Shown: positions 1 through 20,000 of the stretch, in pieces
How positions within the stretch are numbered: position 1 is the first letter of the stretch
How the letters are laid out: each line of letters starts with the position of its first letter
Origin: Rhizaria sp. SCN 62-66
Lineage: Eukaryota
Direction: 5' to 3'
Assembly (NCBI GenBank): GCA_001724265.1
Contig: MEDY01000123.1
Coordinates: forward strand, 56,784-76,783
DNA length: 20,000 nt
Notes under the pieces: generated by a model
What the model was told of the DNA's origin: nothing
Seen by the model: the letters and a program-made list of their open reading frames with translations, nothing else
Databases searched by the model: none
Program-made: the position numbers and the translations under genes

Positions 1-1580
1 TGCACGCGGCCGCCCTGGGGCGGGATCGACTGCGTCAGCGTCATGCCCAGCGTGTCCACCAGCTTGTTGTTGCCGGCGCCGTTGCTGCCACTGTTGTCGA
101 GCAGGCCTGCGCCGCTGGTGTTGGTGCCGACCGGGGACGCGAACGGGTCCTGGGTCGGGTCCCACGCGCTCGCCACCGCCACGGCCGCGGTATTGCCGGT
201 GGACTCGGCGTCCTTCGGTGCAGCGGGGTCCGCGGAGTAGGTGTCGTTGGCGTTGTGGGTGTCGTTGATGTCGATGTCGATGAAGTCCTCCGGAATGTCT
301 TCATCAATAGTAGCCTTGCCCGCCGCGGGCGCGGACTCGGGGCCAGCAGCGGCCGCACCGGGCTCGCCGTGCGCGACGGCGTCGTCCTCGTCGTCGTCGA
401 GCAGCGAGCGGCCCGAGGCCCCGAACGCCGACGACTGGCGCGAAGCACGGTTCTTGCCCCTGCGCCCGCCGACGCTCACAAATCCACCTGCGGCGGCCCC
501 GAAATCATCTTCCGCGTCCGCGCCTGCGTCGGCCTCTGCATCGGCCCCCGCCACGGCCTCAGAGACGGCCTCGGACCCGGAGCTGCCGGCGGCGGCGGGC
601 TTGGCGAGCGGGAGCAGCCCGCGCGAGGGGGGGAACGACGCAGCCGACGCCGCCACGACGGCAGCGCCAGAGTGGTCGTCGTCACGCGCGGTGACGCCGG
701 CGACGGCGGCCGCGAGCTCGGCGTCGTCGACGGTGGCCGCGCTGGCGTCGGGCTCGTCATGCGCGCTGCCGCTCGCAACCGCGGCCGCGTTGTCGGCGTT
801 CGCACTGCTGTTGGCGTTGGTGTTGCTGTTTGTGTTGGCGCTGGCGTTAGGGCGCGTGACCGAGACGGAGCGCGTGGTCGAGGGGCTGTGGCTGCCGGGG
901 GCCGAGGCGGAGCCGTTGGTGAGCCCCATCATCGCAATCCCGTGAACGGCCGTGATGATCTGCGTCAGTACGGGCGGCTCCTCCAGCGCGCTGGGTGCGA
1001 ACGTCTCCGCCTCGTTGCCGTTGCCGTCAGCAGCAGCAGTAGCGTCATCTGCGTTGGCACTCGCACTCGAGGGCTCGAGAAAGGAAAACTGTGGGACGAT
1101 GGCCTTGCGCTGCGTGAAGGCGTGGTTGGCGAGGTTGGCCTCGGTGACGAGCACGGACCAGGTGTGGTCGAGCTCGTACGCATCGCAGAAGTCCTTGATG
1201 AGCGAGAGCACCAGTTCGTCCATGGGCGACTCAAGCAGCCGCCGCTGCAGCTGCGTGCGTGGCGGGAACGGGCCGTTAATCGGGTCAAAGTCGGCGGTGT
1301 TAACTGCACGGTGGATCGAGGCGCGGATCTGTGCCTGTGTACAGGTGTGTGGTTGTGCGTGCAGAGGTGCGGGAGTGGGAACAGTGAGTGGAGTGGTGGC
1401 AAGAACTGACATGAACGGTTGAGAGTGAGGGGTAATAGTGACGTCAATGTCCGTCGCTAACCAAGTAGATATAAAAAGGTAATTGCCAGAAATAGCACGC
1501 ACCTTGATAGAAGACAGCACACCGAGATGGCCCAAGGATTCCACAACGAGTCCCTTGAGCTCGTCCCCGGTGTCGGCCAT
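1..1580 (-). CDS. CEP43: CEP43/FGFR1OP (FOP)-like centrosomal protein with N-terminal TOF/LisH region, 3'-partial; exons 1580-1503 and 1334->1 (runs off window)
   Basis: The spliced translation MADTGDELKGLVVESLGHLGVLSSIK|AQIRASIHRAV...LVLSLIKDFCDAYELDHTWSVLVTEA matches the FOP/FOR20/OFD1 N-terminal pattern (ELxxLVxxxLExxGVLxxIKAQLRAxV plus LisH). Phase-0 intron 1502-1335 (GTGCGT...ACACAG). Exon 2 stays open to the window edge, so it is absent from the ORF track, and has an Ala/Asp-rich low-complexity tail. The length favours FOP over the short FOR20. Confidence 0.75.
   Translation of the reverse strand, partial: MADTGDELKGLVVESLGHLGVLSSIKVRAISGNYLFISTWLATDIDVTITPHSQPFMSVLATTPLTVPTPAPLHAQPHTCTQAQIRASIHRAVNTADFDPINGPFPPRTQLQRRLLESPMDELVLSLIKDFCDAYELDHTWSVLVTEANLANHAFTQRKAIVPQFSFLEPSSASANADDATAAADGNGNEAETFAPSALEEPPVLTQIITAVHGIAMMGLTNGSASAPGSHSPSTTRSVSVTRPNASANTNSNTNANSSANADNAAAVASGSAHDEPDASAATVDDAELAAAVAGVTARDDDHSGAAVVAASAASFPPSRGLLPLAKPAAAGSSGSEAVSEAVAGADAEADAGADAEDDFGAAAGGFVSVGGRRGKNRASRQSSAFGASGRSLLDDDEDDAVAHGEPGAAAAGPESAPAAGKATIDEDIPEDFIDIDINDTHNANDTYSADPAAPKDAESTGNTAAVAVASAWDPTQDPFASPVGTNTSGAGLLDNSGSNGAGNNKLVDTLGMTLTQSIPPQGGRV
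1335..1502 (-). other. Spliceosomal intron (168 nt) in the CEP43-like gene
   Basis: AAG|GTGCGT...TACACAG|GCA; splicing joins SSIK to AQIRAS in frame. Confidence 0.85.
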
Positions 1581-2093
1581 CGGTAGAGTCCTGCGGATAC
1601 AAGCGGGAATACAAATCGTAGAGATGTGTAAATAAGGAAATCAGTACAACACAGCAGACTAATCCGCAGAGGGTTAATAGTATAACAATAGAACGAATAA
1701 ATACCCTCGATATTTCAAACCGTTGGAGCGTGCTCTACGTCTCGAGCTACAACGGCTCGTTCATCTTCGCGCTGCCCTAGAGCAGGTTCCTAAAAATCCG
1801 GTAGAAGGACGGCAATAGCCACAATGGCCTTGCGCTTTTTCTCATTAACTCCACATTCATTCGATGGATGATTATGTGACAGTTCTAGTTCATTTTACAT
1901 ATGTCGCATTTATTAAGTCCAATTAGCTAAATCTTACATATACCTATTATAGCTTCCCGTCGGCCCCCCCCTTGGAGCCTCTCTAACTCTCGTCTTCTCG
2001 TTCTTCTCTTACCGCACCCGCACCGTTGCTCACTCTCTGTCTTGCTGAAACCCCACTCATTGTGAACCCCTGTCTTTGCATTTGCAGCTTGTG

Positions 2094-3327
2094 ATGCCTG
2101 TTGATCCCAACGCTCCTCGCAAGGCCAAGACGACCAAGGGCCAGCGCGTGCTGGACAACCGCGCGCCGAAGCTGACGGAGAACGAGAAGAAGTGCATCTT
2201 CGTCCGCGGCCAGACGTGCTCGGACCTCATCTCCAAGTCCATGACGGACCTCTGCGCGCTCAAGAAGCCTGAGTCGAAGATGCTGTCGAACAAGAACCCG
2301 ATCCGCCCCTTCGAGGACGCGACTTCGCTCGAGTTCCTGACGCGCGTCAACGACTCGTCGCTCTTCTGCTTCGGCTCCCACTCCAAGAAGCGCCCGCACT
2401 CGCTCGTCTTCGGCCGCACTTTCGACTTCCAGATCCTGGACATGCTCGAGTTCCAGATCGACCCCTCGACGTTCAAGACGATGCAGGACCTGTCGAAGGA
2501 CCGCGAGACGACGTCGCGCATCGGCGCCAAGCCGCTCTTCGTCTTCATCGGCGACCAGTTCACGCACGCCGAGGACATGCGCACCTTCCGCTCGCTGCTG
2601 CTCGACATGTTCCACGGCATCGACGTCTCCAAGACCAACCTTGCCGGGCTCGACCGCGTGATCATCATCACCGCCACGGTCAACCCCTCGGACATCACCA
2701 AGAAGGTCGTCTACTTCCGCCACTACAACGTACGTCACTACGCTTTGCTTTCTTTCGAGAGTGTTTGCACGTGTTTAATCGGATATATCATGTCATTGAT
2801 ATATTAACATGCCAAAAATTCATATAACGTACGACAACATTATCATTTCTCACATCTTGCTCCTTGAACTCTAATATTTTGTTACGCTTGCATCTACACT
2901 TGCACAGGTGCTGAAGAAGAAGTCCGGCACGCGCTTCCCCCGCGTCGAGCTGGAGGAGGTGGGCCCGCGCATGGACCTGACCTTCAACCGCTCCTCGTCG
3001 GGCTCGCTGGAGATCCGCAAGGAGGCGCTGCGCGTGGGCAAGGGCGCCACGATGGCCAAGCGCAAGAACGTCGAGATTGGCCAGATGGGCCAGCTGCTCG
3101 GCCGCGTCCACATGCAGAAGCAGAACCTGGACGAGATCGCGCTGGCCAAGCTCAAGGGTCTGGGTAAGCGCGTCAACACGGGGGCCAAGCGCACGCTGCC
3201 GCGCGACGCGCCCGAGCCCGGCGCGCAGCTCTCGGACGACTGGAAGGTCGTCGCCGGCGACGCGCAGAGCAAGAAGCGCTCGCGCATGCTGCCCGCCGCA
3301 TACGCCAACTCTGTCATCTCGGAGTAA
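2094..3327 (+). CDS. RPF2: Ribosome production factor 2 (Brix domain); exons 2094-2729 and 2908-3327, about 351 aa, stop TAA
   Basis: Diagnostic motifs: KAKTTKGQRVLDNRAPKLTENEK, NPIRPFEDATSLEFL, SLFCFGSHSKKRPHSLVFGRTFDFQILDMLE, FRHYN|VLKKKSGTRFPRVELEEVGPRMDL, GRVHMQKQNLDEIALAKLKGL. Confidence 0.96.
2730..2907 (+). other. Spliceosomal intron (178 nt) in RPF2
   Basis: AAC|GTACGT...CTAAT...TGCACAG|GTG, AT-rich, phase 0, restores the Brix C-terminal motif. Confidence 0.92.
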
Positions 3328-4087
3328 GGTGTCTTTGTGCGCCGGCGGGAAAGGGATTTGGTGGAGTTTTGTTGCGTTTGCTGTTCTTTATTATGGGGTA
3401 TTGCTTTGCCGACATCTTGTCGCAGCCTTGCAACGACTAGCAGTGTTGGGGTTGAGGGACAAGAGTGGCTTGATGTACACCCGTTATTCGTTACTATAGT
3501 TTATACACAATCTATATTTGATATCATATCTGATTTAATTCCTGAGGGGACATGCTAGGCGACTTGAATGCTTCATTTCGTAGTTTGACCGAGTTACGTT
3601 GTTGCCTAGGAGTGGCGGGAGCCGAGGGTCGGGCCGTCTGCGTCGTCGGGCTAAACTTAACAATGAATCAATCTCAACCAACTGATCGTCACAAATAGTA
3701 TACGTATGATATCGTATATACGCATGCGCAAAATGACCAGTTTTATGTTTTATTTCTTCCAGATTTGTGTCCGAAGCAGACGCTATGCAACCCGAAAAGC
3801 TCTCATCATCACGCAGACCGAAGACTTGTCAGCAAAGCATTTTCTTGAATGTCGCGCCACTATGTGAGCATTAATGCACTGGACGGTGTCCACTAGCGCA
3901 ACAATGTGTTTGCAATAACTCACACTTCTCTTGTTTCTACCATGCATTTCCTTGTTGATACATCCGTCGTAGTCCGTAGCATCTCCCGAGGAGACACGCT
4001 ACACTCCCCGCGTTCCAACCAGTTTCCACCAACAGTCCCGCGCCTTGCAGCGCACTTGCCCGCAGACGCCCCCGCGGCCGAAGCGCT

Positions 4088-6259
4088 ATGTTGCACCCTG
4101 CAGGCTCGGCCGTTGCCTCCAGTCCGGTCCCGGAGCTGTCCCCGTCGTCGTCCTCGCACAGCCACGCTGACCCCGACGTGGCCGCCGCCGCCGCCGCGAA
4201 CGCTGACGCCGTCGCTGCGAGCACGGTGATCCCCGCGTTGCCCGCGTCGGTGTCGGAGACGACTGAGACGGCTGCCGTGAAGCTTGTGCACAGTCTATCG
4301 CTGTCCCGCCACAACAGCAACGCGTACGCGCACAGCCACAGCCACGGCCCGAGCCACACGTCGTCAAGCGCCAATCTGAGCAGCAACGGCAACTACGCTG
4401 CCGACGCTATTGGCGCCAGCGGTGGTGTGCACAGCGCCTACGCCCACGCTAACGCTGGCGTTGGCGGCCCTATTGCTGAAGCGTACGGCGGCAACGACAC
4501 GGACGCCGAGTCCACTGACGGCCACACGGTCACCGTCACCTCGGACGACCCCAGTCTCGCTGCGGCCGATGCCGCCGACAGCGCGGACGGGGCCGGTCTG
4601 AGCGGCGAGCACAAGCCGATGCCGCCGGACTTAGCATCGCACGTTGTGCTGCTCAAGGTGCTGTACTTTCTGCAGGGCATGTCCGCGGCGTCGTGGGGCC
4701 GCTTTGGCACGATTTACTACCTCTCGCGCGGGCTCACGCGGTTCGAGATCGGCATCATTGAGGGGCTCATCCCGTCGATCACGATGTTCGCGTCGCCGAT
4801 CTGGGGCATCGTTGCCGACAAGCTGCACTCGCGCAAGAAGGTCGCGCTCTTCACGCAGTCAGTCTCGGTCTGCATCCTCTGTCTGCTCGCGTTTCCCGCG
4901 CTGGCGAGCGGCTTCGAGTCGATCCTGGCCATCTCGATGCTCATGGCCGCATTCGTGTCCTCGGGCATCCTCGACGCGCACACGCTCGACGTGTTGGGCA
5001 AGGATTACTTCTACGCCTACGGGCCGATCCGCATGTGGACCTCAATCTCGTGGGGCATCGGCGCGCTTTTCCTGGGCTTCCTCACAGACTCCTTCTCAGT
5101 CTACTCCATCTTTGTCGTCTATGCTATCCTCGCCACCACCTCGATCGTGGCCACATCGCGCGTTGTGCCCGAGCAGACGCACAACGAGGCGCGCCGCGCC
5201 GTGGGGCCGCCACCGCAGCTCTCGGCGCTTTTCCGGGCACTCACGCGCCCGCGCATGCTCTTCTTCCTGTTCTAGATCGCGCTCTTTGGCGCCGGCATGG
5301 CCGTTGTTGAGCGGCTGCTCTTCATCTACCTGCGCGACGACCTGGGCGCCAGCAACTTCCTCTGCGGGCTCACCGTTACCGTCACGGTTATCTTCGAGCT
5401 GCCTATCTTCATGTACGCCGACCAGCTGCTCAAGCTCTTCGGGCACCATGGCATGTTCTTGATCGCCATGGTCGCGCACACGGTCCGCGTTTTCCTCTAC
5501 ACGCTGCTCACGCGCGAAGCCGTCTACGCGATCCTGCCGATCGAGATCACGCACGGCATTACCTTCGCGTGTATGTGGACCGCGGCAGTCGAGTACGCCA
5601 AGATGGGCGTGCCCGAGGAGTGGTCCTCAGCCGCGCAGTCGATCCTCGCCGCCACGCTCGGCTGCGTCGGCGCGGGCGTCGGCTCCATTCTTGGCGGATA
5701 CGTCATGGACCGCTACGGCGCCATCGCGCTCTACACGGGCACCGGCATCATCGGGCTCTGCACCATCGCCATGCACCTCGCCTTCCACCTCGTCACCAAG
5801 ATCATCGACGAGGGCGCCGCCGACGGCCGCCACAGCGGCGGCGCGGGCGCGGGCGAGCTCGACGACGGCGTCACACTCGACGGCATCGACGTTACGATAA
5901 GCGGCAGCGCCAGCCCCGCTGCCGCCGACGGGGTGGGCGTGTCCAGGGCCGCCGCATTCGCGGTCGCCGAGACCATTGACGGCGGGGGCAGCGGCGGCGG
6001 TGTCGGCGCTGGCGGCGGGGTCCGCGAGCAGGTGCCTGTCGGACTGGCCGCGGCACCCGCTGCTAGCGGCTACAGCAAGTACAACGACGACAACGACGAC
6101 GACGGCGACGACGCGGCGGCGCGGTACAATGCACAGCACCAACAGCAGCGGCAACAGCAACAGCAGCAGCAGCAGCGGCAGCGGCGCACTGCGGGCGGCG
6201 CCGTGGAGATGGGCAGAGTGGGTGGGTACCGCAGCTAGTACGTGGCCGGAAGCAAGTGA
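4088..6259 (+). CDS. MFS transporter (MFSD6/MFS_1_like) with long low-complexity termini; single frame with in-frame TAG at 5273-5275 and 6236-6238, ending at TGA 6257-6259 if TAG is sense (about 723 aa)
   Basis: ORFs 4088-5275 and 5297-6238 are in the same frame and form the N- and C-halves of a 12-TM MFS. Motifs: LKVLYFLQG, GLTRFEIGII, SPIWGIVADK, YGPIRMWTSISWG, FELPIFMYADQLLKLFG, EITHGITFACMWTAAVEY, GAGVGSILGGYVMDRYG. GC3-rich codon usage continues across the TAG. Confidence 0.85.
6134..6181 (+). repeat. CAG/CAA poly-glutamine tract in the MFS C-terminal tail
   Basis: cag cac caa cag cag cgg caa cag caa cag cag cag cag cag cgg cag. Confidence 0.85.
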
Positions 6260-6610
6260 GCGAGTGTTCTCGCGGGAACCACTGTGGTCGTCGTGGGAAC
6301 ATATGGGTGTGGTGCTTAGTTCACCACAAGTTGTAGCCGGTAACATACTATTTCATCCATGGTTCCTGGCTGCTGCGAGCTTTATGATCTATGATCTCGG
6401 TCTGTGTTCACTCTTTCTGTCGTTTAACATATCGTTCATGATTAGGTTTGCTATTTAGAGTATGTTTTTGTATGTTTCTTGAATTTTCAAGGCTTGACTG
6501 TTTGCGCAATAAACTATTCATGTCAGCCCACAATGCGAGTACGTAATTACATTGTACGTGTACAAGTACTGTACAATGCATATGTGTACAGTCGGCAAGT
6601 TGACACTAAA

Positions 6611-9459
6611 TCAGAGTTTTTCGCTTTCAAGACGGACAAAATTAATGCTCGACGGATAACATCCTGTGCACGAAGCGTAACGTTCTGCGCACGAGCGAAC
6701 CGCATCGAATTGCGTAGCTAAAATCGAGTCAAATGACCTATAATCTTGTGGGGATGCATCATGAGCGTACCGCGCGGTTCCAACAGGTACTGCACCAGGG
6801 ATCGTGCTTGCGTTCATCGGATAAAACACGATAAAGAAAAGACTAGAAAGAGTGTTCGCGCGGGGAAACACGGTGAATGGTGACACAAGCACGGTACCGG
6901 GTGGGTACACCGTGTCCCTAGCCGGTGCCTTGTGCTCGCCAAACACAGTGTCCTTTAGGATACGGCCGAGAAACGCACCATCTTCGCAATGGTTGCAAAT
7001 TACCGCGAATGGAGTTGTTGAACGACTTGTTTCTGACGTTCGGATACATGTATGTAGCGATGTGCCAAGCGCTCGATTTGATGCTGCATTCCGGAAGTGG
7101 GCAGCGTGACAAGGAAACTTTACATCGTCAAGGCGAATCCGCAGATGAAAGTGAAAAGTGCCCGCGTGGCTCTGCAAATTGATACTCATTGTGACATCGC
7201 GATAAACAAGGCAGAGTGTGCGCGCATGAGCAATAATGTGATTGCGCGCCCTCCTCTGGAAAGTCTTCAATGCATACTCCGTCATTGCATCTTCAGAGCG
7301 CGCTATCAGATCGGCAAGCGGGAGAGTTGTTCGTGAAAATCTTTGCGCCTTGAGACTTTGCACAAGATGAGATTCAAAAACGCGCTGCCATAGATTTTGC
7401 CAAAAGTAGTTCACAAATGCCAAGCTCTCAGCATCAAACATCTGGAACGCGCGCGATTGCTGAAAAACATCCGGAAACGAAAAGGTGCATCGGGCATGCA
7501 CAGCACGGCCGCAACTGCTCTTCGTTTCGCATGGATCGTTTTTCGCAGCGGCGCTATCAGAAAGTTCAACGAATCGTCCAATTACAAAGACTGTCGTGCG
7601 CTTCGAGGAGTCACAGAGCCACAAAGACGATGAAACAGTGCTCGCAGTTGCAGGCAAAGTCACAGTCTCAGTAACACCACGTGTTTCAGCTCCGCTGTGA
7701 GTCTGAACAGTGTTATCGTGTTGCCCGGTCGAAGGTGAAGATAGTTCAAAGGTCACGTTAACGCGACCGAACGTGAAACATTCGTTCTCACGTTTATACT
7801 GCACAGCAGCATCAATTTGCGGCAATGACGAAGATGAAACCGCTGCTTCGTCAGCCTGCGATGGCGATGATGAATGCACACTTGTGACGATCCTGGTGAA
7901 AGTGTTTACGCTCGAGTTCGCGTTGTTCATCCCAGCCTCAGACTCGCTGTTCAAGTCATCATCGGTGTAAAACTCAATCAACTCCTGAACAACAGTGTCA
8001 CGCGCCCCAATCTTGTCATAGCTGGCTGCAAGGTTATCGTCCATGCTCGCTTCGACTTCACACACAAGAGCACAATCACATGGGACGGCAGCGACAATGC
8101 TTGCATCAGAAACCCCCTCGACAGCGGTGTGAGGTTGATCCTCCGCAGCGACAGAAATCATTGGTGACTTCCCACATCCGCAGCCGCGGCGGACACGGCA
8201 CTCAAACGTCACCCCGCATAGCTCGGCAACACCCAGCTCAACCGGCGCTGCGCTAGGAACCAGAGCTGAAAGCGGCACGTCGCCCTCGCAAACAACCTCG
8301 CGAGGGGCAAGTGCAGCTGCCGCGTCCGCAAGCGCGCTCTCAAGAGCGGCGCGCGCGGCCGTCCAGCGCTCTCGACCCACAGCAAGCGGGGGGTCGACGC
8401 GCGCGGGCCAGCCAGGGCTCGCGGCGGCAAGTGCGGAGAGCTCGGGGATGGTGGGCGCGGCGACCGAGGCCGCGATCGCGGCGAGTTCCTTGCGCGCGGC
8501 CGCAAGGCCGGTCTGCTCGCGGGCCGCAGACCGGGAGGCGTACGCGGAGGCACGAGAGAGAAGCGCGGCGAGCGGGCCCATGGCGTCTGCGGCGAGCGTT
8601 TCCGCGCGGACCTGTGTCAATGCGAGCAGGGCGGTTGAGTCACGCTGCAACTGCGCCATGGACTCCGTTTGGTCCTTGATAAAAGTTAAAAACAAATTGT
8701 GAAAAAGAAGCGCAAGATATGAGTCAGTCTTCAGGATTAATCTCCATTTCGATAAACTATAACTGTCGATTTTAAGCTATGTCGAGACACGTACGTTGAT
8801 TTTGCGTTCGAAGTTGTCGAGTTGCGGCGGCAGCTGCGCGGCACGGCTCTTGATCTCAGCATCAACGTCGACAATCATGCGGCATTTGTGGCCGAGGTGC
8901 TACGCGTTGAGTACTGCGCACTGGTGGCAAACAGGGGTGATGCAATCGCTGCACCAGTTAAGGAAGAGCACTGGGGTCGCGTGCGAGTGGCAATACTGAA
9001 TAAAGCATCACGGAAACACATGTCATGTAAGCGCGGATTGGAAACTCTTCAGGTTATTCATAGGTTGGGGTAAACAGCATTTCGGAATACGTTGCGAGAC
9101 GTACGTTGATGTCGTCGGAGGCAATTGCCGTAGTGTTGGGCTGGCTAGCAGCAATCACAGCTGCTGCAGCAGGAGCAACTGGCACTGTCGGTGTTGGTGT
9201 TGTGGTATCAGAGACAGGCGCATGGGTCTGACTCTCAGCCTGAGAGGTGTAATTAATTACATTACAGCCAGATACATTGAGTATTATGGGATGAGAGATT
9301 AGCCTGGAAATGTGATGAATGCAGTACAGACCAGAGATCTGGGGCGAAGCGAAGAGGCATACGTACAGCAAAGCAAGCTGCGCAAATTCGACCGTTCGAT
9401 GCGGCGCCCGTCATATGCGCACCACAAAACAAACACTTCTTGACCAGAACTGTCGACAT
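6611..9459 (-). CDS. Zn-finger + B-box + coiled-coil (TRIM-like) protein with unknown C-terminal region; exons 9459-9367, 9239-9105, 8995-8795 and 8674-6611; in-frame TAG at 8902-8900; about 830 aa; stop TGA
   Basis: Exon 1 has CLFC...CAAC. Exon 3 reads YCHSHATPVLFLNWCSDCITPVCHQCAVLNA*HLGHKC, the B-box2 pattern C-x2-H...C-x2-C-x4-C-x2-C-x6-H-x2-H. A helical/coiled-coil segment follows (EIKSRAAQLPPQLDNFERKIN|DQTESMAQLQRDS). Three phase-0 introns all start GTACGT. Confidence 0.78.
8675..8794 (-). other. Intron 3 (120 nt) of the B-box gene
   Basis: ATCAAC|GTACGT...TTTTTAACTTTTATCAAG|GAC, AT-rich, phase 0, joins the 6611-8695 ORF frame. Confidence 0.78.
8996..9104 (-). other. Intron 2 (109 nt) of the B-box gene
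   Basis: ATCAAC|GTACGT...CTTTATTCAG|TAT TGC CAC, phase 0. Confidence 0.82.
9240..9366 (-). other. Intron 1 (127 nt) of the B-box gene
   Basis: GCT|GTACGT...CTCTCAG|GCT, phase 0. Confidence 0.75.
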
Positions 9460-10143
9460 GAGCTTTGGGTGTTTGCGAAGCTATCGATTGTGGCGGAGCT
9501 TCCTTTCTAGAAGGAGATGAAGGATGAGGGGAAGTAATTTGGAATTGTGAGCCAAGATGCAGCTGAATGCTGATAAAATAGTGATACGTTACTCGCACAC
9601 TGTGCAACTTTGCGGGAATTGGCGTTTCAACCCCTAAGATAGACTGTGTCATTTTATATCGTGAAGCACCGGCAGTCAACGAGAACCAAAACAAGCTGCG
9701 CACATCCCGCACGGTGTGTAAACACCGTCAACATGAATTTGAATATAACCCGCACTTGCAACACTTTATTGCATAGATGTTTGGCAAATTATGCCTTGCA
9801 TTAAGCCATATGCATACCAGTGCATCGACTTCTCTGCTCGCCCTCAATCAATGCCAGCAGTCTTCTTTCTTACCAGACTACGTTAGTCGAGTTGGCCGAA
9901 ATTGTATTCCAGTGGGAGTGTCACATCACAGTAAACATGGTAAGTAGTATCAAGTGCAAAAACGCATCATTACAAAGAATCACATGAAATTGTGAAGGAA
10001 ATCAAATAGAAACAACCATGAAATACACCATAAATACCAATCGAGTTAGCGCGTTCTAGGTCACACTTGAACTCTACGCCAAATCAAAACGTCGACCAAC
10101 GATGCCGAAATGAACTAGTTCTTGCATATCGCATCTGGTGTAA

Positions 10144-12514
10144 TCAAATATCGTCATCACTGTCCGCAGCAACTGCGTCCGCGCGTACGCTCGCGGCGCG
10201 CGCGGCCCTCTCTTCGATTGCACGCAACGCGGCGTCCAGCGCAGCGTCGCTGTCAACGGGAGGCTTAGCTTTCTGATCAAGAGGGGCGTCGTCGTCGTCG
10301 CTTGCATCGTTGTGATCATCGCCATGCACCTCGTTGCCGTTGCCATCGCCAGAGGCACGCTCGGCCTGACTCACCGAGTCGGTGGGGGCGCTGGAGCTGT
10401 CGGGGTGCTGTGTTGCACTCGCACGCGCAGTGCTGATGTCGGACTTGCTGTCTTGCTGCGATTCAAGCCAGTCACCAAACGCCTTTAGCCGCTGCTCCTC
10501 CCCCTCGTTCTCGTTCTCGACCTTGTAGTTCGTCTTGCCGTCGAAATACACACAGCGCAGCCGGCGCAGCGGCTTCGCTACAACGCCATGACTCGCACCA
10601 GTAGCACTGCCCTCGGTCGAGTTTGCCGTCGCGCGCACGTCTGTGTTAGCGTCATCTGTGAAAATAATGTCGTCATTCGTGTTTCCAGTGATCGTCGACA
10701 CCACCTTATTGTTCAGCAGACGAATGCACGCCGCAGCCGCGTGTCCCGTGCGGAACTGGATCACGACGGGGCCCTCGAAGTTGCCCGGAAACACGGTGAG
10801 CTTGGCCACCGCGCCGCACTTGGCCTCGACCAGCGCCCGCACGCGCGCGCGCACGCCCTCGTAGTACGCCGCGGCGTCGCCGCTCGCCACTGCGACGTCA
10901 GGCGAGTACGCGTTCAGCAGCGAAATAATGCGGGGGCCCGGGCCAGCACTGCCAGCGCCGCCGGCGCCAGCACCGGCCGCACCGCCCTCGGCGGCGCTGC
11001 CGCTGCTGTCGGTGTTGTACGTCGTCGCGTCGTCGCCGCCGCCGCCCCACGACAGCGCCTGTGCCTGTGCGCGCGCGGCCAGCGACTTCTGCTGCCGCTT
11101 CATCACGAGCGCGGGCGCTCCGGAAGCGTTGTTCGCAGTGGCGTCAGTCACCGTTGCAGAGCCGGCGGGGCGGGCCCGCTTCGCTGCGCTGTCAATGTCG
11201 CCGTCCGCGCTCGCGCTCGCAGCGGTCCCCGTGTGTGCGTGGTCGTTGGCATCAACGGGGACGGACTTAGCGCTGAACTGCGCCCTGCACACAGCGACGG
11301 TGTATCCGGGCGCAAACTCGCGGCCGTCGAGAAAGCTCACCGCAAGGTCGACCGACTCGGCCTTGGCGTAAAAGACGAGCGCCTCGCCCTTAAGCTGGCC
11401 GGCTCGCTCGTGGCCGGCGCGGTGGCGGTAGAGCTTGATGCGCGGCAGCCCCAGCTCGTCAACCTTAAGCACGCCCGCGCGCGCCGCAAAGTCGGCCACG
11501 GCTTCGGGCATCAGCTCGTCGCCGTCCTCGCCCACCACCGGCAGCCCGGTGATGAAGACCGTCGTCTTGCCCTGTGTCGCCGACAGCAGCACTTTGTTCT
11601 GTTCGTTGTGGTTGCCTGCATCCGCGTTGCTGTCGCTGTTGCTCGGGCCGGCGCCGGCAGTCTGCGCTGTGCGCTTGCGGAGGCGCGACTCGCGGTTGCG
11701 CTCGCGCTTGGCGAGCTGCTCGGGGGTGAGGTCGGCGTCGGCCACACCGCGGCCGGCGGCGACGGCGGGCATGCCACCTGCACCGCCGCCGCTGGCGCCG
11801 CTAGAAGAGACTGCAATCGACGCATCTGTCGTCGCATTGGGCATGCTGGAAGAGCCGGACGCCTGTGCAGCAGCAGTGTTCGAAGCGCTAGGGCCAGCAG
11901 CGTGGAGTGCAACTGGGTCAACAGCTGCAGCTGGGGCAGGAGCAGTGATTTGGGGGTGTGAGCTGTACGGCTTCCAACCTGCATAAAGCAACGAATCAGA
12001 AGTGAGTTCAAAAATATATGCAAGTGTTAGTCGTATAAAATGAAAAATAATGTGCAAAACAGTTGGTTTTCTTCTTATTAGACTTGACATGAGGGAAGAA
12101 GTGCGAAGTAGTTGCGTCAGTATCGAGTTGGTTGTTGTAAGACGTACCGACAACAGCCTTTGTCCAAACCAGAGTCTCATCTCCAATCATCCCCGCGGCG
12201 CGGAATCCCTTTATGTCGTCGCGTGCAAACGGTCCCTGCTTAATGCGCATGGAATCCATGTAAAACCAGGGCTCTGCACCGACGGCAGACAGCGCGCTAA
12301 GCATGGGCGTCAGGTCTGCGATCGTGGTGAGAGCGGCCCAGTCTGCAAGTCCGTTGCGCCAGCAGTACGTCTCTTGAGTGACCTCGCCAGACGCAAAGAA
12401 CCACAGAAGATCTGTGCCGCTAACGGGGCCGCGCTGTGTCTTGCGCGAGTCGAAGAAGTGCCACACGATGGCCTCGGCGGGCACAGTTGCAACCGAGGGT
12501 ATCTCCGCGGACAT
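10144..12514 (-). CDS. HTATSF1: U2 snRNP-associated splicing factor Tat-SF1/CUS2 homolog with two N-terminal GYF_2 domains; exons 12514-12148 and 11978-10144, about 733 aa, stop TGA
   Basis: RRM1: TTVFITGLP...AGVLKVDELGLPRIKLYR...GQLKGEALVFYAKAESVDLAVSFLDG...RAQF. UHM: IISLLNAYSP...CGAVAKLTVF...EGPVVIQF...AAACIRLLNN, then YFDGKTNY and EEQRLKAFGDWLE. GYF_2: WHFFD...QRGPVS...ETYCWRNGLADW and WFYMD...QGPF...DETLVWTKAVV|GWKP. Confidence 0.9.
11979..12147 (-). other. Spliceosomal intron (169 nt) in the Tat-SF1 gene
   Basis: GTC G|GTACGT...TTTATGCAG|GT TGG, phase 1, completes the GYF_2 motif VW....GWKP. Confidence 0.9.
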
Positions 12515-12828
12515 CTGCAGGAGAAGAATAGTGTTGTAAGAGAAATGAAAAAAGGGAATGGAAATTCATGAGCATATTACATTCGGATATAGTGCATGTT
12601 TGCGGTTTAACGGATGGTGGCGCTCTTGCAATTAGATTTCTTGGATGATTCATGTGTCGCCAGATGTGAAGTGAATAACAGCTTTTGTGGTGAAAGGACA
12701 TTGGTGATAATCTAACATCCCACCCAATCATCAGCGGGGTGAAATCAAAAATTGGTGGATGTATTAAGTATGTAACAATAATAAAATAGAGCTATAAAGC
12801 TAAATCGGATCTATCCTAGATGGAAATC

Positions 12829-15200
12829 TCACCACTGCGCTTGCTGCACCGCGTTACTGACAACAGTGCGCTGCAGCGCAGAGCGTTGCGTACTCTGCAT
12901 CTGCACCTGCGAATTAGGCTTATCACAATCACCGCGGCTACCACACATTGCTGCACTCTTAGTCGTCCGGTCAATACCGTGGTTATCGCGCGCGCGCCGT
13001 TGTGTGGCCGACCTCTTGACGCTGCTACGCGACTGTGTCTGCGCAGTATCAGAGGTGCGACTATTTGTGACAGTAGAGTATGAATGCGGCATCAGCGCGT
13101 CCACAGGCAGCCCAAGCGCCCTCGCAACAGCCTCCGCGGCGCCGCCCTCGGCCCTGACGCTCTGAGCGCCGGTCTTCGCAGACTCGGCGGCGACGGAACC
13201 AGTCTTGGCACCTATGCCCCGCGCACTAGCAGCAGCCCTGCTCGTGTGACTGAAGCCACCGTTTGCGGCGTTGATGCTGTGGGCGCGCGAGGCCGCTGGA
13301 AACGCGGCGCCGCCGCGGGCAGACGACGGCCTCCGCGCGCGCGTCTGCATCAGAGCGGTGTGCAGCCCGTCAGCGATGCCGGACTGACTGTGGCCAAGAT
13401 TGTGACCATGAGAGTGAGCAGCGGCTGCAGTGCCGACAGACTGGCTAAAAGCAAACCCGTCAGTGTGGCCGTGGAGATGGGCGTTGGTGGGGACGCTCAC
13501 GCCCCCAACGCTCCACCCTTCCTCTGCAGCAAACTGGCCGTGATCGTGGCCGCGACCGTGGGCAAACGCGGCGCTCATCGACGCGAAACCGTGACCGAGA
13601 GCTGCAGTGCGGCCGCCCATTGGCGCAGACAGAGTCGTCGACAGCGGCACAGACAGCGGAGACCAGGCCTCCGTCGCCGCACTCGTCTCGCTCGCCTCGT
13701 CCTTGCCCATGTGTCCCATGTGGCCCCGGTGCGAGCGACCGTGCGCGCCTGCACCGGAGTGACCGTGGGCCGCGTCGGCAGCGACTTGCGCGGCGAGCGC
13801 GCGCTCCGAGGCCGTGGGGCGCGCGCCGCCACGCGCGGACCGGGCGAGGTCGAAGCTGCGGCCGTTGAGCCGGCCCAGCGCATGTGCGGCCGCGGCGAGG
13901 CGGGCCGGAACGACGACGCCGCCGCCGAGTCGAGGGTGTGCAGCGTGCGCGCAAACTGCTGCTGCTCGTGCTGTTGCTTCTGCTGCCCGCACTCGCTTGA
14001 GCTAGCGGCCAAGGCGGTGCTGTGAAAACTGCGACTTGTCGCAATGCTGCTGTTGTTGACAATGGTGCTAAGGGCTGCAGAAAGCTGGCCTGTCGCGGAC
14101 AGTTGGGCCGCGGCTGCGGCCAGCGGCGCCTGCGGCCTCCACAGCAGCGGCGGCTCGGTCTGGCCCGTGACGAGGCTTAACTTCGAGACGGCGACACCGG
14201 TGCCCGCGTTGCTGACCTGCGCAAACGCGACGGACCGCGCGGAGGTCCAGTAGTCCTTATGTCCTGCGCCGGTGCCACTCTGGTCAGCACCCCCCGCCCC
14301 CGCGAGCGCGCAGAGCCCCACAGTGGAGGCAGCTTGCTGTGCGAAAGCGGCCGCGGCGGCGCGTTTGGCGGCCTTGTCGGCGGCCTCCGCGGCGGCACGT
14401 GCACGCGCGGCCTGCGCGGCGGCGGCGGCGGGCGTGGCGAGGCGCAGCGGCGCGCCGGCGGCAAGCGCGGGCACGGCGGGCCCGTCGGCCGTGCGCGGCG
14501 GCGGGTCGCGGTACGGCTCCGCGGCCGAGGACAGCAGCGGCGCGACGTAGGCCCCCGCCAGCGTCCGCGTGCGGTCCAGCGGCGCGCACGTCGCGGGACG
14601 GTGGTGCCGGCGCATGCCCTGCGCGCGCGCGGCGGCGTGCACAGCAGCGGGGCTCACAGCGGCGGCGTCCGTGGATAGGGGGTCTGCGACTGTGAGGGGT
14701 GGGCGGGAGAGGCGCACGGCTGCCTCGATGCGCTCGCGCTCGGTCTTGGGCCCGAAGCTCAGCGAGAGCTGCATCTCCATCTCGCGGATGCGCGGGCGGA
14801 AGTCCGGGACGGCGACCGGCGGCACCCAAGGGTCCGCTGCTGCAGTGACGTGCGCGGGTTGTGCAGACGAGGATGTCGAGGACGATAGAGACGTCGAGGC
14901 GACGAACGCAGTCGCAGGGCGCGCGGGTCCAAAAGCCGACTTACCCAGCGCGGATGCAACGTGAAAGTTCATCGGGTGCGGGTGCTGTGGGGCATCCACA
15001 GGAGCGTCTTCGGCTGCGGCAGCGGTAGAGGCGGAGGCGAGCTGCTCAATGCGCGTTGCCGCGGAGGGGGCGACGTCGTGGAGCCACTTCTCGACGCGTG
15101 CATAGCTCCGCAACGCCAAAGCATCACGCGAAGGGGAAGAACATGTCGCAGACCGAGCTGTACCGCGGCCCGGGTAGGCCGGAGGACTGGAGGGGAGCAT
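12829..15200 (-). CDS. Hypothetical Ala/His-rich protein (about 790 aa) with an apparent 1-nt frame switch near 13896
   Basis: Coding-like GC3 bias lies in the 13575-15269 frame down to about 13896 and then moves to the 12829-13992 frame. Likely start is ATG 15200, downstream of TTCACAG. Stop is TGA 12831-12829. No family recognised. Confidence 0.6.
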
Positions 15201-15748
15201 CCGAGAGACGACGGAAAAGGGTGCGAGAAACGGCTGTGAAGTGAGGAGAAACATAAAATCAGGGTTCAATAGGTGTGTGTGAGCCGTTTACAGGATTCGA
15301 TCAGTCCCATCCATGATGAGAACATCAAGTAATTGTACGTGTCTCGCGAACAAGCGAAGTCAATATGGCTGAAGAGCGCTGTAATCGATTGAAGGTGGGA
15401 TGATGGACGGAGACTGGATCAAGAGAGATGTCGTCGAAGATGCTCAAAAACAGTGCTGGAAAACAGCGTTCCCATCGGAGGATAGACATGTAGTAAAGCA
15501 CTAGAAGGAATCAGTCATAGGAATAATATAATCTATTTTTCACATTACGGGAAAGTGTCTATGTCTCGCACAGTACTTCATCTCAAGATCACCGCACCGC
15601 CGCGCAGTTGACCGTTTACGATTCACTTGTGGTCATCGAACTTGTTCTTTGGATATCACGTCTAAACAGTCACAACAATGAACATCTATGCACTATATTT
15701 CACTTACAAGTTAATTTCTTTGCATTCTCGTGTTTTTAATTTCATAGG

Positions 15749-18132
15749 ATGTCCAAGGCGTCTCTCCTGAGTGCGTTTATGGACGACGCCGAGAGCGACG
15801 AAGAGCAGTCGCAGCAGCAGTCACAGCAGCTCTCCGGCGTCCCTACGGTCAAGCCTGAGGGTGTCACATCGAACTATGATACTAACATTGGCCCAACTAT
15901 TGCCCCAGCGTTCTTCAGTGGTACGATCGGTCCGGCTGCAGCTCCTACAGCTTCGTCCTCCTCTTGTGCCAACGGTCACAACACGAGCGCGAACGTTTCG
16001 GCCGTGACCGCGATCATCGAGAGCCCCGAGTTCGTGGCCCTGCTGGCGGACCTTGACGCTGCCGATGCTGCTGACGCCGAGGCTGCGGCCGCGCTGGCTG
16101 CCGCAGAGATGGCCAAGCTCGACTCCCGTATCCCGGGCCTCCACGGCAGCAACGCCAATAAAGACTCCTCGGACTCGAGCTCGAGCAGTGACTCCGACTC
16201 CGACTCCAGCAGTGACAGCAGCGACAGTGACGACGACAAGCCGCACCGGATCCCGCTCCCGCCCGCGACCGCCTCTGCGGCGGCGGCCTCGGCGCTGGTC
16301 TCCCGCGCCAACGCCCAGCTGCGCCGGCTCGACGATGAGCTGGCCGTGGTGCACCGCGCGCTCCAGGCCGCCTTGCGCCCGCTGCACCCCGAGCTGGAGG
16401 CGCTGGTGACAGAGCCCGACGCGTTCGCGCGCACGGTCATTGCGCTGCTCCGCCGCGACCTCGCCGCCGTCGCCAACAGCGCCGCTGCAATTACCAGCAG
16501 TGACAGCGGCGTGAAGTCAGATGGCGCAAGTGCCGAGGCCGAGGCCGCTGCGGAGGCACTGGCGCGCGCGGCCGCGAACCCGGCGATCTCTGGCACGGGC
16601 GCTGGCAAGCTGCAGACTGAGCTCGAGACCTTCCTTCCGTCTTCGGTCGCGCTCGTCGTCGCCGTTACCGCGGCCGCCTCGGCCTCCACCTCGGCGCTCC
16701 TGCAGAACAACAGCGGCGGCACTGACGGCGCCGTGAACGGTGCAGCGGCGCCCGGCGGCAAGGTGGCCGCCGCGTCCTCGTTGTCTCCGCTGCCCGCGTT
16801 TAACCTTGCACTCTCGCTGGCGACCGCGGCGGCGACGCGCACGCGGCTGCAGGCGCTGCTGTCTTCGCGCCTGGCCGCCGTGGCGCCCAACCTCACGGCA
16901 CTGCTGGGCGGGCCGCTGGCAGCGTCGTTGGTTGCGCTTACGGGCTCGGTCCGCGCCCTCGCGCTGGTGCCGTCGTGCAACATCCAGGTGCTCGGCGCCC
17001 GCCGCGGCGCGCTCGTGGGCACCTCCGCGGCCAGCGCCGACCTGCACACCGGTGTCATCGGCGGCGCCGCGCTGCTCGAGGGCGTGCCGAAGCAGGTGTA
17101 CCGGCGCGCGGTGCGGCAAGTTGCCGCCAAAACTGCGCTCGCGGCGCGCGTGGACGCTGCGGGGACGTGCGCCAGCGGTGACAGGGGCCGCGAGATGGCC
17201 GAGGACATCCGCGCGCGCGTGCGCCGCTGGCTGGCGCCGCCAGAGACGCGCAACATCAAGGCACTGCCGCGGCCGAACGAGGGGCCCAAGAAGAAGCGCG
17301 GCGGGCGCCGCTTCCGCAAGCAGAAGGAACGGACTCGGCAAACCACGCTCGCGAAACAAAAGAACCGACTCGCGTTCGGCGGCAGCGAGGTCGTGGACGA
17401 CTTCACCGGCGAGGGCATGGGCATGGTCGGCGCCGGCGGCGACGGCCTTGTCATTAAGGGGCTAGGCGGCGACGCGGGCGGCCAGCGCGTGCAGGACCAG
17501 CTATCGAAGAAGATGAAGGCCAGGTACGTGTGTTTAATGGCTAAAACGCAAAGATACAGTTGCGACCGGCGGTATACTATCTATTTTATATTTCTTCATG
17601 TTGGTCAATTGTTTGTTTACTCATTACTCTTTCGCTAGCTCACTTTCCCTTCGTTTTATCATTTCGTCATTGTTTACATGCACTAAACTACAGGTTGGCT
17701 GGTGGCAAGCAGCTGACTGGCGCGGCGGCCGTCTTTGGCACTGTCACTGGCACTGGCGGTGGCGCCAGCGCACTGCACGGCCAGGGCAACGCCGCCGCTG
17801 CCGCTGAGGTCGAGGAGGGGCCGACCTTCGTCATCCTCAAGGCTGCGCCAAGCACTGCCAACAACAACGCCTCCTCCGCGAGCGGCACTGCAATCACTGC
17901 AAGCGCTGCTGGTGCTAACAGGGACTACTTCGGTGTGGGCGTGAGCAGCAGCGTCGGCGCCGGCGTGCACGGGTCCTCCGACCACGGCCAGGGTCACAGC
18001 CAGGGCCAGGTCAAGCGCGCCGCCGGCGAGGCCGCCGCGGGGGCGGGCGCGGAGACGGAGGCCGAGGCGCGGGCGGCCGAGATGGCCGCGAAGCGCGCGC
18101 GCATCCTTGCGAATTCGAGCCTGTTCAAGTGA
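15749..18132 (+). CDS. PRPF31: U4/U6.U5 tri-snRNP protein Prp31; exons 15749-17523 and 17694-18132, about 737 aa, stop TGA
   Basis: NOSIC-like HPELEALV. Nop domain VAPNLTALLG...LALVPSCNIQVLGA...HTGVI...RRAVRQVAAKTALAARVD. NLS/C-terminus PPETRNIKALPRPNEGPKKKRGGRRFRKQKE...KQKNRLAFG. Confidence 0.93.
17524..17693 (+). other. Spliceosomal intron (170 nt) in PRP31
   Basis: AG|GTACGT...CACTAAACTACAG|G, AT-rich, phase 2, joins the 17560-18132 ORF frame. Confidence 0.88.
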
Positions 18133-18765
18133 AATACTGGCGATGAGGAATGATTTCAGTGTCTCGTCTGACATTTCACAGAGTTATACTGAAGGCTTTA
18201 TCGAGGTGTATCTGCTCGAGTCGTGACTGCGGAAAACTCAGATATATTTGCTATATGGCCAGTTTTGAGTATAAATAGCGCGTTTATTATAAATATGGGT
18301 TTGAGAAAATAGACATTCAAGTTAACTCAGTCATCTAATAAACTTATAATAATGAACAGTTCTCGCAAAGTTAGGTTAGAAGATCGTTTCTACCGTGACT
18401 GCTCACAGTCACAATTCGGCCGAGCCATGCCTCCCTTGAGTGCGGTCCAACGGCACACGCAAATGACGACGAGCGGCAATGCGTGAACAGCACCATAACA
18501 CGTCGTCAGACAGTGGAAGAATAACGGTGCCCGGACTGCATTTCTCACATATATTTTAATTATTGCATCTTTTTTGTGATTCTTGGCCACGTAGTGTGTC
18601 TTTAGTCCTCGATTCGCGGCCCGTTTGCCCCTCTGCTCCCTTGTCCACGCTCCGTCCGTTCTCCCACGCCTACGCTAGGGGCACCCTCGCCGTGACCCGC
18701 GCCGCTCGCTTTTCTATCTGCACCGAGCGCGTGCTATCACCTGTGGTGCCTTTTGCTCGCCTACC

Positions 18766-20000
18766 ATGAGTTCTCTCACCTCAACGCCTGCCCCCGCTGC
18801 GCGCTCCACCTCCAACACCACGGCCCCCGTCGCGGCCACCACCGGCGCAGCCGCCGCACCGGCCGCCGCGTCATCCTCGGCGTCTGCCTCGACCGGCAGC
18901 GGGCTGGTTGCGCCCGCCACTGCGTCCAAGCCGAAGCTCAGCGCCACCGCATCTGTGTTCACGCCATCGACGCTCCGCGTCGCCGCCGTGTCCTTCACGC
19001 CAGGCGCTGCGCTCACACGGCCCGCCTTCCACATGCCCGCTCCGGCCGCGACCCCGGCCGCCGCCTCAGTCTTTGCCGCGCCTGTCACAATTGGCGCGGG
19101 GGCGGCGGCGGGCCCTCGCGCGCATTTGTCAGCCGCCACGCCCCACAATCACCACACCAGCTCGAGCTCGAGCTCCGGCGCAAGTGACCCGTCACGCACG
19201 CTTAAGTTCTCCCCGTCAATGGGGCCCGCGTCGGCGCCGGCGTTTTTGCCCTCGGCGTCGTCCGCCTTTGCGCCCACCTCGGCCAGCTTTGTCCCCGCAG
19301 CGGCCTCGTCTATTTCCGCCGCCGTCGCCGCGGCGCCCTGGCAGCCCTCCACGTCGTCGTCCTCTTCGTCGTCGTCCGCCTACGACCACCACTACCACGA
19401 CGCGGGGCGGGGCGAGGATGAGTATTCGTGGGACTTCCTGTTCGACGACGACTACGTGCCGCCTTACAAGGACGCGTCGGTCATCACATTCTCGATCGGC
19501 GAGCTCTACTTCGACTTCGACCTGGCCGGCATCGACCTGATCTCACCCAAGCCCGAGGGCATCCCCGACTTCCTTGACGTCAACAGCCCGGCCTCCAAGG
19601 CGTGGATCGCCACGCGCAGCACGCTCCGCCGCCCGCGCAAGAACCCCACCGGCAGCGGCGGCAGCGCCCATGGTGGCGGCGGCAGCACCCACGGCGGCTC
19701 TGGCGCGGGCTACAGCGGTGGCGTGTCGGCGAAGCGCGAGAGCGGCGGCAGCGGCCGGCACGGCGCCGGCGGCAGCAGCAACAGCGAGTCAAGCTACAAC
19801 AAGCTGCGCGCGGCGCGCCAGGCCCGCTACGCCGCGCTCGACGCCGAACTGGGCCGCGCGCCCGCCGGCCGCCCCGGCACGGGGGGCTCCGGCGCCGGAG
19901 GCTTCGGCCGCGGCACCAGCGGCGGCGGCAGCAGTGGCCGCGGCGGCTTCGGTGGCGGCCGCGGCGGCGCCGGCAGCGGCCGCGGCGGCCGCGGCGGGGG
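18766..20000 (+). CDS. eIF4G-like or eIF4E-binding translation regulator, N-terminal part (PAM2 motifs, YxxxxL-phi motif, RGG box); 3'-partial
   Basis: Open frame from ACCATG at 18766 to the window end (absent from the ORF track): KPKLSATASVFTP and STLRVAAVSFTP (PAM2-like), EYSWDFLF (4E-binding consensus), then GRGGFGGGRGG...RGGRGG. Confidence 0.65.
   Translation, partial: MSSLTSTPAPAARSTSNTTAPVAATTGAAAAPAAASSSASASTGSGLVAPATASKPKLSATASVFTPSTLRVAAVSFTPGAALTRPAFHMPAPAATPAAASVFAAPVTIGAGAAAGPRAHLSAATPHNHHTSSSSSSGASDPSRTLKFSPSMGPASAPAFLPSASSAFAPTSASFVPAAASSISAAVAAAPWQPSTSSSSSSSSAYDHHYHDAGRGEDEYSWDFLFDDDYVPPYKDASVITFSIGELYFDFDLAGIDLISPKPEGIPDFLDVNSPASKAWIATRSTLRRPRKNPTGSGGSAHGGGGSTHGGSGAGYSGGVSAKRESGGSGRHGAGGSSNSESSYNKLRAARQARYAALDAELGRAPAGRPGTGGSGAGGFGRGTSGGGSSGRGGFGGGRGGAGSGRGGRGG

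What the first reader, a model, noticed from the sequence alone, without database searches (positions are those of the whole stretch)
4088..9459. Candidate variant nuclear genetic code: UAG is sense, UAA/UGA remain stops
Seen: two unrelated neighbouring genes each carry one in-frame TAG inside a conserved domain (MFS helix 5273-5275; B-box 8902-8900). No internal TAA or TGA occurs in any gene model. The five clear gene ends are TAA (RPF2) or TGA (B-box gene, Tat-SF1, hypothetical, PRP31), and the only TAG 'end' is followed by an in-frame TGA 7 codons later. Known: UAA and UAG are usually reassigned together; UAG-only nuclear reassignment is rare (e.g. Iotanema spirale UAG=Gln, rhizarian exLh UAG=Leu, a few ciliates). 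Inference: this GC-rich protist may be an independent case. The residue must suit both FFLF-x-IALFG and NA-x-HLGH, so Gln (or Glu) fits better than Leu or Trp. TAG would be rare here if CAG/GAG dominate. The 3' contexts differ (ATC, CAC, TAC), which argues against a shared readthrough signal. Only 2-3 codons support this.
Basis: partly seen in the sequence, partly recalled or inferred. Interest (0 to 1): 0.92.

Follow-up and report, generated by a model that had tools for sequence, protein, structure and literature searches.

The report
Possible UAG-as-glutamate code in rhizarian
Two neighbouring genes of an uncultured wastewater protist carry a TAG "stop" exactly where their relatives have glutamate, which suggests, on only two codons, that this organism reads UAG as an amino acid.

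Summary
TAG 5273-5275 (+) lies in frame inside an unbroken MFS_1_like domain. TAG 8902-8900 (-) lies in frame in a B-box exon. An independent run carries both without a difference. The window comes from a wastewater or bioreactor metagenome. Its RPF2 groups with Guttulinopsis vulgaris, so the organism is a sainouroid-like rhizarian, the group that holds "exLh", where UAG encodes Leu.

New result: both internal TAGs sit on conserved glutamate. The column is E in 22 of 24 MFS homologues (Q in 2) and E in 4 of 5 alignable B-box homologues (Y in 1). No homologue has Leu. Two random nonsense hits would both start from GAG with probability about 0.014-0.053. Conservation after the MFS TAG equals that before it. 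No GAG allele was found, while the TAG-ended ORF stands on 6 contigs. All five clear gene ends are TGA or TAA.

Best reading (about 0.6): UAG is a rare sense codon for Glu, and UAA and UGA stay stops.

Caveats:
- Only two codons are informative.
- No tRNA, eRF1 or usable RNA evidence exists.
- The window does carry a 25-nt frameshift in a third gene.
- The third, "terminal" TAG (6236-6238) overlaps a consensus GTACGT splice donor and carries no weight.

The parts
4088..6259 (+). MFS_1_like (MFSD6-like) transporter gene, read through to TGA 6257-6259
   Evidence: Pfam PF12832 match with E 2.8e-59 over residues 188-549. GC3 is 0.87. Homologues are 37-73% identical.
5273..5275 (+). In-frame TAG no. 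1, at a conserved glutamate in a transmembrane helix
   Evidence: The alignment column is E in 22 and Q in 2 of 24 homologues. The closest (73% identical) has the same nine flanking residues on each side except one. X3 contigs are identical here.
6236..6238 (+). Third TAG, of unclear status: a stop, a sense codon, or a codon split by a 3' intron
   Evidence: Its G starts a GTACGT hexamer at 6238-6243, the hexamer that begins all 6 clear introns of the window. TGA follows at 6257-6259.
6611..9459 (-). B-box / coiled-coil gene with 4 exons (9459-9367, 9239-9105, 8995-8795, 8674-6611), ending in TGA 6611-6613
   Evidence: The model is 2493 nt with all junctions in phase 0. Exon 4 is 35% identical to P0161, E 7e-27. 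GC3 is 0.55.
8795..8995 (-). B-box exon 3 (201 nt)
   Evidence: PML B-box2 scores E 2.8e-5. Relatives P0155 and P0157 are ORFs of the same exon, and P0155 reads on into a GTACGT-type intron start at the same place.
8900..8902 (-). In-frame TAG no. 2, one residue before the first His of the C..C(6)H..H motif
   Evidence: The column is E in 4 and Y in 1 of the 5 alignable homologues. The X3 contig 7504-8933 is identical.
3325..3327 (+). TAA terminator of RPF2 (exons 2094-2729 and 2908-3327)
   Evidence: The C-terminus aligns to the last residue of P0034.
10144..10146 (-). TGA terminator of the GYF / Tat-SF1-like gene (exons 12514-12148 and 11978-10144)
12829..12831 (-). TGA terminator of the hypothetical gene
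18130..18132 (+). TGA terminator of PRP31 (exons 15749-17523 and 17694-18132)
   Evidence: Pfam Nop and Prp31_C matches.
13905..13907 (-). Site of a 25-nt frameshifting deletion in the hypothetical gene, relative to run X3 and protein P0173
   Evidence: X3 has 25 extra bases behind 13906. The intact 673-aa ORF P0173 spans both frames.

Best explanation
In this uncultured, GC-rich, sainouroid-like rhizarian, UAG is a rare sense codon that most likely encodes glutamate. UAA and UGA remain the terminators.

Shown:
- Two in-frame TAGs in two unrelated, otherwise intact genes.
- Both TAGs sit at positions where the relatives have Glu.

Inferred:
- A tRNA with anticodon CUA decodes the codon. It would derive from tRNA-Glu(CUC) by one anticodon change, as described for the ciliate PL0344.
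- eRF1 recognises UAG poorly.
- TAG codons arise from GAG by a first-position G-to-T change. They stay rare (2-3 in 5067 codons) because the genome strongly favours GC-rich codons.
For: 1. Both TAGs are in frame inside conserved domains of intact genes.
2. Glu stands at the aligned column in 22 of 24 MFS homologues (Q in 2). It also stands there in 4 of 5 alignable B-box homologues (Y in 1).
3. If these were random one-step mutations to TAG, both would start from GAG with probability 0.014-0.053, computed from the window's own codon counts.
4. Identity to the closest MFS homologue is 0.73 before and 0.71 after the TAG, so there is no decay downstream.
5. The TAGs are identical in contigs of another study's run, X3. 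No alternative letter is listed at either site in any of the 4 runs laid.
6. The protein search found no intact MFS allele; the best non-self hit is 73% identical. The TAG-ended ORF P0004 stands on 6 contigs, the same number as the RPF2 ORF P0033. For the frameshifted hypothetical gene, by contrast, an intact allele was found.
7. 0 of 5 clear gene ends is TAG: 4 are TGA and 1 is TAA.
8. TAG (3) is as frequent as the rarest sense codons: AGA 2, TTA 3, ATA 5.
9. RPF2 places the organism with Guttulinopsis vulgaris, support 97/95. In that rhizarian neighbourhood UAG is already known to have become sense once (exLh; PMC5304391, passages read).
10. A UAG=Glu assignment served by tRNA(CUA) genes most similar to tRNA-Glu has a precedent (PMC10553269, abstract and tRNA section).
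Against: - Only two codons are informative.
- GAG to TAG is a single-base change, so two nonsense mutations give the same picture.
- The window contains one undoubted lesion, a 25-nt frameshift in a third gene, which may be an allele or an assembly fault.
- X1-X3 are nearly identical, so 'six contigs' may represent one clonal population.
- Whether the more divergent X4 run covers the two sites is not shown.
- No tRNA of any kind lies in the window, and eRF1 is not available.
- The RNA run gave an unspliced contig and no usable evidence.
- Five gene ends without TAG is weak evidence: about 0.17-0.24 by chance if TAG made up 25-30% of stops, a share I assumed.
- All three upstream exons of the B-box gene are phase 0, so skipping the TAG exon would keep the frame.
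- A more distant relative (L004, 52% identical MFS) has two large ORFs that end in TAG. Any change is therefore recent and lineage-specific.
Confidence: 0.62

Rival explanations
1. Both TAGs are ordinary nonsense mutations (GAG to TAG) in a standard-code organism. They would be null or hypomorphic alleles, or very young pseudogenes, carried by a largely clonal bioreactor population.
For: - Each TAG is one base from GAG.
- The same window carries a 25-nt frameshift in a third gene, while an intact allele exists elsewhere.
- X1-X3 differ from the window by almost nothing, so fixation across 6 contigs may be clonality.
- The B-box gene has weak codon bias (GC3 0.55).
Against: - Two nonsense hits in adjacent genes, both TAG and both at conserved Glu, have a chance of 0.014-0.053 for the GAG origin alone.
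- There is no decay after the MFS TAG.
- No intact MFS allele appeared in a search that would have ranked it first.
- No variant contig is listed at either site in 4 runs.
- There is no internal TAA or TGA anywhere in 5067 codons.
Confidence: 0.17
2. UAG is still mainly a stop. These two sites are read by leaky suppression or programmed readthrough, or UAG has a dual, context-dependent meaning. This would be an intermediate stage of reassignment.
For: - In-frame TAG is very rare (2 in 5067 codons).
- The MFS ORF may end at a TAG (6236-6238).
- A distant relative uses TAG at ORF ends.
Against: - The three 3' contexts differ (ATC, CAC, TAC), and none is a readthrough motif that I recall.
- Near-cognate readthrough would not be expected to favour Glu columns.
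- Low-level readthrough would leave two conserved proteins scarce.
- The 6236 TAG overlaps a splice donor and may not be a stop at all.
Confidence: 0.1
3. UAG is a sense codon for another residue: Gln, or Leu, as in the related rhizarian exLh.
For: - Q occurs in 2 of 24 MFS homologues at the site.
- exLh, a sainouroid, uses UAG for Leu (PMC5304391).
Against: - Leu occurs in 0 of 24 and 0 of 5 homologues.
- Gln occurs in 2 of 24 and 0 of 5.
- Glu occurs in 22 of 24 and 4 of 5.
Confidence: 0.07
4. The codons never reach the ribosome as UAG. They are an assembly or sequencing artefact, or are removed by RNA editing or by skipping of the TAG-bearing B-box exon.
For: - The B-box exon 3 is 201 nt with phase 0 at both ends, so skipping it keeps the frame.
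- No usable RNA evidence was obtained.
Against: - Independent per-run contigs of X3 are identical over all three TAGs.
- The MFS TAG lies in the middle of a single 2.1-kb exon with no donor nearby.
- Relatives conserve the B-box exon.
Confidence: 0.03

Closest known systems
Rhizarian exLh (Sainouroidea): UAG = Leu, UAA and UGA are stops (Panek et al. 2017, PMC5304391; passages read)
   Same: Only UAG becomes sense, and UAA and UGA are kept as terminators. It lies in the same rhizarian neighbourhood: the window's RPF2 groups with Guttulinopsis, the sequenced relative of exLh. A 'Lygus hesperus' UniRef MFS entry, P0005, is 54% identical to the window's MFS. I infer that P0005 is an exLh transcript.
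   Different: The amino acid differs: Leu fits neither site here (0 of 24, 0 of 5). UAG is frequent in exLh (384 in 71 genes) but rare here (2-3 in about 8 genes). exLh rests on hundreds of codons and this case on two.
Oligohymenophorean ciliate PL0344: UAA = Lys, UAG = Glu, UGA is the stop (McGowan et al. 2023, PMC10553269; abstract and tRNA section read)
   Same: UAG is read as glutamate. That paper found ten tRNA(CUA) genes most similar to tRNA-Glu, which is the mechanism inferred here.
   Different: There UAA is also reassigned. Here TAA ends RPF2 at the homologous C-terminus, and no in-frame TAA occurs. PL0344 is a ciliate, not a rhizarian.
Iotanema spirale, and the phyllopharyngean ciliates Hartmannula and Trochilia (UAG = Gln) or uncultured TARA taxa (UAG = Leu) (PMC5304391; PMC11687900, abstract and introduction read)
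   Same: These are UAG-only reassignments with UAA kept as a stop, and some were found in metagenome-derived genomes.
   Different: The amino acid and the lineages differ, and reassigned UAG is in widespread use in those genomes.
Peritrich ciliates and Blastocrithidia nonstop: UAR = Glu (as summarised in PMC11687900, and in the abstract of PMC12153298 in the listing)
   Same: A former stop codon is read as glutamate.
   Different: Both UAA and UAG are reassigned there. Here UAA shows no sign of being sense.

Membership tests
UAG-only stop-to-sense nuclear code | In-frame UAG at conserved positions of several unrelated, otherwise intact genes, real in the DNA | tested here: met
   Two genes carry one: MFS_1_like and the B-box gene. 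Contigs of run X3 are identical. The sample is only n = 2.
UAG-only stop-to-sense nuclear code | UAG-aligned columns point to one amino acid | tested here: met
   E in 22 of 24 and in 4 of 5 homologues. There are only two columns, so this is weak as statistics.
UAG-only stop-to-sense nuclear code | UAG is not used as a terminator, and UAA and UGA are | tested here: inconclusive
   0 of 5 clear ends is TAG: 4 TGA and 1 TAA. The sixth, at the MFS gene, is ambiguous.
UAG-only stop-to-sense nuclear code | A cognate tRNA with anticodon CUA | not testable with these tools
   No tRNA lies in the window (ARAGORN; Rfam). No genome is held.
UAG-only stop-to-sense nuclear code | An eRF1 altered in stop-codon recognition | not testable with these tools
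   eRF1 is not in the window, and other contigs of the organism could not be fetched.
UAG-only stop-to-sense nuclear code | UAG present in mature mRNA and read through in protein | tested here: inconclusive
   A contig of the poly-A RNA run X6 at 17336-17571 is unspliced. Cover of the TAG sites is not shown.
exLh code (UAG = Leu) | UAG falls on conserved leucine positions | tested here: not met
   Leu occurs in 0 of 24 and 0 of 5 homologues at the two columns.
PL0344, peritrich or Blastocrithidia codes (UAA also sense) | In-frame UAA is used as a sense codon | tested here: not met
   No internal TAA occurs in 5067 codons. TAA ends RPF2 exactly where the relative P0034 ends.
Sainouroidea (Rhizaria), as the source organism | Groups with a named sainouroid in a phylogeny | tested here: met
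   In the RPF2 tree the window falls in a clade with Guttulinopsis vulgaris (97/95), and in a wider clade with Plasmodiophora (100/99). This is one gene with only two named rhizarians and no 18S.

The most novel reading that the evidence does not exclude
A free-living, wastewater-dwelling relative of Guttulinopsis and exLh reads UAG as glutamate while keeping both UAA and UGA as stops. I found this combination in no paper. It would mean UAG was captured at least twice, by different amino acids (Leu and Glu), within one small rhizarian group. That group would then be a second hot spot of UAG reassignment outside the ciliates. The rarity of the codon would also make this an early stage of a code change caught in nature.
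Probability: 0.55. Interest if true: 0.88.

Novelty: new variant of a known kind. Interest (0 to 1): 0.76.

Why it matters
Nuclear codes in which UAG and UAA differ in meaning are rare. They bear on why the two codons are usually coupled.

A UAG=Glu code with UAA and UGA as stops would be a new code table. If it lies next to the UAG=Leu lineage exLh, it would suggest that loss of UAG termination came first in this group. Different tRNAs would then have captured the free codon, which fits a codon-capture or ambiguous-intermediate route and can be tested directly.

The organism occurs in bioreactor and wastewater runs of several studies, so material for genome binning, RNA-seq and proteomics exists.

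There is also a practical point. Standard-code gene calling splits this organism's genes. The databases hold the MFS only as a truncated 395-aa ORF.

Tried and rejected
Access and database searches that gave nothing usable:
- Whole genome: none is held.
- The one metagenome-contig scan, with the MFS protein, returned only distant relatives: L001-L003 at 43-44% identity and L004 at 52%. It returned neither the window's own contig nor the contig of the 73% relative P0001.
- The genome-contig scan and two viral-contig scans found nothing.
- As a result, no further DNA of this organism or of a close relative could be read.

Read laying over the whole window at 90% likeness:
- The joint, loose-end and depth tables are dominated by GC-rich low-complexity matches from other organisms.
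- No splice joint appears among the 15 shown; 209 more were not shown.
- Cover of 5273 and 8900 by X4, X6 and X7 is not shown.
- The X6 'RNA' contig at 17336-17571 runs into the PRP31 intron.
- I therefore draw no conclusion on expression, on splicing, or on the TAGs in the 2025 strain.

Other searches that did not help:
- The Atlas search of RPF2 gave no useful taxonomy.
- In the PDB alignments of the B-box, Ser stands at the TAG column (PML, TRIM72), which is uninformative.
- Of the 10 hits of the B-box representative search, I dropped 5 before the count. P0159 is the window's own ORF. P0156, P0158, P0162 and P0163 have no C..C..H..H motif and cannot be aligned at the site.

Explanations considered and rejected:
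- An intron around the 5273 TAG. The TTCTAG there looks like an acceptor, but the domain match is continuous, the flanks are identical to P0001, and there is no GTACGT upstream.
- Selenocysteine or pyrrolysine. I rejected these from general knowledge and did not test them.

Correction of my own work: the 'HypA' row was in the wrong frame through my slip. One search replaces its counts.

Supplementary tables of the three papers were closed. Table S1 of PMC5304391 might show whether P0005 is an exLh transcript.

Full report
WHAT THE WINDOW IS

The window is a eukaryotic nuclear stretch. Exons are GC-rich (0.6-0.74) and introns and spacers are AT-richer. GC3 is 0.71-0.96 in most genes.

All 6 clear introns begin with GTACGT.

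No genome is held for the window. The stretch 4088-9459 is found in bioreactor, wastewater and activated-sludge runs. Eleven runs of 7 studies hold at least part of it. Four runs of 3 studies hold half or more of its words. It is therefore a metagenome contig of an uncultured protist.

The genes, from Pfam and my models:
- A FOP-dimer gene (3..1580, minus strand, cut by the window edge).
- RPF2/Brix (2094-2729 and 2908-3327, ends in TAA).
- An MFS_1_like transporter (4088-6259).
- A B-box/coiled-coil gene (9459-6611, minus strand, 4 exons, ends in TGA).
- A GYF/Tat-SF1-like gene (12514-10144, minus strand, ends in TGA).
- A low-complexity hypothetical gene (about 15254-12829, minus strand, ends in TGA).
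- PRP31 (15749-18132, one intron, ends in TGA).
- A gene that runs off the end (18766 onwards).

TAG 5273-5275 is codon 396 of the MFS gene. The Pfam MFS_1_like match runs unbroken through it (residues 188-549, E 2.8e-59). GC3 is 0.83-0.93 in the same frame on both sides.

TAG 8902-8900 is codon 108 of the B-box gene. It lies in a 201-nt exon flanked by phase-0 junctions. That exon matches the PML B-box2 (E 2.8e-5). The Pfam B-box model reaches only 16.9 bits against a cut-off of 24.1.

No internal TAA or TGA occurs in 5067 modelled codons. The five clear terminators are 4 TGA and 1 TAA.

Per-run contigs of X3, from another study, cover 4123-6133, 6191-7272 and 7504-8933 without a single difference. 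The TAGs are therefore real DNA, not an error of the source assembly. X3 is nearly identical to the window throughout. It is thus independent as to sequencing, not as to descent.

WHO IT IS

The nearest named RPF2 is that of Guttulinopsis vulgaris from EukProt (56% identical), followed by Plasmodiophora brassicae (48%).

In a maximum-likelihood tree of 28 RPF2 rows, the window falls in a clade of 8 with Guttulinopsis and environmental sequences (support 97/95). It also falls in a clade of 14 with Plasmodiophora (100/99). I chose the 28 rows from the 120 hits listed: the 14 named ones I selected and 13 environmental ones, plus the window's own. This is one gene with only two named rhizarians.

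Guttulinopsis is the sequenced relative of the 'rhizarian exLh'. exLh is a sainouroid found in Lygus hesperus transcriptomes, and in it UAG encodes leucine while UAA and UGA terminate (PMC5304391, passages).

One MFS homologue, P0005 (54% identical), is a UniRef entry labelled Lygus hesperus. I infer, without having tested it, that P0005 is an exLh transcript.

THE NEW EVIDENCE: BOTH TAGS SIT ON CONSERVED GLUTAMATE

I aligned the MFS domain with 24 of the 26 hits. The two left out were P0004, the window's own truncated ORF, and P0026, the weakest hit at 30% identity. The TAG column holds E in 22 and Q in 2. The closest relative, P0001 at 73% identity, has almost identical flanks.

For the B-box exon, an exhaustive search of 1.84 billion representatives gave 10 hits:
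- One is the window's own downstream ORF.
- Four lack the C..C..H..H motif and cannot be aligned at the site.
- The other five have E in 4 and Y in 1.

One of the five, P0161, also matches exon 4 (35% identity, E 7e-27), so these hits belong to the same gene family. The short ORF P0155 reads on past the exon end into residues that fit a GTACGT intron start at the same place as in the window. This supports the exon model.

Leu, the exLh meaning, occurs at neither column.

WEIGHING SENSE CODON AGAINST NONSENSE MUTATION

TAG can arise in one step from eight codons. With the window's codon counts, and transitions weighted 1 to 5 times transversions, the chance that a random hit starts from GAG is 0.12-0.23. 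For both hits together it is 0.014-0.053.

Further points favour a sense codon:
- Identity to P0001 is 0.73 before and 0.71 after the MFS TAG.
- The protein search would have ranked an intact allele first. It found none, while the TAG-ended ORF stands on 6 contigs, as does the RPF2 ORF.
- No alternative letter is listed at either site in the 4 runs laid. Cover by X4, X6 and X7 at those sites is not shown, however.
- TAG, with 3 occurrences, is as frequent as the rarest sense codons: AGA 2, TTA 3, ATA 5. That is what a recently captured, AT-leaning codon would look like in a genome with GC3 near 0.85.

Against this, the window is not free of lesions. In the hypothetical gene the reading frame changes near 13906. 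X3 has 25 extra bases there. An ENA-derived protein, P0173 (673 aa), reads straight through both frames. The window's allele is therefore frameshifted, either as a real variant or as an assembly fault. An intact allele turned up for this gene but not for the MFS, which is a mild point in favour of the TAGs being the normal state.

THE THIRD TAG

The 'terminal' TAG of the MFS gene is at 6236-6238, and TGA follows at 6257-6259. Its G is the first base of a GTACGT hexamer. That hexamer starts all 6 clear introns. Apart from mirror images of those donors, it occurs only about 7 more times on both strands of the window.

This TAG may therefore be one of three things:
- A stop.
- A sense codon.
- A codon split by a 3' intron. 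One possible acceptor, at 6335, would give two more codons and then TAA.

I have no RNA evidence and give this TAG no weight.

MECHANISM

Shown: in-frame UAG codons lie at Glu positions of two intact genes, and UAA and UGA stand at gene ends.

Inferred:
- A tRNA with anticodon CUA, charged with Glu, reads UAG but not UAA.
- That tRNA would differ from tRNA-Glu(CUC) by one anticodon base.
- eRF1 has lost or weakened its recognition of UAG.

Ten tRNA(CUA) genes most similar to tRNA-Glu were described for the ciliate PL0344, where UAG is Glu but UAA is Lys (PMC10553269).

The dominance of TGA among the stops here (4 of 5) fits a route in which TAG terminators had become scarce before capture. This is inference.

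A more distant relative, L004 (MFS 52% identical, GC 0.52), has two large ORFs that end in TAG. Any change is therefore confined to a narrower lineage.

COMPARISON AND NOVELTY

UAG-only reassignments are known for these cases:
- Leu in exLh and in uncultured phyllopharyngean ciliates.
- Gln in Iotanema, Hartmannula and Trochilia.

The sources are PMC5304391 and PMC11687900 (abstract and introduction).

UAG=Glu is known only together with a reassigned UAA. The cases are PL0344, and the peritrichs and Blastocrithidia as summarised and in the listing.

Four full-text searches returned no report of UAG=Glu with UAA kept as a stop, and no second sainouroid code. The library lacks most subscription journals, and supplements were closed.

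I therefore rate this as a new variant of a known kind.

VERDICT

- Confidence is about 0.62 for UAG = Glu and about 0.7 for UAG being translated at all.
- The main rival is a pair of GAG-to-TAG nonsense alleles, at about 0.17.
- Interest is 0.76.

Noticed in passing
window 13905-13907 (-), gene about 15254-12829: The hypothetical gene changes reading frame here. Run X3 carries 25 extra bases, and protein P0173 (673 aa, ENA) reads through both frames. The window's allele is therefore a 25-nt frameshift deletion, either a variant or an assembly fault.
   Followed up: yes
window 6236-6243 (+): The MFS gene's 'terminal' TAG overlaps a GTACGT hexamer identical to the start of all 6 clear introns. 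A 3' intron may begin at 6238; possible acceptors lie at 6319, 6335 and 6380.
   Followed up: partly
window 6611-8100 (-): The 3' two-thirds of the B-box gene's large exon has GC near 0.5 and no GC3 periodicity, unlike every other gene here (gene-wide GC3 is 0.55 against 0.71-0.96). Yet it stays open for about 500 codons. This could reflect low expression or a different history.
   Followed up: no
window 9459-8675 (-): The first three exons of the B-box gene are 93, 135 and 201 nt, all phase 0. Intron 3 (8794-8675) is 120 nt and stays in frame apart from one TAG. Two of the three donors share the extended form AAC|GTACGT.TCTCG.
   Followed up: partly
window 17336-17571 (+): A contig of the poly-A metatranscriptome run X6 runs 48 bases into the PRP31 intron. 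This points to unspliced RNA or DNA carry-over in that library.
   Followed up: no
protein P0005 (UniRef, labelled Lygus hesperus): This MFSD6-like entry is 54% identical to the window's MFS and ranks among protist sequences. It is probably a transcript of the rhizarian exLh that contaminates the bug's transcriptome, filed under the insect.
   Followed up: no
L004:9314-11389 and L004:11617-17970: This is a 112-kb JGI contig of a more distant relative (GC 0.52). Its MFS ORF ends in TAG with a second TAG 2 codons on. A 2117-codon kinase ORF ends in TAG with TGA 6 codons on. Its neighbours are TMC, ETF-alpha and RRM genes, so there is no synteny with the window.
   Followed up: partly
window 6134-6190 (+): A CAG/CAA (poly-Gln) repeat in the MFS tail, and Ala/Gly-rich GC repeats at 4180-4200 and 19950-20000, attract contigs of many other organisms. 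They inflate the depth figures in read laying.
   Followed up: no
window 15335-15340 (+): A further GTACGT lies 410 bases upstream of the PRP31 start codon. It is possibly a 5'-UTR intron donor.
   Followed up: no

What the first reader, a model, noticed from the sequence alone, without database searches (positions are those of the whole stretch)
5273..5275. In-frame TAG inside the first TM helix of the MFS C-domain
...RALTRPRMLFFLF-TAG-IALFGAGMAVVERLLFIYL... The frame, the hydrophobic helix and the GC3-rich codon usage continue without a break. Termination here would leave a 6-TM half transporter, and restarting at ATG 5297 would cut the helix in half. There are no other lesions in 2.1 kb, so the gene does not look decayed.
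Basis: partly seen in the sequence, partly recalled or inferred. Interest (0 to 1): 0.75.

Follow-up and report, generated by a model that had tools for sequence, protein, structure and literature searches.

The report
Protist reads UAG stop as glutamate
The stop codon in the middle of this transporter gene is probably not a lesion: this uncultured wastewater protist appears to read UAG as an amino acid, most likely glutamate, while keeping UAA and UGA as stops, a nuclear genetic code we could not find described.

Summary
The TAG at 5273-5275 is real. It is in frame, mid-helix, and is carried unspliced and unedited by contigs of three runs, one of them polyA RNA. It is one case of a genome-wide pattern in a 35-Mb protist, probably a rhizarian. 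Exonic TAGs also interrupt eRF1 itself, UBE2J1 and five kinases. Apparent gene ends use TAA or TGA (TAG: 0 of 44 strict, 1 of 49 and 5 of 59 relaxed). A nuclear tRNA gene with a CUA anticodon has a tRNA-Glu-type body. The 72%-identical orthologue has GAG at the finding's codon, and 26 of 29 homologues have Glu. A seven-site likelihood test ranks Glu first (Gln -13, Leu -17 lnL). Best reading: UAG = Glu as a rare sense codon, with UAA and UGA as stops. UAG-only reassignments in print are to Leu, Gln and Ser; Glu was found only together with a reassigned UAA. Weak points: few informative sites, some TAGs at Gln positions, an eRF1 that may still read UAG, and no proteomics.

The parts
5273..5275 (+). 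In-frame TAG, codon 396 from ATG 4088; inferred to be read as Glu; lies in the first helix of the MFS C-domain
4088..6259 (+). Intronless MFS_1_like (MFSD6-like) transporter CDS, 723 aa if both TAGs are read and TGA 6257-6259 ends it; the start codon is not verified
   Evidence: fold closest to NupG, LacY and YegT
4649..5734 (+). MFS domain, one Pfam PF12832 match across the TAG
   Evidence: E 3.8e-59, model 3-371
5249..5341 (+). Predicted helix (residues 204-234 of the modelled piece) that holds the TAG codon
6236..6238 (+). Second in-frame TAG in the low-complexity tail; sense or terminator not settled
6257..6259 (+). TGA, the inferred true stop
   Evidence: inference from genome-wide stop usage
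3325..3327 (+). TAA ending the neighbouring Rpf2/Brix gene: an in-window example of a retained stop

Best explanation
This nucleus uses a variant code: UAG is a rare sense codon for glutamate, and UAA and UGA terminate. SHOWN: the TAG is genomic and is unchanged in an RNA-library contig; exonic TAGs recur in unrelated conserved genes; TAG is nearly absent from apparent gene ends; a tRNA gene with anticodon CUA lies among nuclear genes. INFERRED: that tRNA has a tRNA-Glu body, is charged by glutamyl-tRNA synthetase and decodes UAG only (CUA does not pair with UAA), so ribosomes put Glu mid-helix and make the whole 12-helix transporter. One gene copy of the tRNA was found, which would make UAG slow and so rare. 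UAG was probably first lost from gene ends and then captured. How eRF1 is kept off UAG is not shown.
For: (1) Kinase scan: 14 of 142 matches held stops and 13 were read. Of 9 TAG-only matches, 5 are exonic and 4 are intron acceptors; in the 4 read matches with TAA/TGA these lay in intron-like inserts. (2) eRF1, the only eRF1 among 3 PF03463 matches, has an exonic TAG at about residue 107; stopping there would remove its M and C domains. UBE2J1 has one too. (3) First stop after strong coding with no splice donor: non-coding sequence follows in 22 of 24 TAA, 22 of 27 TGA and 0 of 9 TAG; relaxed settings give TAG 1 of 11 and 5 of 19. (4) tRNA-CUA at C84: 1 of 8 pattern hits, found by ARAGORN, Rfam 58 bits over the full model, followed by a T-run, next to an FH2-domain ORF. 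Identities over 73 nt: E. coli tRNA-Glu 51, own Glu(CTC) 47, own Gln 33 and 29; its acceptor stem begins and ends like both own Glu tRNAs; 8 of 8 listed E. coli matches are annotated tRNA-Glu. (5) Columns: MFS E26 Q2 C1 of 29 and GAG in the 72% orthologue; eRF1 E106 D10 V1 Q0 of 117; UBE2J1 D36 N27 H16 T16 S15 E8 G2 Q0 of 120. (6) Site likelihoods summed over 7 sites, LG+G4: Glu best, Asp -6.4, Ala -8.4, Gln -13.1, Leu -16.9, Trp -35.5; same winner under LG+C20.
Against: Only 7 sites could be tested, and Glu is the single best residue at only 1 of 7 (LG+G4) or 2 of 7 (LG+C20). Without the MFS site the lead shrinks to 1.6 lnL over Asp and 2.4 over Ala. The closest eRF1 relative has Val at the site. 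Two MFS homologues at 55% and 52% have Gln. TAGs occur at Gln positions: 2 of 2 in a ubiquitin/S74 repeat element, which was left out of the likelihood test, and inside polyQ tracts (3 of 40 sampled pattern hits; 1 more). The Glu-Glu-TAG-Glu-Glu pattern has 0 hits, though only about 260 five-Glu windows are expected genome-wide. Pfam bit scores did not separate Glu from Gln at 4 sites. The tRNA is divergent: pairwise it is as close to own tRNA-His (46) as to Glu(TTC) (46), its BLAST E-values are 0.1-7, and its unconstrained fold is not a cloverleaf. eRF1 keeps E55, L69 and Y125, and T32S is largely neutral in human eRF1 (PMC3632111, passages). The gene-end sample includes loci picked for holding TAG.
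Confidence: 0.72

Rival explanations
1. Code in transition: the Glu-type tRNA-CUA competes with an eRF1 that still reads UAG, so UAG is a leaky codon (mostly Glu, partly termination). That keeps it rare in ORFs and lets the UAG in eRF1's own message act as feedback.
For: Exonic TAG is very rare: 5 in 142 kinase matches and 0 in about 14,000 dynein codons. One tRNA-CUA copy was found against 8 places for Glu(CTC). eRF1 keeps E55 and Y125, the residues tied to UAG reading. The relaxed test leaves 1-5 possible TAG ends. The MFS gene has a TAG near its end. eRF1 feedback through readthrough is known in plants, via the 3' UTR (PMC5397192, abstract).
Against: No TAG among 44 strict gene ends. eRF1 carries T32S, G57S and L124M at columns invariant in 117 of 117 homologues. 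A TAG in a gene of eRF1's length could be chance (roughly 6% by my estimate from the kinase rate).
Confidence: 0.13
2. UAG = Gln (as in Iotanema), or a Glu/Gln mixture because glutaminyl-tRNA synthetase mischarges the amber tRNA.
For: TAGs at Gln positions in the ubiquitin/S74 element and in polyQ tracts; Gln in 3 of the 30 closest MFS homologues. Gln is the commonest outcome in eukaryotes (PMC11687900, passages). Mischarging of amber tRNAs with Gln is recalled, from no call.
Against: None of 7 conserved-domain columns is Gln-dominated; Gln is 0 of 117 in eRF1 and 0 of 120 in UBE2J1; summed lnL is -11 to -13. The tRNA body is least like own tRNA-Gln. In polyQ, TAG (1 of 544) is no commoner than non-synonymous interruptions and far below CAA (122), as expected of tolerated CAG-to-TAG mutations.
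Confidence: 0.1
3. Standard code; the MFS gene is a recent nonsense allele or a split into two halves.
For: A public gene caller splits it into 395-aa and 313-aa proteins. Exonic TAGs are rare.
Against: The same would have to hold for eRF1, UBE2J1 and five kinases, always by TAG and never by TAA or TGA. It explains neither the tRNA-CUA nor the lack of TAG gene ends. The TAG is kept in a strain that differs at 5044.
Confidence: 0.03
4. Assembly error, an intron ending at this TAG, or RNA editing of UAG to UGG.
For: The bases before the TAG are pyrimidine-rich, and TAG is a common acceptor here.
Against: Three runs show the TAG; the polyA contig spans it by 109 and 73 nt with no gap or change. 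The orthologue aligns without gaps. Trp is the worst residue in the likelihood test. Caveat: contigs only, depth 3-5, and an RNA library can hold DNA.
Confidence: 0.02

Closest known systems
Rhizarian exLh code, UAG = Leu (PMC5304391; abstract and sections 5, 6, 8, 9 read)
   Same: UAG sense, UAA and UGA stops; probably the same supergroup; UAG avoided in highly expressed genes
   Different: Residue is not Leu (-16.9 lnL); UAG is rare here but 384 in 71 genes there; eRF1 keeps L69; a tRNA-CUA gene is in hand here and was not there
Iotanema spirale and Hartmannula/Trochilia, UAG = Gln (PMC5304391; PMC11687900, passages)
   Same: UAG alone reassigned; Iotanema eRF1 is also changed at T32 (T32G)
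   Different: Glu-type tRNA body and acidic columns; T32S rather than T32G; unrelated lineage
Oligohymenophorea sp. PL0344, UAG = Glu and UAA = Lys (PMC10553269, passages)
   Same: UAG = Glu read by tRNA-CUA genes closest to tRNA-Glu
   Different: UAA is the main stop here; not a ciliate-type code; one tRNA-CUA found against ten
Peritrich ciliates and Blastocrithidia, UAR = Glu (PMC10553269 passages; PMC12153298 listing)
   Same: Glu at UAG
   Different: There UAA is Glu too, and Blastocrithidia also recodes UGA
MFS_1_like (PF12832, MFSD6-like) transporters
   Same: Domain match and 12-helix fold, closest solved NupG, LacY, YegT
   Different: A near-invariant helix Glu (E212, at least 90% of 32 rows) is written as TAG; substrate unknown

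Membership tests
UAG-only nuclear reassignments (UAA, UGA stay stops) | In-frame UAG in intact conserved genes | tested here: met
   MFS, eRF1, UBE2J1, 5 of 142 kinase matches
UAG-only nuclear reassignments (UAA, UGA stay stops) | UAA and UGA end genes and are absent from exons | tested here: met
   TAA/TGA intronic in the 4 kinase matches read, 1 further match not read
UAG-only nuclear reassignments (UAA, UGA stay stops) | UAG never terminates | tested here: inconclusive
   0 of 44, 1 of 49 and 5 of 59 apparent ends in about 0.9 of 34.9 Mb
UAG-only nuclear reassignments (UAA, UGA stay stops) | tRNA gene with CUA anticodon | tested here: met
UAG-only nuclear reassignments (UAA, UGA stay stops) | No tRNA with UUA anticodon | not tested
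   none among tRNAs seen in fetched loci, but no search for it was run
exLh code (UAG = Leu) | UAG at conserved Leu; Leu-type tRNA with long variable arm; eRF1 L69A | tested here: not met
Iotanema-type code (UAG = Gln) | UAG at conserved Gln; tRNA-Gln body | tested here: not met
   0 of 7 Gln-dominated columns; tRNA 33 and 29 of 73 to own Gln; Gln sites only in repeats
Glu codes of peritrichs, PL0344, Blastocrithidia | UAG at Glu columns with a Glu-type tRNA-CUA | tested here: met
   few sites
Glu codes of peritrichs, PL0344, Blastocrithidia | UAA also a sense codon | tested here: not met
   TAA is a main terminator
Any reassigned code | Residue shown in protein | not testable with these tools
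   needs proteomics
Pyrrolysine system (ARAGORN's label for the tRNA) | tRNA-Pyl body, PylRS and pylBCD | not tested
   the label follows the anticodon; the tRNA fits the ordinary tRNA model over its full length; no PylRS search was run
Rhizaria | Protein phylogeny | tested here: inconclusive
   Rpf2: the first two organism-named hits among 20 looked up are rhizarians, the third an opisthokont; a quick tree groups self with both rhizarians at SH-aLRT 88
Rhizaria | Polyubiquitin junction insertion | tested here: inconclusive
   no junction assembled; ubiquitin copies carry two extra N-terminal residues
MFS_1_like PF12832 | Score over cut-off and 12-helix MFS fold | tested here: met

The most novel reading that the evidence does not exclude
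A nuclear code caught mid-change. UAG has been cleared from gene ends and is being captured as Glu by one divergent tRNA-CUA whose D-arm and T-arm look bacterial, possibly acquired from outside. eRF1 still partly reads UAG, and the UAG inside eRF1's own coding sequence sets release-factor level by feedback, as the internal stop in bacterial RF2 does (recalled). If the lineage is close to exLh, related rhizarians have sent UAG to two different amino acids.
Probability: 0.2. Interest if true: 0.92.

Novelty: new variant of a known kind. Interest (0 to 1): 0.82.

Why it matters
UAA and UAG nearly always change meaning together. The few uncoupled nuclear cases send UAG to Leu, Gln or Ser (PMC11687900, passages). 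UAG = Glu with UAA kept as stop would be a further code, in a supergroup where the papers found name one variant, and it comes with a genome, the decoding tRNA and an altered eRF1. Its rarity in ORFs and the standard-looking code of a 52%-identical relative suggest a young change, so codon capture and ambiguous-intermediate models become testable. An eRF1 that reads UAA and UGA but not UAG would be of use for amber-codon code expansion. In practice, gene callers split these genes, so low-frequency recodings like this are easy to miss.

Tried and rejected
Intron, editing and assembly error: rejected. Leu, suggested by the hydrophobic helix and the Lygus-labelled hit: rejected. Gln was my first reading (note) and fell after the tRNA and column data. 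Pfam bit-score comparison of six readings at 4 sites: Glu and Gln within 0.6 bits, uninformative. PDB alignments for a CaMK-like kinase and UBE2J1: variable columns; one search was in the wrong frame. Dynein genes gave no exonic TAG; the 8 TAGs listed were acceptor, intronic or off-frame by my reading. A loose GC3 filter gave 540 candidates, mostly antisense shadows, and was dropped; its output was cut. Poly-Glu and poly-Gln pattern counts do not discriminate. No exact donor for the tRNA in viral or prokaryote collections (0 hits); exact patterns only, so this neither shows nor excludes transfer. Single-sequence fold was poor (pLDDT 41). The careful Rpf2 tree did not finish. Earlier findings: none. 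Origin of the Lygus-labelled protein P0003 was not established; it has no internal stop, which is odd for exLh. Supplements of the papers were not opened; eRF1 alignments there may bear on the T32S/G57S reading.

Full report
Observation. The window is part of contig C123 of a 34.9-Mb, 714-contig eukaryote assembly. TAG at 5273-5275 is in the frame of an MFS gene, and the frame continues after it. Pfam MFS_1_like is colinear across it. A model built from a 32-row alignment, with TAG read as Glu, has pLDDT 91 and puts the codon in helix 204-234; its nearest solved folds are NupG, LacY and YegT. A second TAG at 6236 precedes TGA 6257 by six sense codons.

It is not an error, intron or edit. Of 12 runs listed I laid 4. 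Contigs of X3 (DNA, possible source), X4 and X6 (polyA RNA; X4 and X6 are one other study) cover the codon with no other letter and no gap; X5 does not cover it. X4 and X6 differ from the window at 5044, so a slightly different strain shares the TAG. These are contigs at depth 3-5, and an RNA library may hold DNA. The nearest orthologue, L182, aligns without gaps over the domain.

It is genome-wide. Of 142 kinase matches, 14 held stops; I read 13. Nine held only TAG: five exonic, four intron acceptors. In the four read matches with TAA or TGA, those lay in intron-like inserts. eRF1, the only one among three PF03463 matches (the other two read as one pelota-like gene), has an exonic TAG near residue 107 and ends in TAA. 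UBE2J1 has one. Three of 40 sampled pattern hits are TAGs inside polyQ tracts of longer frames. Exonic TAG is rare: none in about 14,000 dynein codons.

TAG is nearly absent from gene ends. In about 0.9 Mb, with a codon model of my own, the first stop after strong coding sequence with no splice donor was followed by non-coding sequence in 22 of 24 TAA, 22 of 27 TGA and 0 of 9 TAG. Relaxed settings gave TAG 1 of 11 and 5 of 19, against 48 of 56 and 54 of 64 for the other two. The sample includes loci chosen for holding TAG, so the Fisher p-values (about 1e-6) are inflated. The share of apparent ends that are TAG (0 of 44, 1 of 49, 5 of 59) is less affected. The five relaxed cases look like frame-call errors by eye but were not checked. 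Eleven hand-picked ends were 9 TAA and 2 TGA, several of them ubiquitin paralogues.

The decoder. A pattern for CUA-anticodon tRNAs gave 8 hits; one is a tRNA by ARAGORN and Rfam (58 bits, full model), with a T-run behind it. It lies on C84 beside an FH2-domain ORF. The pattern would miss intron-bearing copies. Its acceptor stem begins and ends like both own tRNA-Glu genes and unlike the tRNA-Gln genes. Identities over 73 nt are E. coli tRNA-Glu 51, own Glu(CTC) 47, Glu(TTC) 40, His 40, Asp 39, Gln 33 and 29; a pairwise count tied His with Glu(TTC) at 46. All 8 listed E. coli matches are tRNA-Glu, as are the 10 annotated phage-collection matches covering at least 77%; shorter ones were Met, Arg or other; E-values are weak. 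The D-arm is close to the E. coli one, but no exact donor was found.

Which residue. At the finding's column, 26 of 29 homologues have Glu, 2 Gln, 1 Cys (6 of 35 hits dropped as self halves or partial). The 72% orthologue has GAG; a 52% relative has CAG and seems to end ORFs at TAG. eRF1: Glu 106, Asp 10, Val 1, Gln 0 of 117 (3 long hits dropped), the Val being the closest relative. UBE2J1: Asp 36, Asn 27, His 16, Thr 16, Ser 15, Glu 8, Gly 2, Gln 0 of 120. Site likelihoods on fixed trees (25-30 closest rows each), summed over these three sites and four kinase sites, rank Glu first: Asp -6.4, Ala -8.4, Gln -13.1, Leu -16.9 under LG+G4, and Gln -11.4 under LG+C20. Without MFS, Glu leads Asp by 1.6 only. 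Against Glu: both TAGs in a ubiquitin/S74 repeat element fall at Gln positions of their paralogous copies, and this element was not in the test; TAG also occurs in polyQ. I read these as tolerated CAG-to-TAG transitions in unconstrained sequence, since TAG is 1 of 544 polyQ interiors against 122 for CAA. That is inference.

Release factor. eRF1 has T32S, G57S and L124M at columns invariant in 117 of 117 homologues, and T58K shared with its closest relative, which keeps T32 and G57 (human numbering by motif offset). T32 contacts the third base of UAG and is Gly in Iotanema (PMC5304391, section 9). But T32S is largely neutral in human eRF1, and E55 and Y125, tied to UAG reading, are kept (PMC3632111, passages). 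Loss of UAG recognition is therefore not shown, which leaves room for a leaky code. The TAG in eRF1's own message could then be a feedback sensor; plants regulate eRF1 by readthrough in another way (PMC5397192, abstract). This is a hypothesis.

Lineage. For Rpf2 from this window, 3 of the top 20 relatives looked up carry organism names: Spongospora, Cercozoa sp. M6MM, then Capsaspora. A quick tree groups the query with both rhizarians at SH-aLRT 88. The third-best MFS hit is labelled Lygus hesperus, whose transcriptome is known to hold a sainouroid and a trypanosomatid (PMC5304391, section 5); its true source was not established. The 18S gene is divergent and interrupted. Rhizaria is likely, the subgroup open. 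Many dynein heavy chains suggest a flagellate. Holder runs are labelled bioreactor, wastewater and activated sludge.

Novelty. UAG-only nuclear reassignments in print are Leu (exLh, TARA phyllopharyngeans), Gln (Iotanema, Hartmannula, Trochilia) and Ser (Scotinosphaera); Glu appears with UAA = Glu or UAA = Lys (PMC11687900 and PMC10553269, passages). Seven searches for such a code listed no UAG = Glu with UAA as stop; the library lacks most subscription papers. Three recent rhizarian genome or transcriptome papers had no passage on a nuclear code change (term searches in PMC10770858, PMC12930898, PMC13746701). PMC4381064 was seen as passages only and added nothing on G57 or T58.

Verdict. UAG as a sense codon: about 0.95. 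Glu with full reassignment 0.72, Glu with residual termination 0.13, Gln or mixed 0.10. A new variant of a known kind; interest 0.82.

Noticed in passing
L086:1592-1594 minus strand (G000:C63, eRF1 exon 2): The release factor gene itself carries an exonic TAG in otherwise strongly biased codons, plus T32S, G57S, T58K and L124M; possible feedback element.
   Followed up: partly
L113:1489-1561 minus strand (G000:C84): tRNA with CUA anticodon; Glu-type acceptor stem, D-arm closer to E. coli tRNA-Glu than to the genome's own; origin unresolved.
   Followed up: partly
window 6611-8776 minus strand and L091:1-2088: Lower-GC ORF with no Pfam match that shares a domain (37% over 238 aa, E 3e-27) with a tandem-repeated unit fused to ubiquitin and a peptidase-S74 chaperone on C681; may be a mobile or virus-derived family.
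   Followed up: partly
L161:1501-5945 (G000:C706): 18S rRNA gene spread over 4,445 nt against a model of 1,831, so with several large insertions, and strongly divergent; whether it belongs to this organism was not tested.
   Followed up: no
L183:9314-11545 and 11596-17970: A relative (MFS 52% identical) seems to end ORFs at TAG, so the code change is probably limited to a sub-lineage.
   Followed up: partly
L089, L092, L093 ubiquitin ORFs: Ubiquitin copies start with two extra residues before the usual N-terminus; polyubiquitin junctions fall at contig ends.
   Followed up: no
window 4088-6259: The public protein collection holds this gene as two halves of 395 and 313 aa (P0002, P0005), an artefact of standard-code gene calling.
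   Followed up: yes
window 1-3327, 10144-12565, 15740-18132: Neighbours are ordinary eukaryote genes: FOP-domain protein, Rpf2/Brix, a GYF-domain gene and Prp31, with GT-AG introns.
   Followed up: no
L060 (G000:C520:1099-1761): Kinase match with 2 TGA and 1 TAA inside, the one stop-bearing match of 14 that I did not read.
   Followed up: no

Follow-up and report, generated by a model that had tools for sequence, protein, structure and literature searches.

In-frame TAG codons at conserved glutamate columns of a B-box gene and a neighbouring transporter gene point to UAG as a likely sense codon in an intron-bearing protist

Outside ciliates the nuclear genetic code seldom changes, UAA nearly always changes along with UAG, and glutamine is the commonest reassignment of a stop codon. 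Reassignments of UAG alone that keep both UAA and UGA as stops are documented in the sections of the sources drawn on here (PMC5304391, PMC11687900). In the rhizarian exLh, UAG means leucine and UAA and UGA are the stops (Panek et al. 2017, PMC5304391); UAG is abundant there, with 384 occurrences in 71 genes and conserved leucine at 82 of 86 hyperconserved sites (PMC5304391). Glutamine is the meaning of UAG, with UAA as a stop, in Iotanema spirale, where UAG accounts for ~8% of glutamine codons, in Protocruzia tuzeti and in some phyllopharyngean ciliates (PMC5304391, PMC11687900). Glutamate is recorded for UAG in the ciliate Oligohymenophorea sp. PL0344, together with UAA as lysine, and for both UAR codons in peritrich ciliates and Blastocrithidia (PMC11687900, PMC12153298). 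Within the literature searched, UAG alone has been reassigned to leucine, glutamine or serine, and to glutamate only alongside a reassignment of UAA (PMC11687900, in the sections covered). The same literature, mostly from outside the subscription journals, contains no described code with UAG as glutamate and both UAA and UGA as stops, and no code variant for Sainouroidea or Cercozoa.

The locus reported here lies in a window of 20 kb (the whole stretch of DNA that was analysed), which, judged from its proteins, appears to come from a GC-rich, intron-bearing protist with rhizarians as its nearest named relatives. The best named match of its RPF2 is the rhizarian Plasmodiophora (48%), and one relative of its MFS transporter (P0005, 53%) is labelled Lygus hesperus, a bug whose transcriptome contains sequences of the rhizarian exLh and of a trypanosomatid (PMC5304391). 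A trypanosomatid origin was considered, as Blastocrithidia reads UAG as glutamate and contaminates the same transcriptome; it was rejected on account of genes on both strands, introns that are homology-supported or clear in RPF2, PRP31 and the B-box gene, and the lack of any trypanosomatid among the named RPF2 matches. Five introns were seen in the window, of 109-175 nt and all with a GTACGT donor; introns of this length, GC-rich sequence and genes on both strands are unlike ciliate or trypanosomatid genomes. The reading that best accommodates the evidence set out below is that TAG (UAG) likely specifies an amino acid in this organism, most probably glutamate, while TGA and TAA stay terminators. 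More tentatively, and with a little less than even confidence, this could be an undescribed nuclear code, with UAG as glutamate and UAA and UGA both as stops, at an early stage of low usage in which TAG makes up ~1% of glutamate codons. The features on which the argument depends are collected in Table 1.

Table 1. Positions in the window of the two genes with in-frame TAG codons and of their parts
Feature	Positions	Strand	Remarks
MFS_1_like transporter gene	4088..6235	+	Pfam MFS_1_like profile; 33 homologues
Second in-frame TAG	5273..5275	+	Conserved Glu column, transmembrane segment of the MFS gene
TAG at apparent end of MFS frame	6236..6243	+	G of TAG starts GTACGTG, the organism's splice-donor consensus
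TGA terminator of B-box gene	6611..6613	-	
Exon 4	6614..8674	-	687 codons; coiled coil, conserved middle, C-terminal cyclophilin-like domain
Cyclophilin-like C-terminal part	6614..7429	-	272 aa; AF2 pLDDT 83.5, pTM 0.84
Intron 3	8675..8794	-	120 nt, GC 0.33, donor GTACGT, acceptor AAG; from a 40-residue BLASTP gap and composition
Exon 3	8795..8995	-	201 nt, phase 0-0; B-box zinc finger and start of coiled coil
In-frame TAG in B-box	8900..8902	-	Residue 32 of exon 3, between ligands C26 and H33 (ligands 6 and 7)
Intron 2	8996..9104	-	109 nt, donor GTACGT, acceptor TTCAG; putative, from splice signals, no homologue across
Putative exon 2	9105..9239	-	45 codons, Thr/Pro/Ala-rich linker; from splice sites and open frame only
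Putative intron 1	9240..9366	-	127 nt, donor GTACGT
Putative exon 1	9367..9459	-	ATG 9459-9457, 31 codons, zinc-ribbon-like CxxC-x13-CxxC

The third exon of the B-box gene is preceded by TTCAG and followed by GTACGT, and its translation reads YCHSHATPVLFLNWCSDCITPVCHQCAVLNA, then the TAG, then HLGHKCRMIVDV and onwards. The original prediction had proposed this stretch as a real exon encoding a B-box with all eight putative zinc ligands intact. Its peptide, the position of the TAG and the splice borders check out, chance does not account for the exon, and relatives back both of its borders and the 120-nt intron beyond it: when the read-through frame is compared by BLASTP with P0159, P0161 and P0168, the gap at that intron is exactly 40 residues, and the orthologous exon ORF P0184, 47-49% identical to exon 3, has the same borders. 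Intron 3 would stay in frame if retained and holds another TAG (8779-8777).

B-box ligands follow the consensus C-x2-H-x7-9-C-x2-C/D-x4-C-x2-C-x3-6-H-x2-4-H, which exon 3 fits with a complete set of eight (C2-x2-H5-x9-C15-x2-C18-x4-C23-x2-C26-x6-H33-x2-H36). W14, C15, C18, C23, C26, H33 and H36 are invariant in a seven-sequence alignment, and the pattern C-x2-C-x4-C-x2-C-x6-H-x2-H is common to seven relatives among 68 sequence matches, a set that includes the window's own P0157. With X in place of the TAG, a comparison suggested by the original prediction, the peptide matches Pfam zf-B_box (PF00643) at E=0.007 and 16.9 bits; with glutamate there, the match improves to E=0.0018 and 18.8 bits, the corresponding scores for Q, L and Y being 18.0, 17.0 and 15.7 bits. 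All of these lie under the Pfam gathering cut-off of 24.1 bits, a threshold passed by the orthologues P0213 (26.1 bits) and P0161 (24.2) and missed by P0184 (21.8) and P0159 (19.4). An AF2 model of the exon (pLDDT 86.6) has a helix at residues 41-66, and its top Foldseek matches in the PDB are the B-box2/coiled-coil regions of TRIM72, KAP1 and TRIM5 (probability 0.98-1.00), with E-values that are weak, as is to be expected of 67 residues (best 0.025, none at E<=0.001). Additionally, a PDB sequence-profile search matched the TRIM3 B-box/coiled-coil (E=0.0042) as well as PML; a word-index protein search with exon 3 alone gave no candidates. As judged from the Pfam profile, the PDB profile and the fold of the model, exon 3 is a B-box at the level of the family, with predicted binding of two zinc ions; the domain assignment has held for the family, and the window's own copy falls short of the Pfam threshold.

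If the TAG is a sense codon, the best reading of the gene is an intact one of four exons and ~830 aa, whose product would run from a zinc-ribbon-like CxxC...CxxC motif through a linker, the B-box, a coiled coil and a conserved middle to a cyclophilin-like domain. Putative exon 1 matches Pfam DZR_2 (double zinc ribbon) at E=4.5e-4 and 20.4 bits, short of the 27-bit threshold, and putative exon 2 has no Pfam match. The conserved middle, a region of 400 aa in exon 4, is without a Pfam family. With the C-terminal 272 aa as query, Foldseek matched 85 PDB entries at E<=0.001; the best is human cyclophilin A (6.4e-5, target-normalised TM ~0.5, rmsd ~7 A), with the Cyp domain of macaque TRIMCyp also among them. 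Identity to cyclophilin A is ~15%, the domain has no Pfam Pro_isomerase match (nor any Pfam match at E<=5), and a PDB sequence-profile search with its alignment turned up nothing beyond designed repeat proteins, whose E-values of 0.033 or more carry no meaning; the cyclophilin likeness comes from the fold search with a predicted structure and not from sequence. The gene resembles TRIM/RBCC proteins in that a B-box2-type zinc finger with a TRIM72/KAP1/TRIM5-like fold runs straight into a long helix, and it resembles the primate TRIM5-cyclophilin A fusions (TRIMCyp) in carrying a cyclophilin fold at its C-terminus. It differs from these proteins in the absence of a RING match, with only a sub-threshold zinc ribbon in exon 1, in a conserved middle without counterpart in TRIMs, and in a C-terminal domain that Pfam Pro_isomerase does not match; the shared architecture is presumably convergent.

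The TAG of exon 3 directly precedes H33, and the observation that this position ahead of HxxH is usually polar is borne out by the relatives that have the B-box, six of which carry glutamate in the column, one tyrosine and none glutamine. A true stop here had been expected to discard more than 700 codons; 35+687 codons indeed remain open 3' of the TAG, in a region of ~50% GC, with the last exon open to its TGA, and termination at this site is implausible. The TAG is probably a sense codon, most likely for glutamate, as far as the alignment indicates, and would be a normal, if seldom used, codon for the glutamate conserved ahead of the HxxH zinc ligands.

Removal of the TAG from the mRNA would offer another way out, either through splicing of the 15-nt GTACTCAACGCGTAG, which starts with GT and ends with AG and which the original prediction had listed as a refuting option, or through skipping of exon 3, whose symmetrical 0-0 phase would preserve the frame. 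The micro-intron is contradicted by the relatives and by the organism's other introns: loss of five residues would leave C-x1-H in place of the C-x6-H spacing kept in seven of seven relatives, and a donor of GTACTC and a length of 15 nt do not resemble the introns seen in the window, so this candidate was rejected. Skipping, which may occur, would forfeit a conserved domain. Neither event accounts for a TAG in an intron-free part of another gene, and mRNA removal is very unlikely as an explanation.

That second TAG lies 3.6 kb away, in the MFS transporter gene. The Pfam MFS_1_like match runs straight across it, covering profile positions 3-218 before and 223-371 (of 373) after, and the surrounding region is free of introns. 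Among 31 homologues covering the column, 24 carry glutamate, two glutamine and five other residues, all five at <=32% identity; in the 20 aligned homologues the count is 18 glutamate and two glutamine. Against six relatives, the part ahead of the TAG is 37-56% identical and the part past it 49-64%, with GC3 at 0.89 and 0.90, respectively. This in-frame TAG at a conserved glutamate column, a decisive piece of context, was missing from the original prediction. With it, what would have been an oddity of one gene becomes a probable property of the organism's code.

The second TAG also bears on the quality of the sequence. Sequencing or assembly error in the T of each TAG, with GAG as the true codon, would restore the residue of the relatives by a single substitution per site, and a possible frame switch in a low-complexity gene (12829-15287) could betray an imperfect assembly. 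Such error would not, however, be confined to glutamate codons or yield TAG every time; apart from the TAG itself, no sequence motif is common to the two sites, and the five homology-checked genes are without a frameshift. A miscall, another refuting option of the original prediction, is unlikely because a TAG of the same kind occurs in a second gene; moreover, the public protein set records both of the ORF fragments into which the MFS TAG divides the frame (P0003, P0011), each on six contigs. These six contigs could be re-assemblies from the same reads. Error at both sites is rated as highly improbable.

Only marginally less improbable is that both TAGs are real premature stops, that is, nonsense alleles or young pseudogenes of the sequenced strain. 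In this GC3-rich coding sequence, random nonsense changes would themselves favour TAG: under a mutational null, 67.6% of random single-base nonsense changes in this codon usage yield TAG, and 16.8% are GAG to TAG. The GC3 of the B-box gene (0.44-0.74, against 0.79-0.96 in its neighbours) could in addition hint at relaxed selection. Against this, of the roughly eight genes in 20 kb such stops would disable two, neither of which shows another lesion: both are without a frameshift and without TAA or TGA over 716 and 754 codons, respectively, all eight zinc ligands of the B-box are intact, and the transporter is no less conserved past its TAG than ahead of it. Furthermore, both TAGs fall on glutamate columns, and under the null a pair of random nonsense changes would both be GAG to TAG with a probability of ~0.03, low but not negligible.

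Across a census of 3635 well-supported codons, TAG occurs in frame twice and TAA and TGA not at all, against 133 GAG and 30 GAA, and 93 codons are CAG; given this rarity beside GAG and GAA, the reassignment need not be complete. The case for reassignment consists of these two codons, both at glutamate columns. Four terminators are clear, namely the TGA of the B-box gene, of an RRM-like gene and of PRP31, and the TAA of RPF2, which stands where the homologue P0038 ends; no unambiguous TAG is among them.

A complication arises where the MFS frame appears to end, since a TAG there (6236-6238) would fit a codon still acting as a stop. It may be a terminator, a sense codon or a donor site; the next in-frame stop, TGA 6257-6259, lies six codons on, and because of this backup and the overlap with the donor consensus the TAG is perhaps no terminator at all. 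A double meaning of TAG, as terminator at gene ends and as amino acid or inefficiently suppressed stop inside genes, is unlikely. The scarcity of internal TAG is what would be expected early in a reassignment, and parallels to such a system would be found in Blastocrithidia and some ciliates, whose codes depend on context. On the other side stand the ambiguity of the lone apparent TAG terminator, with its overlap and backup, and the four of four unambiguous terminators that are TGA or TAA. UAG-CAR-YYA is a stimulatory 3' context for readthrough, and it is absent at both internal TAGs, which are followed by CAC CTC in the B-box and by ATC GCG in the transporter; programmed readthrough of this kind was rejected as a candidate. 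Ambiguous codes are mentioned in the consulted sections of PMC11687900 and PMC12153298.

Which residue a sense TAG would specify is addressed by the joint posterior over the two sites, derived from hmmbuild emissions, which gives glutamate 0.75, aspartate 0.04, lysine 0.04 and glutamine 0.03. Leucine is found in neither column, and the rhizarian exLh meaning was rejected for that reason. That TAG is a sense codon for glutamine or another residue in place of glutamate is a decidedly unlikely alternative, of which glutamine is the form with arguments in its favour. It stands at the MFS column in P0004 and P0006, two of the four closest relatives; it scores only 0.8 bit below glutamate against zf-B_box; CAG, a common codon here, is one step from TAG; and codes with UAG as glutamine and UAA as a stop are documented in Iotanema, Protocruzia and phyllopharyngean ciliates (PMC5304391, PMC11687900). 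Its absence from the B-box column, the predominance of glutamate in the MFS column and the posterior nevertheless weigh against it.

Under the favoured reading, with TAG as a sense codon for glutamate, decoding would be carried out by a dedicated tRNA-Glu with the anticodon CUA, and eRF1 would no longer recognise UAG, as has been proposed or found where UAG is reassigned elsewhere. The window itself contains no tRNA gene, no eRF1 gene and no Rfam match. If the reading is true, a tRNA-Glu(CUA) and eRF1 changes should be findable, the known codes would gain a variant in which UAG means glutamate and UAA and UGA still terminate, and the very low usage of TAG would show an early stage of codon capture. 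There are also consequences for annotation. Gene callers that apply the standard code split or truncate the genes of this organism: in the public protein set, the MFS transporter is present as two 'proteins' (P0003 and P0011) and the B-box gene is present minus its B-box (P0157, P0210). Such splitting and truncation would make the domain content and orthology of the genome systematically wrong wherever TAG occurs.

Compared with described systems, the window would share with PL0344, the peritrichs and Blastocrithidia the reading of UAG as glutamate, and differs in that UAA is reassigned there too, according to the sections of the sources used, whereas here TAA ends RPF2 and does not occur in frame. 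With Iotanema, Protocruzia and the phyllopharyngean ciliates it would have in common a reassignment confined to UAG and a low usage of the codon, its TAG columns holding glutamate and not glutamine. The likeness to exLh would be that a protist other than a ciliate has reassigned UAG alone in its nuclear genome and terminates at UAA and UGA; the difference is that TAG is rare in the window (two of 3635 codons) and falls both times on glutamate columns, whereas the UAG of exLh is abundant and falls on leucine. The window may nonetheless come from a lineage related to exLh, a lead from sequence comparison and not a result, and if the organism does stand near exLh, a single codon would have passed to different amino acids in two adjacent lineages.

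The exon at the centre of the original prediction is confirmed as real and, at the family level, as B-box in nature by Pfam, relatives, exon borders, an intron-sized gap in homologues, PDB profile comparison and predicted fold. Its peptide, its flanks (...TTCAG upstream, GTACGT downstream) and its in-frame TAG (residue 32, immediately N-terminal to H33) were reproduced exactly, all eight Cys/His ligands (C2, H5, C15, C18, C23, C26, H33 and H36) are intact in a spacing that we take to be the B-box cross-brace pattern, and the large open last exon expected downstream is present. The Pfam zf-B_box profile matches exon 3 at 16.9 bits with X at the TAG and at 18.8 bits with Glu, in both cases below the cut-off of 24.1 bits; the profile check proposed for the X-substituted peptide therefore gives a match below threshold, and the B-box assignment holds at the family level. 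Among four relatives scanned with Pfam, P0213 and P0161 reach the cut-off, and P0184 and P0159 miss it.

Searched with HMMER (E<=0.001), the read-through frame 9007..6611 with TAG as X matches 68 proteins, of which P0157 and P0210 are fragments from the window itself, and the pattern C-x2-C-x4-C-x2-C-x6-H-x2-H is present in seven relatives (P0159, P0161, P0167, P0168, P0170, P0184 and P0213). P0184, a 79-residue ORF of a relative's DNA, covers exon 3 from first to last codon at 47-49% identity and continues into 'VRV', the translated GTACGTG donor, at exon 3's own 3' border. Furthermore, aligning this frame by BLASTP to three long relatives (P0159, P0161 and P0168) requires a 40-residue gap, the exact length of the 120-nt intron 3, whose 40 codons are missing from the homologues' protein; in the alignment with P0170, the gap is broken into pieces. 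This intron is in frame, so that 9007..6611 forms one open frame if TAG is read; a second TAG of that stretch (8777-8779, minus strand) lies inside it. Against the PDB, the family profile retrieves TRIM3 (E=0.0042) and PML (E=0.0067). The AlphaFold model of exon 3 (seven-sequence alignment, pLDDT 86.6) has two short hairpins, a helix turn and a long helix from residue 41, and its nearest PDB folds are the B-box2/coiled-coil regions of TRIM72, KAP1 and TRIM5 (probability ~1, best E weak at 0.025, with no match at E<=0.001).

The TAG position, originally described as usually polar (e.g. E/K/Q), is occupied by Glu in six of the seven relatives and by Tyr in the other. Splicing out of the 15-nt GTACTCAACGCGTAG, the escape offered for the interrupted frame, is contradicted by the C-x6-H spacing, which it would destroy and which is identical in all seven; moreover, the observed introns are 109-175 nt long and every one begins with GTACGT.

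The window is eukaryotic, with genes on both strands, GC-rich exons (GC3 0.79-0.96 in most genes) and AT-richer introns (GC 0.33-0.44). The donor sites of all five introns (2730, 8794, 9104, 9366 and 17524) read GTACGT, three of them AACGTACGT, and this hexamer is enriched across the window, with 16 occurrences where 6.5 are expected (at least 16 in 0 of 200 shuffles). The GC3 of the B-box gene is 0.44-0.74 by part (0.54 in the last exon), far below its neighbours, and its last exon is still open throughout. In the Ala/His/Ser-rich low-complexity gene, the long ORFs 13575..15287 and 12829..14001 overlap in different frames, both GC3-rich, which may reflect a switch of frame, a short intron or an indel introduced in assembly.

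Features of the window and parts of the B-box gene
Feature	Position	Strand	Remarks
FOP/LisH-like gene	3..1580	-	
RPF2	2094..3324	+	one intron
MFS_1_like transporter gene	4088..6235	+	in-frame TAG 5273-5275
B-box gene	9459..6611	-	
Exon 1, putative	9459..9367	-	splice signals and open frame; CxxC-x13-CxxC, zinc-ribbon-like
Exon 2, putative	9239..9105	-	splice signals and open frame; Thr/Pro/Ala linker
Exon 3	8995..8795	-	in-frame TAG 8902-8900
Intron 3	8794..8675	-	120 nt
Last exon	8674..6614	-	687 open codons; terminator TGA 6613-6611
Conserved middle region	7430-8674	-	~400 aa
C-terminal domain	6614-7429	-	272 aa
RRM-like gene	~10147..11799	-	
Low-complexity gene	~12829..15287	-	
PRP31	15749..18129	+	one intron
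Last gene			runs off window end

A second in-frame TAG divides the MFS gene into two adjacent ORFs in the same frame, and the public protein set lists the gene as two proteins, P0003 and P0011, split at this codon. Of the 373 positions of the Pfam profile MFS_1_like, 3-218 align upstream of the TAG and 223-371 downstream. Of 35 database matches, 31 were counted once the window's own halves and two that fall short of the column had been set aside: 24 carry Glu at the TAG, two (P0004 and P0006) carry Gln, and the remaining five, which have other residues, are distant (<=32% identity), two of them under prokaryotic (MAG) names. A MAFFT alignment of 20 relatives has Glu in 18 rows of the column and Gln in two. 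Upstream of the TAG, the MFS frame is 37-56% identical to six relatives, with a GC3 of 0.89; downstream, the figures are 49-64% and 0.90, which indicates equal constraint on both halves. The apparent end of the frame is a further TAG (6236-6238), followed by six codons and a TGA ending at 6259; as its G starts GTACGTG, the donor consensus of all five introns identified, this TAG could serve as terminator, encode Glu or belong to a splice site, and the reassignment may accordingly be complete or partial.

Across 3635 homology-supported or clearly coding codons, the census found two in-frame TAG, no TAA and no TGA. Clear terminators are TGA in the B-box gene, the RRM-like gene and PRP31, and TAA in RPF2, where it coincides with the end of the 79%-identical homologue. 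The joint posterior at the two TAG columns, computed from hmmbuild emission probabilities with the window's rows left out, favours Glu (0.75) over Asp (0.04), Lys (0.04) and Gln (0.03). That both codons are TAG is weak evidence by itself, since random single-base nonsense changes in the window's codon usage give TAG in 67.6% of cases (GAG to TAG in 16.8%); under the same null model, both would fall at Glu with a chance of ~0.03. A stronger argument against true stops is that they would inactivate two of about eight genes within 20 kb, neither of which bears any other lesion or loses conservation downstream. The miscall allowed for at the outset is less readily reconciled with the public protein set, which lists the split MFS fragments and the RPF2 exon on six contigs each; this argues against a one-off error, with the contigs possibly not independent. 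Altogether, the read-through interpretation is supported, and extended by the MFS gene: on the evidence of these two codons, TAG is probably translated here, most likely as Glu, the B-box TAG being one of two visible instances. That this represents an undescribed genetic code variant is put forward more tentatively, as a serious possibility.

With TAG read, the predicted B-box product has ~830 aa (31+45+67+687), comprising a zinc-ribbon-like start (exon 1 scores 20.4 bits against Pfam DZR_2, below cut-off), linker, B-box, coiled coil, conserved middle region and C-terminal domain; no RING domain was detected ahead of the B-box. The middle region shares a VRRGCGCG motif with relatives including P0158, P0159 and P0161 and matched no Pfam family. 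The C-terminal model (37-sequence alignment, pLDDT 83.5, pTM 0.84) matches a cyclophilin-like fold: Foldseek returns 85 PDB matches at E<=0.001, cyclophilins led by human cyclophilin A (6.4e-5) and including the macaque TRIMCyp domain, at TM ~0.5 on target, rmsd ~7 A and ~15% identity, with no Pfam cyclophilin match. The architecture resembles that of primate TRIMCyp (B-box, coiled coil and cyclophilin-like domain), presumably by convergence. TRIM proteins self-associate through their B-box and coiled coil and bind a ligand with the C-terminal domain; by analogy, the corresponding parts may do the same here.

As to the host, RPF2 has Plasmodiophora brassicae as its best named match (48%; unnamed matches up to 79%), and P0005, an MFS relative at 53%, bears the label Lygus hesperus, a bug in whose transcriptome sequences from both the rhizarian exLh and a Blastocrithidia have been reported (PMC5304391). 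Rhizarian affinity is a lead only. A trypanosomatid origin was rejected on account of the introns, the genes on both strands and the absence of trypanosomatids among the named RPF2 matches.

Mechanistically, TAG would be read as Glu while TGA and TAA still terminate. Judging from other reassignments, decoding could involve a tRNA-Glu whose CUA anticodon differs by a single base from the GAG-reading CUC and, by the reasoning of PMC5304391, is the sole anticodon reading UAG but not UAA, together with an eRF1 that has lost recognition of UAG; the 20-kb window gave no tRNA gene and no Rfam match. In the literature searched, whose incomplete coverage does not prove absence, no code was found that combines UAG=Glu with UAA and UGA as stops. 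In the available text of PMC11687900, UAG=Glu is noted only alongside UAA=Lys (ciliate PL0344) or as UAR=Glu in peritrichs, and UAR=Glu is also described for Blastocrithidia (PMC12153298). Other known UAG codes assign Gln in Iotanema (PMC5304391) and Protocruzia, Leu and Gln in phyllopharyngean ciliates, and Ser in Scotinosphaera (PMC11687900), and the rhizarian exLh reads UAG as Leu, with 384 in-frame UAG in 71 genes that terminate at UAA (56) or UGA (15) (PMC5304391).
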